Shown one piece after another: positions 1-58,576 of a DNA stretch of 58,576 bases. Both the position numbers and the translations under genes were made by a program. Source of the stretch: Rhodothermales bacterium. Lineage in GTDB: Bacteria; Bacteroidota; Rhodothermia; Rhodothermales; JANQRZ01. The notes beneath the pieces were generated by a model, which ran no database searches, was not told the DNA's origin, and saw only the letters and a program-made list of their open reading frames with translations. The stretch is from contig JBBSMX010000006.1 of the NCBI GenBank assembly GCA_038232935.1, positions 1-58,576 on the forward strand, in the 5' to 3' direction. Numbering within the stretch: the first letter of the stretch is position 1; every line of letters begins with the position of its first letter.

Positions 1-1701
1 CTGAACGTGTGGGGCCGTCGCCTCAACCCCGACGGGAGCGCGGCGTCGCCGGACGCGCACCACTAGCTGGACTTCGCCTACGAGGGGCGGCCGGCGACGG
101 CGACCGACGCCCACGACGTACGCTGGCTGTTCTATCACACCCTCCGCCGGGATCGGTGGCGGCTCTGGGCGAAGACGTCGCCGATGTTCCAACTCGGGCT
201 GGACGCGCGGCCGGCTCTCGACGCGCCCGACGTCGCGGCGTTGCAGCGGGCGTTCGCCACGGCCCACGTCGCCCTCGCCGCCGACGCCACGGTGACGCCG
301 GTCGGCAGCCTCTGGCGTATCGACGACGTGACGAATGCCGAGGTGTACGTCGTCGAAGCGAGCGCGGACGCGCTGACAGTCTTTCGAATCACGGCTGATG
401 CACTCGAACTCGCTCCGAGCTATCCGCTCAACCCTGACAGCGAGGGGCACGAGAAACACCCGACGGCCGCGTTGCAGGGCGACACGCTGTGGGTGTTCTG
501 GTCGGTGTTCGACCCCGCCGCCGATCAGTGGTCGATCCGCTACCGCCTCCGTCGTGACGGGGCGTGGGCCGAGACGCGCCCGTTCGCGCAGGGGCTGTCG
601 GACCCGTTGGCGGAGCGCCGGTCGCCGGCCGCTGTCGTGGACGGGGCGGGCGGGCTGTGGCTGTTCTGGCTGGAGCGGGCGCGTGGCGGGTGGCACCTCC
701 GGTACAACCGGCATGACGGGACGGGCATCGACGCCGACCCGGATGCGGGGTGGGAGCGCGCCCCAGCCGAGCCGTTCCCGCTCGACGGCCCCGACGATCC
801 CCGCGTCGAGGACGACCTCGCCGTGCTGTTCCGCCCCGGCGACGCGGGCCGACCGCTATGGGTGTTCTGGGCGCGGAAGGCCGAGACCTCGGAGCCGCAC
901 CAGTCGCGCTGGACCGTGGCGTATCGGGTAAAAGCGAGCCTCGATCCGGCTGTTTCGGATTGGAGTGCGGTCGATGTCCTGCCGAAGACCGACGAACTCG
1001 TGCACGACCGCGAGCCGGTCGCGCATGTCGAGGGCGGCACGCTCCGGGTGTACTGGGGCAGCGACCGCGCGGGGAGCTGGTCGCTCTGGCGGGCCGCGCT
1101 CGACCTTGACGCCGCGCCGCCGTGGGGTCCGCCCGAACCGCTCGACGGTGACCCGTCGGCCGCACCGTACATGCAGCGCACCCCGCTGCCGCTCACCGTC
1201 GGCCCCGACACCGTGCTGCTGTACCGGAGCAGCGAGAGCCTGAGGTATTCCAGCGACGTCTACCGCGCTACGGAGACCGTCGACTTCCGGTATGCCGGGG
1301 CCTCGACCGTCCACACCCGGAACACGGCCCTCGCCGATCTGCACGGCGCGTTCGAGGACTTCCGCACCTACACCTATGACACCGGGACCGAAGGCAAACG
1401 GACCGATGACGACTGGTTCGCCCGCGACACCCTCGGCGTCTACCTCGAGCCCGACACCGCCGATCCCGAGGCCCTCACGCGCGAAGTGGAGCGCCTCCGC
1501 CGGGTGCTCCCCGAGTTCATGCCGACGACGGACCGCGCCGTGTTCGTCACGCGGACGGACACCCACGTCGAGGCCGTCTACACCTACGACCGCCCCGGCC
1601 CCGAGCCCCGCTTCATCGCCGAGCAGGTCGCCGACGCGCTCACGTCCCCGCTCACGAGCGGCCTCCCGCCCGGCGAGGATTTTTCCGACGACCTCCAGTA
1701 G
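1..1701 (+). CDS. eCIS/phage tail or baseplate-associated protein, 5'-truncated by window edge; in-frame TAG at 64-66
   Basis: Frame +1 reads as protein from base 1 (LNVWGRRLNPDG...*LDFAYEGRPATATDAHDVRWLFYHT...) into the 184..1701 ORF; Trp-rich propeller-like repeats (LWVFWS, LWLFW, LWVFWA, LRVYWGS); C-terminal 'DTLGVYLEPD...RLRRVLPEFMP' resembles tail/baseplate proteins; lies upstream of DUF6519/DUF4157 genes. Confidence 0.6.
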
Positions 1702-1711
1702 CACAACGCCC

Positions 1712-2224
1712 ATGCCTTCCGCCGACACCTACCCCCGTGGGATCTACCGCGACCGTCTGGTCACGCCGGACGGCGTGACCAGCCGAGGTTGGACGTCCAA
1801 CCTCATCGTGGACCAGTGCCGGTCTCTCCTCGCCGGCTTTATGCGGGGCGATACGGCGGCGGGCATCCAGGTGCTCCGGGTCGGGCGGGGCGATGTGCTC
1901 TGGGACGCGGCACTGCCGCCCGCTCCGCCGCGCTCGACGGAGGCGCTCGTCGATCCCGTGCCGTTCGAGATCGCCCTTGCGCCCGCCGACATCGAGTACC
2001 TCGACGCGGCCGGAAATGCGACGGCCGGTCCCACGAACCGGCTTCGGCTCGCCGTCACGCTCGGCCCGAACGAGCCGCCGGGCGAGGACCCGTACCCCCT
2101 CCGCGAGTTCGGCCTCTTCGGCAGCTTCGGTGGGGCGGACTTCATGATCAACGTCGTGCGCCACCCCGTCCTCTTCAAAGCAGCCGACGCCACCTTGGAG
2201 CGCACGATCCAACTGGTGTTCTAA
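1712..2224 (+). CDS. Phage tail-collar/baseplate-type small protein (LREFGLF motif)
   Basis: ATG at 1712, 10 nt after upstream stop; 'NLIV...VGRG...LREFGLFG...HPVLFK...LERTIQLVF' pattern typical of tail-fibre-attachment N-terminal domains; paralog of 7013..7639. Confidence 0.6.
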   Translation: MPSADTYPRGIYRDRLVTPDGVTSRGWTSNLIVDQCRSLLAGFMRGDTAAGIQVLRVGRGDVLWDAALPPAPPRSTEALVDPVPFEIALAPADIEYLDAAGNATAGPTNRLRLAVTLGPNEPPGEDPYPLREFGLFGSFGGADFMINVVRHPVLFKAADATLERTIQLVF

Positions 2225-2239
2225 CCTTTGGTGATCCCC

Positions 2240-4498
2240 ATGGGCGACTTCTCTCGAAACCCCGACGCCCGGCTGGCCGCGTCCGTAGCGAGGCACTACG
2301 TCGGCGTGCGCCTGCAACAGGGCGTGCCACTCCTCGACGCGGACTGGAACGAGCTCGAAGACCTCCGTCGCTACGAAGCCGAAACCCTCGGGGCGTGGTT
2401 CCTCGGCGACGGCGTGCCCGTCGGGAGCGACGGCTTCCGCGTCATGCCGATCGTCGGCCTCGGCGTCGGTACCCTCGCGCTCGCCTCAGCCCTGACGACG
2501 GTCGGCCTCAGTACGATCTCCATCGATCTCGCGGCCTCTACGGCCGCCGCCGCGCTCGGCTTCGACGCGACGAACGCCGCGGCGGAGCGATTCGGGACAT
2601 CGCCCGCGCGCGTGATGGGGTCGCGCAGCGAACCGTTCGCGCTCGCCGACGGGGACACGCTCGTCGTCCAGACCGAGAGTGGCACCGAGACGGCGACGTT
2701 CGCCGCCGCCGACTTCGCCGACCTCACGGCCGCCACCGCTGCCGAAGTCGCCGCCGCGCTCAACGCGGCGCTGGGAGGCGCGACGGCGAGTGTCGGCGAC
2801 GGCAACGACTTCGTCATCCGGGGAGCCGAGGGGACGAACGCCGACGCCGGTCGCCTCCTCGTCGGCGGACGCGTCGTGGTTAACGAGCAGAGCCTCCGCT
2901 ACAGCGCCCAGCCGCTCTATGCCAACGACGCCCTCGCGGCGCTGTGGGGCGTCAACCCCATCCCCGCCCTCGCCACGCCGGCTGCTAACGGGCGCTTCGC
3001 CGTCTACCTCGACGTGTGGCACCGTGAGGTCGGGAGCGCCGAAGACTCGGCCCTCGTCGAACCCGCGATCGGGCTCGAAACGGCGGTCCGGCTCCGCCGT
3101 GAGTGGGCCGTCCGCGTCGCTACGGCGACGGACTTTATCGACGTGCTCGCCAACCGGCCACCGGATCACCTCTATTACCTCCTCGCCGACCTCGACCGTG
3201 AGGGGGGCAACGCAGCCGTCACGGGCGGCATGATCACCGACGAGCGTGCGACCGAGATGTCGCTGCGGCCCGTCGTGGCCTACCGGGGGAGCGATGGCGC
3301 GCTCCTCGTCGACTCCGGCGACTTCATGGATATGCTCGTGCGGCTGCGCGACGCCGTGCGCGAGTTCATCATCTTCCTCTCGGCGCGGTTCGTGGACCCG
3401 AGTACGCCCTACCTCGCTGGCGAGGTTGCCGGGATCGACGCGCTCAGCGTCGTGGCGAACGTGGCCGACCACGGGATCACGCTCCTCCACGCCCAATCGC
3501 TCGGCACCCAGGGCGCGCTCGACTTCTTCGGGCAACTCCTCGACGCCGAGAATCGCTTCGTCGATGTTTGGCGCGAGGCCGTGCTGCCGCTCGTCAAGCC
3601 GGGCGGGACGGTTTACCAGCAGAGCTACGGCCAAGTGGTGGACACGATCGAAACCTTCCTCGTGGGACCCGCCCCCATGGGCTTCACCGCAATCGCCGAC
3701 GCCCTGGCGTCGCACAACCTTGACCAAGCCGTGCGCTCGCAAGAACAGATCACGAACGAGTTGGGCGAGGAGGGCGACCTCCCCTTCGGCGTCCTCTTCG
3801 TTGCCTACCTCGGCTCCCCGGCTGCGACGATCCAGCCCAACACCAACTTCGACATGACGTACGAGATCACGGGGAGCGTCACGCCCGAAGACGCCATCGA
3901 GGTCGAGGTGTTCGTCGGCCTGGCGTGGACAGCGACCCTCCTCAACGAGGACGGCTCGCTCCCGTTCGATGTAGCCATGGGACCGGGCGACGACATTGAG
4001 CGGTTCCGCGTCCGCGTCCGCCCGCCCAACAACGCGGCCGCCGCGACGCAGATCAGCCTCCGCGTCAGCTCCGAGCGCAACCCGGCCGGCCTCGCCCGCA
4101 CGACACCCCAGCTCGCGCTCACCGTCGGGCAGCCGCCGCCCGGCTCGGAGGCCGACTTCGCCTTCAGCATCCAGAACGCGAACGTCCCGCTCGTCGGCGG
4201 CACCTACGAAGTGCCGGTCTCGACCCTCGCCTCGTTCACGTACCGCCTCACGAACAACACCGATACGGCGCTCGCCGTGACGTTCGAGCTCGACCCCGAG
4301 ACCGACCCCGACTGGAACATCCTGCCCACGTTCGGCCCGACCGACACCGTGCCAGCGCAGGGCAGCCGCGATTACGTCATGCAGTTCCAGGCCCCCGGGA
4401 CGGACGGCATCACGCTCGCCTCGTCGCTGATCGCCCGCAACGACGCGAACGGGGAGGTCGCCGCGCAGAGCACGGTCACGCTCCGCTCCGTCGTCTAG
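2240..4498 (+). CDS. DUF6519-type eCIS protein with C-terminal Ig-like beta-sandwich region
   Basis: N-terminus MGDFSR...GVRLQQGVPLLDADWNE and 'VYLDVWHREV...EPAIGLET' are DUF6519-like motifs found in eCIS loci; beta-rich C-terminal ~230 aa. Confidence 0.7.
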   Translation: MGDFSRNPDARLAASVARHYVGVRLQQGVPLLDADWNELEDLRRYEAETLGAWFLGDGVPVGSDGFRVMPIVGLGVGTLALASALTTVGLSTISIDLAASTAAAALGFDATNAAAERFGTSPARVMGSRSEPFALADGDTLVVQTESGTETATFAAADFADLTAATAAEVAAALNAALGGATASVGDGNDFVIRGAEGTNADAGRLLVGGRVVVNEQSLRYSAQPLYANDALAALWGVNPIPALATPAANGRFAVYLDVWHREVGSAEDSALVEPAIGLETAVRLRREWAVRVATATDFIDVLANRPPDHLYYLLADLDREGGNAAVTGGMITDERATEMSLRPVVAYRGSDGALLVDSGDFMDMLVRLRDAVREFIIFLSARFVDPSTPYLAGEVAGIDALSVVANVADHGITLLHAQSLGTQGALDFFGQLLDAENRFVDVWREAVLPLVKPGGTVYQQSYGQVVDTIETFLVGPAPMGFTAIADALASHNLDQAVRSQEQITNELGEEGDLPFGVLFVAYLGSPAATIQPNTNFDMTYEITGSVTPEDAIEVEVFVGLAWTATLLNEDGSLPFDVAMGPGDDIERFRVRVRPPNNAAAATQISLRVSSERNPAGLARTTPQLALTVGQPPPGSEADFAFSIQNANVPLVGGTYEVPVSTLASFTYRLTNNTDTALAVTFELDPETDPDWNILPTFGPTDTVPAQGSRDYVMQFQAPGTDGITLASSLIARNDANGEVAAQSTVTLRSVV

Positions 4499-4545
4499 CC
4501 TCGCTCGATCCCCACGACCCATGCTCACCCATTGAGGACGTTCCC

Positions 4546-6981
4546 ATGAACCCGCTCGCACCTCTCCTTACTCGCTCGGTTGCCCCCGCGACGCTCGGCG
4601 TCTGCGTGCTCCTTCTGCTGGCGCTCTCCGCGACGGCGGCGGCCCAGACCACGTTGTGTGTGAAACAGCTGACGAGCGCGCCGACGATCGACGGCGTCGT
4701 CGCGGAGGGGGCGGCGTCCGGCGGATGCTCGGCGGACCCGGAGTGGGCGGGCGTCTCGCCGGCCGCCTTCACCCCGTCGACCTCGTCGCCGCAAGCGCAG
4801 TTCTACCTCGCCCACCGGCCCAGCTCGAACCGCCTCTACATGGGCGTCACCGTGGGGGGGGACGACGAACTGTCCGAGTTCGACCACGCCCTCATCTATT
4901 TCGACGCGGATAACAGCAACACGTGGAACGCCGGCGATTTCGCTCTCCAGATTCAGGTGAGCACGGCTAACGGGACGGGCGGCAGCCCGCTGATCAACAC
5001 CGGCGCGCTGTGCAACATCGCCGTCGGGACCATCACGTACTGGCGCTACGACGCAACGGCGACGGGCTCGGGCTTCGACACGTTCTGGAAATCCGACGTC
5101 CCGGCTGCCGCGGCGAGCGTGCAGGCCAGGGTCGCCTACGATTATACCTCGAACACCGGCGATGACCTCGAAGACGAGATCTGGAACCTCGAGATCGAGA
5201 TCCCCACGACGGGGGCCAACTTTGCCCTCACCACAACGGCGCCGAACTACTTCGGTGTCGGCGCACTCGTCTTCATCGACGACGGTCACCAGACCGGCCC
5301 CCAGCTTGGCGACGTGCGCGCGTGGCCGGCCGACCTCTACGACGCTGCTGTGTCCGTCAACAGCACGAACCCGAACGCCGTCGACAACGCCGTGGTCGCG
5401 GGGACCTTCCCCGAAGCAAGTGACCTCGCGACGGCCTCGATCGACGACATCTGCTTCGACGTCAATTTCGCGAACGCGAACCCGTGGCGGATCAACGGCC
5501 TCGACTCGGAGAGCAACGACCACCACGTCAACCGTGGGGTGAACACGTTCACCATCACGTACCAGTACGACGGTCCGGCCGGGTCCACGCCGCCTTTGGA
5601 TAATGACGGCACCGTCGAACTTGCTATGAAGCCGTACGGCAACCTCCCGGCCGGCCAGACCTCGTCGTCGCTGCGCTGCGCGGTGGAGAAAGACGTAACG
5701 GCGACGAACGTCAACGGCACTGAGTCCGTCGAGTTCGTCGTGAACCTGAACGACTGCACGGGCTGGCCCAACCTCGGCAACCTCACGTTCATTTGCGTGG
5801 ACCTCGTCCTGAAGGACTTCCAGCGCGACGACAACACGTCGAACAACACGGAGCACATCAACTACAACTACTTCGCCACGTCGCAGTATGCACAGTCCGT
5901 GTTCCTCAGCGCCGAGGGCATCCCCGGCTTGCAGCCCGGAGAGGAGACGACGCTGTTGCTGAAAGCGAGCATGAGCAACGAAGTGCCATCGGCCCGTCCC
6001 CCGCGCCGCGGCGCGCTCCCGGCGTGGCCGTTCCTCCGTCCGCCGACGCCTACCGGATGGGTCCTCCTGATCGGTGTGGCGCTTCTGTTGGCGCTGCTCG
6101 TGGTGACAATCGAGCGCGTCGCTCCGACCCAGCTCCGACGCGTGCTCATCGTCAGCGTCATGGCCGGGATCGCCACGATCGTCGCGTGTAAGCCGGATGT
6201 CATCGTCGATGGCGAGCCGCCCCCGCAGCGGTGGACGTTCGCGAACGCCGATGAACTGGGAATCCGCCCGGTCCGGGGCGAGCCGGACTGGTTCACGGTC
6301 CCCATCCGCGAAGGCGAGCTGCTCGAGCTCGAGCTCGCCTTCGCTGGCCAGCCGCTGCCCTACGAGGCGGAAGAGATGCGGCTCGAGCCGGCCACTGACA
6401 ACGGCACGCCGAACATGATCCGCATCCCCGTCCAGCCGGGGCAAGTGCTCAGCGTCTTCGCCTTCGGCCAGGTCGACGTGGACGGCCCGCGCGGCACCAT
6501 GCCGCCGGTAACGGCCGACGGTGCCATCCGGCGCACACGGGATGGGCAGCCCAGTCCGAACGAGCGCTTCTTACTCAACAGTGGGTACCACCAGCCCGAG
6601 GAGCACGTCGGCGCGCTCGTCGGCTCGTTCGTCGGGTTCGACGGGAGCGGCTTCCCGATCGGGCGGGAGTCGACGTTCATCGTGCCGGAGGGGGCGCAGA
6701 CCCTGACGCTCGCCGTCAACGCAGCGGCGTACACGCAGATCACCGGCGCGTTCGACCTCCAGATCGTCAATAGCCCACCGCTCAAGGTGCCCACGTTCGG
6801 GACGATCCGGGGAGACGCGACGTTCGACGCCCCGCGCACGCTGCCGCCTTGGGCCGTCTTGACCTCACTCAACCTGTACACCTACTACAACGTGGAGACC
6901 GTGGTCAACGACGTGGCGACCGTGACTCGCCAGCCGGTGGGGTTCTCGCACTACGCCGTTTACGCCAGCCACACTCCGTAG
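4546..6981 (+). CDS. Exported, membrane-anchored protein with CBM9/DOMON-like N-domain and lectin-like C-domain
   Basis: Sec signal ending SATAAA-Q; APTIDG...EW and LYMGV...IYFDADN motifs; two central hydrophobic helices (GWVLLIGVALLLALLVVTI; VLIVSVMAGIATIVAC); C-terminal GALVG...FPIG...LTLAVN resembles LecA/PA-IL-like domains. Confidence 0.55.
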   Translation: MNPLAPLLTRSVAPATLGVCVLLLLALSATAAAQTTLCVKQLTSAPTIDGVVAEGAASGGCSADPEWAGVSPAAFTPSTSSPQAQFYLAHRPSSNRLYMGVTVGGDDELSEFDHALIYFDADNSNTWNAGDFALQIQVSTANGTGGSPLINTGALCNIAVGTITYWRYDATATGSGFDTFWKSDVPAAAASVQARVAYDYTSNTGDDLEDEIWNLEIEIPTTGANFALTTTAPNYFGVGALVFIDDGHQTGPQLGDVRAWPADLYDAAVSVNSTNPNAVDNAVVAGTFPEASDLATASIDDICFDVNFANANPWRINGLDSESNDHHVNRGVNTFTITYQYDGPAGSTPPLDNDGTVELAMKPYGNLPAGQTSSSLRCAVEKDVTATNVNGTESVEFVVNLNDCTGWPNLGNLTFICVDLVLKDFQRDDNTSNNTEHINYNYFATSQYAQSVFLSAEGIPGLQPGEETTLLLKASMSNEVPSARPPRRGALPAWPFLRPPTPTGWVLLIGVALLLALLVVTIERVAPTQLRRVLIVSVMAGIATIVACKPDVIVDGEPPPQRWTFANADELGIRPVRGEPDWFTVPIREGELLELELAFAGQPLPYEAEEMRLEPATDNGTPNMIRIPVQPGQVLSVFAFGQVDVDGPRGTMPPVTADGAIRRTRDGQPSPNERFLLNSGYHQPEEHVGALVGSFVGFDGSGFPIGRESTFIVPEGAQTLTLAVNAAAYTQITGAFDLQIVNSPPLKVPTFGTIRGDATFDAPRTLPPWAVLTSLNLYTYYNVETVVNDVATVTRQPVGFSHYAVYASHTP

Positions 6982-7012
6982 CGTCCGTTCCTGGCCGACC
7001 GAACCGGGTCTT

Positions 7013-7639
7013 ATGCTCACCTCCGCTTTTTATACCCTGGCCGCCTCGCAGATCCTCGGCGAGGCGGCCACGCCGAGGACCTTTCTCATAGCCATAGGGG
7101 AGGGCGACGCTGCGTGGGACGCGGCTGTGTCGCCCGACGACCGGGCCACGGTGCGCCTGACGCGGGAGACCGCGCGCCGTGCCGTCCCGCCCGACGCCAT
7201 CGTCTTCCTCGACGGGACGAGCAACCCGGTGCGGCGTCCGACGCCGCACGTGCGGTTCACCGTCGCGTTTCCACCGGGCGAGGGGACGGGCACCCTGCGT
7301 GAGTGCGGGCTTTTCGCCGTTGGGCAAGGCGGAGGGCAGGAGGTTCTCCTCTCGTACCACACCCATCCACGCATCGAGAAAGAGGCCGACGCCGCCTTGC
7401 AGCGGGTCGTCCACATCGACCTCACGCCACGCGCCATTGCGCCCGGCTCCCGCATCACCCTGCTCCTCGGCAACACGTACTCCACGGAACTGCACGACCT
7501 CGACCGCGAAACGCCGAACTGCCAGATCGACGAGATCCGCCCCGACCGCCGGTTCTACTTCACGAGCATTGAGGAGGCGCGGTCGGCGGGGTACGATGTC
7601 TGCGCCTATTGCTTCGGCCGCGACCTCTCCGAACGTTGA
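7013..7639 (+). CDS. Tail-collar-type domain fused to Ada-like Zn-binding C-terminal domain
   Basis: IAIGEG...LRECGLF...HPRIEK shared with 1712..2224; C-terminal GNTYSTELH...C...YFTSIEEARSAGYDVCAYC fits the Ada metal-binding pattern. Confidence 0.6.
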   Translation: MLTSAFYTLAASQILGEAATPRTFLIAIGEGDAAWDAAVSPDDRATVRLTRETARRAVPPDAIVFLDGTSNPVRRPTPHVRFTVAFPPGEGTGTLRECGLFAVGQGGGQEVLLSYHTHPRIEKEADAALQRVVHIDLTPRAIAPGSRITLLLGNTYSTELHDLDRETPNCQIDEIRPDRRFYFTSIEEARSAGYDVCAYCFGRDLSER

Positions 7640-7660
7640 TGTCCATGCTCCGAGACGGCA

Positions 7661-9721
7661 TTGCACGCACTCTCCGATAAATCGGCTGCCGATCACCGCC
7701 GCGATCAGGCACCGCACGCTCGTCGCAAGCCGGGAGGGCTGCGCGCTTCAGCGGCACCAGAGGTGGCGCTGCACCGGGCGATGGGTAACCATGCGTACGG
7801 CCATTTCCTCCAGGCCAAGCTGACGGTGAACCGCCCGGGCGATCGATACGAGCAGGAAGCCGACCGTGTCGCCGATGCCGTCGTGGAGATGCCCGAGGGC
7901 GTTTCGATGCGTGAGGGAGGACCGGATGCCTCCCGCGTCGTACAGCGGAAGTGCACGGCGTGCGAGGAAGAGGATGAGCACGTGCAGACGAAGCCCGCCA
8001 CGGCGCACGCCCCGTCACACACGCCCGCAGCAGCGTCACGGATCGAGGGGTTGAGTGGTAAGGGGCGCCGGCTATCGGGGGCGGAACGGTCGTACTTCGA
8101 ACCGCGCTTCGGGGCGGACTTCAGCGGGGTGCGCGTGCATACCGATGCCCACGCAGCAGGGCTCGCACAGTCGTTCCAGGCGCGGGCGTTTGCGACCGGG
8201 CACGACGTGGTCTTCGGGGCCGACCAGTACACGCCGGGCACGACGGCGGGGCAGCGTCTGTTGGCGCACGAACTGACGCACGTGATGCAACAGGCCGCGG
8301 GCCACGCGGGTCATCCTGCTGTGTTCAGACAACCCCAGGAAACGCCGCGCTCGCCGGAGTCAGAGGCTCCCACGCTCCCCCCGTTCACGCTCCCCCCGTT
8401 CACGCTCCCCGGTACGGGCCTTACGGTCATACCTGGTCCGTTGCACCCCGCCCTCCTCGGGCAACGCCTCCCTCTGCCCGCGAACTTGCGCATCACGAAC
8501 GCGCTAGGAGCCGGGGGCGGGCCATCGTTCGTACTCGACGTGGCTCCGGAGCGGCTCGTGCTGAACTTCTTGGACAGGATTGACCTCGCCACCTCGACGA
8601 GGCCCGGGACTCCGCCCCATGCAACGCACGAACCCGAGAACCAGCAACGCATCAGCCTGTTGAATCCGAGGATTACGCTGGAGCCGCTCACGGGCCGTCT
8701 CCGTGGGAGCGCGACGCTATCGGTGGGGAGCGAGTACCCGCTCGCGTTGAAAGGACCGACAGACATCGCCGTCAGCATCGAATCGACGGAACTGGGGCGG
8801 TTCACCGGACGCCTGGGCTACGGCCCGCTGCATGCGGATTTTTCGCTCCGGCTGCACTACGATACGGACCGCATCGAGAGAGCCCTTGCCCCCGCCTTCT
8901 CCCCACGAGGCGGGTTCGCCGAGCTGTGGAGCCAATTCCAGACGATCCTGAGAGCCACGGTGCCGGGCATCCAGCTAAACGACTTGTCCGACGCCCTGCT
9001 GAGCCTCCTTCGTGCTGTGATGGCGGGGGAGGTGCGCAGCGCCGAGTTCGTGACGCGGACGCTCGACCTGGTTCGACCCGGCATCCCCGAAGGCGTCGGG
9101 GTGGAGGGTCTCCGCACGGCGCTTTCGCAGCTTGCCAATGAAATCACGCACCCCGGTTTCTCGCTGCGTGGGAGGCTAGGGCTGGGCATACCCTTCCTGG
9201 GCACGCTCCCGCTCACGAGATTCAGCGCCGAAGCACCGACGACCGTCCCGCTCGCCCGTCCTCTGCTCGGGGCACCGACGGCCTTCCCGCTCTCGTTCAC
9301 AGCCGGCGGGGTCATTATCAGCCCGCCGGGCAGTCTGAGTGAGACGGCGGTGCCCGCACTCGGTTTTACGCATTCCAACTTCGGAGAACGCAGCGGCTTT
9401 TCTGCCACGGGGGCGTTGCTGCCCAGCCTGTCCCTGTCCGCTATCAACGCAGGGGGGCCTTTGGTCGAGCAGTTCCCCGTCTATGCCTACGTAGAAGTGG
9501 CTCATGTGAGGCGGCTCTCGGACGATCTCGATCTGGGGCTGCGGCTGACGGTCCAGGTGTCCACACCGGAGCTTTTTGGGGCCGGGGCACAGGGGGCAAC
9601 GGACCCTGCGACGCAGCTCAACAACACGATACAAGAATTCCAAGAAGCCCAGGGCCGAAGCGAGCCCCTCGCCGTACCGAATGCTGGCCTGACGGTGTTC
9701 GGGCGTTTTGGTTATTTCTAA
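7661..9721 (+). CDS. DUF4157 (eCIS core) domain protein, putative effector 1
   Basis: QAKLTVNRPGDRYEQEAD, YFEPRFGADFSGVRVHTD, ARAFATG, LLAHELTHV (HExxH); unique ~460 aa C-terminus ending GRFGYF; start uncertain. Confidence 0.8.
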   Translation: MHALSDKSAADHRRDQAPHARRKPGGLRASAAPEVALHRAMGNHAYGHFLQAKLTVNRPGDRYEQEADRVADAVVEMPEGVSMREGGPDASRVVQRKCTACEEEDEHVQTKPATAHAPSHTPAAASRIEGLSGKGRRLSGAERSYFEPRFGADFSGVRVHTDAHAAGLAQSFQARAFATGHDVVFGADQYTPGTTAGQRLLAHELTHVMQQAAGHAGHPAVFRQPQETPRSPESEAPTLPPFTLPPFTLPGTGLTVIPGPLHPALLGQRLPLPANLRITNALGAGGGPSFVLDVAPERLVLNFLDRIDLATSTRPGTPPHATHEPENQQRISLLNPRITLEPLTGRLRGSATLSVGSEYPLALKGPTDIAVSIESTELGRFTGRLGYGPLHADFSLRLHYDTDRIERALAPAFSPRGGFAELWSQFQTILRATVPGIQLNDLSDALLSLLRAVMAGEVRSAEFVTRTLDLVRPGIPEGVGVEGLRTALSQLANEITHPGFSLRGRLGLGIPFLGTLPLTRFSAEAPTTVPLARPLLGAPTAFPLSFTAGGVIISPPGSLSETAVPALGFTHSNFGERSGFSATGALLPSLSLSAINAGGPLVEQFPVYAYVEVAHVRRLSDDLDLGLRLTVQVSTPELFGAGAQGATDPATQLNNTIQEFQEAQGRSEPLAVPNAGLTVFGRFGYF
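8371..8410 (+). repeat. 15-bp tandem repeat (cacgctccccccgtt x2.7) encoding TLPPF-TLPPF-TLP
   Basis: Direct reading of sequence; sits just after the DUF4157 domain. Confidence 0.9.
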
Positions 9722-9741
9722 CGAGGTCGGGAGAGGGTCTA

Positions 9742-11571
9742 GTGGAACATCGAAGAGCTACCCGGACGAGGCTAGTTGGGGCGACCAACGCGAGGCGGGT
9801 GGCACCCTCCACGAGGGCGAGTTCAACCGTTGCCCGGCTCGTTACTCCCACCGAGCGATCCCAACGAGCGCTCGGCAACCAGGCCTATGGGCACTTTATC
9901 CAGGCCAAGCTGGAGGTGAACCGCCCCGGTGATCGGTACGAGCGGGAGGCCGACCGCATGGCCGACCAGGTAATGCGTAGGCCCGAATCAGACTTCGGAG
10001 CGGGTAGGGCAGCCACGACACCGACCTCGCATGTCCACGTCCAACGTGCGTGCGCGGGGTGCGAGAATGAAGAGGAGCCCGTACGACGGAAGCCCCTCGC
10101 GTCGCAGATATCGCCGTTGGTACAGCGCCAAGTCAACAGCGAGGAGACGGCTCTAAGACCGGAGGTGGCAACGCAGGTCGAGGCGCTCGAAGGCAGAGGC
10201 CGGCCCTTGTCGGGGGTGGAGCGGGCCTATTTCGAGCCTCGCTTCGGGGTCGATTTCGGCCGGGTGCGTCTGCACGCGGGAGGCGAGGCATCCCAGACCG
10301 CGCGGGCGTTGGGCGCGCGCGCGTTCACAGTAGGAGAGCATGTGGCCTTTGGGTCGGGCGAGTATGCGCGGGAGACGGCGGCAGGCCGGCGGCTGATGGC
10401 GCACGAGCTGACGCACGTGGTCCAGCAAGGCGCCTCGCCTTCTGGCTTCGCCCCGCACGCCTTGCCCGTCCAGCGGCAGCCGAGCGGTGGGCAGGACGCC
10501 GCCTCCGGTGTCACGGCGCAAGACATATTCCCGGTGCCACAGGGAAGCCGCGTGGTCTTGGGGCGGATCATGCCGAACACGCAGTTCGCGCTGTTGTCCC
10601 GGTTCGATCCACAGACCGCTGCGGCCTTGCGCGTCATGGACGGCCAGGAGGCGGTCGTTACGACCGCCACGCCCGACCTGTTCGAGGCGACGATCGCGGG
10701 TCCTGTCACTCTGCCGGCAGCGCGGGAACAGCCGGAGCGGACGCTGCGCGACATCACGCTCCGCCTTCAGCGTTCGGGCGGGACGTTCGACTTCGGCTTG
10801 TCAGCCACGGAGGGCGAGCAAACCACGCCGGTCACGCTGATGGCGTACTCGGGCTTGACGGCGCGGCGAGAGGAGGGGGGAATCGTGCTGTCGTCGGGCA
10901 CGGGTCCTGATTTGACACCCCTCCTGCGTGCTACGTCCAGCGCGCCGGGTCAGGCTCAGCTATCCGTTTTTACGGCCTCGTTCCTGAGCCAGGTGCCAGA
11001 GTGGGCGCGCCGTTTGGTTCCGGCGTCGATAGAGGTTCTCGGTCTGCGCCAACTGCCACCGGCCGCCACGCGAGCCGAAGCCCAGGAGGCTGCCGCGTCG
11101 ATGACGGCAGGCCGCAATGTGCGCCGTCAGCAGCTCAGCCTGAGCGCGGGCGTTCAGGTCGCGGGCGAGCAGGTTGCCCCGCTGTTGACTACTTCCTGGC
11201 GCATGCGATTCCCGGTCACGGAGGGGGTGGTGGGGCAGTTCGTGCATATTCCTCTGGAAGTCCAGCTCCAGTATGCCCCCGACACGACGGTGCTGGCGCA
11301 CCTCACCTCTGGAGTAACCGGGAGCCTGGCCCCACTCGAAATCCCCCTCAACCTGACGATCTTAGCTGGTGTGGCCGGAGGACAAGTCGAAGTGCCGGTC
11401 GGGCCGGCCGTGACAGAGCCGCGCGGGGCCTTCGGCATCACCGCTGGCGCAGGGGCGGAGCTCGAACTGGGAGTCTTTCGCGTTCACGCCCGCTACGAGC
11501 ACGTGTTTAACCTCATCGAAAGCGGTCCGAATGTCAATAATTTTACGCTCGGAGCCGGCGTGGCCTTCTGA
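9742..11571 (+). CDS. DUF4157 (eCIS core) domain protein, putative effector 2
   Basis: ALGNQAYGHFIQAKLEVNRPGDRYEREAD, YFEPRFGVDFGRVRLH, ARAFTVG, MAHELTHV; C-terminal amphipathic beta strands ending FTLGAGVAF. Confidence 0.8.
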   Translation: MEHRRATRTRLVGATNARRVAPSTRASSTVARLVTPTERSQRALGNQAYGHFIQAKLEVNRPGDRYEREADRMADQVMRRPESDFGAGRAATTPTSHVHVQRACAGCENEEEPVRRKPLASQISPLVQRQVNSEETALRPEVATQVEALEGRGRPLSGVERAYFEPRFGVDFGRVRLHAGGEASQTARALGARAFTVGEHVAFGSGEYARETAAGRRLMAHELTHVVQQGASPSGFAPHALPVQRQPSGGQDAASGVTAQDIFPVPQGSRVVLGRIMPNTQFALLSRFDPQTAAALRVMDGQEAVVTTATPDLFEATIAGPVTLPAAREQPERTLRDITLRLQRSGGTFDFGLSATEGEQTTPVTLMAYSGLTARREEGGIVLSSGTGPDLTPLLRATSSAPGQAQLSVFTASFLSQVPEWARRLVPASIEVLGLRQLPPAATRAEAQEAAASMTAGRNVRRQQLSLSAGVQVAGEQVAPLLTTSWRMRFPVTEGVVGQFVHIPLEVQLQYAPDTTVLAHLTSGVTGSLAPLEIPLNLTILAGVAGGQVEVPVGPAVTEPRGAFGITAGAGAELELGVFRVHARYEHVFNLIESGPNVNNFTLGAGVAF

Positions 11572-11649
11572 AACTCGGCGCGGGGGTGCACCATGTATAG
11601 CCTCCGGCGGGACAGCTTCACCGATAGGTCAGGCGAGGATAGGATGCCG

Positions 11650-12057
11650 TCAGCGGCGGTTTGGGTTGGCTTCCGTCGCCATCAGGATGCGGAGGCCGAC
11701 GGCGCGGGCGGCGCTCGCCACAGCAGCGAACTGGCCGACGGTGGCCGCCTCGTCGGCGCGGAGGATGAGGGCGTCTTTGCCTTCGCTCGCAGCCTGGAGT
11801 GCCGGGAGCAGCTCGGCCTCCGGCGTCACGTCCGCCCCGACGTAGTACAGCCCGTCCTCGGTGATCGTGACGGTGACGGAGGCGTCCTCGGTCGGCGCGC
11901 CGGCTTCGACCTGGGGGAGCGTCACCTGGATGCCATACTGCGTGACGAACGAGCTCGTCAGCAGGAAGAAGATCAGCAGGAGCAGCACGATGTCCGTCAG
12001 CCCGGCGAGGCTGAAGACGGAGAGGGGCCTGCGGCCGGAGGAGAAGTCGAGGGGCAT
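11650..12057 (-). CDS. exbD: ExbD/TolR family biopolymer transport protein
   Basis: LTDIVLLLLIFFLLTSSF TM with conserved Asp; LILRADE motif. Confidence 0.9.
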   Translation of the reverse strand: MPLDFSSGRRPLSVFSLAGLTDIVLLLLIFFLLTSSFVTQYGIQVTLPQVEAGAPTEDASVTVTITEDGLYYVGADVTPEAELLPALQAASEGKDALILRADEAATVGQFAAVASAARAVGLRILMATEANPNRR

Positions 12058-12060
12058 GGG

Positions 12061-12783
12061 CTACACCGTTGCGCGGCGGCGCTCGTGCGTGTCCGTCGGC
12101 GTCTGGAGCAGGTCGATGAACTCGGTGGCGACGCGCTCCATCTCGTTGACGGATCGGCCGATCCGGTTGAGCAGGAAGTTGTACGCGAAGAGGGCGATGA
12201 TGCCAACGGCGAGGCCGGCGGCCGTCGTCACGAGGGCTTCCCAGATGCCGCTGGCGAGGACGCTCGGGTTCACGTTCCCCTGCATCGCCTGGATCTGCTG
12301 GAACGCGGAGATCATCCCGAGCACGGTCCCGAGGAAGCCGAGCAGGGGCGCGATGGCGGCGGACGAGGCGAGCAGGTCGGTCCGCTTCTCTAGCTCGTAC
12401 GTCTCGTGCTTGCCGGCGGCCTGCACGGCCTCGCGGATCTCCACGATGGGCCGGCCGAGCCGCTCGAGCCCGCGCTGGAGGATGCGGGCGATGGGCGTCG
12501 AGTGCGCCTTGCAGTACCCGACGGCCCCGCTCACGTCGCCGGAGCGGACGTAGTCGGCCACCGTCTCCATAAACCGTTGTGGGTCCGTCCTCGTGCGGCG
12601 CAGCACGAGCCACCGCTCCACGAAGAGGTACACCGTCAGGAGTGAGAGGAGGGCGATGGGGACCATCACCCACCCGCCCTTCGTGAGGATGTCGAGGAGC
12701 GACAGGGAGGTTTCGACGGGCAGCGGCGCGGCGAGCGTGTCGGGCGGCAGGGCCGTGACCTCTTGGAGGAGAGCGAGCGTCAT
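12061..12783 (-). CDS. exbB: MotA/TolQ/ExbB proton channel family protein
   Basis: GGWVMVPI, APLLGFLGTVLGMI, GIWEALVTTAAGL motifs; ATG at 12783 chosen. Confidence 0.9.
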   Translation of the reverse strand: MTLALLQEVTALPPDTLAAPLPVETSLSLLDILTKGGWVMVPIALLSLLTVYLFVERWLVLRRTRTDPQRFMETVADYVRSGDVSGAVGYCKAHSTPIARILQRGLERLGRPIVEIREAVQAAGKHETYELEKRTDLLASSAAIAPLLGFLGTVLGMISAFQQIQAMQGNVNPSVLASGIWEALVTTAAGLAVGIIALFAYNFLLNRIGRSVNEMERVATEFIDLLQTPTDTHERRRATV

Positions 12784-12790
12784 AGGGGGA

Positions 12791-14518
12791 TTAGAGGCGG
12801 AGGAGCCAGGTATCGGCGGGGACGCCGGCGGGGAGGGTGGAGCGGAAGCGGTCGGCCTCGGCGGTCGAGCCGAACTGGCCGAGGGCGACGCGGTAGCGTG
12901 TCCGCCCCCCGGCTTCCTCGGCAATCACGTCGGTGCGGAAGCCCTGCTCGCGGAACGCGGCCACCCGACGCTCGGCCGGGGCGCGGGAAAACTCGGAGGC
13001 GACGATCCATGAGAACCCGCCCGCTGCGCGGTCGATGCCTGCCGTGCTGCGGAGCGGATCGGAGGAGGGAGGGGGCGCGGGCGGCGGCTCGGCCGCGGCG
13101 ACCGTATCCGCGGGGACCACGGCGCTCGTCGTCGTATCGGCCGGCGGGGGTAGGGCCGCTACGGTGTCTGCGGGAACGGGCCGGCGCTCGGCGACGGTCG
13201 GCCCGGCGGGCTCACGGCTGAGGAACCACAGCAACGCGACGAGGCCAATCAGGAGCACGGCGACGGTCCCGATCACGAGACGGGCGGTGCCGCCCCGCTG
13301 CCGCCCGGCGGGTTTACGCTTGGCCGAGTTGGCGGCGGTTGCGGCGGCAGCGGTGGCCGCGACGGCGGGCGCTAGCGGACGGCTCTCAGCCGGCTTGGCG
13401 GGGTGCGTGGCCGGCGGTTCGGGTGCGGAGACGGGAGGCGGATCTTCCGCCAGCATCGCCGGAGTTTCCTCGAACACTGCAGGATCGATCCCGTCGAGTT
13501 CCGTCTCGTTGCGTGCTGTTGCTTCGGCCTCGTCCTCCTCGAACTTGGTTGTGTCAAACCCGACCCGATAGAGCGCTGCTGCGTCGAGGTCCGCTTCGCT
13601 GAGCTCGGCCTCGTCCTCAGGGTCTGCTGCATCGCGTTCCGTCTCGCCGAACGCTGGTTCGTCCTCGGCGCTGTCGAACGCAAGTGCTTCGGCTTCCTCG
13701 GCTTCTACTTCGTCAGACTCGAACTCGTCTTCGGGTTCGGCCTGGAGTTCCGGCTCCTCGTCTGATTCGGCGACGGAGTGGTCCGCGCCCTCCATCTCGT
13801 CATCCAGCATCGAGCTGAGGGCGTGCTCTTCGCCCGTCGTCTCGGAGGCCCACGTTCCTGCCAGCAGCGCGTCGGGCTCCGCTTCGTCCTCCAGGGGCGA
13901 ATCCTCGTTCGGGCCGGGCTCCTCCGGGATAGGCTCTTCGCGTGGCTCGGGGCTTTCGTAGGGTGGGAGGCTGGCTTCCAGCGGCTCGTGCTCCGCAGCG
14001 ACATCCGCATCGGACTCTTCCAACTCGGGCTGATCGACCGATTCCTCCGTCTCGATGTCTTCGATGGCCTCCGTCAGTTCGGCGTCGTCGGCCGCGTCCT
14101 CCGGTTCAGGCTGATCGAGTTCGATGAACGCTTCGATTGGCTGGAACTCGGCGTCGGGAGTCTCTTCGATCTCGGGTTCTTCGATCATCTCCACGCGCGC
14201 GGCGGCCGACGGTGACTCGGCGGCGAAGGGGTCTTCGGGCTCGGGGAGCTTAGGTGCTCTCGGAGAAGGGGCCGGACTCGCCGTGATGGGGCGGAGCCCG
14301 GCGTACCGGTGGTTGACGGCGCGGGCGAGGGCGTCTTCGGGGGTGAAGGAGAGCCGATCATCCACCTCGTAGAACGTGCCGAGGCCGGGCACGGCCGCCT
14401 CGCCCGTCGCCTCGATCTGTTCCCGCAGCGTGGCGACGAGGTGGTTGAGGGTGTAGCGTGCAGCGTCCGGCGAGAGGTTCAGGGCGCGGGCAAGCTGTGT
14501 GACGAGGGCATCGGCCAT
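12791..14518 (-). CDS. HU-like N-domain, acidic linker, single TM, C-terminal SPOR domain protein
   Basis: VPGLGTF...LSFTPEDALARAVN (HU-like); long E/D/P-rich linker; TM VIGTVAVLLIGLVALLWFL; C-terminal YRVALGQF...AEA SPOR pattern. Confidence 0.8.
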   Translation of the reverse strand: MADALVTQLARALNLSPDAARYTLNHLVATLREQIEATGEAAVPGLGTFYEVDDRLSFTPEDALARAVNHRYAGLRPITASPAPSPRAPKLPEPEDPFAAESPSAAARVEMIEEPEIEETPDAEFQPIEAFIELDQPEPEDAADDAELTEAIEDIETEESVDQPELEESDADVAAEHEPLEASLPPYESPEPREEPIPEEPGPNEDSPLEDEAEPDALLAGTWASETTGEEHALSSMLDDEMEGADHSVAESDEEPELQAEPEDEFESDEVEAEEAEALAFDSAEDEPAFGETERDAADPEDEAELSEADLDAAALYRVGFDTTKFEEDEAEATARNETELDGIDPAVFEETPAMLAEDPPPVSAPEPPATHPAKPAESRPLAPAVAATAAAATAANSAKRKPAGRQRGGTARLVIGTVAVLLIGLVALLWFLSREPAGPTVAERRPVPADTVAALPPPADTTTSAVVPADTVAAAEPPPAPPPSSDPLRSTAGIDRAAGGFSWIVASEFSRAPAERRVAAFREQGFRTDVIAEEAGGRTRYRVALGQFGSTAEADRFRSTLPAGVPADTWLLRL

Positions 14519-14521
14519 GGC

Positions 14522-14743
14522 TCAGGCGTGGGAGGGTTCTGGCGCGGGCTCGAAGACGACGACGTCGGCGGGGGGCTGGAGCACCCGCTGTCCGTCTTCC
14601 AACTCGGTGACGCGGCTGGGATCGTGTTGGACCATGAACGTGCCGAGGCCGGGTACGGTTACGCCGTCACGGCGCATCAGGCGCTCACGGACGGCTTCGC
14701 CGAAGGCACGGAGTACGTCGTCGGTGACGGTGTCGGGCAACAT
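14522..14743 (-). CDS. Small HU-like DNA-binding protein
   Basis: MLPDTVTDDVLRAFGEAVRERL...VTVPGLGTF...PPADVVVFEP; 73 aa. Confidence 0.75.
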   Translation of the reverse strand: MLPDTVTDDVLRAFGEAVRERLMRRDGVTVPGLGTFMVQHDPSRVTELEDGQRVLQPPADVVVFEPAPEPSHA

Positions 14744-14793
14744 CGGGGCGTAGGGGTTAGGCGTCTGCGGGAGAATACGAAACGGGAGCGAGG

Positions 14794-16569
14794 TTACCAC
14801 TGCACGCGGAGGCCGGCCAACACGGTCGCCGGGGGGCGCGGGTAGCCGGGCCACTGCTCGGCGCGACCCGCGAGGCGCTCGGCGCGCAGGAGCGCCCCGA
14901 AGCCGGGCACGAACAGGTAGTGGGCTTCGGCGTCGAGCGTGGCCCATGCGGCGGCGTCCTCGCCGTCGGTTTCCGTCGGGCGGGTGCTCTCGGCGGTGCC
15001 GGTGGCCTGCACGAGGCCGCGCCCGTCTGCGAACGGCATCGCCACCGACAGCCGGCCGACGACGGGCGCAAAATAAGGGATATCCCCGCCGTCGTTACCG
15101 AGCGAGCCGGAGCGGGCCTCGGCCCCGAGCGTGAAACGGAGGCCGTTCGGGGCGTAGAGCGTAACCGTGCCGCCGCCGCGGATGACGGTGGCCTCGCCGT
15201 AGAGGGCGTCGTAGAGGCCGGCCGTGGTGCCGGTCGCCACGCGGTTGAAGTAGAGGGTGACCGGGCTGTAGCGCGCGCCGCCGTACACGGTGAAGCGGAC
15301 CGTCCGGCTCTGAATCTCCAGCCCGCCCTCGCCGTTGAGCACGTGGATATCGGGGGCTACGAACGGCTCGGGGACGGCGTACGGGTTCTCGCGGAACAGC
15401 CCGGCGAGGCCGCGGCGCTCCACCTCCGGCTCGTTCCGGATGAAGAGCAGCGTTGTGGGCGAGAGCGGCGCTTCGAAGACGACGACTGGGCCGACGTTCT
15501 GGCTGGAGCCGCCGCCGTTGAGCGCGGAGGCGTCGTACCCGAGGAAGCGCGCGCCCACGTCGAGCAGGCCGCCGCCGACCTGCAGGCGCAGCGTGCCGCC
15601 CGCGCTGTACGCCTTCAGACTCTCCCCGATGCCTTCGTCGCCGAGCCCGGACAGTGCCCCAGCCGCGTCGGCGCGGACGCGGTCGATCTGTACGTGGCCG
15701 CCCGCCTCGAACCGCGTCTCCGCCTGGTTGAACTGGTCGAAAAAGCCCTCCGGCAGAACGACGTCGGGCGTGCCGTCAGGTAAGACGATGGCGTAGTCGG
15801 TCGATGCGAAGCGCGCGTCCACGCCAAAGGGTACCCGGTCCGGTGCGTCGGAGGTGACGGAGATGCCGCCGCCCACCGTCCGGCCCCTTCGATTCGGCTG
15901 TGGGGCGAGTATGGTGGGGAAGTCGGTACCGATGAGCCGGTAGCGCTGGTAGTCGCCGCCGAGATCGAAGCCGAAGCGGGTGGGGCCGGGCGTGGTGTAG
16001 GCGATCCGCCCGTCGAGCACGTCGGAGCGTGCGTCGAAGTCCTCGTCGTCCGCGAACGGCTGGAAGCTGGAGAAGCCCGAGTAGTTGGCGTCCACACCCA
16101 ATCCGCCGGCGCTGAGGGTGAACCGCCCGAGCCGGCTGAGGTAGCGCCCGAAGCCGGCGTCGATCCGGCCCGTCAGCGGCGAGAGCGTGGCGATGTCGGG
16201 CGGCGCGGGCTCTGCGAGCGGGTCGGCCGGGAGGTCGTCAATGTTCTGCGCGTAGGGGGCGACGTAGGTCTGCCGGCTGCCGGGGACGACGTAGGTGCGC
16301 GGCGGCGGGGCGAACCCGCGCAGCGGCTGGCGCTCGAGGTTGGGGAGGGAGATCTGGAGGTCGCCGCGGATCTCGAACGCGCGCGGCGTGAGGTCCGGCA
16401 GCCGCTCCGCGCCCGGCTGCGCGAGGGCGGCGGTGGGGAGGAGGAAGAGGAGGAGAGCGGATAGAAGAGGGAGGGTAGAGGATGAACGATAGCAACCCAT
16501 TCTCCATCGTCCGTTCTCCATCGGCCATCCTCTCTCGCGTCCGTTCATCTGGTTTCCGGATGTCTGCAT
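14794..16569 (-). CDS. Outer-membrane beta-barrel protein (TonB-dependent receptor-like)
   Basis: Signal peptide LLSALLLFLLPTAALAQ; amphipathic strands; C-terminal GLRVQW; start overlaps upstream stop (TAATG); in TPR-ExbBD operon. Confidence 0.7.
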   Translation of the reverse strand: MQTSGNQMNGRERGWPMENGRWRMGCYRSSSTLPLLSALLLFLLPTAALAQPGAERLPDLTPRAFEIRGDLQISLPNLERQPLRGFAPPPRTYVVPGSRQTYVAPYAQNIDDLPADPLAEPAPPDIATLSPLTGRIDAGFGRYLSRLGRFTLSAGGLGVDANYSGFSSFQPFADDEDFDARSDVLDGRIAYTTPGPTRFGFDLGGDYQRYRLIGTDFPTILAPQPNRRGRTVGGGISVTSDAPDRVPFGVDARFASTDYAIVLPDGTPDVVLPEGFFDQFNQAETRFEAGGHVQIDRVRADAAGALSGLGDEGIGESLKAYSAGGTLRLQVGGGLLDVGARFLGYDASALNGGGSSQNVGPVVVFEAPLSPTTLLFIRNEPEVERRGLAGLFRENPYAVPEPFVAPDIHVLNGEGGLEIQSRTVRFTVYGGARYSPVTLYFNRVATGTTAGLYDALYGEATVIRGGGTVTLYAPNGLRFTLGAEARSGSLGNDGGDIPYFAPVVGRLSVAMPFADGRGLVQATGTAESTRPTETDGEDAAAWATLDAEAHYLFVPGFGALLRAERLAGRAEQWPGYPRPPATVLAGLRVQW

Positions 16570-19500
16570 TACCGTTCGCGTTGGGCCGTAGCGGCGGCGG
16601 GGGTGTCGGGGTAGGCGGCGATCACGCGCTGGTAGGCTTCGTCGGCGCGGCCGGACTCGCCGAGGCGGCGGAAGGCGCGGGCGCGGACGAGGAGCGCATC
16701 GGCCACTTCTTCGGGGTAACCGGCGAAGCGGTTCTCCACGTCGAGTCGGTCGAGGGCGGCGAGGACGCCCTGCATATCGCCCTGCGCGAAGAGGGCTTCG
16801 GCGAGGCGGACGACGGCTTCGGCCCCCGCCGCGTCTGTGTTGGTGGCGGCGAGGTCGCGGTAGAACTCCACCGCGTCGTCAGCGCGGCCCTGGGCTTCGA
16901 GTGCACGGGCGAGACCGAGCCCGGCCCGGTCGGCGAGGGGTGTGTTCGGCACCGACTCGATCACCGCCCCGAAGAGCGCTTCAGCGTCCGTGACGCGGCC
17001 GAGCCCGAGGAGCGTTTCGGCCTCCCCGAGCCGGGCTTCGGCCCCGGCCTCCGGCGTGGCCGCCTCGTCGGCGAGCGAGCGGAAGAGTGTGAGGGCGTCG
17101 GCGTAGCGTTCCGCGTCGAGGTAGAGCGTGCCGAGGCGGGCGCTGGCCTCGGGCCGCACGCTCGCGTTCGGGTACCGCTCGATCACGCGCCGGAGGAACG
17201 GCTCGGCTTCGCGCGGCTGGCCGAGATCGGCGTAGGCGCGGCCGACGTAGAGGTTCGCCGCCGCGATCAGGGCGTCGTCCTGCGCCGTGCGGATGAAGCT
17301 CTGAAAGGCCGTGATGGCCTCGCGGAGGTTCCCGCTCTGGAACGCCCCCTCGGCCTGCCGGAAGCGCAGCTCGTCGAGCACCGCCGCGTCGGGGTTCTGC
17401 TCGGCATATTGCTGCACGATCTCGTCGAGCTGGTACTCATCGCCCTGGGCGGTGAGGGAATATTGGACGCCCGAGAGCGCGTCCACGACGAACGGGCTGT
17501 TCGGGTAGCGGTCGAGCACGGCGCGGTAGGCGGCGGTGGCCTCGCGGAGCTTACCCTGGTTGTAGAGCGCGTCGCCGATGCCGTACTGCGCCTTCGGCGC
17601 GAGCGGCGAGCCGGGGTACCGATCGAGTACGACGCGGTAGTCCGCAATCGCACGGTCGTAGTTGCCCTGCTGGAAGGCGAGTGCGCCCTTCGCGTACTGC
17701 GCCTGCGCCCGCAGTGACGATTCCGGATACTGGCTCAGCAGGCGGTCGTAGGCGGCGACGGCCTGGGCAGCGCGGCCCGCATTCCCGTGGGCCTGGCCGA
17801 TCTGGAAGAGGGCGTAGTCCGCGCCGCCGACCGTCGTGTCCTCGATCCGCTGGTACGTGACAATCGCGTCGTCGAAGCGCTTGAGGGCGAAGTAGGCGTC
17901 GGCGAGGCGGAGGCGGGCGTCGGTGGTGTAGGGGACGATCTCGCTGCCGGGGCGGTACGAGGCGAGGAAGCGCTCGAAGGCCGTGGCGGCGCGGGCGTAG
18001 TCGCCGCGCTTGAAGAGGGTCCACGCGAGGGCGTAGCGGGCGGCGTCCTGCTGGCGGTGATCGGGGAATTTTTGCAGGAAGTCGGCGAAGAGGGTTTCGG
18101 CACGCTGGAGGGCGGCGGCGTTGCCGGCCTGTCCTTCCTGAAACGAGGCCTCGGCCGCCCAGAACAACGTCTCGCCCGCGCGTGGGCCGCTCGGGTTGCG
18201 CTGGAAGATCCGCTGAAGCTGGCTGGCCGCCTCGGCGTACTGGCCCGCGAGGTAGAGGTTGTAGCCCTGCTGGAAGGCTACCTCGCCGCTCAGTTCGGCC
18301 GAAGCGGTGCCGAGCGCTTCGGCCCGCTCGTTCGCGCGCTGCGCCTTCCGGTAGTCGCCGAGCGCGGCGTAGGTCTCGCCGAGCATCCGCGCGGCCTCAC
18401 CGGCGAAGGCGGAGGTCGGGTAGCGCTCGAGCAGCTGGTCGAACGACTGGGCGGCCTCGTCCCACCGGCGGACGCCGTAGAGCAGGACCCCGCGCTCGAA
18501 GAGGGCCGCGTCCGCGAACGGGCTCTCCGGCCGGCGGAGGTGGACGGCTTCGAGCCGCCGCGCTGCCTCGTCGATCTGCCCGAGCCGTTTGAGCGCGAGC
18601 CCTTCGTAGTACGTCGCCTCGGCGGCGAGGTCGTCGAAATCGGTTTCGGGCCACTGCCGGACGGCGCTGTAGTTGTCTGCTGCGTTAGTCCAGTTCTCCT
18701 GCTCCCACGCGATGCGTGCCTGCCCGAAGCGGGCGCGGCGGGCGTAAAGGCCGGTGGCGTCGATCTGCGCGAAGTACGCCTCGGCCTCAGTCAGCCGGTC
18801 GAGGCGGAGGGCGGCTTCGCCGAGGAGGAAGAGGGCGCGGTCGCGGGTCGGGCCGGAGAGGTCGGGGAGGCGGCGCTCGCCCTCGGTGATGGCGCGGTCG
18901 TACTGCCCGGTGCGGAGGTACGCGTCGGTGAGGGCGAGGCCGACGCGGCGGTCCTCGGGCGTCCGGCTGTAGCGGGAGGCGAGTTGACCGAAGGCGTCGG
19001 CGGCCTCGGCGTAGCGGCCCCGCTCGAACTCGGCGAAGCCGACGGCATAGAGCGCCTGCGGCGCGGCGAGGGAGCGGGGATACTCGGCGGAGACGCGGCC
19101 GAGGTAGGCGAGGGCAGCGTCGGGGCGGTCCTGCCGGAGGGAGGTCTGGCCCATGAGCAGGAGCGCGCGGGCGGCGTCTTCGGGCGGCTGCTCCTCTTCG
19201 AGCGCTTCGGAGAGCGCGTCGAGCGCCCGGTCGTACTGCTCGGTGGCGAAGTAGTACTCGCCGAGGGCGAGGCGGGCGCGGGGCGCGAGCGGATGCGCCG
19301 GGTAGCGGGCGCGGAAATCGGCGAGGAGCTGGGCTGCGGTCGCGTCGTCGCCTACGGCGAGGGCGGCCTCGCCGCCGTAGAACAGGGCGTCGGGGGTGAG
19401 CGGGTCGTTCGGGTACGCGGCGCGAAAGGTGGCGAACGCGCGCTCGGCCTCCCCGAACAGGCGGGCGTCGAAGAGGGCGTACGCGTCGGCGAAGGCGATC

Positions 19501-19580
19501 TCGGCCCCGGCCGGGTCGGGCTGCGCGAGGGCGGGGGCGGCGAAGAGCGCGACGAGGAGCGCGGCGGTGAGGGGACGCAT
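16569..19580 (-). CDS. Large periplasmic tetratricopeptide-repeat protein (BamD/YbgF-like repeats)
   Basis: Signal MRPLTAALLVALFAAPALAQ; many TPR units ending in YP-x-S. Confidence 0.9.
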   Translation of the reverse strand: MRPLTAALLVALFAAPALAQPDPAGAEIAFADAYALFDARLFGEAERAFATFRAAYPNDPLTPDALFYGGEAALAVGDDATAAQLLADFRARYPAHPLAPRARLALGEYYFATEQYDRALDALSEALEEEQPPEDAARALLLMGQTSLRQDRPDAALAYLGRVSAEYPRSLAAPQALYAVGFAEFERGRYAEAADAFGQLASRYSRTPEDRRVGLALTDAYLRTGQYDRAITEGERRLPDLSGPTRDRALFLLGEAALRLDRLTEAEAYFAQIDATGLYARRARFGQARIAWEQENWTNAADNYSAVRQWPETDFDDLAAEATYYEGLALKRLGQIDEAARRLEAVHLRRPESPFADAALFERGVLLYGVRRWDEAAQSFDQLLERYPTSAFAGEAARMLGETYAALGDYRKAQRANERAEALGTASAELSGEVAFQQGYNLYLAGQYAEAASQLQRIFQRNPSGPRAGETLFWAAEASFQEGQAGNAAALQRAETLFADFLQKFPDHRQQDAARYALAWTLFKRGDYARAATAFERFLASYRPGSEIVPYTTDARLRLADAYFALKRFDDAIVTYQRIEDTTVGGADYALFQIGQAHGNAGRAAQAVAAYDRLLSQYPESSLRAQAQYAKGALAFQQGNYDRAIADYRVVLDRYPGSPLAPKAQYGIGDALYNQGKLREATAAYRAVLDRYPNSPFVVDALSGVQYSLTAQGDEYQLDEIVQQYAEQNPDAAVLDELRFRQAEGAFQSGNLREAITAFQSFIRTAQDDALIAAANLYVGRAYADLGQPREAEPFLRRVIERYPNASVRPEASARLGTLYLDAERYADALTLFRSLADEAATPEAGAEARLGEAETLLGLGRVTDAEALFGAVIESVPNTPLADRAGLGLARALEAQGRADDAVEFYRDLAATNTDAAGAEAVVRLAEALFAQGDMQGVLAALDRLDVENRFAGYPEEVADALLVRARAFRRLGESGRADEAYQRVIAAYPDTPAAATAQRER

Positions 19581-19844
19581 AGAGGAGGCGGGTGAAAATC
19601 GACGCGGCCTAAGATAACCGAGGAACGCATCGTGCCGCGCCCTTCGCATCTCACCGCCTACGAAACAAAACGCCCGCAGTGACACGTTCAAGAAGAAGGG
19701 CGCTCCGAAACCCCATACCACTTCGGAGCCCTGCCGCCGCCTGTCGCTCGCCGCCGCGTCCGGACCCGTCCCCGCGACCGGCTTCTGTGCCCGCATGTGG
19801 CTGGCTCTTTTCACCTACAGCCCTTTCGCATCCTACCTCCCGTC

Positions 19845-20474
19845 ATGGAAAACAAATCCGATAAGAACGCCGCCAAGTCCGACGCGCCCGACCTCTCTAC
19901 GACGTCGCCCACCGGAACGCCCACCGCTAAGGCCAGCGGGGCTACCGCTTCTAGCACGGACGCCAGCATGGGCTCCGGCAGCAAGCCTGCCTCCTCCTCC
20001 ACCAACGCCCACTCGGCCCGGCCCGTCACCAGCACGCCTGCCTTCGGCGACCCGACCGTGGACCGTCTCTCCCTCGATCCTGCCGATAGCGACGACTGGG
20101 TGACGCGCACGAAGCTGTGGGTGGAGGAGAACCCCGCTCTCGCGATTGTCGGGGCCATCGGGATCGGGCTGCTCGTCGGCCGGATCGTGATGGCGGCGAT
20201 CCCCGAGCCCGAGCCGAAGACGCTCACGGCCAAGATCGAGAAGCGCGCCAAAACGCTCTCGAAGCAGGGCCGCTACTACGCCGACGACGCCGGGGACGCG
20301 ATCTCCAAGCAGCTCGCCGTCGCCGCCGAAGCGCTCGCCGAGGCGTCGCACGCCGTCTCCAAGAACGCGAAGCACGGGTTCGAGGAGGCGAAGGACTTCA
20401 GCGAGAGCATCGCCGAGGCCATCGGGCAGGCGTTCTCGAAGAAGGCCGGCGACTGGCTCGACAAGATCACCTGA
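19845..20474 (+). CDS. Hypothetical membrane-anchored protein (ElaB/DUF883-like motif)
   Basis: S/T-rich N-terminus, WVEENPALAIVGAIGIGLLVGR TM motif, helical C-terminus. Confidence 0.6.
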   Translation: MENKSDKNAAKSDAPDLSTTSPTGTPTAKASGATASSTDASMGSGSKPASSSTNAHSARPVTSTPAFGDPTVDRLSLDPADSDDWVTRTKLWVEENPALAIVGAIGIGLLVGRIVMAAIPEPEPKTLTAKIEKRAKTLSKQGRYYADDAGDAISKQLAVAAEALAEASHAVSKNAKHGFEEAKDFSESIAEAIGQAFSKKAGDWLDKIT

Positions 20475-20632
20475 GTCGGCCCCGTCGCGTGCTACGCTGA
20501 ACGGCTGAGCGCGCAGACGGCATTCGGCCCATTCTTCACCGGAGGCGGTGGCCGCGAGGTCGCCGCCTCCGCGTGCGTAGGCTATCTTCGAGCCTGTCCT
20601 TTTTCGACCCTACGTCCTCCGAGCCCGAAGTT

Positions 20633-21574
20633 ATGAGCGTCCTCGCCGTCGGCACCGTCGCCTTCGACACGATCGAAACCCCGTTCGGCAAAGCCGAGCG
20701 CATCCTCGGGGGCTCCGGCACCTACATCGCCCTCGCGGCGCGCTACCTCACCGCGCCCGTCCGCGTCGTCGGCGTCGTCGGGCGAGACTTCCCGGAGGAG
20801 CACACCGACCTGTTCCGCACACGGGGGATCGACACGGAGGGGCTCGTGCGAGACGAGGAGGGGGAGACGTTCTTCTGGGCCGGCCGCTACCACTACGACC
20901 TCAACCGCCGGGACACGCTCGCCACCCACCTCAACGTGCTCGCTACGTTCGACCCCGAGGTGCCTACCTCGTACCGCGACAGCCGGATCGTCTGCCTCGG
21001 CAACCTCGACCCGACCGTGCAGCAGAAGGTGCTCGATCAGATGGAGGCCCCGGAGCTGGTCATCCTCGACACGATGAACTACTGGATCGAGCACACGCCT
21101 AGAGAGCTGAAGAAGACGTTGAAAGGGGTGGACGTGCTCGTCATCAACGATTCCGAGGCCCGCGAGCTGTCCGGTGAGCCGAACCTCGTCCGGGCCGCCC
21201 GCATCATCCGGGGGATGGGCCCGCAGACGCTCGTCATCAAAAAGGGCGAGCACGGCGCTCTCCTCTTCCGCGACGGCACCGTGTTCAGCGCCCCGGCCTT
21301 CCCACTCGAAGACATCTACGACCCGACGGGCGCGGGCGACGCGTTCATGGGCGGCTTCGCCGGCTACCTCGCCCGCACCGATCCGCACGACCCGGAGGAG
21401 ATGCGCCGCGCCGTCGTGCTCGGCAGCGCCCTCGCCTCGTTCGTCGTAGAGGCTTTCGGGACGGAGCGACTGCTGAACCTCGGCAGCGCCGACCTCGAAA
21501 CGCGCATCGCCTCCTTCCACGAACTGTCGGCGATCCCCGAGATGAGCGGGGCGATGCATACGCCGAGCTTCTGA
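20633..21574 (+). CDS. PfkB family carbohydrate/nucleoside kinase
   Basis: GGSG, INDSEA, IKKGEHG, DPTGAGDAFMGG signature. Confidence 0.92.
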   Translation: MSVLAVGTVAFDTIETPFGKAERILGGSGTYIALAARYLTAPVRVVGVVGRDFPEEHTDLFRTRGIDTEGLVRDEEGETFFWAGRYHYDLNRRDTLATHLNVLATFDPEVPTSYRDSRIVCLGNLDPTVQQKVLDQMEAPELVILDTMNYWIEHTPRELKKTLKGVDVLVINDSEARELSGEPNLVRAARIIRGMGPQTLVIKKGEHGALLFRDGTVFSAPAFPLEDIYDPTGAGDAFMGGFAGYLARTDPHDPEEMRRAVVLGSALASFVVEAFGTERLLNLGSADLETRIASFHELSAIPEMSGAMHTPSF

Positions 21575-21586
21575 GCCGTCGCCCGG

Positions 21587-22693
21587 CTAGATCTCGCCCG
21601 GGGCGTGCTGGCGGCGGAGGCGCGGTTGGAAGAGGTCAAACAGAGCGGACTGGGCATCGAGCACCCACCGGTCGAAGATCTCGTTCTCCGACACCGTGCC
21701 GAGTTCGTCGGCGATGCAGCTCGCGTCGCTTCGGTGCCAGCCTGCGATCTCGTCGAGTGTGGTAACGCCGAGGCGGTAGAGTGCCGCCTGCGTCTCGTCG
21801 TCGATCCCTGGGATGATGGTGAGGTTCTGTTCGTCCTTCCGCGTTTCGCTGAGGGCTTTATCGTCGGAGGGAGTGTGCTTCACGGCGAGGGGCACGGGCC
21901 GGCCTGAGCGTGGGGTCGGGGAGGGTGCCGTAGGCGCAGCCGTCGTGCCATCGCCAGCGTGGAGGGGCGGTGCCTCCGTCGCCGCCTCGTCCGACTCGAA
22001 GTCCAACCAGTCGAGCAGGGTGTCGAACTCGGACAGGGGACCCGGTGCCTCAACGGTTTCCTCTTCGGCGGGAAGTGCGAAATCGGCGAACGGGTGTACC
22101 GGGGCAGGAGGCGGCTCGGGCTCGAAGGTGGAGGAGAACGCCTCGGTCGGGATGATGAAATTCGAGGGCGGATCTGCATCGAAAGGCCCCTCCCACGCAG
22201 GCGGAGCATCGGGGACTTCGTCCTCTGCGATGGGCCATTCGGCCTCGCCTGCGGACTCGTCCGCTTCCACGATAGGCTCGTCGATCTCTGCGGCCGATTC
22301 GATGACTTCCTCGTGCCTGTCTGTGGAGGAGGCGGGGAGAGCCGCCTCGAACGGATCGGCGAACACGTAGTCCTTGTGGGGGACGAACGCGAAAGGGGTG
22401 TCGGGGGCTGCTCCTGCTGGAAGGTAATCAGTGGCTGGAGCGTGGGCTACCGTATCGGCTGCTGCATCGAGCGCTACGCCATCGAGCGCTGTGCCGGTCT
22501 CCTCGTCGGCGGGATCGGGGAGGTGGGTCTTTGCGTTGGCCTCAATGGTTCGGCGGAGTTGACTGCGGAGCTTGCGCATCTCCTTCTTCTGGCACTCGAT
22601 CTCGGAACGGGTGTGGTCCTCCAGTTCTTGAATCCGGCGCGCGCACGCGTCGAGCTGGATTTCGAGGTCGTCGAACAGTGGGTCGGCGCTCAT
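21587..22693 (-). CDS. Hypothetical protein: N-terminal coiled coil, acidic linker, C-terminal helix-hairpin-helix (COG3743-like) domain
   Basis: NLTIIPGIDDETQAALYRLGVTTLDEIAGW...WVLDAQ pattern. Confidence 0.65.
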   Translation of the reverse strand: MSADPLFDDLEIQLDACARRIQELEDHTRSEIECQKKEMRKLRSQLRRTIEANAKTHLPDPADEETGTALDGVALDAAADTVAHAPATDYLPAGAAPDTPFAFVPHKDYVFADPFEAALPASSTDRHEEVIESAAEIDEPIVEADESAGEAEWPIAEDEVPDAPPAWEGPFDADPPSNFIIPTEAFSSTFEPEPPPAPVHPFADFALPAEEETVEAPGPLSEFDTLLDWLDFESDEAATEAPPLHAGDGTTAAPTAPSPTPRSGRPVPLAVKHTPSDDKALSETRKDEQNLTIIPGIDDETQAALYRLGVTTLDEIAGWHRSDASCIADELGTVSENEIFDRWVLDAQSALFDLFQPRLRRQHAPGEI

Positions 22694-23004
22694 AGCGGGG
22701 TTCTCGGTGGGTTCGACGGGCGGGGCGGGATCATGCGTCCGGCCTCATGCGGTTGCGAATGCGCAGGTCGAGGTGATTTGGAAAAGGAGGGTTTACAGAA
22801 TGAAGCGCGCGAAGGGGGAAGGAACGCCCTGACGGCACGTTGGAGGACGTGGGTTCGGAAAGCAAGAGGTATTCCAAACGGGAGCATCGAATGCTCAAGA
22901 AGAGGGGGCACATCGCCGAGAGGGGACGCCGTGTGGACCTGTGAGCGGCACGGGACGATGGTATCTTCCGCTCGTTTGTGCCCACGCCCGCTTCGCGCCT
23001 ACCG

Positions 23005-25110
23005 ATGCGCCTCTCCTTTCTGTTGCTTTGCTGCCTGAGCGTCGGCCTCGCTGCGCTCTCCGGGTGCCGCGCCGAAACGCCCGTCGAGGCCGTGGGGGAG
23101 CCGCCCATTGCGGGAGCGACGTACGCCGGTGACGAGGCGTGTGCCTCCTGCCACGCCGACCTCTATGTGAGCTACCACCGCACCGGCATGGGCCGCTCCG
23201 CCTCGCGCTTCGACCCCGAGAACGCGCCGGAGCGCTTCGACACGGAGAGCCGCAGCCCGGTCGTCTACAACGAGAACTTCGACTATTACTACCAGGCGTT
23301 CGTCCGGGGCGATACGCTCTATCAGCGCGAGTTCCGGCTGGATGAGCGTGGCGAAGTGAGCTACGAACAGGTCCACCGCGCGGACTACGTCGTCGGCAGC
23401 GGGAACGCGACGCGGTCGTACCTCATGCGCACGAATGGCTTCGTCACCGAGATGCCGCTCACGTGGTACGTCGAGCGGAAGATCTGGGACATGAGCCCCG
23501 GCTACCACACGTCCAACAGCCGGTTCGAGCGCCCGGCCAACCTCGAGTGCGTGACGTGCCACAACGGGCTGCCCGAACACACTCCGTTCACGCAGAACCA
23601 CTACGCCGAGCTTCCGCTCGGGATCACGTGCGAGCGGTGCCACGGCCCCGCCGCCGCCCACGTCGAGGCGCGGCTGGCTGGCGTCGAGCCGCCCGAAGGT
23701 GCGCCGGACCCGAACCTGCTCGACCTCGCCTCGCTCGACCGCGGGCTCCAGCTCAGCGTCTGCCAGCAGTGCCACCTCGAAGGGCTCGCCGTCTTCGCGC
23801 CGGGCGAGGACCCGACCACGGTCCGCCCCGGCCAGCCCCTCGCGTCTCACCGTGCCGTCTTCGCCCGCCTCGATCAGATCGATGATCCGGACGACTTCGG
23901 GATCGCCTCCCACGCGCAACGGCTCGCCCAGAGCGCCTGCTTCAAAGCGAGCGCGATGACCTGCACGACGTGCCACGACCCACACCAGCCGACGGCCGAA
24001 CTCGGCCCCGACGCCTTCAATGCGACGTGCCGGAGTTGCCACGGCGGCGACGGCGATCCGTCCAATGGACCGAGCCCGCACGAGGCGCTGTGCGAACGCC
24101 CGGGCGTTGGCTCGCCCGCCGAGGCGATGACGGGCGATTGCGTGAGCTGCCACATGCAGGTCGGCGGCACCTCCGACATCCCGCACGTCTCGTTCACCGA
24201 CCACTGGATTCGCCGCCGCCTTCCGCCCGCCCGCCCGCCCGGCCTGATCGAGCGTGACCTCAGTCGGACGGAGCCGTTCGTGCTCGTCAACCTGCTGGCA
24301 GACGAGGCCCCGAGGCCGCCCGGCGAGGCCGACCTCGAAACGGCCCTCGCGTATTTCCACCTCTACGAGACGGTGCATCCCCAGGCGTCGTACCTGCCCG
24401 ATGTGGCGGCGCGCGTCCGGCGTGGGCTAGTCGCCGGGGCGGACCGCGCCGACGCGCGTGTTGCGCTCGGCCGGGCGCTGATGGGGATGGACTCGCTGGC
24501 CGCCGCCGAGGGCGCGCTCGGCGAGGCCGCCGCGGCGTACCCCGGCGATGCGTGGGCGCAGTACTGGCTCGGGACCGTGCGAACCCGGCGCGGGAATGCG
24601 CAGGCGGCGGAAGGGCCGCTACGCCGTGCCGTCGAGATCCAGCCCTTGTTGGTGGAGGCCCGCATCGCGCTGGCGGATGTGCTGGGGGCGATGGGCCGGA
24701 CGGATGAGGCGGTGCAGCAGCTCGAAGCGGCCGTGGCGGCGGACCCTCTGCACCACCCGGCCGCGTGGAACAACCTCGGCTTCATCCACCTGCAGGCCGG
24801 TCGCACCGACGCCGCCGAGCAGCCCCTCGAAACGGCGGTGCAGCTCGACCCGGACTTCGCGGAGGCCCGCGTGAATCTCGGCTCGCTCTACCTGCTGGGC
24901 GGGCGACTCGAACCGGCCGTCGAGCAGTTCGAGCAGGCCATCCGCGCCCGGCCGGATTATGCTCCGGCCTACGGCAACCTCGGCGTGGCTTACGCCCAAC
25001 TCGGCCGCACCGCCGAGGCTCGGCGGATGTTCGAGCGCCTGCTCGTCCTCAACCCCGGCGATCAGCGCGCCCGCGCCTATTTGGCTCAACTCGACGCGGC
25101 GGAGTCATGA
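23005..25110 (+). CDS. Multiheme cytochrome c lipoprotein with C-terminal TPR repeats
   Basis: Lipobox LSGC; seven CxxCH motifs (CASCH, CVTCH, CERCH, CQQCH, CTTCH, CRSCH, CVSCH); TPRs (AWNNLG, ARVNLG, AYGNLG). Confidence 0.88.
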   Translation: MRLSFLLLCCLSVGLAALSGCRAETPVEAVGEPPIAGATYAGDEACASCHADLYVSYHRTGMGRSASRFDPENAPERFDTESRSPVVYNENFDYYYQAFVRGDTLYQREFRLDERGEVSYEQVHRADYVVGSGNATRSYLMRTNGFVTEMPLTWYVERKIWDMSPGYHTSNSRFERPANLECVTCHNGLPEHTPFTQNHYAELPLGITCERCHGPAAAHVEARLAGVEPPEGAPDPNLLDLASLDRGLQLSVCQQCHLEGLAVFAPGEDPTTVRPGQPLASHRAVFARLDQIDDPDDFGIASHAQRLAQSACFKASAMTCTTCHDPHQPTAELGPDAFNATCRSCHGGDGDPSNGPSPHEALCERPGVGSPAEAMTGDCVSCHMQVGGTSDIPHVSFTDHWIRRRLPPARPPGLIERDLSRTEPFVLVNLLADEAPRPPGEADLETALAYFHLYETVHPQASYLPDVAARVRRGLVAGADRADARVALGRALMGMDSLAAAEGALGEAAAAYPGDAWAQYWLGTVRTRRGNAQAAEGPLRRAVEIQPLLVEARIALADVLGAMGRTDEAVQQLEAAVAADPLHHPAAWNNLGFIHLQAGRTDAAEQPLETAVQLDPDFAEARVNLGSLYLLGGRLEPAVEQFEQAIRARPDYAPAYGNLGVAYAQLGRTAEARRMFERLLVLNPGDQRARAYLAQLDAAES

Positions 25111-26147
25111 GACGACGGAACGATGAGTCGAGGAGAGGGTGGAGGATAGAGGGTGGAGGATGGAGCATGGCTCGCTATCCCCTACCCTCTATCCTCTATT
25201 CTCTATTCGCCCTCCTTCTCCTCCTCACCGGATGCGGCAGCAGCACCGGCGGACCGGCCGATGGTCTCCGCCTCGACACCGGCAAGCGCGATCCCGAGCG
25301 GCTGCTCCGCTACTACTTCGGCTCGTACCTCGGCCCCGACGGCGGCGATGCGGTGGAGGCCGGCGTGCTCTCGGGCGAGGGCGATGCGTTCACGCTCCAC
25401 CCCGAAGCGCTCGCCGAACCGTGGCAGGCGGCCATCGCCACAGCGAACGCGGACGGCGACGGCACCCTCGACTGGGACGAGCTCGTCGCGTTCTTCGAGC
25501 GGACCTACACCACGGCCCGCGCCCTCCCGCCGACGCTCGACGCGTTCCGCGCAGGCGTACCGTACGCCCCGGATGACGCGGCGTGGTTCACCGTCGAGAT
25601 CGACGGCGTGATGACGAGTGCGCGGCGGCATCTCTTCGTCCCAATGGCTGCCCTCCGGTCGGCGCTCGCGGATTACCGTGCGAACGGGGACCGGCTGATC
25701 TACCCCTTCGGCGCGGCTATCGTCGGGGAACACTGGCTGGACGGTGCGCGCGCGGAGACGACGGTGATGCAGAAGCGGCCCGACGGGTTCTGGGACTTCT
25801 TCGTCTACGGCGCGGACGGCACCCTCGCTCCCGCCACGGACACGCCGCCCCGCGCCCTCCGCAGCCCGACGCAGTGCGTGGGCTGCCACTTCGGCCGTAA
25901 AGCCTTCGAGCCCGAGAAGAGCTTTCCCGCCGCCGCGCCGCCGGGGCCATTCGGGCCGCGCAGCATCCACGTCGGACCCGAGATGCGGAACGCCGAGGTT
26001 GTCGACTTCTTCGACGAGCACGCGAAGAGGAGTGACACGGCCCTCGGCATCTACAACACGCTCTTCGTTTCGAAACTCCTCGCCGACCGCAATGCCGGGC
26101 GGATCGCGCCGGACGATGCGGCCCTCCTCGACCAACTCGGACTGTGA
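25107..26147 (+). CDS. Lipoprotein with EF-hand and C-terminal monoheme (cytochrome P460-like) domain
   Basis: ATGA overlap with upstream stop; lipobox LLTGC; NADGDGTLDWDEL EF-hand; TVMQK...GFWDFFVY...CVGCH. Confidence 0.65.
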   Translation: MRRRNDESRRGWRIEGGGWSMARYPLPSILYSLFALLLLLTGCGSSTGGPADGLRLDTGKRDPERLLRYYFGSYLGPDGGDAVEAGVLSGEGDAFTLHPEALAEPWQAAIATANADGDGTLDWDELVAFFERTYTTARALPPTLDAFRAGVPYAPDDAAWFTVEIDGVMTSARRHLFVPMAALRSALADYRANGDRLIYPFGAAIVGEHWLDGARAETTVMQKRPDGFWDFFVYGADGTLAPATDTPPRALRSPTQCVGCHFGRKAFEPEKSFPAAAPPGPFGPRSIHVGPEMRNAEVVDFFDEHAKRSDTALGIYNTLFVSKLLADRNAGRIAPDDAALLDQLGL

Positions 26148-26377
26148 TGCGCTGGCTGGATCGGATCCCGCTGTGGGCGCTCGTCGCCGGGGCGATTTTT
26201 ATGGCGCTCGCCCCGTTTGTCCCAGAGCCGCACCTCTGGCGCGACGTGAAATGGCTGACAGCGGCCGAGCTGACGCGGCCCGAGGACGTGTTCGACTTGT
26301 TCTGGCACGGCGCGTTACCCGTGCTGCTCGGGGTCCGGCTAGTACGTGACGTGCGGCGTAAAAGGACGGCGAGTTGA
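26147..26377 (+). CDS. Small membrane protein
   Basis: Start overlaps upstream stop; LAPFVPEPHL...DVFDLFWHG motif; two hydrophobic segments. Confidence 0.6.
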   Translation: MRWLDRIPLWALVAGAIFMALAPFVPEPHLWRDVKWLTAAELTRPEDVFDLFWHGALPVLLGVRLVRDVRRKRTAS

Positions 26378-26453
26378 GGAAAGGGACCCAGAGCGGTACC
26401 CCGCGTCGTGCCGTCTACCTCTATCTTCCGTCTCCATTTTATTCCGCTCTGCC

Positions 26454-26870
26454 ATGCTATCTCCCACACCCGACCGCACCGGTGCGGCCGTGACGGCTCG
26501 CTCCGCCGGCACCGTCCGCCTCGTCAATGCCGTCTTTTATGCGCACCACGGCGTGATGCAGGAGGAGCACCGCATTGGTGGTCGCTACGAGGTGGACGTG
26601 GCGATGGACCTCGACTTCCGCGCCGCCGCCGAGCACGACGATCTCGACAAAACGGTGGATTACGAGCGGGTCTACCACCTCGTCCGCGACCTCGTCACGG
26701 GCAACAAGTTCTACCTCATCGAGAAGCTCGCGTACCGGATCGCGCAGGCAGTGCTGGATACGTTCGACGTCGTGGTTCGTGCGGAGGTGACGGTGCGGAA
26801 GGCGAACCCGCCGGTCGGCGGGTCGGTGGACCGGGCCGAGGCGGTATACCGGGCCGAGCGAGGGGCATGA
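26454..26870 (+). CDS. folB: Dihydroneopterin aldolase
   Basis: FYAHHGV..EE..IG, DDLDKTVDY, LIEKLA, VTVRK..PP motifs. Confidence 0.93.
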   Translation: MLSPTPDRTGAAVTARSAGTVRLVNAVFYAHHGVMQEEHRIGGRYEVDVAMDLDFRAAAEHDDLDKTVDYERVYHLVRDLVTGNKFYLIEKLAYRIAQAVLDTFDVVVRAEVTVRKANPPVGGSVDRAEAVYRAERGA

Positions 26871-28087
26871 GCGAGAGACGCGGAGCGGTACGCGTATTCG
26901 TCGGGCTGGGTGCGAACCTCGGGGATCGGGGGGCGCAGCTGGCCGTAGCGGTGACGGCGTTGGATCACGAGCCGGACGTCACAGTCGTCGCGGTCTCGCC
27001 GGTCTACGAGGGGCCGGCGATCCTTCCCGACGACGAGCCGCAGCCGCCGTACCTCAACGCCGTCATCGAGCTGCGGACGACGCTGGAGCCGGCCGAGTTG
27101 CTGGAGGTGTTTCACCAGATCGAGCACGCCGCCGGCCGCGAGCGCCACACGCTCTGGGAACCGCGTCCGCTCGACCTCGACCTGCTGCTCTACGGGAATC
27201 ACGTCGTTTGGGACGACGACCTCGCGGTCCCGCACCCGAGGATGGGGGAGCGCCGGTTCGTCCTGCAGCCCCTCGCCGACCTTGCCCCGGACCTCGTGGT
27301 GCCCGGTGTCGGCGTCTCCGTCCGCGACCTCCTCGCGCATTGCGCCGACCCGAGCAAACTCCGCGCGCTGTCGCAGCCGCTCGACATCCCCGGTTCATTC
27401 GCAGGCGCTCGCCCGCTCGACATCCCCGATGCGCTCCGCTACGTCGTCGTGGAAGGGGTGATCGGTGCGGGGAAGACGACGCTGGCGCGGATGCTGGCCG
27501 AGCGGATGGGCGCGCGGCTCGTCCTCGAGGAGTTCGAGGAGAACCCGTTCCTGCCGGACTTCTACCGCGACCCCGTACGCTGGGCGTTCCACACGCAGCT
27601 CGCCTTCCTCGCCAGCCGCTTCCGTCAGCAGAAGGCCCTCGGCACGCGCGACCTCTTCCACCACGCGGCCGTCGCCGACTACACGTTCGACAAGGATCGC
27701 ATCTTCGCTCACATCACGCTCGACGGCGACGAGCTCCAGCTTTACGAGAACCTCTACGGGCTGATGGAGCCGGCGACGCCGCAGCCGGACCTCGTCGTCT
27801 ACCTCCAGAGCTCCGTGGACCGGCTGATGCAGAACATAGCGCAGCGCGGCCGGCCCTACGAGCAGAACATGGAGCGGAACTACATCGCCGAGCTCGCCGA
27901 GGCCTACGACCACTATTTCCGCCACTACACGAAGGGCGCACTCCTCATCGTCAACAGCACGACGATCGACTTCGTCGACGAGCCGGAGGACTTCGAGCGC
28001 CTCGTCCGCCGCATCGCCGCGATGGCCGGGCAGACGGGGACGGTCCACTTCAACCCAGCCACCGGCCCCCAACTCGACCTGCTTTGA
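26867..28087 (+). CDS. folK: HPPK (FolK) fused to deoxynucleoside kinase
   Basis: GLGANLGD, YLNAV, PRPLDLDLL, PHPRM..RRFVL; second domain VEGVIGAGKTTL P-loop, ENPFLPDFY, PDLVVYL. Confidence 0.92.
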   Translation: MSERRGAVRVFVGLGANLGDRGAQLAVAVTALDHEPDVTVVAVSPVYEGPAILPDDEPQPPYLNAVIELRTTLEPAELLEVFHQIEHAAGRERHTLWEPRPLDLDLLLYGNHVVWDDDLAVPHPRMGERRFVLQPLADLAPDLVVPGVGVSVRDLLAHCADPSKLRALSQPLDIPGSFAGARPLDIPDALRYVVVEGVIGAGKTTLARMLAERMGARLVLEEFEENPFLPDFYRDPVRWAFHTQLAFLASRFRQQKALGTRDLFHHAAVADYTFDKDRIFAHITLDGDELQLYENLYGLMEPATPQPDLVVYLQSSVDRLMQNIAQRGRPYEQNMERNYIAELAEAYDHYFRHYTKGALLIVNSTTIDFVDEPEDFERLVRRIAAMAGQTGTVHFNPATGPQLDLL

Positions 28088-28099
28088 ACACGGCAGCGG

Positions 28100-28822
28100 T
28101 CACACGCCGACGCTGAGCGTCATCGTCGTGTACGTCTCGACGGGGCGGCCATCATGGCGTCCGGGGCGGAAGCGCGTGCGGTTCACGGCGTCGAGGATGG
28201 CCTGCTCCACACCGTAGCCGATCTCAGCCACGCGCTCCTCGCGGTCCTTTTTATCCAAGAGGAAGCGGTCCACAATCTCCACCTCTTTGAGCCGGCCCCG
28301 CTCGTCGATGCGGAGGCGGAGGCGGACGCGAGCGCGGATGCCGCGCCGCTCGGCCTCGCGCGGGTAGTCCGGCAGCACGGGGCTGATCGTCTGCGGCCGG
28401 CGGTCTGCGCGCTCGACGAAGGCGGAGGCGTCGTCCGGTCCTTCGGTCTCGGTAGGGCCGGGCGGGGCCTCGGGCAGCGCGATGTCCGGGTTCGGGCTCG
28501 TCTCCAGCACCTCGAACTCGATCTCCTCCTCGGGGATCGGCACGTCGTCCGGGACCTCGATGGGGGGGAGGGTCGGCGGTGGGGGCGGTGCGGTGCGCGG
28601 CGTCTGCCGCGTCGGCTCGATCAGCTCGAGGGGGATCTGCTCATGTGGTGCGGCGACATAGAGCGGAGTCGGCGTGGGTTCCTCCACAGGCCACAGCCGG
28701 AACGTGAGGATGAGCACGCCGAGGCTCACGCCGAGCGTGGCGAGAATGCGCGGCCGGTAGACGCGGTCGTGGCGCTCGGTCCGGAGGCGCGGCGCGGGGG
28801 ACGATGGGAGGGAGGGCAGCAC
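28100..28822 (-). CDS. tonB: Energy transducer TonB
   Basis: N-terminal TM, Pro-rich linker, PDYPREAERRGI...IDERG...RFRPG..DGRPV; GTG start at 28822 inferred. Confidence 0.8.
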   Translation of the reverse strand: MLPSLPSSPAPRLRTERHDRVYRPRILATLGVSLGVLILTFRLWPVEEPTPTPLYVAAPHEQIPLELIEPTRQTPRTAPPPPPTLPPIEVPDDVPIPEEEIEFEVLETSPNPDIALPEAPPGPTETEGPDDASAFVERADRRPQTISPVLPDYPREAERRGIRARVRLRLRIDERGRLKEVEIVDRFLLDKKDREERVAEIGYGVEQAILDAVNRTRFRPGRHDGRPVETYTTMTLSVGV

Positions 28823-28924
28823 AGGGAGAGAACGAGGACGGATGCGTTGCAAGTATAGGCCGCGGAGCCTGTGTGAAAAGAGGCGGAAAGGGGTGGGGCA
28901 TGCGCCACCCCAACCGCTTGCATC

Positions 28925-28953
28925 TTGATTCGGTCCGGGCCGCACGCTAGCTT
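28925..28953 (+). promoter_or_regulatory. Putative sigma70-type promoter (TTGATT-17nt-TAGCTT)
   Basis: Hexamers and spacing read directly; upstream of terminator 29108-29136 and carA. Confidence 0.4.
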
Positions 28954-29107
28954 TCGTACCGACTGTCCGTGAAACTCCTGCGCGCGATGGAACCGCCTTT
29001 TCGCCGGTCCCGTTCACGCGCGACCTCGTCGATCTACTTCCAGCCCGTGCCCGGCGTTTTCCCCCTGCACCCCGATCTTCCCCGGAGCCACGCGCGCCGC
29101 GCCGCTG

Positions 29108-29136
29108 AGCCTTCCCGTTTCGGGGAGGCTTTTTTT
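29108..29136 (+). terminator. Intrinsic terminator upstream of carA
   Basis: agccttcccg-ttt-cggggaggct stem followed by T-tract. Confidence 0.75.
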
Positions 29137-29252
29137 GTATCTCCCGAGCTATGCCATGCCGTGCTGACGCCGGAAGATTCCGCAGCGGAACGTTGTTTGA
29201 TTCATCGCCAGCCGACCCTCTCTGTGTGCCCACTCTTAGTCTATCTAGCTTC

Positions 29253-30416
29253 ATGAAGTCCGAGTCCATCACTGCCCGTCGCCCCGCCAAGCTCGCGCTC
29301 GAAGACGGTACCGTCGTCACCGGCCTCGCCGTCGGCCACATCGGCGAGACGGCCGGGGAGCTGTGCTTCAACACGAGCATGGCCGGCTACCAGGAAATCA
29401 TGACGGACCCGAGCTACGTCGGGCAGATCATGATGATGACGTACCCCCACATTGGCAACTACGGTGCGTCCGAGCAGGACCTCGAAGCGGACCGCCCGAT
29501 GGTTGCCGGCCTCGTCACGCGGGCGTTCGTGGACCACTACTCGAACGAGAACGCGGACGAGAGCCTCGAGGATTGGATGCGGCGGCACGAGCTCGTCGGC
29601 ATCACGGGCGTCGACACGCGGCGGCTCGTGCGGCACATCCGCGAGGGCGGCGTGCAGAACGCCGTGATCTCCTCCACCGACCTCGACGACGAGCGCCTCG
29701 TCGCGAAGGCGCGTGCTCACCCGAGCATGGCGGGGTTGGAGCTCGCCAGCCGCGTCACCACGCCCGAGCCCTACGACTTCCGCCTCGACGCCGGCGAGGC
29801 CGCCGGGACGACGGGCGGCCCGCGTATCGCCGTCTACGACTACGGCGTCAAGCGCAACATCCTCCGCAGCTTTGCTCGGCGCGGCTGCACCGTCCGCGTC
29901 TTCCCCGCCGGCACGCCGCTCGACGCGGTCCGCGCGTGGAATCCCGACGGCGTATTCCTCTCGAACGGCCCCGGCGACCCGCGCGCAATGCCCGGCGCGG
30001 TGGAGACGGCGAAGCAGGCCGCGTCCGAGGGCGACCTGCCCGTCTTCGGCATCTGCCTCGGCCACCAACTCATGGCACTCGCTGCCGGGATGGAGGTCTA
30101 CAAGATGAAGGTCGGCCACCGGGGCGCGAACCAGCCGGTCAAAAACCTCGACCGCGGCCACGTCGAGATCTCGACGCAGAACCACGGGTTCGCCGTCGAA
30201 GAGGGCTCGATCACCGAGGACGTGGCGCGCGTCACCCACCAGAACCTCAACGACGGGACCGTGGAGGGCCTGCGGTTCGCCGCGTACCCCGGCCTCTCCG
30301 TCCAGTACCACCCGGAGTCGTCGCCCGGCCCGCACGACAGCGCCTACCTCTTCGACGAGTTCCTCGACCTCGTGCGCGCGACGCGAGGCATTTCCGCCCG
30401 TACCGAAACCGCCTGA
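29253..30416 (+). CDS. carA: Carbamoyl-phosphate synthase small subunit
   Basis: GELCFNTSMAGYQE, LSNGPGDP, GICLGHQ, QYHPE motifs. Confidence 0.97.
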   Translation: MKSESITARRPAKLALEDGTVVTGLAVGHIGETAGELCFNTSMAGYQEIMTDPSYVGQIMMMTYPHIGNYGASEQDLEADRPMVAGLVTRAFVDHYSNENADESLEDWMRRHELVGITGVDTRRLVRHIREGGVQNAVISSTDLDDERLVAKARAHPSMAGLELASRVTTPEPYDFRLDAGEAAGTTGGPRIAVYDYGVKRNILRSFARRGCTVRVFPAGTPLDAVRAWNPDGVFLSNGPGDPRAMPGAVETAKQAASEGDLPVFGICLGHQLMALAAGMEVYKMKVGHRGANQPVKNLDRGHVEISTQNHGFAVEEGSITEDVARVTHQNLNDGTVEGLRFAAYPGLSVQYHPESSPGPHDSAYLFDEFLDLVRATRGISARTETA

Positions 30417-30420
30417 CCCC

Positions 30421-30657
30421 ATGTCCACCGAACGCAAAGCCCACGTCGTCTATTTCGACCCCAACTGGCCGGGCGAGGGCGAAAGCCTCCGCCTGCTCAA
30501 CGACCTCATGAACGACGGATGGCGGCCGATTCAGATGACCGCGATGGGCGGTGCCGCCGCGGGAACGCCGTCCGGGGCCGATATGCAGGCCGGCTACGCC
30601 GCGCTCGTCATCCTCCAGCGCGAGAGGGAGTACGCCGTCAGCGGCTTCGGCGGCTGA
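30421..30657 (+). CDS. Small hypothetical protein between carA and carB
   Basis: ATG 4 nt after carA stop; host-like codon usage; 78 aa. Confidence 0.6.
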
Positions 30658-30682
30658 CCACCCCCACATCACGATAACGCCT

Positions 30683-30739
30683 GTAGGGGCGACCCTCGTG
30701 GTCGCCCTTTCCGTGGGCGGGCACCAGACCCGCCCCTAC
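30683..30739. repeat. GTAG-family REP doublet (REPIN-like)
   Basis: GTAGGGGCGACCCTCGTGGTCGCCC and inverted GGGCGGGCACCAGACCCGCCCCTAC, each an internal palindrome. Confidence 0.8.
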
Positions 30740-30766
30740 GTCACGAAATACAACTCCGATATTCCT

Positions 30767-33598
30767 GTGCCCAAACGCACCGACATCCGCAAGATCCTCC
30801 TCATCGGCTCCGGCCCTATCGTCATCGGGCAGGCCTGCGAGTTCGATTACTCCGGCAGCCAAGCGGCCAAAGCCCTCCGCGCCGAAGGCTACGAGGTCAT
30901 CCTCGTCAACTCGAACCCGGCCACGATCATGACCGACCCGGTCATGGCCGACAAGGTGTACCTCCAGGAACTGACGCCGAAGTCCATCAAGCAGATCGTC
31001 GAGATCGAACGGCCCGACGCGGTGCTCCCGACGATGGGCGGGCAGACGGCGCTCAACCTCGCCGAAGTCCTCCACGAGGAAGGCTACTGGAAGAAGATGG
31101 GCGTGGACGTGATCGGCGTGGACATCGACGCCATTCGCATCACCGAGGACCGGCAGCAGTTCCGCGACCTCATGGAGCGAATCGGCATCGACCAGGCCCG
31201 CAGCCGCGTGGCGAAGTCGCTCCTCGAAGCCAAAGAGATCACACAGGAGCTCGGCGGCGAGCCGATCGTGATCCGGCCGAGTTTCACGATGGGCGGGGCC
31301 GGCGGGGGCATCGTCTGGAGCCACGACCAGTTCGATCGGAAGGTTTCGCGCGGGCTGGAGCTCTCGCCTGTCCACGAGGTGCTCATCGAGGAGTGCCTCT
31401 TCGGGTGGAAGGAGTACGAACTGGAACTGCTGCGCGACAGCGCCGAGAACGTCGTCATCATCTGCTCCATCGAGAACCTCGACCCGATGGGCGTTCACAC
31501 GGGCGATTCGGTGACGGTCGCCCCGCAGCAGACGCTGACCGACAAGCAGTTCCAGCAGATGCGCGACGCCGCGATCAAGGCGATGCGCTCGATCGGGACG
31601 TTCGCGGGCGGGTGCAACATCCAGTTCGCGTTCCACCCGCAGACGGGGCGGATGGTCGTCATCGAGATCAACCCGCGCGTCTCGCGCTCCTCGGCTCTCG
31701 CCTCGAAGGCGACGGGCTATCCCATCGCCAAAGTCGCCGCCCGCCTCGCCGTCGGCTACACGCTCGACGAGCTACCGAACGAGATCACGGGTACGACGAG
31801 CGCCTGCTTCGAGCCCGCCATCGACTACGTCGTGACCAAAATCCCGCGCTTCAACTTCGAGAAATTCGAGGGCGTGGACGAGGAGCTGACGACGCAGATG
31901 AAGGCCGTCGGTGAGGTGATGGCGATCGGCCGGACGTTCACCGAGAGCCTGCAGAAAGCGTGGCAGAGCCTCGAACTCGGCTACGCCGGCCTCGGCGCGG
32001 ACCGTGAGGCCGACGACCGGAAGACCGTCCGTGAGCGGCTGAGCAAGCCGTATTGGGACCGGACGCTCCAGATCCGCAGCGCCTTCACGCACGGCGCGAG
32101 CGTCGAGGAGATCGCTGACATCACGAAGACGGATCCGTGGTTCCTGTACCAGATCCGCCACCTCGTCGAGGTCGAGCGCGAGATCGCGGAGCACCCGCTC
32201 CACGGGCTCGACCGGGACCTGCTTCTGCGGGCCAAGCAGCACGGCTTCTCGGACATCCAACTCGCGTGGCTCGTGCAGGGCGACACGACGGAAGAGGACG
32301 TGCGCGCTCACCGCCAGTCGCTCGGGCTGAAGCCGACGTTCCGGGTGGTGGATACCTGCGCGGGCGAGTTCGAAGCGCAGACGCCGTACTTCTACTCGAC
32401 GTATGATCTCGGGGAGAACGAGAGCGCGGTGTCGGACCGGGAGAAAATCCTCGTCATCGGGTCCGGCCCGAACCGGATCGGGCAGGGCATCGAGTTCGAC
32501 TACTCGTGCGTCCACGGCGTCCTCGCGGTCAAGGAGATGGGCTACGAGGCCATCATGATCAACTGCAACCCCGAGACCGTCTCCACCGACTTCGACGTGG
32601 CCGACAAGCTCTACTTCGAGCCGGTCTACTGGGAGCGCGTCTTCGACGTGATCGAGCACGAGCAGCCGACGGGCGTGATCGTCCAACTCGGCGGCCAGAC
32701 CGCCATCAAGCTCGCCGACGACATCGAGCAGCGCGGCTTCCGCATCTTCGGCACGCCGTACCACATGATGGACCTCGCCGAGGACCGGGGCAAGTTCTCG
32801 GGCGTGCTGAAGGAGCTGGAGATCCCGTCGCCGCCCTACGGCATGGCGCACGACGTGGATGAGGCGGTGGTGGTATCCGAAAAGATCGGCTACCCGATCT
32901 TGATCCGGCCGAGCTATGTCCTCGGCGGGCAGGGGATGCGGATCGCCATCAACAAAGAGGAGGTGGCCGAGTACGTCGAGAACATCCTCCGCACGATGCC
33001 GAACAACGAGATCCTCCTCGACCTCTTCCTCGAAAACGCCATCGAGGTGGACTGCGATGCGATCTTCGACGGCGACGAGCTCGAAGTCTGCGGCATCCTC
33101 CAGCACATCGAGCCCGCCGGCGTCCACTCCGGCGACTCGACGGCCGTGCTCCCGCCGTACTCCCTCTCCGAGACGGTGCAGGCGACGATTCGCCGCTACA
33201 CCGAAGACATCGCGCGGCGGCTGGCCGTGCGCGGGCTCATCAACGTGCAGTACGCCATCAAAGACGAGACGGTGTACGTGATCGAGGCGAACCCGCGCGC
33301 GAGCCGGACCGTTCCGTTCATCGCGAAGGCGACGGGGATCCCGTACGCGAACGTGGCGACGAAAGTGATGCTTGGCGAGAAGCTCGCGACCTTCCGCGAG
33401 GCCGGGCTGCTGGAGAGCACGCTCACCGGCTTCGCCGTGAAGGAGCCTGTGTTCTCGTGGGAGAAGTTCCCCGAAGTGCGCAAGGAACTCGGCCCCGAGA
33501 TGAAGTCCACCGGCGAGTCCATCGTGTTCGTGGACGACCTCGACGACGAGCACTTCGCCAAGCCGTACGAGATGCGGAACCTCTACCTCTCGCGCTAG
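30767..33598 (+). CDS. carB: Carbamoyl-phosphate synthase large subunit (no C-terminal MGS-like domain)
   Basis: [52 protein letters not shown]; GTG start; 943 aa. Confidence 0.97.
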
Positions 33599-33625
33599 CG
33601 TCGGGGCGCTGCCGACGAAACGTAT

Positions 33626-33657
33626 GCGGGGCCGGACCAAGCTCGGTCCGGCCCCGC
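33626..33657. terminator. Perfect 13-bp hairpin between convergent genes
   Basis: gcggggccggacc-aagctc-ggtccggccccgc; no clear U-tract. Confidence 0.5.
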
Positions 33658-33684
33658 GTGCTACAGGGTTGGTTGAGGGGGCGA

Positions 33685-33864
33685 TCAGCCAGCGGCAGCA
33701 AGCTCGCCGTCGAAGAGGTGGTCGTAGAGGTCGGCTTCGTCGAACGTGAGAGAGGTGTCGAAAGAGATGATGGGGGTCCGCACGAGGCGGAACAGGGCGT
33801 AGGGAGCGGCGGCGGCGAGGAGCGCTACCCAGAAGGCGCGCTGAGAAAGAGAAAGCTCTGACAT
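33685..33864 (-). CDS. Small hypothetical membrane protein
   Basis: MSELSLSQRAFWVALLAAAAPYALF..., 59 aa. Confidence 0.45.
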   Translation of the reverse strand: MSELSLSQRAFWVALLAAAAPYALFRLVRTPIISFDTSLTFDEADLYDHLFDGELAAAG

Positions 33865-34029
33865 CGGGGTACCTGGTTTGTTGACACGTTGCGGCATTAA
33901 TTCCGCAGTGCGGCATAGGTTCTGTAAGCTGTGTTAATTGTGTGTGCTGTTTTCCGGCCGTCGCGTCGTTGCGTTATCGGCTCCTGGGACGGATATTCCT
34001 CCTCGCCCTCTCACCTCACCGCACGCAAT

Positions 34030-34467
34030 ATGGCTGCCCCTCAGTACTGGACTCCGGAGTTCGTGGCGGCCTTCGTCGAACGGCTGAACGACGACGCTGC
34101 CTTTCAGAAAGCCGCCGGCTCGTTCGCGAACACCATCATCCTCCGGTGCCTGGACCACCCCACCGGGCAGGATATCGAAGCGGCTTACACGTTCGAGGAC
34201 GGGGAGGTCACGAACGTCGAGCTCTGGATGGAGGAGGCCGGGGACGCTGATTTTCGCGGCGATCCCTTCGACAAGTCTGCCGCTCTCGCTCGTGCCACCG
34301 CGCCGTACGCCATCTGGGTCCAGCTCGACAAAGGCGAGATGAGCCCGCTCGGCGCCCTGACCTCGCCCGACTACACGATCGAGGGGCCGAAGCTCAAGAT
34401 CATGTCGAACATGGGCGTGCTCAACGGCATGGGCGAGGTCGCCTCGCGTGTCGAGAAAACGTACTGA
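34030..34467 (+). CDS. SCP2 sterol/lipid-binding domain protein
   Basis: WTPEFV...LNDD...APYAIW...GEMSPLGAL....IEG..LKIM pattern; adjacent to lipid storage genes. Confidence 0.7.
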   Translation: MAAPQYWTPEFVAAFVERLNDDAAFQKAAGSFANTIILRCLDHPTGQDIEAAYTFEDGEVTNVELWMEEAGDADFRGDPFDKSAALARATAPYAIWVQLDKGEMSPLGALTSPDYTIEGPKLKIMSNMGVLNGMGEVASRVEKTY

Positions 34468-34576
34468 TGCGTAATGAGTGAAACGTAAAACGTACGGGGG
34501 CTTTGCCACAGCGCTCCGTCATCGGCATGCTTACGTTTTACGTGTCACGCTTTTTATCCCTAACCCCGCTCCCGTC

Positions 34577-35392
34577 ATGGCCGAGAAAAAGAAAGTCACC
34601 ATCGTCACCAAAAAGAAGAAGAGCAGCGGTGCGGCCGATGCGTCGAGCCCGAGGCCGGAGGCGTCCGCTGGGAGCAAAGCCGGCACGAAGAAGAAGGCGG
34701 CGAAGAAGAAGACCGGGCTGCTCGGCTTGCCGGCCCTCCCGGATCTGCTGGACTTCCCCGCCGGCCTCGCCGACAGCGCCCGCGAGGTGTGGATGGCCGG
34801 GATCGGCGCGCTCTCGAGCGTCGAGGAGCTGGGGGCCGAGCTGTTCGAGCAGCTCGTGAAGAAGGGCGAGAGCTGGGAGCGGGAGAGCCGCAAGATGCTG
34901 ACGTCCGCCACGAAGCAAGCCGGGGCCGCCGTCGAAGGCGCGCGGGCCACGGCGGAGAGCATCGGGCAGAAACCCCTCGCGTGGACCAGCGCCGTGGAAG
35001 CGCAGGTCGAGCGGGTCGTCGAGGAGTCCATCGAGGGCGTGCTGCACCGGATGAACGTGCCGACGCACGACGAGGTGCAGGACCTGATCCAACGTGTCAG
35101 CGCACTCTCGGGGAAGGTGGACGCGCTCTCGGCCCGCCTCAAGCTCGACCGCGCCGACCGTGAGAGCGAGAAGCCGGTCGACGCGGTGAGCACAACGGTG
35201 CTCCACGTCGTCCCGCATGCTGAAGGCTGGGCGGTGGAGAAGGAGGGCGCGAGCCGTGCTTCGAGCGTCCATGCTACCAAGTCCGAAGCCGTCTCAGCTG
35301 GGCGGGAGCGGGCGAAGTCCGGCGCATCGGGCCGCCTCGTCGTTCACCGGCAAGACGGCACGGTACAGGACAGCTTCAGCTACGGGGAGTAG
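34577..35392 (+). CDS. Phasin (PhaF/PhaI-like) with Lys-rich N-terminus and C-terminal DUF2188
   Basis: SAREVWMAGIGAL...LFEQLVKKGE...LHRMNVPT..EV..L..RV..L; HVVPH..GWAV..EGA.RAS....TK.EA...GR...LVVHRQDG. Confidence 0.8.
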   Translation: MAEKKKVTIVTKKKKSSGAADASSPRPEASAGSKAGTKKKAAKKKTGLLGLPALPDLLDFPAGLADSAREVWMAGIGALSSVEELGAELFEQLVKKGESWERESRKMLTSATKQAGAAVEGARATAESIGQKPLAWTSAVEAQVERVVEESIEGVLHRMNVPTHDEVQDLIQRVSALSGKVDALSARLKLDRADRESEKPVDAVSTTVLHVVPHAEGWAVEKEGASRASSVHATKSEAVSAGRERAKSGASGRLVVHRQDGTVQDSFSYGE

Positions 35393-35477
35393 TGGGCGTG
35401 TGGGCGGAAACTGGGAAAGGTAGTGAGGCTGTCGCCTTCTCCGTCTACCGTCCTCACCCGTCCACTGTCCACCGTTC

Positions 35478-36860
35478 TCACCCGCCGAACTCCTCCGCCA
35501 TCGCATCGAGCTCGTCGTGCATCCCCCCGACGATTGCCGTGGGATCGGGGACCATGCGGGCGTCCGTAGCGATACCGAGGAGCACCTCGTCGGCGTAGCT
35601 GATGATGCTGACGCCGAGGCCGATGTCCCCTGCGCGCGGGACCCAGAACATGATGCGGTTGATCGGGTTGCCGAGGAAGTGGAGCTGCTCTCGCGGCCCT
35701 GGCACGTTCGTCATCACCGCCGAGACCTTCGAGCTGAGGATGTCCACGACCTGCTGGTGCATCATCTCCGGCCCGGCCCCGATGGCCTGAATGATGGCGA
35801 ACGCGACGCCGGGCTCGGCCGAGCTTTTGATCTCGTCCATCCGCTGCTTGATTTCGAGCAGGCGCTCCCGCGCGTCGACGATGCCGACGGGGAGGGAGAG
35901 GAACGCGAGCCCGAACACGTTGCCGAGGTCAAACGCCCGTTCGAGGGGCCGGAGGTTGACAGGGATGGCGGCTCGTATCTCGACCCCTGCCGTCGACTCG
36001 CCGTGGGCGTCGAGGTAGCGGCGGAGGCCGCCCGCCACGGCAGCGAGCAGCACGTCGTTCACCTTCGCCCCGCTGCCGCGCCCGATCTTTTTCACGCGGT
36101 CGAGGGGGATCGGCTGGGACCACGCGGCGCGCTTCATCACGCCGGCCGGCGCTTTGAACCGCGTCTCGGAGTCGCTCGCCATGAGGGCGATCTTGCTGGC
36201 GGCAGCGCCAATGCTCATGCCCTGCTTGGCCCAATCGAGGGCTTTGCCGGGATGCTGGATCAAGTCGAAGCCGCCGGTGACGACGGAGCCCGCCGCCCGC
36301 CCTACCTGATTCACCGCCTTGCCGACGGGTTTGAGGAAGCGGCCCACGAGGCTCCGCTCGGACGGGTCGTGGCCGTAGCTCGGGGTCGCCCGCGTCGGGT
36401 CGAACACCTCATCGGCGAGGGAGATGAGGACGTGGATGAGCGCGATCCCGTCGCCGATGCAGTGGTGGAGCCGGCCGACGAGGGCGCTCCCCCCGTCGAA
36501 GTGCTCGATGAGGTGGAACTGCCACGGTGGCTTCGAGAAGTCGAGCGGCGTGCTCATTAGGTCGCTGACGAGCTCTTCGAGCGAGGACTTCTTGTCCGGC
36601 ACGGCGAGGCCGACACGGTAGACGTGCGCGTCGATGTCGAAGTGCGGGTCGGTCTTCCACGTCGGTGTCCCGTTCGGGTAGACGACCCGCTGCCGGAAGC
36701 GCTCGAAGATCAGCAGCCGCTCCTCGATGAGTTGCTTGAGGTCGTCTAGGTCCATCGGTCGGTCGAACCCGATGACCCCGACGATCGTCATCGGGTTGAC
36801 GGAGGACTCCATGCGGAGCCAGGCTACGTCGGCCGCGCCGAGCTTTTGGGTCGTCGCCAT
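35478..36860 (-). CDS. Wax ester synthase/diacylglycerol acyltransferase (WS/DGAT)
   Basis: HHCIGDG catalytic motif, KVNDVLLA, PVNLR, TNVPGP. Confidence 0.93.
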   Translation of the reverse strand: MATTQKLGAADVAWLRMESSVNPMTIVGVIGFDRPMDLDDLKQLIEERLLIFERFRQRVVYPNGTPTWKTDPHFDIDAHVYRVGLAVPDKKSSLEELVSDLMSTPLDFSKPPWQFHLIEHFDGGSALVGRLHHCIGDGIALIHVLISLADEVFDPTRATPSYGHDPSERSLVGRFLKPVGKAVNQVGRAAGSVVTGGFDLIQHPGKALDWAKQGMSIGAAASKIALMASDSETRFKAPAGVMKRAAWSQPIPLDRVKKIGRGSGAKVNDVLLAAVAGGLRRYLDAHGESTAGVEIRAAIPVNLRPLERAFDLGNVFGLAFLSLPVGIVDARERLLEIKQRMDEIKSSAEPGVAFAIIQAIGAGPEMMHQQVVDILSSKVSAVMTNVPGPREQLHFLGNPINRIMFWVPRAGDIGLGVSIISYADEVLLGIATDARMVPDPTAIVGGMHDELDAMAEEFGG

Positions 36861-37278
36861 AGGAGTAGAGAAGGAATCGGTGGGAACGAGAAGGTAGGGG
36901 CAACCGCGAGAAGTAAGCACCGGCGTAGAGCGCGCTCCGCGTGAATCAAGGCGGGTGCTTGAGCCACGCTGGAAAGTAGCCGGGAATCGGTGAGTTGATT
37001 CCGTTATTGTATTATGAATAATAGGAGCCTGAATGCATAGAAATGGCCCGGATAGCCGGTTATCTGTTATTGGTATAGAGCACAGGGTTGTTCTCCGTGA
37101 TCCGGCACCCTATCTTCCGATCACCTCATGCCGCCGGAGACGGAGCCCTCGTTAGAACGTGCTCCGCCAGTCGCGTCACTGAAAAGCCTGGCCTCCGAGT
37201 CGGGCTTTTCGGTCCCAGGGCGACACGCAGCAAAGGATGGCGGCAGCCGGAGTCCGGATCGAGAGGTGGAGGAGCGAT

Positions 37279-37310
37279 TGTGGATAACGATCTCGATATC
37301 TTGTGTATAA
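37279..37310. promoter_or_regulatory. Two tandem DnaA boxes
   Basis: TGTGGATAA (37279-37287) and TGTGTATAA (37302-37310), both reverse complements of the TTWTNCACA consensus. Confidence 0.6.
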
Positions 37311-37327
37311 CTCGGGGCAAGATGTCC

Positions 37328-37355
37328 TTGACTTCACACGGACTTCGCGTTTAAT
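37328..37355 (+). promoter_or_regulatory. Putative sigma70-type promoter (TTGACT-16nt-TTTAAT)
   Basis: Hexamers read directly, immediately 5' of the structured region. Confidence 0.5.
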
Positions 37356-37360
37356 TGAGC

Positions 37361-37950
37361 GTAGTGCTTTCGGGCACAAACGTTCCTTGACGCGACTGAA
37401 GTTCTCCAGGCTGCATGAGGTCGCCGGCATGGTCCGGCGAGGACACGGAGCAGCTCAGATTCCCGGCCTCCCCCTCCTCGCAAGAGGACGGCATGGTTCG
37501 GGTGCGCTGAGTGAGCGCCAGGTAAGCCCACCGTTTCGAGTAGCCCGGTCCAACCGGGCGGAAGAGATGCGTGGCAGATGTCTCGCCGAAGTGACTCGTT
37601 CACACCCACGTCGGAGAAAATGTGTCTGGGCGGTCGTTGATCGACTGTTGTGCATTAGCACGACGGACGGTTAATAACACCACAGTTCGACTCCGTCGTT
37701 CTAAGCGTGTACCGCAGCACGCAGAACCACGTCCTCGGGACAGCGATGTCCTAGGCCGTGTCGTTCGGTGCAAGAACCAGCCTGCCACTCTATCCCGTAT
37801 TGCCCGGGTGAGGCCTGACGGCCAACACGCTCGGATCGACACGGTCACGACGACCTTCGGGTCGAAGCGAGGCCTTTGGGGCCGACGGAGGAAGGGCTGT
37901 CGCGTCAGGAACCCTTTTGACGGGCCGGTGCCTCGGGTACCGGCCCGTCA
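37361..37950 (+). ncRNA. Candidate large structured non-coding RNA (~590 nt), family not recognised
   Basis: No credible ORF; closing helix 37382-37396/37899-37912; nested helices; UUCG and GCAA tetraloop hairpins; upstream promoter-like element; 15-bp terminal hairpin 37918-37950. Confidence 0.6.
37918..37950 (+). terminator. Long terminal hairpin (putative terminator or 3' stabiliser)
   Basis: tgacgggccggtgcc-tcg-ggtaccggcccgtca followed by ctattt. Confidence 0.6.
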
Positions 37951-38166
37951 CTATTTGAGGTCTGCACGATCTGTGTTTGGTTCGAGGAGAAGCAGTGCTG
38001 CGCGGCCGTCGGTCGGGCATCGGGAGCGGGTGACCGCGCCGGGCGCGTTCCGGCCTACGTCGGAAGATCTGCAGGAAGTCTGGTGAACTCCGACGGCATC
38101 GAGTGAGACGCAACCCGGCCCGGTCCGTATCTTCAGCGCCACCCACTTCCCCTCTCTGTGCCCAAC

Positions 38167-38487
38167 ATGGCGCTCGCACGCGAAGGCTTTCTCATCATCG
38201 CTGGTTTTCTGGCGCTCGCGGCGCTCTGCGTCCTCGCCGGACTCTGGCTCGGCGGCGTGGCCGGGGTTGTGCTCATCGCCATCGGGCTCGTGTCGCTCGG
38301 GTTCTCCCGCGATCCCAAGCGGTTCCTGCACGAGGGTGCCAATGCGCTCATGCTCTCGCCCGTCCTGTTCAAGCAGATCGCGGGCACCGTCGCGCACCGG
38401 GAGACGGTGGTCGGCCACATCCCGGAGAGCCGACTCGGCGGGGCAGCGGCCTCGGCTCACTTGGCCGTACCTGACCCCCAGAGCTGA
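38167..38487 (+). pseudogene. psd: Internally deleted phosphatidylserine decarboxylase remnant
   Basis: MALAREG..TM..FSRDPKR....MLSP joined directly to VLFKQIAGTVAHR then ETVVG; these blocks are far apart in ~220 aa Psd proenzymes; FGS cleavage motif absent; coupled to pssA. Confidence 0.7.
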
Positions 38488-39305
38488 TGGTCGAGCCCAA
38501 GTCCGTCGCCAGCAAACGCCGTCGCCGCCGGGTCCGCCGCCGGCCCCGGATCTCGCGCGTGGCCGTCCCGTCGTTCTTCACCCTGATGAACCTGCTCAGC
38601 GGATTCTTCGCCGTCATCAGCACGGCCGAAGGCGAGTTCGAGAAGGCAGCGTGGCTGATCGTTGCGGCCGGCCTCTTCGATGCGCTCGACGGGATGATGG
38701 CACGGATCGCGAACGCCGTGAGCATGTTCGGTGTCGAGCTCGACTCGCTCGCCGATGTGGTCTCGTTCGGCGTAGCCCCGGCGTTCCTCCTCTACGAGTT
38801 CGGGCTGGACCGGCTCGGCCTGTTCGGCGTGATCATCGCCTCGCTGCCCGCGCTGTGCGGGGCCGTGCGGCTGGCCCGCTTCAACGTCGAGTTCGAGGGC
38901 GAGAAGAAGCCGTACTTCTCCGGGCTCCCGATCCCGGTCCAGGCCACGTTCGTCGTCGCCTTCATCCTCGTCTTCCACGACGGCCGGTGGTTCGAGGGCT
39001 TCGAGTGGGGCCGCGCCTCGATCCTGATCCCGATGGTCGTCGTGCTCTCGGTGCTGATGGTGTCGACGGTCCCGTTCGACGCGCTCCCGACGCCGACGCC
39101 GCGCTACCTCCGCGCCCACCCGAAAAAGGCCCTCGCCCTCCTGATCGCGATCGTGCTCGTGGTGACACTCCAAGAGGTCGGCCTCTTTATCACGCTCGCG
39201 GCGTACCTCGCCTACGGGATCGGCCGCGCCCTTCGCTGGGCGTTCCGAACCGCCTATGAGGAAGACGACGAGGACGCGCCGGAATCCGCCCTATCCGAAG
39301 CCTGA
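38487..39305 (+). CDS. pssA: CDP-diacylglycerol--serine O-phosphatidyltransferase
   Basis: FTLMNL..GF, DALDG..AR......FG.ELDSLAD.VSFG.AP, RLARFN, FSGLPIP. Confidence 0.92.
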   Translation: MVEPKSVASKRRRRRVRRRPRISRVAVPSFFTLMNLLSGFFAVISTAEGEFEKAAWLIVAAGLFDALDGMMARIANAVSMFGVELDSLADVVSFGVAPAFLLYEFGLDRLGLFGVIIASLPALCGAVRLARFNVEFEGEKKPYFSGLPIPVQATFVVAFILVFHDGRWFEGFEWGRASILIPMVVVLSVLMVSTVPFDALPTPTPRYLRAHPKKALALLIAIVLVVTLQEVGLFITLAAYLAYGIGRALRWAFRTAYEEDDEDAPESALSEA

Positions 39306-39319
39306 CGCCTCCGACTGCC

Positions 39320-39583
39320 ATGTTCAAAGCCACCATCCGCATCACCCTCCGCCCCTCGATTCTCGACCCGCAGGGCAAGGCGATCCACCACGCTCTCCAC
39401 AGCCTCGGCTATCCCGCCGTGGACGACGTGCGGGCGGGCAAACTCGTGGAGCTGTGGATCGACACCGACGACCGCGCGGAGGCGGAGCGCATCGCCCGAG
39501 AGGCGAGCCAGAAGCTGCTCGCGAACGGGGTCATGGAGGACTTCTCCGTCGAGGTCGAGCCGCTGGCTACGGCGGCGGCGTGA
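39320..39583 (+). CDS. purS: Phosphoribosylformylglycinamidine synthase subunit PurS
   Basis: ILDPQG, VRAGK, KLLAN.VME. Confidence 0.93.
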   Translation: MFKATIRITLRPSILDPQGKAIHHALHSLGYPAVDDVRAGKLVELWIDTDDRAEAERIAREASQKLLANGVMEDFSVEVEPLATAAA

Positions 39584-39945
39584 TGGGGATACCGCACCGA
39601 CTCCGCCGCGCCGTGGCGTCTCCTGTGGACGGATGGCCTCTCGCCGGACCCGCTGCGCCGGTGCCCGCCGCGCCGGAGGTGGATGTGGAGGTGCTCGACG
39701 AGACGGAGGAGCGGATCGCCACGCCGTGGCGGGTGATCCTCTACAACGACGAGATCCACACGTTCGAGGAGGTCATCTTCCAGGTCATGAAGGCCACCGG
39801 CTGTTCCGTCGAGCAGGCCGAGGCGCATGCATGGGCGGTCCACACGGAGGGCAAGGACCGTGTCTACGAGGGCGAGTTCGAAGACTGCTTCCGCGTGCAG
39901 GGCATCCTCCGCGAGATCGGGCTCGTCACGGAGATCGAGGGCTAG
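39583..39945 (+). CDS. clpS: ATP-dependent Clp protease adaptor ClpS family
   Basis: WRVILYNDEIHTFEEVI...VHTEG; TGATG overlap with purS. Confidence 0.85.
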   Translation: MGIPHRLRRAVASPVDGWPLAGPAAPVPAAPEVDVEVLDETEERIATPWRVILYNDEIHTFEEVIFQVMKATGCSVEQAEAHAWAVHTEGKDRVYEGEFEDCFRVQGILREIGLVTEIEG

Positions 39946-40001
39946 AAGTTAGAGGTTGTGGGCTTGAGGTTTCTTACTTCAATCCCCCCACCTCGAACCT
40001 T

Positions 40002-42503
40002 CTACCTCATAATCAGGTAGCTCAGCTTGATGAGGAAGACGTTTTCCGGATAGATGCGGAATGCATCGCCGAGCTGCGTGAACGTCGGGGTGGCGAAGGG
40101 GGAGGCAGTGTCGTCGTCGAAGAAGCGGACGGCGTCGTCCTCGCCGAAGCGGGTGTGGCTCCACACGACGAAGACCGTCGAGCCGGGCCGGTATTCCCAG
40201 CGGAGGACGGCGTTCGAGAGGAGCGACTCGACGGAGAAGGCACGGCGCTTGGGGTAGGCGTCGAACGGGCGGAGGTCGTCAGGGGCGGCGAGGAGCTGGA
40301 AGTCGCGGTAGCGGCCGCGCGCGGCGAAGAGCTGGGAGTAGAGTTGGAGCGAGAGGTTCGGGCGGAAGGTGACGCTCGTGCGGAGGGCGAGGTCGAGCGC
40401 GCGGGTGTCGCGGGCGCCGAAGACGGGGAGGTAGTACTCCCCCACCACCCCGTTGTAGACCGGGAGATCGTCGAACGAAGCTCCGAGCGCCGGGTCGCCG
40501 AACGGGACGAACCCGCTGACATCGGCGGGCGGGCCGTCGGTTTCGCCGATGGCGAGGCCGCTCTGGGTTCGGCGGAAGGACTCGTTCGCCGCCCATGCTA
40601 CTCGCCCGTCGTCGGACGCGTACTCCGCATCGAGCGAGAAGTCGAGCCGGTCGCTCGCGTTCCACTCGACTTCCATTTCGGCGCGCCAGCCGAGCCCGCC
40701 GCGCTCCTGAAACGAGAGCCCGGCCTCGGGCTCCAGCCGCAGGCGGCGGCGCGAGTCGGTCTCGTACGAGGCGTCCACGCTCGCCGAGCGCCGGTTGCGG
40801 ATCAGCCCGAGGCCGCGCGTCTCGCGCACGTCGAACCCGCCGAGCCCCTCGACGCCGACGTTCAGCCCGAACGCGCTGAAGTTCTTTAGGTCCCAGTTTG
40901 CGGAGGCCGAGCTGGAGAAGCCCCGGTTGACGAGCCCGGCGTAACTCCACGTCTGATCGCCGAACAGGTTTAGCCGGACGCGGCGGAACGGGCCGAGCGG
41001 CTTGCCGCCGTTCAAGTACGTGCTGCCTCCGCCCCCGACGCGGACGTAGTCGTTCTGCCGGAGCCGGCCGAGGTCGTTGGGGCGGAACGTATCGGTATAG
41101 ACGCGTAGCCCGGTGCCCCACGTCGTGTTGCCCCGAATCTTGTCGAGGCCGGTGTAGAGGGCGAACCCGGTTTCGCTCGGTGCCGTGCTCGCTGATGCTG
41201 TGGGTGTGCGATAGCTGCCGGTCGCCGCGCCGTCCCACCGGTACGTCCCGCCGCCGACACGCACGTCCCAGTCACCGCCACCGACGAGTGCGCGCGCACC
41301 GCTGAAGGTGCGCTCAGAGCCGACTTCGTCGACGTACGTCAGCCCGGCGCCGACGAACGAGCGCGCACCGAACTCCTGTTTGGCGCGCGCCGTGCCGAAA
41401 AGGCGAGCGGGGGAGAAGGCGTCGCCCGTCAGCGCGGCGAGGCCGCCGACGGAGAGGCCGCCGCTCGTCCGCCCCGTCAGTTTCGCCGCACCGATGATGG
41501 GGTCGGCCGCGCCGATGCGTCGGGTGTAGAGCAGTCGTCCGTCGCGCCCACTGTCGATGGTGTAGTCGAAAATCGCGGTGCCTTCGAGGAAGAACGGGCG
41601 GCGCTCCTCGAAGAACGTCTCGAACGTCGAGAGGTTGAGCTGGGCGGGGTCGGCGTCGACCTGCCCGAAGTCGGGATTGATCGTGGCGTCGAGGATGAGG
41701 TTCGAGGCGAGGCCGACTTTGAGATCCGCACCGACATCGGCTCCGAACGAGGCGTCGGCGTTGCCGGGGCGTTGGGTGTCCTCGAATGTGCGGGCGCGCG
41801 AGAGGGTGTAGGGGCGGAGTTGGAACGTCCGGCGCGGCGCGATCCCCCGCAGCCCCGTCAGCCGGCCGGCGATGAACCCGGTGCCCTGCTCCTCGCGCGT
41901 GACGGGCTGCCAGAAATCCTCCTCGCTCCGGCGCGGGATCGTCCGCTGGAACTGCACGCCCCACGTCTGCTCCTCGGCTGGGGAGAAACGGAGCATCGAA
42001 TACGGGATTGCGAGCTCGGCGACCCATCCCTCGGGCGTGACGCGGACGGCCGAGTCCCAGACGGCGTCCCACGAGGTGTCCGAGTCGTCTCCGGTCTGCA
42101 CGGCGTCGAGCTGCACACCGGCGGCGGTGACGGCGAAGAGGTACGCCGATTTCTGGTCGAGGTACCCGTTGATCCCAACGACGAAGAGGGCCGCGCCGCC
42201 GTCGTCGTCGCGGCGGCTGAGCGGGCGGCGGATCTGCTCCGGCTCAGGGTCGGACATCACCGCGCCGACGTAGAGCGTCGTCGCGCCGTAGAGCACGCGG
42301 ACTTCGGTGGAGAAGGACGCCGGCGCACCCTCGTCCGGCTCGAACTGGACGAAGTCCGTCGCCACGCCGGCTGCGTCCCACGCCGCCTCGTCGAGCCGCC
42401 CGTCGATGGACAGCGGGCCGTCCACGGGCGCGGCGGTGACGGTGCGCGGTTCGGTGTCCGGGGGCACCGCGAGGAGGGCGGTCAGCAGCAGGAAAAGCGT
42501 CAT
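40002..42503 (-). CDS. CBM9-like plus DUF5916 outer-membrane protein
   Basis: IDGRLDEAAW, WDAVW, ELAIPYSMLRF, TINPDFGQVDAD, FFEERRPFFLEG, LRWEYRPGS. Confidence 0.85.
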   Translation of the reverse strand: MTLFLLLTALLAVPPDTEPRTVTAAPVDGPLSIDGRLDEAAWDAAGVATDFVQFEPDEGAPASFSTEVRVLYGATTLYVGAVMSDPEPEQIRRPLSRRDDDGGAALFVVGINGYLDQKSAYLFAVTAAGVQLDAVQTGDDSDTSWDAVWDSAVRVTPEGWVAELAIPYSMLRFSPAEEQTWGVQFQRTIPRRSEEDFWQPVTREEQGTGFIAGRLTGLRGIAPRRTFQLRPYTLSRARTFEDTQRPGNADASFGADVGADLKVGLASNLILDATINPDFGQVDADPAQLNLSTFETFFEERRPFFLEGTAIFDYTIDSGRDGRLLYTRRIGAADPIIGAAKLTGRTSGGLSVGGLAALTGDAFSPARLFGTARAKQEFGARSFVGAGLTYVDEVGSERTFSGARALVGGGDWDVRVGGGTYRWDGAATGSYRTPTASASTAPSETGFALYTGLDKIRGNTTWGTGLRVYTDTFRPNDLGRLRQNDYVRVGGGGSTYLNGGKPLGPFRRVRLNLFGDQTWSYAGLVNRGFSSSASANWDLKNFSAFGLNVGVEGLGGFDVRETRGLGLIRNRRSASVDASYETDSRRRLRLEPEAGLSFQERGGLGWRAEMEVEWNASDRLDFSLDAEYASDDGRVAWAANESFRRTQSGLAIGETDGPPADVSGFVPFGDPALGASFDDLPVYNGVVGEYYLPVFGARDTRALDLALRTSVTFRPNLSLQLYSQLFAARGRYRDFQLLAAPDDLRPFDAYPKRRAFSVESLLSNAVLRWEYRPGSTVFVVWSHTRFGEDDAVRFFDDDTASPFATPTFTQLGDAFRIYPENVFLIKLSYLIMR

Positions 42504-42591
42504 GCCGGAAGATACCGGGGGTGCCCGCGGCGAACGGTCGTCGCTACCTTCCGCGTCGTGAAATCGTCGTAGAATGCTCCCGACCGGTTCG

Positions 42592-43216
42592 ATGTCCGAC
42601 ACGTACCGCACGATCCTCCGCACCGCGCTAGCCGAGCCTCCGAAGACGAAGGGCTCGCGCTTCATCGGCGAGGCGTTCCCGGCGACGACCGAAGCCGAGG
42701 CAGAGTCTCGCCTCGAAGCCGTCCGGAAGCGCGAGCACGCCGCGACGCACTGGTGCTGGGCGTGGCGGCTCGGCATCGAGGGTGATGTCTTCCGATACAA
42801 CGACGACGGCGAGCCGAGCGGCAGCGCGGGCGCGCCGATCCTCCGGCAGATCGACGCCCGCACTCTCACGAACACGGTCGTCGTGGTGACGCGCGCGCTA
42901 CTACGGCGGGACGAAGCTCGGCACCGGCGGCCTCGTCCGCGCCTACGGCGATGCTGCCTCTGACGTGCTTGACGCGGCGCGCATCGTCGAGCGGGTGATC
43001 CGCGTGGCGGTCCGCCTCCGGTTCGCCTACGACGACACCTCGCCCGCGATGCACACCATCAGCCGGTTCGACGCTGAGATCGCCGAGCAGCACTACACCG
43101 ACGACACCGAACTCGTCGTCCTCGTCCGTCGCTCCGAGGCGGAGCCGCTGCGGGCGGCGTTCGTCGAAGCCCTCGGCGGGCGGGGCGAGGTCGGGATCGA
43201 ACGCGCAGAGCATTGA
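42592..43216 (+). pseudogene. yigZ: YigZ/IMPACT family gene interrupted by +4 frameshift
   Basis: KGSRF, ATHWCWAW, DDGEPSGSAG, VVVTR then YYGGTKLGTGGLVRAY in another frame; extra gcgc in the (GC)n run at 42890-42898. Confidence 0.85.
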
Positions 43217-43266
43217 CGATCTCGGGCGGCGCGAGCTATCCTCCGGCATCACCCACCGACAGGTCC

Positions 43267-44394
43267 ATGGAACGCAGACGGTTCATTCGCAAGGCGGCGC
43301 TCGGCGCGGCAGCCACCACGACGCTCGCCGCGTGCGGCAACCGGGAGGCGGGCGCCGAGGGCGGAGCGCCCGCCGTCGCGGGCCGGCGCGTCCGCTGGCG
43401 GCTCGCTTCCAGCGTCCCGCGCTCGTCCGACATCATCTACCGCGCGTCGGAGACCCTGGCCGAGCGCGTCGCGGCGCTGACGGACGGGATGTTCGAGATC
43501 CGGGCCTACCCGGCGGGGGAGATCGTCCCCGGCCTGCAAGTGCTCGACGCGGTGCAGAACCGGACCGTCGCCATCGGCCACACGGCGGGGTATTACTACG
43601 TCGGCAAAAACCCGGCGCTGGCGTTCGAGACCGGCGTGCCGTTCGGGCTGACGCCGCGGCAGCACAACGCGTGGCTGCTCTACGGCGGCGGCCTCGACCG
43701 AACCCGTGCGCTGCTGGCCGACTTCGGCGTCGTGAGCTTCCCCGGCGGGAACACGGGCGCGCAGATGGGCGGCTGGTGGCGGCGCGAGATCGGCTCGCTT
43801 GCCGACCTGCGCGGGCTCAAGATGCGGATCCCCGGCCTCGGCGCGCAGGTGATGGACCGGCTCGGCGTGACAGCACTCACGCTCCCCGGCGGCGAGATCT
43901 ACCAGGCCCTCGAACGCGGTACCATCGATGCGACCGAGTGGATCGGGCCGTACGACGACGAGAAGCTCGGCTTCCAAAAGGTCGCCACGCACTACTACTA
44001 CCCCGGCTGGTGGGAGCCCAGCGCGATGCTCGCGTTTTACGTCAATCAGGCGGAGTGGGACCGGCTGCCGGGCGCGTACCAGCAGGCGCTCGACGTCGCT
44101 TCGCAGGAGGTGAACGTGCGGATGCTGGCCGAGTACGACGCCAAGAATCCGCTCGCGCTCCAGCGGCTGATCAGCGAGGGCGTTCAGCTCCACGCCTTCC
44201 CCGACGACGTGATGCAGGCGGCCTACGACGCGTCCCAGTCGCTCTACGCCGAGGCCGCGCGCGGCGATGCGGGCTACCGTGGGCTCTACGACCACTACGC
44301 CGGCTTCCAGCGCGACGCCGACCGCTGGTTCGGACTCGCCGAGCAGACCTACGCGAACTTCGCTTTTCCGCTCACGAACCGACAGGCTGGATAG
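43267..44394 (+). CDS. dctP: TRAP transporter substrate-binding protein (TakP-like), Tat lipoprotein
   Basis: RRRFI twin-Arg, LAAC lipobox, GNTGAQMGGW, GLKMRIPGLG, YYYPGWWEP. Confidence 0.9.
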   Translation: MERRRFIRKAALGAAATTTLAACGNREAGAEGGAPAVAGRRVRWRLASSVPRSSDIIYRASETLAERVAALTDGMFEIRAYPAGEIVPGLQVLDAVQNRTVAIGHTAGYYYVGKNPALAFETGVPFGLTPRQHNAWLLYGGGLDRTRALLADFGVVSFPGGNTGAQMGGWWRREIGSLADLRGLKMRIPGLGAQVMDRLGVTALTLPGGEIYQALERGTIDATEWIGPYDDEKLGFQKVATHYYYPGWWEPSAMLAFYVNQAEWDRLPGAYQQALDVASQEVNVRMLAEYDAKNPLALQRLISEGVQLHAFPDDVMQAAYDASQSLYAEAARGDAGYRGLYDHYAGFQRDADRWFGLAEQTYANFAFPLTNRQAG

Positions 44395-44778
44395 ATGGCA
44401 CACATTCGAGGTATCGGCGGCGTTTTCCTCTACGCCCGCGACCCACAGGCCCTCGCCGACTGGTACCAGCAGCACCTCGGCATCGAGATCGTCACGTACG
44501 AGGCAGGGGCCAACTATGCCCACGAGTTCGGCTGGGACGCTGAGCATGACTTCCGCCGCAACACGACGTGGGCGATCCTGCAAGCCTCCGACGAGCAAGC
44601 CGCCGCCGCCCCGCGCACCGTCGTGAACTACCACGTCGACGACCTGCCGGGCCTCCTCACCGCGCTGCGCGAGCAGGGCGTCGAGGTCGATAAGACGGAG
44701 GACTACGACTACGGTCGGTTCGCGTGGATCACCGATCCCGAAGGCTATCGGATCGAGCTGTACGAGGCGCTCGTGTGA
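44395..44778 (+). CDS. VOC/glyoxalase family protein
   Basis: GIGGVF..ARDP..L..WY...LG; NYHVDDL; YGRFAWITDPEGYRIEL. Confidence 0.88.
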   Translation: MAHIRGIGGVFLYARDPQALADWYQQHLGIEIVTYEAGANYAHEFGWDAEHDFRRNTTWAILQASDEQAAAAPRTVVNYHVDDLPGLLTALREQGVEVDKTEDYDYGRFAWITDPEGYRIELYEALV

Positions 44779-44842
44779 CGGGGCCGTGAGGATCAGCGGC
44801 GACGGTGCGGGGTATGCTGAGGCCGAACCCAACACTGCCGCT

Positions 44843-45790
44843 ATGCCTGCCCGCCTCCTCGCCTTTGCCCTCGTCGTCACCCTCGCCGCGTGCGCGAAGC
44901 CGTCGGCCGAAGGGCCGCCCGGCGCGCCCGTCCGCACCGCCGCCGTCGAGGCGGACGATGTCAGCGTGCCCGCCGACTCGTTCGCGGCGTACTGGTACCA
45001 GGGCCTCGCCGAGATCACGAGCTACGACCTGGAGCAGGCGCGCTACGGCGAGATCCACCCCGGCGAGGCCGTGCTGATCTACGTCACCGAGCCGTTCTTC
45101 GAAGCGGAGCAGGTGAAAGCCGACGATCCGAACGCCGCCGGGGCCGTCACCGTCCTCAAGATGAACGCCACGCGGAAGTTCAACACCGGCGTCTACCCGT
45201 ACTCGATGATGACCTCCGTCTTCACCCCGGTCCAGCGCGACGAACACGGGCCGACGCTGAAGGTCACGGCCACGTCGCAGGAGTGGTGCGGCCACACGTT
45301 CACCCAGCTCAACCGCGTCGCCGACGGGTACCGGCTCCGGCTGTTCTCGTACTTCGAAGGCGAGGGCGATCAGGACCGGACGCTCGGCGCGCCGCTCGAA
45401 GACGGCCTCTGGACGCTCCTTCGCCTCAACCCCGACGCGCTTCCGACCGGCGAGATCACGCTCGTCCCCGGCACGATCTACCAGCGCCTCAGCCACCTCG
45501 ACCTCGAACCCAAGCAGGCGACGGCGACCCTCACGGACGCCGCCGCGCCCGGCCTGCGGACGTACACCCTGACCTATCCCGACCTCGACCGCACGCTCAC
45601 CATCACCTTCACCGCCGACTTCCCGCACACCGTGGAGGGCTGGACCGAGACGTACCGCTCCGGCTTCGGCGATGCCGCCCGGACGCTCACGACGACGGCG
45701 ACGCGGAAAAAGTGTGAGATGCTGGCCTATTGGTCGCGCAACAAGCGCGCAGACACCCCGCTCCGCGAGACGCTCGGGCTCGACAGTTGA
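44843..45790 (+). CDS. Conserved hypothetical lipoprotein
   Basis: Lipobox LAAC; YWYQG.AEITSY.LEQARYGE, FNTGVYPYS, QEWCGH. Confidence 0.75.
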   Translation: MPARLLAFALVVTLAACAKPSAEGPPGAPVRTAAVEADDVSVPADSFAAYWYQGLAEITSYDLEQARYGEIHPGEAVLIYVTEPFFEAEQVKADDPNAAGAVTVLKMNATRKFNTGVYPYSMMTSVFTPVQRDEHGPTLKVTATSQEWCGHTFTQLNRVADGYRLRLFSYFEGEGDQDRTLGAPLEDGLWTLLRLNPDALPTGEITLVPGTIYQRLSHLDLEPKQATATLTDAAAPGLRTYTLTYPDLDRTLTITFTADFPHTVEGWTETYRSGFGDAARTLTTTATRKKCEMLAYWSRNKRADTPLRETLGLDS

Positions 45791-45823
45791 GGCGAAGCAC
45801 CGAGCCCCGGGTTTGGCCCTCTG

Positions 45824-46171
45824 TCAGAGGCTATGTTCGGAGAAGAGAATCGCCCGTGACCTCTCGGCACCGGCGAGCAAGCCCAAGTCGTTCGGCGTCG
45901 GCTTCGCGCAGGGAGATGCGCCTACCTCGCCCGCTACAACGGCCGCCTCCGGGGAGAAATAGACGTTGACGTCACAGTGGAGACGCCCTTCGGATTCGTA
46001 GCGGACGAACGCAGCCATCCCATCCGGCCTGCCCGCCTTCTCGTACTCCGCCGCGAACAGGCGCTCGATGTGGCGTAGCGGTTCGCCAGCCAGCATGCCA
46101 TCCCCCAGGCTCTTGCAGAACCAACGGCGCATTGGACGGCTGGCGGTAGGATGGGAGTTCGAGGAAGGCAT
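45824..46171 (-). CDS. Hypothetical protein
   Basis: 115 aa ORF downstream of DinB gene on same strand; start uncertain. Confidence 0.55.
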   Translation of the reverse strand: MPSSNSHPTASRPMRRWFCKSLGDGMLAGEPLRHIERLFAAEYEKAGRPDGMAAFVRYESEGRLHCDVNVYFSPEAAVVAGEVGASPCAKPTPNDLGLLAGAERSRAILFSEHSL

Positions 46172-46213
46172 TTCGCAGATTTTGCGATGCGGCTGTCCCG
46201 TGGCAGCGCTTGG

Positions 46214-46744
46214 CTAGGGCCGATCCAGCACGGGCAGATACGCCCGCCACGGACCGACCTCGTCGCGGTAACCCTTCGCCATCGCCCGCGTGATCTGAGC
46301 GATGTGGCCGAGGTCGTGGACGACCCACGCTGCGAGCAACTCGTGCAGCGTCACCAGTCCGAAGTCAGGGTGCCGCCCCGTGCGGTCGAGGTCGGCGGGG
46401 GAGAGGGCGAGGGCATCAAGGGCACGGAGGTTCTCGGCGCGGAGCGTGGCGAACGTGTCCAGTAACTCGTTGAGCGTCGCTCCTTGACTGGCCTCCTCCT
46501 GCGCGAAGCGGTCGAACGGCTCGAACGTGTGTGGGCCGTCGGACTGGAGGATGAGCTTCGTCCGGACGAGCCAGTCCGTCCGCTCGCCGTGGATGAGGTG
46601 GCCGACCACGTCGAACGGGCTCCACGTCTTCGGCCCTTCGTCGGCGTGCACGAACGGTTCGGGGAGGTCGCCCAGGAGGGCGTGGAGGGTGTCGGGCGTG
46701 CGCGCGAGGACCGAGCGGGCGTGGCCGAACTCGAATGGGATCAT
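46214..46744 (-). CDS. DinB family protein
   Basis: WSPFDVVGHL, HPDFG.VTL..LL..WVVHDLGH. Confidence 0.9.
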   Translation of the reverse strand: MIPFEFGHARSVLARTPDTLHALLGDLPEPFVHADEGPKTWSPFDVVGHLIHGERTDWLVRTKLILQSDGPHTFEPFDRFAQEEASQGATLNELLDTFATLRAENLRALDALALSPADLDRTGRHPDFGLVTLHELLAAWVVHDLGHIAQITRAMAKGYRDEVGPWRAYLPVLDRP

Positions 46745-47193
46745 GGGCAGTCGGCGGGGCGGATGCGGGCTTGGTGCTCGGTACGGAGGCGCTGGTAGGT
46801 TGGGTCCGACTTAGCGGACTTCAGGTGCGCGTCGAAGATCAGCGCGGCTTCGCGCTTCTCGGCGTCGGCCCATCGCTCGGGCTCGCGGGCGTTTCGATCT
46901 TCGTCGTACTTCCGGCCGCCGGGGTACTTCGCGTAGCGCATCGCTCGCGTGTAACCCATCTGCAAGTACTTCCGCGCCATGTCCATCCCGATGAAGTCCT
47001 CGGCGGCGCGGTACGCCTCGAACTTCGCCCAGATCGCCTCCGAGGACGTGCGCGCCGCATCCGGTGTTTTGAACGACCACAGCGGGAGCAACTCGGACTT
47101 GTACGGTTGCACTTTGAAGACGCCGCGCTCGCCGCGCCCGATCTCGTAGCACTCGGGCCGTTCGCGGAAGTCGATGTCGTATTCGACGCTCAC
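46741..47193 (-). CDS. DUF4385 family protein
   Basis: GRGERGVFKVQPYKSELLPLW.FKTP, MDMARKYLQMGYTRAMRYA. Confidence 0.8.
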   Translation of the reverse strand: MSVEYDIDFRERPECYEIGRGERGVFKVQPYKSELLPLWSFKTPDAARTSSEAIWAKFEAYRAAEDFIGMDMARKYLQMGYTRAMRYAKYPGGRKYDEDRNAREPERWADAEKREAALIFDAHLKSAKSDPTYQRLRTEHQARIRPADCP

Positions 47194-47336
47194 AGCGGGG
47201 GCGTTCGGTGAGAAAGGAACGAAAGGTAAAACATGGTAACGCCGTCGGCGTTGGAGAAGGCGCCTACTCCGCTGCCACAGCGCGGCGGCTCATCGGGCTC
47301 CTTCCTTTCTGTCTTCTCTCTTCTTGCTCAACCGCC

Positions 47337-48542
47337 ATGTCTCTACGCTATTCCTGTCCCCTACCCAAACCCTTACCGTTCACACTCCTTGCCCTCGCCA
47401 TGCTGATCGCCGCCGGGTGCAGCACGGTCGAGCCCGCGACGGCACAGACGCAGGAGGCTCCCATGCCTCCGCCGCAAAACAAGCCGGTGGCCGAGCCGAT
47501 GACTGAGCCCATGACCGGTCCGATGGTCGAGGCGTCGAACCCGATGGACGTTATGCCGATGGGACCGAAGCCGGCCTGGGCACCGACCATCGACCCGCAG
47601 ATGCTCGCCGTCGTCGAGCAGCTCAAGGCGTTCCAGCAGCCGCCGTTCCCCGAGATGACGGGCTTCCAGGCGCGCAACGCGAAGACGCCCGCCGAGGCCG
47701 TCGCCGCGCTGATGATGAAGACAGGGCACGGCCCGATGCCGCCGAAGACGAACATCCAGCACCGCGTGCTCCCCGTCGGCCCGGAGCAGGGCGTCCTCGT
47801 GCGGACGTACACCCCGCTCGAAGGGAGCGGGCCGTTCCCCGTGATCGTCTACTACCACGGCGGCGGCTGGGTCATCGCCGACCTCGACACGTACGAGCCG
47901 TCGGCTGCCGCGCTGTCGGCGAAGACCGGGGCCGTCGTCGTCTCCGTCGCCTACCGGCAGGCGCCCGAGCACACCTATCCTACCGCGCACGACGATTCCT
48001 TCGCTGCGTACCGATGGGTGGTCGAAAACACAGCCGAGCTGAACGGCGACCCGAGCCGGATCGCCGTCGCAGGCGAGAGCGCGGGTGGCAACCTCGCCGT
48101 GGCGATGGCGATGCGGGCGCGCGATGAGAACGTCGCGCTCCCCGTCCACATCCTCTCGGTCTACCCCATCGCCGACGGTGACGTGCAGTCGCCGAGCTAT
48201 GACACGTACGCGAACGCTGTCCCGCTCAGCCGCCCGGCGATGGAGTGGTTCTTCGACAACTACACGCCGAACTGGCGGACCGAGGAATACCCTTACGTCA
48301 ACCTGATCGACGCCGACCTCAGCGGCCTCCCGCCGACGACGATCGTCAACGCCGAGATCGATCCCCTCGAAGCCGAAGGCGGCACGCTCGCCGAGCGGCT
48401 GGAAGCGGCCGGTGTGGATGTCGAGCGCAAGATGTATCAGGGCGTCACGCACGAGTTTTTCGGGATGGCGGCCATGCTGGAGCAGGCGGTGCAGGCCCAG
48501 GACTTCGCCGTGTCGCGGCTGAAGGCAGCGTTCGGGATGTGA
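47337..48542 (+). CDS. HSL-family alpha/beta hydrolase (esterase/lipase) lipoprotein
   Basis: AAGC lipobox; HGGGW, GESAGG nucleophile elbow, DPL, HEFF. Confidence 0.92.
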   Translation: MSLRYSCPLPKPLPFTLLALAMLIAAGCSTVEPATAQTQEAPMPPPQNKPVAEPMTEPMTGPMVEASNPMDVMPMGPKPAWAPTIDPQMLAVVEQLKAFQQPPFPEMTGFQARNAKTPAEAVAALMMKTGHGPMPPKTNIQHRVLPVGPEQGVLVRTYTPLEGSGPFPVIVYYHGGGWVIADLDTYEPSAAALSAKTGAVVVSVAYRQAPEHTYPTAHDDSFAAYRWVVENTAELNGDPSRIAVAGESAGGNLAVAMAMRARDENVALPVHILSVYPIADGDVQSPSYDTYANAVPLSRPAMEWFFDNYTPNWRTEEYPYVNLIDADLSGLPPTTIVNAEIDPLEAEGGTLAERLEAAGVDVERKMYQGVTHEFFGMAAMLEQAVQAQDFAVSRLKAAFGM

Positions 48543-48559
48543 TCTGACTCCGACGCATT

Positions 48560-48612
48560 CGAACGGGCGGAGCGGCTGGGGCACTCATGTCTTCGGCGGC
48601 TCCGCCCGTTCG
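48560..48612. terminator. 14-bp stem-loop downstream of esterase
   Basis: cgaacgggcggagc ... gctccgcccgttcg with ~25 nt loop. Confidence 0.4.
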
Positions 48613-48727
48613 TCAATCCAGCAGCCCGGTTACGAGCTCGGGAAAGAGGATAGTAGTGGCGGACCAGCGAACTGGAAACCGGAGGGATAGGGCTGTGTTG
48701 AAGATTGCTACACCTACCAGATAGCCG

Positions 48728-48946
48728 ATGCGCGATACGATCTCCATCAGCCTGCCGAAGGAAGTCAAAGCCGAACTCGATGCGGCGGTCGAGCAGGAAG
48801 GACTCTCCCGGAGCGACCTCGTGCGGCAGGCGCTGCGCGACTACCTCTTCGTGCGGCGGTTCCGGCAGCTTCGCGCCGGGATGATCGGCCAGGCGCAGGC
48901 GCAGGGCGTGTTTACGGACGACGACGTGTTCGACCGCGTCTCGTGA
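48728..48946 (+). CDS. CopG/ribbon-helix-helix antitoxin
   Basis: TISISLP...ELD......SRSDLVRQAL; overlaps toxin start (GTGA). Confidence 0.88.
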   Translation: MRDTISISLPKEVKAELDAAVEQEGLSRSDLVRQALRDYLFVRRFRQLRAGMIGQAQAQGVFTDDDVFDRVS

Positions 48947-49347
48947 GAGTTACGCTCGATACGAATGTGCTGATCGCGGCCTTCGTCGCGCGCGGGACCT
49001 GTTCCGACCTGCTCGAACACCTCGTCCGGCACCACACACCCGTCGTCTCGCCGTTCATTCTGGGCGAGTTCCGAGAGAAACTGACGGGGAAGTTCAAGAT
49101 GCCCGAGGCGGAGGTGGAAGAGGCTGTCGAGTTGCTGCGCTCGCGGATGGAAGTCGTCGAGCCGGAGCCGCTGCCGAAGCCGGTCTGCCGCGACTCGGAC
49201 GACGACCATGTGCTGGCTGCGGCGAAGACGAGCGGCAGCGCCTGTCTCATCACCGGCGACAAAGATCTGCTCGTGCTGGAGCGCTTCGAGGGAATTCCGA
49301 TCCTGCGGCCGAACGCGTTCTGGGCCTTCGAGTCAGCGGCGGGCTGA
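48943..49347 (+). CDS. PIN-domain toxin (VapC-like)
   Basis: LDTNVLIAA, CRDSDDDHVL..A, LITGDKDLL. Confidence 0.9.
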   Translation: MRVTLDTNVLIAAFVARGTCSDLLEHLVRHHTPVVSPFILGEFREKLTGKFKMPEAEVEEAVELLRSRMEVVEPEPLPKPVCRDSDDDHVLAAAKTSGSACLITGDKDLLVLERFEGIPILRPNAFWAFESAAG

Positions 49348-49350
49348 GGA

Positions 49351-52300
49351 TCAGTCGAGGAGGTTCATCTGTCCGGTGTTCTTCGTGGCGATGCGCTTCG
49401 TGGGCGTGGAGAGCGCGTCGAAGGCTCCGGTGGCGCGGAGGGCGTCGGCGCCGAGGGTGGGGCCGTCGCAGAGGCGGGCGAGGAGGTCGGCCTGCGCCGG
49501 TTCGAGGGCGACGAGCCGGGCGAGGACGTTGAGCACGTTGAGCAATTCGGCCGTGTACTCGGGGAGCCAGCCTTCGGGCTGGATGTCGCCCAGCGGCGAG
49601 GGCAGGCGGCGGTCGCCGATAATCGGGCGCGAGCGGTCGCGGCGGCGGTAGCTGAACCACTGCGTCAGGACGTTTTTGCCGGAGACCTCGTAGGCCCACA
49701 CGGTGGGCGGGACGTGCTCGACGTAGCCCGTCCCGACGTAGAGACGCCGCTCGGCGCTGTTGTAGCCGATCTCGTCGGCGTCCGCCGGAATCGCGCCGCC
49801 GGCGGGGAGCGTAGGGCGCAGGCCGTCCGCGACGCGCGGCGGACCGAGGGGGCGACCGGCCTCGGCGTCGGCGAAGCGCTCGCCGAAGGTGTGGAGCCAG
49901 ACGACCTCACGTCCGAGCGCGGCGGCCTCGGTGAAGAGGGCGGCGTCGGCGGGGAGCGGGACGCGGAGGCCGGGGCGGACGAGGTCGGCCTCGAAGCGGG
50001 CGACGTAGGCCGGGTGCGCGGCGACGGCGGCGAGGTAGGCTACGACGTCTTCGGCTCCGACCGTCCGTCCGTAGGCCTCGCCGAGCGCGGCGAGCAGGTT
50101 CGGGTTCACGTTCGGCCGGCTCGCGGCGGCGTCCGCCCACAGCGGGAAAGCGCGCCCGCCCCGCCCGTTGTAGTGGTCCATATCCGGGATCAGCCCGCAG
50201 AACGTGAGTGCAGGGCCGCCCGAGGGGGCTGTTCGATGGAGCGCCGTGAGGTAGACTTGCCGGTCGGAGTGCGTCTCCCACAGCGTCGGGTTCGCCTGAT
50301 TGATTAGCCGCTTGTCGGGGATGAGGTACTGCCGGTCGAAGGAGCGGAAGGCGTAGCGCACCGGCGGGACGACCGCGCGCGTGTCCTCGGCCACGGGCAT
50401 CGACCGCGCCTCGTGGCCCGGCAGCCCGCCCGTGTTCTCTTCTTTGTTGACGTGCTTGTCGCCGGGTGCCTCGTTTCGCAGGTGCGGGTGGAAGAGCTTC
50501 TCTTTCTTCTTCGGGTTGGTCTCGGCTACGAGATGGTTCCAGCGCTCGCCGAGAGTCTGCTTGTCGGGCGCGATGACCCACGTCCGGCCGGGCATCACGC
50601 CGGAGCCGTCCCAGAGGAAGAGGTCGTCGAGGGCAGGGAAGTCGGCCCACGCCCCCGTCGCGGCGGGGAGGAACGGGGCACGCCAGTCGGCGGGGCAGTC
50701 GGCCCAGGCGTCGCCATCGAGGGCGAGCGCGGCGAGGGCCTCGAACTTGGCCTCACGCGGCCCCTCGGGGAGCGCGGTGTAGCGGACGTGCGCGGGCGTC
50801 GCGGGATCGGTGCCCGCCGTCCGCGAGGCGATCACGATGCAGACGGGCTGCTGCACGCCCTGGAAGATGCGCGAGGACACGGGCGGCTGGTGCCCCTCGG
50901 GCGAGGCGTCGATCACCCAGAGCTCGCTCGCCGTCCGGCGGAGGTCGGCGCGCATCTGCTGGAAGCCCGGCCCGTTGAGGAAGCCCGCGACGGTAATGTA
51001 GCAGACGACGCCCTCGTGTGCGCCGCCCGCGTCGGCCTCCTGCTGGGTGGTCATGCGCCCCGCGCCGAACACCTTCCACGTGGCCCACCGCCAGAAGTAG
51101 ACGTAGAGGTTGCGGAGGTGCTTGGCGTGCGCGCCGACGTTCCACGCGGCGGGCGGCATCCACGACTTCAGCGGGGCCTCCTGCTGCGCGCCGCTCTCGA
51201 TCCACCCGCCCAGCCCCTTCGCCTTGTCCTTGTACGGCGGATTCCCGATGACGACGGTGATCGGCTCGCGCCGCTTGATCTCGTTGGCCCGCCGCCGCGA
51301 CTCCGCGAGGGGCTTGAGCGAGGTGGGAATCCAGTCCTCTTTCCCCACGAACGGGTTGCCGAGGGTGTCGGTCACGAAGAGCTGGAGGTCGGGCGTCGTC
51401 TCCGGCGGTGCGCCGCCCTCGGGCGTCGTGAGGTCCACGATCTCGGCCAGCAGCCGAAGCTGTGCCACGGCGAACGGGCCGAACTGGAGCTCGAACCCGA
51501 TCAGCCGGGGCACCGCCGCGCGCACGGCGTCGTGCACCGCACCCTGTCCGTCCGGCTCGACCGTCTCCGCGATGCGCCGGAGCACACCGAGCAGGAACGT
51601 GCCGGCCCCAACGGCCGGGTCGGCGACGGTGACATCCTCCGAAGCCAGCCCCAGCGGGCGCTTGAAGCGGGCGGGGCTCCGCAGCACGTCGTCCACGAGC
51701 CGGACCATCTCGCGGACGACCTCGGGCGGGGTGTAGTACGAGCCGGTGAGCTTGCGGAGGTCGTTGTCGTAGACGGCGAGGAAGTCCTCGTAGAAGTAGA
51801 GCCACGGCTCGGGCCGTTCGTCCTCGTCCTTCGCGGCATCCTCCTTCTTCACCAGCTTCGTCCAGTCCACGACGCCGAGCACGCGGGTGAGCGTCCGGAG
51901 CGAGGTGTCGAGGGCAGCGCGGTCGGTGGCCTCGTCGGTGAGGAGCCGGAGCGCCGAGCCGATGAGGGAGTTGTGTCGGCCCAGTTCGCGCGCGACGCGG
52001 TCGAGGCCCTGGTCGAGGGGGATCTCGCGGGCGCGCGCCATCAGCAGCCCGAACGTCACAGCCTGGGCGTACCCGTCGGCGAAAGCGGCGTCGTCGGCAT
52101 GGGGAAAGAGGAGCTTGCGCCAGTCCTCGGCGAGGCTCGTCAGCGCCTCGTTCCGCTGCTCCATCTGCTCCTGCACCTCGTTCCGGAGAAGCCGGCACAG
52201 CCGGGCGCTCGTGTCGGCGAGCTGGCGTACCGTGCGGGGCTGCGTCGGCTCCCAGCCCAGGAAGTCCTGGAACAACCCCAGCAGGGCAGGGCGCGCGTCG

Positions 52301-52752
52301 AGGTCGGCCCCGGCCGTCCGCACGTCACCGGAGAGGTGGACGATCTCGCCTGCGAGCTCCCCGTTGCGCCAGAGCCCGAAGGCGTTGCCGTCGGTGTAGA
52401 GGAGGTTCGGGAGGGACTGGAGCTTCTTCCACTGCTTCTCGTCGTGCTTCTTCGTGAACCGTCTCGGGTCGGCCCCTTTCCCCGGTGCCTTGACCTCGAT
52501 GAAGCCGGTCGGTACGTCGTGAACCGTCACAGCATAATCCGGCCGTGTCTTGAGGTCCGCGAGCGACGACTCGCCGACGGCAACGACAGACCCTGCCGGG
52601 AAGCCGCTCAGCGCGGCAAGGTCCTGGACGAGCGCTTCGAGCGGTGCGCGGAGTTGATCTTCCGGCTCGCCCGATACGAGGGGGCTGGAAAGTTTGGAGG
52701 TGACGGCAGCGCCGAACGCGGAGACCGCGTCATGCAGGGTTCGTTGGGTCAT
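49351..52752 (-). CDS. Single-chain restriction-modification protein: PD-(D/E)xK nuclease, N6-adenine MTase, type ISP-like C-terminal specificity domain
   Basis: RPDY...GFIEVK; YFYEDFL, GSYYTP, DPAVGAGTF (motif I), IGNPPY (motif IV); YAFRSFD, WAYEVSG..VL..WF.YR; no helicase motifs. Confidence 0.85.
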   Translation of the reverse strand: MTQRTLHDAVSAFGAAVTSKLSSPLVSGEPEDQLRAPLEALVQDLAALSGFPAGSVVAVGESSLADLKTRPDYAVTVHDVPTGFIEVKAPGKGADPRRFTKKHDEKQWKKLQSLPNLLYTDGNAFGLWRNGELAGEIVHLSGDVRTAGADLDARPALLGLFQDFLGWEPTQPRTVRQLADTSARLCRLLRNEVQEQMEQRNEALTSLAEDWRKLLFPHADDAAFADGYAQAVTFGLLMARAREIPLDQGLDRVARELGRHNSLIGSALRLLTDEATDRAALDTSLRTLTRVLGVVDWTKLVKKEDAAKDEDERPEPWLYFYEDFLAVYDNDLRKLTGSYYTPPEVVREMVRLVDDVLRSPARFKRPLGLASEDVTVADPAVGAGTFLLGVLRRIAETVEPDGQGAVHDAVRAAVPRLIGFELQFGPFAVAQLRLLAEIVDLTTPEGGAPPETTPDLQLFVTDTLGNPFVGKEDWIPTSLKPLAESRRRANEIKRREPITVVIGNPPYKDKAKGLGGWIESGAQQEAPLKSWMPPAAWNVGAHAKHLRNLYVYFWRWATWKVFGAGRMTTQQEADAGGAHEGVVCYITVAGFLNGPGFQQMRADLRRTASELWVIDASPEGHQPPVSSRIFQGVQQPVCIVIASRTAGTDPATPAHVRYTALPEGPREAKFEALAALALDGDAWADCPADWRAPFLPAATGAWADFPALDDLFLWDGSGVMPGRTWVIAPDKQTLGERWNHLVAETNPKKKEKLFHPHLRNEAPGDKHVNKEENTGGLPGHEARSMPVAEDTRAVVPPVRYAFRSFDRQYLIPDKRLINQANPTLWETHSDRQVYLTALHRTAPSGGPALTFCGLIPDMDHYNGRGGRAFPLWADAAASRPNVNPNLLAALGEAYGRTVGAEDVVAYLAAVAAHPAYVARFEADLVRPGLRVPLPADAALFTEAAALGREVVWLHTFGERFADAEAGRPLGPPRVADGLRPTLPAGGAIPADADEIGYNSAERRLYVGTGYVEHVPPTVWAYEVSGKNVLTQWFSYRRRDRSRPIIGDRRLPSPLGDIQPEGWLPEYTAELLNVLNVLARLVALEPAQADLLARLCDGPTLGADALRATGAFDALSTPTKRIATKNTGQMNLLD

Positions 52753-52814
52753 GCATAAAGTTACTCGATCCGGCCCGATTAGCTTTCACCGATAGTCTCT
52801 ACACTCTACCGCCA

Positions 52815-54137
52815 TCAGTCGAGCAGTCCGGTGACGAGTTCGGGGAAGAGGATGATCAGCAGGAGTCCGACGAGCTGGATGCCGATGAACGGGAGAACAC
52901 CCCGGTAGATGTCGGTCGTCTTCACCTCGGGCGGGGCGACGCCGCGCAGGTAGAACAGCGCGAACCCGAACGGCGGCGTCAGAAACGAGGTCTGGAGGTT
53001 CATCCCCACCATCACCCCGAACCACACGAGGTCGATCCCGAGCAGCGCGGCGGCGGGGGCGAGGAGCGGGATGATGATGAACGCGATCTCGAAGAAGTCG
53101 ATGAAGAAGCCGAGCACGAAGATCACGAGGTTCGCCACGACGAGCAGCCCGACTACGCCGCCCGGCAGGTTCGTCAGCAGGTCCTCGATCCACACGTCGC
53201 CGTAGAGCCCGCGGAAGACGAGCGCGAATGCCGTCGAGCCGATGAGGAGGAAGACGACCATCGTGGTCAGCAGCGTCGTCGTCTTCGCTGTCTCCCACAG
53301 CGCGTCCGACGTCAGCCGCCGGTTCACGAGCGCGAGCACGGTCGCGCCGACGGCCCCGAGCGCGCCCGCCTCGGTCGGCGTGGCGATGCCCGCGAAGATG
53401 CTCCCGAGCACGACGACGATGAGCACAAGCGGCGGCAGCATCACTTTGAAGACGCGGCCGACGAGCGCCGCGCCGCGCTCGCTCCGTGCCTCCGGCGGGA
53501 GGGCCGGAGCTGCCTGGGGCCGGAAGACCGCGACGCCCGCGACGTAGAGCGCGTATAGCCCGGCGAGCATGATGCCCGGTACGAGCGCGCCGACGAACAG
53601 GTCGCCGACTGACACGCCGAGCTGGTCGGCGAGGACGATGAGGACGACGCTCGGCGGGATGATCTGCCCGAGCGTCCCGCTCGCCGTGATGACGCCCGTC
53701 GAGAACGCCGCATCGTAGCCGTAGCGCTGCATCACCGGCAGCGAGATCATCCCCATCGCCACGACGCTCGCGCCGACGACGCCCGTCGCCGCCGCCAGCA
53801 GCGCGCCGACGAATACGACGGCGAAGGCGAGCCCGCCCCGCATCCGCCCGAAGAGCGCGCCAATCGTCGTCAGCAAGTCCTCGGCCAGCCGACTCTTTTC
53901 GAGCAGCGTCCCCATGAAGATGAAGAACGGGACGGCCAGCAGGATCGCGTTCGACATCACCCCGAACGTCCGGTCGCCGAGGGCGAAGAGGTAGGGCCAG
54001 TCGAAGAACCCGAACTCGATGCCGAGGAGGGCGAAGCCGAGCGCGGTCCCGCCGAGCGCGAACGCGACGGGGTAGCCGCTGAAAATGAGCAGCAGCGCCG
54101 CCGCGAACATCAGCGGCCCGAGCCAGTCGCCGGCCAT
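52815..54137 (-). CDS. dctM: TRAP transporter large permease
   Basis: GYPVAFALG, SGTLGQIIPPS, ATPTEA, QTSFLTPPFG. Confidence 0.93.
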   Translation of the reverse strand: MAGDWLGPLMFAAALLLIFSGYPVAFALGGTALGFALLGIEFGFFDWPYLFALGDRTFGVMSNAILLAVPFFIFMGTLLEKSRLAEDLLTTIGALFGRMRGGLAFAVVFVGALLAAATGVVGASVVAMGMISLPVMQRYGYDAAFSTGVITASGTLGQIIPPSVVLIVLADQLGVSVGDLFVGALVPGIMLAGLYALYVAGVAVFRPQAAPALPPEARSERGAALVGRVFKVMLPPLVLIVVVLGSIFAGIATPTEAGALGAVGATVLALVNRRLTSDALWETAKTTTLLTTMVVFLLIGSTAFALVFRGLYGDVWIEDLLTNLPGGVVGLLVVANLVIFVLGFFIDFFEIAFIIIPLLAPAAALLGIDLVWFGVMVGMNLQTSFLTPPFGFALFYLRGVAPPEVKTTDIYRGVLPFIGIQLVGLLLIILFPELVTGLLD

Positions 54138-54691
54138 CAGACGCCCTCCCCGGCAATCGGCGGAAGCTGATGCGCCTCACCCCGAATCCGGGCGACGGCT
54201 TTGATCGCCTCCGCCACCCCTTGCAGCCCGAGCAGCACGAACGCGACCGGGACGAGCGCTTTGATCGGGTAGCGCGGCAGGCCGCCGGGGTCGGGCGAGA
54301 CCTCGCGGATGGCCCACGACTCGGCGACGCTCGGCCACGTCGCCCACAGCATGAGCGCGCAGAATGGGATCAGGAAGAGCACGGTCCCGAGCAGGTCCGT
54401 CCATGCCTGCCCGCGCTCGCTGAGCCGGCCGTAGAGCACGTCCACGCGGACGTGCGCGTTCTCGCGCAGCGCCCACGCGGCGGCGAGGAGGAAGACGGCG
54501 CTGAAGAGGTACCACTGCCCTTCGAGGAAGGCGTTCGACGTGAGCGAGACGCCGAGCGGCCGGCCGACGTAGCGGAGGATCGCGCTCAGCGCGCCGAGCC
54601 CGACGAGGGCGATCATCAGCCCGCACGCCGCCTTCCCGATGGCGGCGTTGATCCGGTCGATGAAACGAGCGAAGCGGAGGGCGAGGGGCAC
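54137..54691 (-). CDS. dctQ: TRAP transporter small permease
   Basis: EGQWYLF, HVRVDVLY, SPDPGGLP..P.K; coupled to dctM. Confidence 0.9.
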   Translation of the reverse strand: MPLALRFARFIDRINAAIGKAACGLMIALVGLGALSAILRYVGRPLGVSLTSNAFLEGQWYLFSAVFLLAAAWALRENAHVRVDVLYGRLSERGQAWTDLLGTVLFLIPFCALMLWATWPSVAESWAIREVSPDPGGLPRYPIKALVPVAFVLLGLQGVAEAIKAVARIRGEAHQLPPIAGEGV

Positions 54692-54754
54692 GGCGGGCGA
54701 CGGTGGGGGAGCCGCAAGCTAGCGACCGGGAGGGAATCTCGCCACCGCGCACCG

Positions 54755-54910
54755 TGTCATTGCGAGGAGCCCCGGAGGGGGGACGCGGCAATCTTGCTCA
54801 GCTTGCTAGCGCGGTCCCTGCCCTGACGTTCTGCTTCGTTGGGGAGATTGGCTGCGCCGAGCCCTGCGGGGTTGCCGCGTCGGCGCGAACGCGCCCTCCT
54901 CGCAATGACA
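54755..54910. repeat. GTCATTGCGAG-type palindromic element (CGTC/TGTC REP or RPE-like) with 15-bp terminal inverted repeats
   Basis: tgtcattgcgaggag (54755-54769) and ctcctcgcaatgaca (54896-54910); inner caatct/agattg pair. Confidence 0.8.
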
Positions 54911-54917
54911 AAGAGGA

Positions 54918-55373
54918 TTACTTCAGTCCGAGCTCGATCCGCAGATCGTCGATGGCGCTGACGGCGACGCCGTCGACGTAGTTGTTGCGCGCGTCGTCGG
55001 CGTGGCCTTTGACTTTGACGAAGGTGACATCGTGGATCTCCGTCAGCCGGACGAGGTCTTCCCAGAGGTCGCGGTTCTTGACGGGCTTCTTGCCCGCCGT
55101 CATCCACCCGCGCCGCTTCCAGTTCTCAATCCACCCCTGCTCGAACGCGTTGACGATGTACGCGCTGTCGGTGTGGACGGCGACGCGGCACGGCTCTTTC
55201 AGCGCGCGCAGCCCCCCCATCACCGCCATCAGCTCCATCCGGTTGTTCGTCGTCTCCGGCTCGGCACCCTTGAGGGTTTTCTCCAGCGCGCCGAACTGGA
55301 GGAGGGCGGCCCAGCCGCCGGGGCCGGGGTTGCCGCTGCACGCGCCGTCGGTGTAGAGCGTGACGTCTTTCAA
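54918..55373 (-). CDS. rnhA: Ribonuclease HI
   Basis: YTDGACSGNPGPGGW, TTNNRMEL, TDSAY, VKNRDLW, VKGH; TTG start inferred. Confidence 0.95.
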   Translation of the reverse strand: MKDVTLYTDGACSGNPGPGGWAALLQFGALEKTLKGAEPETTNNRMELMAVMGGLRALKEPCRVAVHTDSAYIVNAFEQGWIENWKRRGWMTAGKKPVKNRDLWEDLVRLTEIHDVTFVKVKGHADDARNNYVDGVAVSAIDDLRIELGLK

Positions 55374-55484
55374 GGATATCGGGAGGAGGGGGAGAAAACG
55401 TGAGGCGTAAAACGTAAGGGCGTCACCAGCGAGAGGTCGGAGCAACGCGCCCTTACGCATCACGTTTCACGCATTACGCATTCT

Positions 55485-56501
55485 ATGAAATTCGTCGATT
55501 ACGTCACGATCAGCGTCCGCAGTGGCAAAGGCGGGGCGGGGGCGGTGACCTTCCGCCGGGCCAAGTATGAGCCGATGGGCGGGCCGAGCGGCGGCGACGG
55601 CGGCGCAGGCGGCTCCGTCCTCCTCGAAGCCGACGACAACCTCTACACGCTCCTCGACCTCCGGTACAACCGCCACCACTTCGCGAACGCCGGCGAGCCG
55701 GGCCAGCGCGATCAGAAGACGGGCAAGAGCGCCGACGACATCATCATCCGCGTCCCGCCGGGGTCCGTCGTCCGCGACGCGACCACGGGCGAACTGCTTG
55801 GCGAGATGCTGCACGACGGCGAGCGGATCGTGCTGGCGCAGGGCGGGCGCGGCGGGCTGGGCAACGTCAATTTTAAAAGTGCCACGAACCAGGCCCCGCA
55901 GTACGCCCAGCCCGGCGAACCCGGCGAGGAGCGCGAGGTCACCCTCGAACTCAAGCTGCTCGCCGACGTCGGTCTCGTCGGCTTCCCGAACGCGGGGAAG
56001 AGCACGCTGATCTCGACGCTCTCGGCGGCCAAGCCGAAGGTGGCGGACTACCCGTTCACGACGCTCGAACCCAACCTCGGGATGGTCTACCTCGGCGACC
56101 ACCGCTCGTTCGTGATGGCGGACATCCCCGGCATCATCGAGGGCGCGAGCGAGGGGCGCGGGCTCGGCATTCGGTTCCTCAAGCACATCGAGCGCAACGC
56201 CGTCCTCCTCTTCGTCATCCCCTCCAACGCCGACAACGCGGGCGCGCAGTACCGCACGCTCCTCGGCGAGCTCGAAGCGTTCAACGCCGAGCTGCTGGAC
56301 AAGCCGCGCATCGTCGCGCTCTCGAAGACCGACCTCCTCCCGCCGGACATGCTCGACGCGTTCGTCGACGACGCCCGCAGCGGGTTCCCCGAAGGGGTGG
56401 AGGTACTTCCCGTCTCGGCCGTCGCCCACCTCGGGCTGGACCACCTGAAAGAGACGCTGTGGAAATACGTCGAGCGCAACAAGGAAGCCGAGCGGGCGTG
56501 A
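55485..56501 (+). CDS. obgE: GTPase ObgE/CgtA
   Basis: FVD...GKGG.G...FRR.KY.P.GGP.GGDGG, GFPNAGKST, DYPFTT, DIPG. Confidence 0.97.
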   Translation: MKFVDYVTISVRSGKGGAGAVTFRRAKYEPMGGPSGGDGGAGGSVLLEADDNLYTLLDLRYNRHHFANAGEPGQRDQKTGKSADDIIIRVPPGSVVRDATTGELLGEMLHDGERIVLAQGGRGGLGNVNFKSATNQAPQYAQPGEPGEEREVTLELKLLADVGLVGFPNAGKSTLISTLSAAKPKVADYPFTTLEPNLGMVYLGDHRSFVMADIPGIIEGASEGRGLGIRFLKHIERNAVLLFVIPSNADNAGAQYRTLLGELEAFNAELLDKPRIVALSKTDLLPPDMLDAFVDDARSGFPEGVEVLPVSAVAHLGLDHLKETLWKYVERNKEAERA

Positions 56502-56599
56502 CGCGTCGCGTAGCGTAGGGGGTTGAGGAGGAGGGACGGGATTTGCGAATCTGATCCGGTCGGTTCCATCTTCCGGCCTTCCCACCACTGCCCGCGCTC

Positions 56600-57763
56600 A
56601 TGGACCTCTTCGCACAGAACGCCCCGACCGATGCTGACGAGCTCCGCGCCCTCGTCGCGCTCTCGCTCGTGCCGGGCGTGGGGCCGGGGCGGATCCGCGC
56701 GCTCCTCGCTCATTTCGGTGCGGCCTCGGCGGTGCTGACGGCCTCGGTCGGAGCGCTCGCGCGGGCGGAGGGCGTCGGGCCGCAGACGGCTCAGGCGATC
56801 CGCAGCTTCGACGGCGACGCCGTCGTCGACGCTCAGTTCGAACAGGCCGCGCGCGTCGGGGCCGAGCTGATCCCGCTGTGGGACGCGCGTTATCCGCGCC
56901 TGCTCCGGCAGATCTACGACCCGCCCGCCGTGCTCTGGCTGCGCGGCGACCTACTTCCGCAGGACGGTCGCGCCATCGCCATCGTCGGGACGCGGCGGGC
57001 GACGGACTACGGCAAGCGCGTCGCGCACCACTTCGCCTTCGAGCTCGCGCAGCGCGGCTTTACCATCGTCAGCGGCCTCGCCTACGGCATCGACGCGGCG
57101 GCGCATCGGGGCGCGCTCGAAGCGGGCGGGCGGACGCTCGCCGTGCTCGGCTCCGGCGTGGACCGGATCTATCCCGGTCGGAACAAGCCCCTCGCCGAGC
57201 AGATCGCTGGCGGGCAGGGCGGCGTCCTCTCGGAGTTCGCCCTCGGCACGAAGCCGGACGCGCCGAACTTCCCGCGCCGCAACCGGATCATTTCGGGCTG
57301 CTCGCTCGGCACGCTCGTCGCCGAGGCGCGGAAGACGGGTGGGGCGCTCATCACCGCGTGGATGGCGCTCGAACAGAACCGCGAGGTGTGGGCTGCCCCC
57401 GCCGCCCTGTTCGCTCCGACGGGCGAGGGCACGAACCAACTCATCCGCAAGGGCTACGCGACCCTCGTGACGACCGTCGACGAACTGCTCGAAGAGCTCG
57501 ACGGGCAACTCGCCGTGCCTGTCGCATCGTCCGGCGCTGCGCCCGCCGGCACACCGGAAGCCGCACCGATCGCCGCGCCGCCGCCCGACCTCAACGGCCC
57601 GGAGCGGAAGCTCTACGACGCGCTCACGACGGAGCCCGTCCACCTCGACACGCTCTGCGAGCGCAGCGGGCTTGACACGTCGAACGCGCTCGTGTACCTG
57701 CTCTCGCTGGAGTTCAAAGGACTCGTCCGGCAGCTTGCGGGCAAACAGTTCTTCCGCGCCTGA
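56600..57763 (+). CDS. dprA: DNA-processing protein DprA
   Basis: AIVGTR, IVSGLAYGIDAAAH, FPRRNRIISG, C-terminal winged helix. Confidence 0.95.
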   Translation: MDLFAQNAPTDADELRALVALSLVPGVGPGRIRALLAHFGAASAVLTASVGALARAEGVGPQTAQAIRSFDGDAVVDAQFEQAARVGAELIPLWDARYPRLLRQIYDPPAVLWLRGDLLPQDGRAIAIVGTRRATDYGKRVAHHFAFELAQRGFTIVSGLAYGIDAAAHRGALEAGGRTLAVLGSGVDRIYPGRNKPLAEQIAGGQGGVLSEFALGTKPDAPNFPRRNRIISGCSLGTLVAEARKTGGALITAWMALEQNREVWAAPAALFAPTGEGTNQLIRKGYATLVTTVDELLEELDGQLAVPVASSGAAPAGTPEAAPIAAPPPDLNGPERKLYDALTTEPVHLDTLCERSGLDTSNALVYLLSLEFKGLVRQLAGKQFFRA

Positions 57764-57820
57764 GCGGATGGCGTCGCCCGCGTTCGGTATCTTGGTGCGC
57801 CTCTCCCCACGGCCCCTCCG

Positions 57821-58576
57821 ATGCTCGCCGCTCTGCAAATCGTCCTGCTCGTCCTCGCGCTCGCCGCGCTCGTCGCCTCCGCGCTGTCGAGCCTGCCGTG
57901 GCCGTACTGGTGGACGCGGATGTTCGACTTCCCGCGCCTTCAGATCTTTGTGATCGCGGCCCTCGTGCTCGCGGTCTATACCGGGGTGAACCTCGCGACG
58001 GGCGACATGGACACGTTCGAGTGGATCGTGGCCGGGTTGCTCGCGCTCGTGCTCGTCTACCAACTCGTGTGGATCGCCCGGTACTCGCGGCTCACGCCGG
58101 TGCAGAGCGAGATGGTGTCGGGCATCCCGCGCGGGCGGCGGCTCCGGCTCCTCATGACGAACGTGTTGATGAAAAACCGCGACTTCGAGAAGTGGCACGC
58201 GGTGGTCGCCCCCGAGGACGCCGACGTGATCGTGGGCGTCGAGACGGACCAGTGGTGGGCCGACCAGATGCGTGTGCTCGAAGCGGACTACCCGCATAAA
58301 AAGGAGATCCCGCAGGACGACACGTATGGGATGGTGGTCTACTCGCGGTTCCCGCTCGAAGATCTCGAAGTCAAGCGGCTCGTCGAGGACGAGGTGCCGA
58401 GCGTGTGGGCGCGTGTGCGGCTCCCGGGCGGCCCCCGCGTCCAGCTCGTCTTCGTCCACCCGCGCCCCCCGCGCCCGGACATCGGGCAGGACTCGTACCT
58501 CCGCGACGCCGAGCTCGTCCTCGTAGCCCGCGCCGTCGAGCCGCTGGAGCGGCCCGTCGTCGTGGCGGGCGACTTC
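57821..58576 (+). CDS. Endonuclease/exonuclease/phosphatase family membrane protein, 3'-truncated by window
   Basis: N-terminal TMs (WWTRMFDFPRLQ), MTNV, DVIVGVE, HPRPP, VVAGDF at window end; open frame not in ORF track because it has no stop. Confidence 0.85.
   Translation, partial: MLAALQIVLLVLALAALVASALSSLPWPYWWTRMFDFPRLQIFVIAALVLAVYTGVNLATGDMDTFEWIVAGLLALVLVYQLVWIARYSRLTPVQSEMVSGIPRGRRLRLLMTNVLMKNRDFEKWHAVVAPEDADVIVGVETDQWWADQMRVLEADYPHKKEIPQDDTYGMVVYSRFPLEDLEVKRLVEDEVPSVWARVRLPGGPRVQLVFVHPRPPRPDIGQDSYLRDAELVLVARAVEPLERPVVVAGDF

What the first reader, a model, noticed from the sequence alone, without database searches (positions are those of the whole stretch)
37361..37950. Candidate large, highly structured ncRNA (~590 nt) with its own promoter, closing helix and terminal hairpin
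Seen: this segment has no ORF with host codon usage. Its ends pair: gttccttgacgcgac (37382-37396) with gtcgcgtcaggaac (37899-37912), 14 bp with one bulge, enclosing ~500 nt. Inside are nested helices (tagcacgacgga 37656-37667 / tccgtcgttcta 37692-37703; ggccgtgtcg 37754-37763 / cgacacggtc 37837-37846) and hairpins: tcgccgg..ccggcga (37421-37440), tcctc-GCAA-gagga (37475-37488), gcgct..agcgc (37504-37518), gcccggt..accgggc (37543-37559), gcggtcg..cgactgt (37630-37648), cgacc-UUCG-ggtcg (37851-37864). A further gtgct-UUCG-ggcac hairpin (37364-37377) precedes the closing helix. A TTGACT/TTTAAT promoter-like element lies directly upstream and a 15-bp hairpin directly downstream. UUCG/GNRA loops and G-U pairs favour the + strand. 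Known: bacterial ncRNAs of this size are rare (OLE, ROOL, GOLLD, introns, RNase P, tmRNA). I see no tmRNA, RNase P or group II intron signature. Inference: a free-standing ornate RNA, possibly an undescribed class.
Basis: partly seen in the sequence, partly recalled or inferred. Interest (0 to 1): 0.9.

Follow-up and report, generated by a model that had tools for sequence, protein, structure and literature searches.

The report
Large structured RNA with partner sRNA
The segment is a real, previously undescribed large structured RNA gene found only in Rhodothermales bacteria, and it has a small partner RNA gene just upstream that pairs with it, with DnaA-type binding sites between the two.

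Summary
Window 37361-37950 (+) is a discrete non-coding RNA gene, here called L. It has a promoter, a 5' hairpin, a 14-15 bp closing helix (37382-37396 with 37899-37912) and a terminator hairpin. It folds far better than shuffles (z -6.7), matches no Rfam 15 family and shows no coding signal. L is single-copy in 87 of 151 sampled Rhodothermales genomes and was found in 0 of 139 other Bacteroidota. Its length ranges from 339 to 1184 nt, and many helices covary. Related metatranscriptome contigs from four studies cover it.

Three things are new. (1) A ~90-nt small RNA gene (S, window ~37123-37210) lies upstream on the same strand. Three conserved S blocks are complementary to the three most conserved L segments, with compensatory changes. 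Co-folding predicts that S displaces L's closing helix. (2) DnaA-box matches lie between S and the L promoter in 58 of 66 loci. The genome's oriC-like site is on another contig. (3) L nt 1-10 resemble the genome's own rRNA BoxA; this is only a lead.

Best reading: a DnaA-linked two-RNA module in which S is a dedicated antisense partner or switch for L. What L itself does is unknown.

The parts
37088..37116 (+). Putative promoter of the small RNA S: TTGTTC (37088-37093), 17-nt spacer, TATCTT (37111-37116)
   Evidence: Read. A TATCTT-like hexamer lies 6-7 nt before the conserved ACCUCAUG start in most loci. The transcription start is inferred, not measured.
37123..37210 (+). Small partner RNA S (~88 nt). 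Block A ACCUCAUGCCGCCGGAG 37123-37139; variable hairpin ~37140-37166; block B CAGUCGCGUCAC 37168-37179; intrinsic terminator ~37183-37210.
   Evidence: Found in 66 loci, median length 98 nt. Aligned in 44 sequences with a covarying terminator stem. Covariance model R2 hits window 37122-37210 at 51.7 bits. Complementary to L in blocks.
37279..37310 (+). Two DnaA-box matches: TGTGGATAA 37279-37287 (exact) and TGTGTATAA 37302-37310 (1 mismatch), 23 bp apart, upstream of the L -35 element
   Evidence: The genome holds only 13 exact boxes. Boxes occur at the same place in 58 of 66 loci. Across 78 loci there are 109 hits in -200..-1, against 0-3 in all but one other 100-nt bin.
37328..37356 (+). Promoter of the large RNA L: TTGACT 37328-37333 and TTTAAT/TTAATT 37350-37356
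   Evidence: Relatives have near-consensus TTGACA-17-TATAAT at the homologous position.
37364..37377 (+). 5' hairpin P0 (GUGCU-UUCG-GGCAC) at or next to the predicted transcription start
   Evidence: Conserved as CAGUGCCUGACGGCAC in 52 loci.
37382..37396 (+). P1 5' strand GUUCCUUGACGCGAC, almost invariant across the order. Nt 1-10 resemble the genome's own rrn BoxA.
   Evidence: 71 of 72 sequences carry GTTCCTTGACGCGAC. It pairs with 37899-37912. BoxA comparison.
37388..37398 (+). Binding site in L for S block B (UGACGCGACUG). It overlaps the inner half of P1.
   Evidence: L nt 11-17 pair with S in 66-67 of 67 loci, with double changes at nt 16, 18, 19 and 20. The MFE heterodimer pairs S 47-57 with L 7-17.
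37401..37405 (+). P2 5' strand (GUUCU), pairing with AGAAC 37773-37777
   Evidence: RNAalifold pairs 20-24 with 544-548, 8 of 8 sequences paired. The same helix shows compensatory changes across the order.
37403..37421 (+). Binding site in L for S block A (UCUCCAGGCUGCAUGAGGU), including the invariant GCAUGAGG
   Evidence: Pair table over 66 loci. The MFE heterodimer pairs S 2-19 with L 22-40, 17 pairs.
37422..37772 (+). Variable, hairpin-rich interior of L
   Evidence: 138 predicted pairs, 35 with compensatory change, in the window's family. Interiors are rich in CUUCGG: 61 of 72 sequences against 4 of 72 shuffled.
37773..37777 (+). P2 3' strand (AGAAC)
37779..37898 (+). P3 domain, closed by AGCCU (37779-37783) with GGGCU (37894-37898). 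It sits between P2' and P1' and makes a three-way junction. In most other families it is a shorter CCUCCC...GGGAGG hairpin.
37899..37912 (+). P1 3' strand GUCGCGUCAGGAAC
   Evidence: Two metatranscriptome contigs of relatives end at 37910 and 37912.
37920..37950 (+). Terminator hairpin of L (15 bp). The U-run is weak in the window and clear in relatives.

Best explanation
The region holds a conserved module of two non-coding RNA genes that is specific to the order Rhodothermales.

L (window ~37361-37950; body 37382-37912) is a strongly expressed, highly structured RNA. Its ends form a closing helix P1. P1 continues into a second long-range helix P2, and a 3' domain P3 is inserted between them, giving a three-way junction. 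The interior is variable and rich in hairpins.

S (window ~37123-37210) is a ~90-nt RNA with its own promoter and intrinsic terminator. It has no Hfq to rely on. Its three single-stranded blocks pair with the three most conserved parts of L. Block A pairs with the GGCUGCAUGAGGU region. Block B pairs with CGCGACUGAG, which overlaps P1 and P2. Block C (AUGGGCA) pairs with a distal UGCCCAU hairpin loop; both are missing in the window's family.

Block B has the same core as L's own 3' strand (GUCGCGUC). S binding and closure of P1/P2 therefore exclude each other. S most likely acts as a dedicated antisense partner that opens or holds open L's closing helices. This would be a switch on L's folding, processing or stability.

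L transcription is placed under two DnaA boxes, which would tie the module to replication-initiation status. The invariant first ten nucleotides may be a BoxA-type Nus-factor site that protects the long untranslated transcript from Rho.

Shown here: both genes, their conservation, the helices, the complementarity with compensatory changes, and the DnaA-box enrichment. Inferred: the direction of regulation, DnaA and NusB/E binding, and any effector function of L, which remains unknown.
For: L is real.
- Fold z -6.68.
- Single copy in the window's genome.
- BLAST hits in 26 of 41 relatives.
- An exact 5' motif in 71 genome records. Most are labelled Rhodothermales, Rhodothermia, Rhodothermaceae, Bacteroidota or Bacteroidetes; several are labelled only 'uncultured bacterium' or 'bacterium'; one is labelled Flavobacteriia; one is Roseithermus sacchariphilus.
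- Model R1 gives 87 of 151 order genomes, one hit each, and 0 of 139 genomes outside the order.
- The 5' strand pairs with a 3' strand that lies just before a hairpin and T-run in most loci (seen by eye, not counted).
- P2 shows compensatory variants such as AAACUCU/AGAGUUU and UCUUAC/GUAAGA.
- 35 of 138 and 59 of 136 predicted pairs carry double changes.
- RNA-library contigs from four studies cover 37343-37953 at depths of about 20-1288 in three of the runs (about 2-6 in the fourth).

S is real and pairs with L.
- S was found upstream in 66 loci.
- Block A positions pair in 63-66 of 66 loci. They flank one conserved mismatch position, where only 14 of 66 form a pair. There are G-C to A-U double changes in 5 loci.
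- Block B pairs with L nt 11-17 in 66-67 of 67 loci. Double changes: nt 19, 8 loci; nt 20, 9; nt 18, 2; nt 16, 1.
- Individual loci with coordinated changes: L024 (GGACUGCAUGAGAG with CUCUCAUGCAGUCU), L023, L061, L022.
- Block C compensations: L093 (AUGAGCA with UGCUCAU) and L085 (CUGGGCA with UGCCCAG). Block C and its loop are absent together in 13 loci.
- In 8 of 8 pairs the MFE heterodimer contains blocks A and B and displaces P1. The net gain is -4.0 to -19.6 kcal/mol, against 0 to -2.5 for shuffled S.
- Strong R2 hits lie next to R1 hits.

DnaA.
- 109 box matches fall in -200..-1 over 78 loci.
- 58 of 66 loci have a box between S and the L promoter.
- The same consensus marks an oriC-like site elsewhere in the genome and the dnaA upstream region.

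Hfq was found in 0 of 151 genomes.
Against: - No experiment exists. Transcript ends, S expression and S-L binding are all predicted.
- Most paired positions are invariant, so the covariation rests on a minority of lineages, and related sequences are not independent.
- P1/P2 and S pairing both show covariation. This fits a switch, but it also fits a stable complex with partial helices.
- The cofold model ignores pseudoknots, proteins and co-transcriptional folding.
- The RNA-library contigs are from relatives and could include DNA. The tool warns that transcription is not shown.
- 8 of 66 loci lack a box at one mismatch or fewer, among them the cultured Roseithermus.
- The BoxA-like 9-mer GTTC[TC]TTGA occurs 23 times in the genome, and about 22 are expected by chance.
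- In family f15, S and the best L hit lie on different contigs, and the L next to S has a diverged 5' end.
- 64 of 151 order genomes have no L hit. These include families f3, f4 and f26 entirely, and f21 apart from weak R2 hits that were not examined. The module is therefore dispensable.
Confidence: 0.55

Rival explanations
1. S is a permanent structural subunit or folding chaperone of L, making a two-piece RNA machine. It would act like U3 snoRNA on pre-rRNA or tscA in split group II introns (both analogies recalled). S would hold L's 5' strand until the 3' strand is made, or stay bound in the active complex.
For: S was never found without L nearby. The one apparent exception, G053, has a contig that ends just after S. 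All three conserved single-stranded blocks of S are accounted for by L. L's 3' strand is made 340-1180 nt after its 5' strand, which leaves time for S to bind. A promoter-proximal BoxA-like site recalls rRNA, where the transcription complex also chaperones folding (PMC6614801 abstract seen in the search listing).
Against: L's own P1 and P2 are kept by selection along their full length, including the nucleotides S covers. This argues that an S-free closed state also matters. No catalytic or protein-binding motif was recognised.
Confidence: 0.2
2. S is the effector sRNA with mRNA targets elsewhere, and L is a decoy or sponge that titrates it.
For: S has the build of a trans-acting sRNA: a 5'-end seed, single-stranded blocks and a terminator. 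L carries multi-site complementarity to it.
Against: S does not occur without L in the genomes sampled. Sites complementary to block A are not enriched in the genome: 252 matches at two mismatches or fewer, against 449 for the reversed control (a weak test). A sponge would not need a 340-1180-nt covarying architecture, a DnaA-box promoter or an invariant nt 1-9 that S does not touch.
Confidence: 0.13
3. The locus is a type I toxin-antitoxin-like pair. L would be a structured toxin mRNA with 5'-3' fold-back, like hok, and S its antitoxin sRNA. A stress-responsive operator would sit between them, as with the LexA box at tisB/istR (both analogies recalled).
For: The gene layout fits. S covers an invariant AUG in L. 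L has a 5'-3' closing helix and a transcription-factor site between the two genes.
Against: No ORF of 15 codons or more is shared by all members of either alignment. The best stop-column clusters occur in 6 of 8 and 8 of 11 sequences, and their lengths, starts and peptides differ. None is a hydrophobic peptide. There is no codon periodicity, and the interior is full of indels and tetraloop hairpins.
Confidence: 0.03
4. L is a lineage-specific 6S-like or Ms1-like RNA that binds RNA polymerase.
For: No 6S match above the cut-off in 0 of 31 relatives or in the window's genome. L has a strong promoter and paired ends.
Against: L is 340-1184 nt with a three-way junction, not a ~180-nt rod with a central bubble. 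A rod-shaped 188-nt 6S-like candidate (36 bits, below the cut-off) exists in G017, which also carries L and S. RF00013 also misses 9 of 14 control genomes, so its silence says little.
Confidence: 0.03
5. The segment is not an RNA gene in its own right. It would be a cis-acting leader of the downstream lipid genes, a decayed coding gene, a piece of the replication origin, or a ColE1-like pre-primer of a mobile element.
For: It lies in a long intergenic gap. DnaA boxes are present. A small RNA complementary to the 5' end of a ~550-nt RNA recalls RNA I/RNA II.
Against: A terminator follows L in most loci, and the downstream genes differ between families. There is no Pfam hit and no periodicity. 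GC skew is the same on both sides, 0.0138 and 0.0147. A box cluster plus an AT-rich stretch, typical of oriC, lies on contig C53. There is no match in plasmids, phages or viral contigs. L is single-copy with partly conserved synteny.
Confidence: 0.02

Closest known systems
Large 'ornate' bacterial ncRNAs of unknown function (OLE, ROOL, GOLLD, raiA)
   Same: Size of hundreds of nucleotides, many covarying helices and multistem junctions, a few invariant nucleotides, restricted taxonomic range, and no coding signal.
   Different: No Rfam family scored even at E<=10 at L in the window or in 18 homologous loci. That these classes are in Rfam is recalled. L is chromosomal, single-copy and not phage- or tRNA-linked. 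Its length varies three-fold. It has a dedicated partner sRNA and DnaA boxes, which to my knowledge are not reported for those classes. PMC12286853 and PMC5737381 were consulted: abstract and search passages only.
Antisense control of a long structured RNA by a small RNA (ColE1 RNA I/RNA II; hok/sok; tisB/IstR-1) - recalled
   Same: A ~90-nt RNA pairs with the 5' part of a much longer structured RNA. Loop contacts are plausible first steps. Binding competes with an intramolecular fold that includes a 5'-3' closing helix. A transcription-factor site sits beside the pair.
   Different: S is encoded in trans on the same strand, not overlapping L. L has no conserved ORF, no origin downstream, and is not on plasmids. 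The pairing is split into three blocks that bracket L's own helix P2.
rRNA operon leader: BoxB-BoxA antitermination signal and processing stem
   Same: A strong promoter and a promoter-proximal hairpin are followed by GUUCCUUGAC. This matches the genome's own spacer BoxA GUUCUUUGAC at 9 of 10 positions. The transcript is long and untranslated, and its ends form a long duplex like an RNase III processing stalk.
   Different: The BoxA-like 9-mer is at chance frequency genome-wide. Position 5 is C rather than U in all L genes. Here the BoxA-like strand lies inside the closing helix, whereas in the genome's rrn leader BoxA lies just outside the stem. No rRNA homology was detected. The gamma-proteobacterial consensus GYTCTTTAANA comes from PMC5725501 (passages read).
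DnaA-box regulated promoters (the dnaA promoter and other DnaA regulon members)
   Same: One to three consensus TTATCCACA-type boxes lie at fixed positions, centred about 58 and 81 nt before the predicted start. The genome's own dnaA also has two boxes upstream.
   Different: The regulated product is a large ncRNA. My searches found no DnaA-box-controlled large ncRNA (listing only). The closest idea in that listing is the cell-cycle ncRNA CcnA of Caulobacter (PMC8959179; abstract only), which is linked to CtrA and GcrA.

Membership tests
Any Rfam 15 family (4227 models) | Covariance-model score at or above the family's gathering threshold | tested here: not met
   0 matches in the whole window. 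At E<=10 only three weak hits appeared, two on the terminator hairpin and one outside L. In 18 homologous loci there were 9 weak hits, none recurrent at L or S.
RNase P RNA / tmRNA | Match to RF00010 / RF00023, and being the genome's only copy | tested here: not met
   Both genes lie elsewhere: C111 at 228.6 bits and C90 at 163.6 bits. ARAGORN finds nothing in the window.
6S RNA | Rod of about 180 nt with a central bubble; match to RF00013 or RF01685 | tested here: not met
   No hit in the window's genome. L is a 340-1184-nt multi-junction RNA. The RF01685 control rang in no genome, so that model is uninformative.
rrn-type BoxA (NusB/NusE site) | Sequence match to the organism's own rrn BoxA | tested here: inconclusive
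   9 of 10 positions match the genome's spacer BoxA, but the 9-mer occurs 23 times against about 22 expected by chance.
rrn-type BoxA (NusB/NusE site) | Promoter-proximal position after a hairpin, on a long untranslated transcript | tested here: met
   the P0 hairpin is followed directly by the motif in 52 loci.
rrn-type BoxA (NusB/NusE site) | Binding of NusB/NusE and resistance to Rho | not testable with these tools
   Needs biochemistry or genetics.
DnaA-box promoter | Matches to TTATCCACA enriched at a conserved position | tested here: met
DnaA-box promoter | DnaA binding and an effect on transcription | not testable with these tools
   Needs ChIP, EMSA or a reporter.
oriC | Dense DnaA-box cluster with an AT-rich unwinding element and a change in GC skew | tested here: not met
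   Only 2 boxes here and no change in skew. A cluster of 6 or more boxes plus an AT-rich stretch lies at C53:19580-20000.
Type I toxin-antitoxin | Conserved small, usually hydrophobic ORF in the long RNA | tested here: not met
Type I toxin-antitoxin | Small RNA complementary to the 5' region of the long RNA | tested here: met
sRNA with sponge/decoy RNA | The sRNA has other targets and occurs independently of the sponge | tested here: inconclusive
   S was not found without L. There is no excess of block-A sites in the genome.
Hfq-dependent sRNA | Hfq present in the organism | tested here: not met
   PF17209 in 0 of 151 order genomes; the control rang in 5 of 14 genomes.
Plasmid or phage antisense replication control (ColE1-like) | Location on a mobile replicon, with an origin downstream of the long RNA | tested here: not met
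   No plasmid, phage or viral match. A terminator closes L.

The most novel reading that the evidence does not exclude
L is the working RNA of a new kind of machine, either a catalytic or protein-scaffolding RNA or an RNA-only assembly. Its active fold would be gated by a dedicated trans-encoded antisense RNA, its synthesis licensed by DnaA, and its transcription made processive by an rRNA-type BoxA. This would be a replication-coupled two-RNA switch with no described counterpart in bacteria.
Probability: 0.25. Interest if true: 0.92.

Novelty: categorically new. Interest (0 to 1): 0.88.

Why it matters
Large, highly structured bacterial RNAs are rare, and each class found so far has opened new biology. 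This one comes with unusually direct handles for experiments.
- It has a partner sRNA whose three pairing blocks can be mutated and compensated.
- It has a predicted conformational switch at the closing helices.
- It has DnaA boxes that suggest a link to the replication cycle.
- It has a possible Nus-factor site on a non-ribosomal RNA.

The module occurs in more than half of the sampled Rhodothermales, including the cultured Roseithermus sacchariphilus. It was not detected in the families that probably hold the classic model species, which may explain why it has gone unnoticed.

If the switch is real, it would be the first dedicated sRNA regulator or subunit of an ornate RNA. It would also be an Hfq-independent RNA-RNA recognition system in Bacteroidota.

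Tried and rejected
1. oriC idea. The DnaA boxes first suggested a replication origin. It was rejected for three reasons: GC skew does not change, the site has only two boxes, and a typical oriC-like cluster with an AT-rich element lies on C53.

2. Pairing of L's invariant 5' part with 16S rRNA. The duplex energy of -41.1 equals the shuffle mean of -41.1 +/- 3.1.

3. An intramolecular helix between 5' UGGGC and the internal GCCCA loop. It was dropped because the loop stays UGCCCAU where the 5' part reads UAGGC. The loop is better explained by S block C.

4. P2 cognate versus cross-locus helix length (6.5 against 5.2) and block A cognate versus non-cognate duplex energy (-26.1 against -24.9). 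Both contrasts are weak because most sequences share the same core. The argument rests on the variant lineages instead.

5. R2 hits in family f3 (7 of 7 genomes at 26-34 bits). Only one was inspected, in G011. It is the terminator of a protein gene, not S. Many R2 hits that cover only model positions 60-99 are also terminators.

6. Synteny gives no functional clue. A rhomboid gene lies upstream in 42 of 78 loci and a HAD hydrolase downstream in 33 of 78. In the window's family the neighbours are a wax-ester synthase and a CDP-alcohol phosphatidyltransferase.

7. Read laying. The 37250-37327 and 37978-38000 bins had no cover. These flanks are poorly conserved and the contigs come from relatives, so this says nothing about transcript ends. 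S was not in the stretch laid.

8. Literature. Five searches and term searches inside PMC11109978, PMC8632094 and PMC5737381 found no description of this RNA, of Rhodothermales ncRNAs of this kind, or of a large ncRNA controlled by DnaA boxes. Supplementary files were not seen, and motif lists there could bear on novelty.

The 40-script limit was reached, so block C co-occurrence and terminator presence were judged from printed tables rather than re-counted.

10. The count of 74 genomes with R2 at 35 bits or more was made by hand from the list.

This call adds that field and changes nothing else.
Full report
**1. What is in the window**

The finding lies in a 1.2-kb gap. On one side is a '-' strand wax-ester-synthase gene (35478-36920). 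On the other are '+' strand genes from 38158, including a CDP-alcohol phosphatidyltransferase at 38487-39305. The 590-nt segment folds to -283.5 kcal/mol on the + strand. Dinucleotide shuffles give -241.4 +/- 6.3, so z is -6.68 and 0 of 100 shuffles fold as well. The - strand is weaker, at z -4.57. None of the ORFs in the segment hits Pfam. Substitutions against seven relatives show no three-base periodicity, and most indels are not multiples of three. No ORF of 15 codons or more is conserved in position, frame or peptide in either of two family alignments. The segment is not coding.

**2. It is not a known RNA family**

Rfam 15 gives no match above the gathering score anywhere in the window. 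At E<=10 there are only three weak hits. Two lie on the terminator hairpin and one lies outside the RNA. The same permissive scan of 18 homologous loci gives nine scattered weak hits, none recurrent at the RNA. The genome has ordinary RNase P RNA and tmRNA genes on other contigs. ARAGORN finds nothing in the window.

**3. It is a conserved, single-copy gene of one bacterial order**

- The window's genome has one copy.
- BLAST finds it in 26 of 41 related genomes. It is full-length at 66-78% identity in the same family. In other families of the order, BLAST finds only a ~40-nt 5' stretch, at 81-95% identity.
- An exact scan of 185,579 species genomes for the 5' motif returned 71 records. Most are labelled Rhodothermales, Rhodothermia, Rhodothermaceae, Bacteroidota or Bacteroidetes. 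Several are labelled only 'uncultured bacterium' or 'bacterium'. One MAG is labelled Flavobacteriia, and one is the cultured Roseithermus sacchariphilus.
- A covariance model of the first 68 nt (R1) hits 87 of 151 sampled genomes of the order, always once. It hits 0 of the 139 genomes outside the order in a phylum-wide sample.
- Families f3, f4, f21 and f26 have no R1 hit. Families f10, f24 and f27 have few.
- There is no match in plasmid, phage or viral collections.

**4. Anatomy of the large RNA (L)**

After removing duplicates I had 78 distinct loci. I set 6 of these sequences aside because the 3' end could not be placed, which left 72.

- *Promoter and 5' hairpin.* Upstream there is a near-consensus TTGACA-17-TATAAT promoter. 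It is followed after 6-7 nt by a small hairpin, CAGUGCCUGACGGCAC. The window's version is TTGACT / TTTAAT-TTAATT and GUGCUUUCGGGCAC.
- *P1.* Next comes GUUCCUUGACGCGAC, present in 71 of 72 sequences. It pairs with a 3' strand that lies just before a hairpin and T-run in most loci (seen by eye, not counted). The 3' strand varies (GUCGCGUCAAGGAAC, CUCGUGUCGGGAGC and others) in ways that keep G-U pairs on the + strand only. This fixes the transcribed strand.
- *Length.* RNA length runs from 339 to 1184 nt.
- *P2.* Directly after P1, the 5' strand GAGUCUC pairs with GAGACUC about 65-76 nt from the 3' end. Lineage-specific compensatory versions include AAACUCU/AGAGUUU, UCUUAC/GUAAGA, GAGAG/CUCUC, GUCUUU/AAAGAC, and GUUCU/AGAAC in the window.
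- *P3.* Between P2' and P1' lies a hairpin or domain. It is CCUCCC...GGGAGG in most families and AGCCU...GGGCU in the window. P1, P2 and P3 thus form a three-way junction.
- *Covariation.* RNAalifold on the window's family (8 sequences) predicts 138 pairs, 35 of them with double changes. On a second group (11 sequences of ~700 nt) it predicts 136 pairs, 59 with double changes.
- *Interior.* Interiors differ greatly between families but are packed with stable tetraloop hairpins. CUUCGG occurs in 61 of 72 interiors against 4 of 72 shuffled ones. CGAAAG is 41 against 15, and CGCAAG is 39 against 10.
- *Distal loop.* A hairpin with the loop UGCCCAU sits 115-310 nt from the 3' end (mostly 150-200) in 51 of 72 sequences, but not in the window's family.

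**5.

On the 8-sequence alignment, the closing helix (111 of 112 cells paired) and hairpins 37421-40 (54 of 56) and 37543-59 (51 of 56) hold. The long-range helices 37656-67/37692-703 (72 of 96) and 37754-63/37837-46 (44 of 80) are weak or unsupported, as are hairpins 37504-18 (18 of 40) and 37851-64 (23 of 40). These counts depend on a MAFFT alignment.

**6. Expression**

No RNA run holds the window's own sequence. Four metatranscriptome runs from four studies (saline spring, marine, soil, seawater) hold contigs of close relatives. Together these cover 37343-37953, at depths of about 20-1288 in three runs and about 2-6 in the fourth. Two contigs stop at 37910 and 37912, the end of P1'. The tool warns that RNA libraries can hold DNA and that contigs cannot show ends. 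I take this as moderate evidence that the family is transcribed and abundant.

**7. DnaA boxes**

Matches to TTATCCACA with one mismatch or fewer pile up just upstream of the L promoter. There are 67 hits in the -200..-101 bin and 42 in the -100..-1 bin, over 77-78 loci. Other 100-nt bins have 0-3 hits, except 10 in the -400 bin. The window has TGTGGATAA at 37279 and TGTGTATAA at 37302.

The whole genome has only 13 exact boxes. One cluster of six or more boxes, followed by a 44% GC stretch, lies at C53:19580-20000 and looks like oriC. dnaA is on C25 with two boxes upstream. GC skew is the same on both sides of the L locus.

The locus is therefore not the origin. It is a promoter flanked by DnaA boxes, centred about 58 and 81 nt before the predicted start. 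Whether DnaA activates or represses cannot be told here.

**8. A partner small RNA (S)**

While checking the rest of the gap I found a second conserved element 200-470 nt upstream of P1 (mostly 215-330), on the same strand. In 66 loci it has all the marks of an sRNA gene (alignment of 44):

- a TATCTT-like -10 hexamer;
- 6-7 nt later, the sequence ACCUCAUGCCGCCUGGA (block A);
- a variable hairpin;
- CUCAGUCGCGU (block B);
- UAUGGGCAC (block C);
- an A-rich stretch and an intrinsic terminator.

The median length is 98 nt. The window's copy is ~37123-37210.

A model of S (R2) gives full-length hits of 35 bits or more in 74 of 151 order genomes (my hand count). In every case I compared, the hit lay 100-360 nt upstream of the R1 hit on the same strand. 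There are three exceptions. In G053 the contig ends just after S. In family f15 (G023, G044) the L next to S has a diverged 5' end, and in G023 a second L-like locus lies on another contig. I inspected one of the weak R2 hits in family f3, in G011. It is the terminator of a protein gene. Many other weak hits cover only the terminator part of the model.

**9. S and L are complementary in three places and co-vary**

*Block A* pairs with L's YYRGGCUGCAUGAGGU.
- Seven central positions pair in 63-66 of 66 loci.
- One position is a conserved mismatch, where only 14 of 66 loci form a pair.
- Three more positions pair in 63-66 of 66 and two more in 54-60 of 66.
- G-C changes to A-U on both sides in 5 loci.

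*Block B* pairs with L nt 10-20 (CGCGACUGAG).
- Nt 11-17 pair in 66-67 of 67 loci.
- Double changes occur at nt 19 (8 loci), nt 20 (9), nt 18 (2) and nt 16 (1).

*Whole-locus examples*:
- L024: L GGACUGCAUGAGAG with S CUCUCAUGCAGUCU.
- L023: GAGAU with AUCUC.
- L061: GGCUACAUGAGGCC with GCCUCAUGUUGUC.
- L022: AUGGAG with CUCCGU.

*Block C* (AUGGGCA) is the complement of L's UGCCCAU loop.
- L093 has AUGAGCA with UGCUCAU, and L085 has CUGGGCA with UGCCCAG.
- In 13 loci both block C and the loop are missing: the window's family plus L010, L013, L032, L045 and L091.

*Other points.*
- The reverse complement of L's 5' region is itself picked up by the S model. S thus looks like an inverted copy of that region.
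- Hfq is not found in any of the 151 order genomes. The long complementarity probably replaces a chaperone.
- Sites complementary to block A are not enriched elsewhere in the genome: 252 against 449 for the reversed control.

**10. How it most likely works**

Block B (..CAGUCGCGUCA..) has the same core as L's own 3' strand (..GUCGCGUCAGGAAC). The nucleotides S covers (L nt ~7-20 and 22-40) include the inner half of P1 and the start of P2. RNAcofold on eight S-L pairs puts blocks A (14-17 bp) and B (11-14 bp) in the MFE heterodimer in 8 of 8 cases. In those dimers L nt 7-15 pair with S instead of with L's 3' end. The net gain is -4.0 to -19.6 kcal/mol, against 0 to -2.5 for shuffled S.

Both the intramolecular helices and the intermolecular ones carry compensatory changes, so both states appear to be under selection. 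I therefore read S as a dedicated antisense partner that opens L's closing helices, or keeps them from closing. This would be a switch on L's fold, processing or lifetime. L synthesis would be tuned by DnaA.

The alternatives are given with odds in the rival list. They are: S as a permanent subunit or co-transcriptional folding guide; L as a sponge for S; a toxin-antitoxin-like pair; and a 6S-like RNA. L's own effector function is unknown.

**11. The BoxA lead**

L nt 1-9 (GUUCCUUGA) are invariant, but S does not cover nt 1-6. The partner strand in P1 varies, so pairing alone does not explain the invariance. The genome's rRNA leader has UGUUCUUUGAGAG and its 16S-23S spacer has GUUCUUUGACA. L's GUUCCUUGAC matches the spacer at 9 of 10 positions, and it sits right after a promoter-proximal hairpin, as BoxA does. 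A Nus-factor site would make sense on a 340-1180-nt untranslated RNA.

The 9-mer is at chance frequency genome-wide (23 seen, about 22 expected). In the rrn leader BoxA lies just outside the processing stem, whereas here it lies inside P1. I rate this at about 0.4. The gamma-proteobacterial consensus GYTCTTTAANA and the use of BoxA beyond rRNA come from passages of PMC5725501. An Aquifex BoxA with C at position 5 is recalled only.

**12. Novelty**

No paper in five full-text searches, and none of the three discovery papers I searched by term, mentions this RNA. Supplements were closed. That may explain why it was missed.

A large covarying RNA with no family match, tied to a dedicated three-block partner sRNA and to DnaA boxes, has no described counterpart that I know of. 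I file it as categorically new. The caveat is that its parts (antisense pairing, DnaA-box promoters, possibly BoxA) are individually familiar.

Noticed in passing
G000 contig C53:19580-20000 (not in the window): A dense cluster of DnaA-box matches (6 at one mismatch or fewer, more by eye) is followed by a 44% GC AT-rich stretch between two genes. This is the likely oriC of this genome.
   Followed up: partly
window 37001-37009 and 37065-73; about 40 nt before the S start in most other loci: The motif CCGTTATTG lies just upstream of the -35 region of the S promoter in most families. In five of the window's family members a TGTGGATAA DnaA box sits there instead. The factor that binds CCGTTATTG is unknown.
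   Followed up: no
window 36995-37022: A promoter-like site TTGATT-16-AATAAT on the + strand in the low-GC part of the gap, upstream of S. Its meaning is unknown.
   Followed up: no
L112:1501-1688 (G017:C107:9191-9378): A 188-nt rod-shaped 6S-like candidate scoring 36 bits, below the RF00013 cut-off. It was the only one among 31 Rhodothermales genomes. BLAST found no homologue in the window's genome.
   Followed up: partly
G000 contig C85, reverse strand 15900-18200: rRNA operon leader. It reads: TTGACA-17-TAATTT promoter, a hairpin, BoxA UGUUCUUUGAGAG, then a 21-bp stem with the spacer after 16S. A second BoxA, GUUCUUUGACA, precedes the 23S gene.
   Followed up: partly
L160:1734-1785 and L162:1202-1278 (G023); L161:874-927 (G044): In family f15 the L-like gene next to S lacks the GUUCCUUGACGCGAC start. 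G023 has a second, more canonical L-like 5' region on another contig with no S beside it.
   Followed up: partly
151 sampled genomes of the order: The Hfq domain (PF17209) was not found in any of the 151 genomes.
   Followed up: no
window 39320-39583 and 39256-39945: ORFs that look like purS and clpS by eye. Relatives carry a purQ-like GATase_5 gene near the module. This loose linkage to purine genes was not examined.
   Followed up: no
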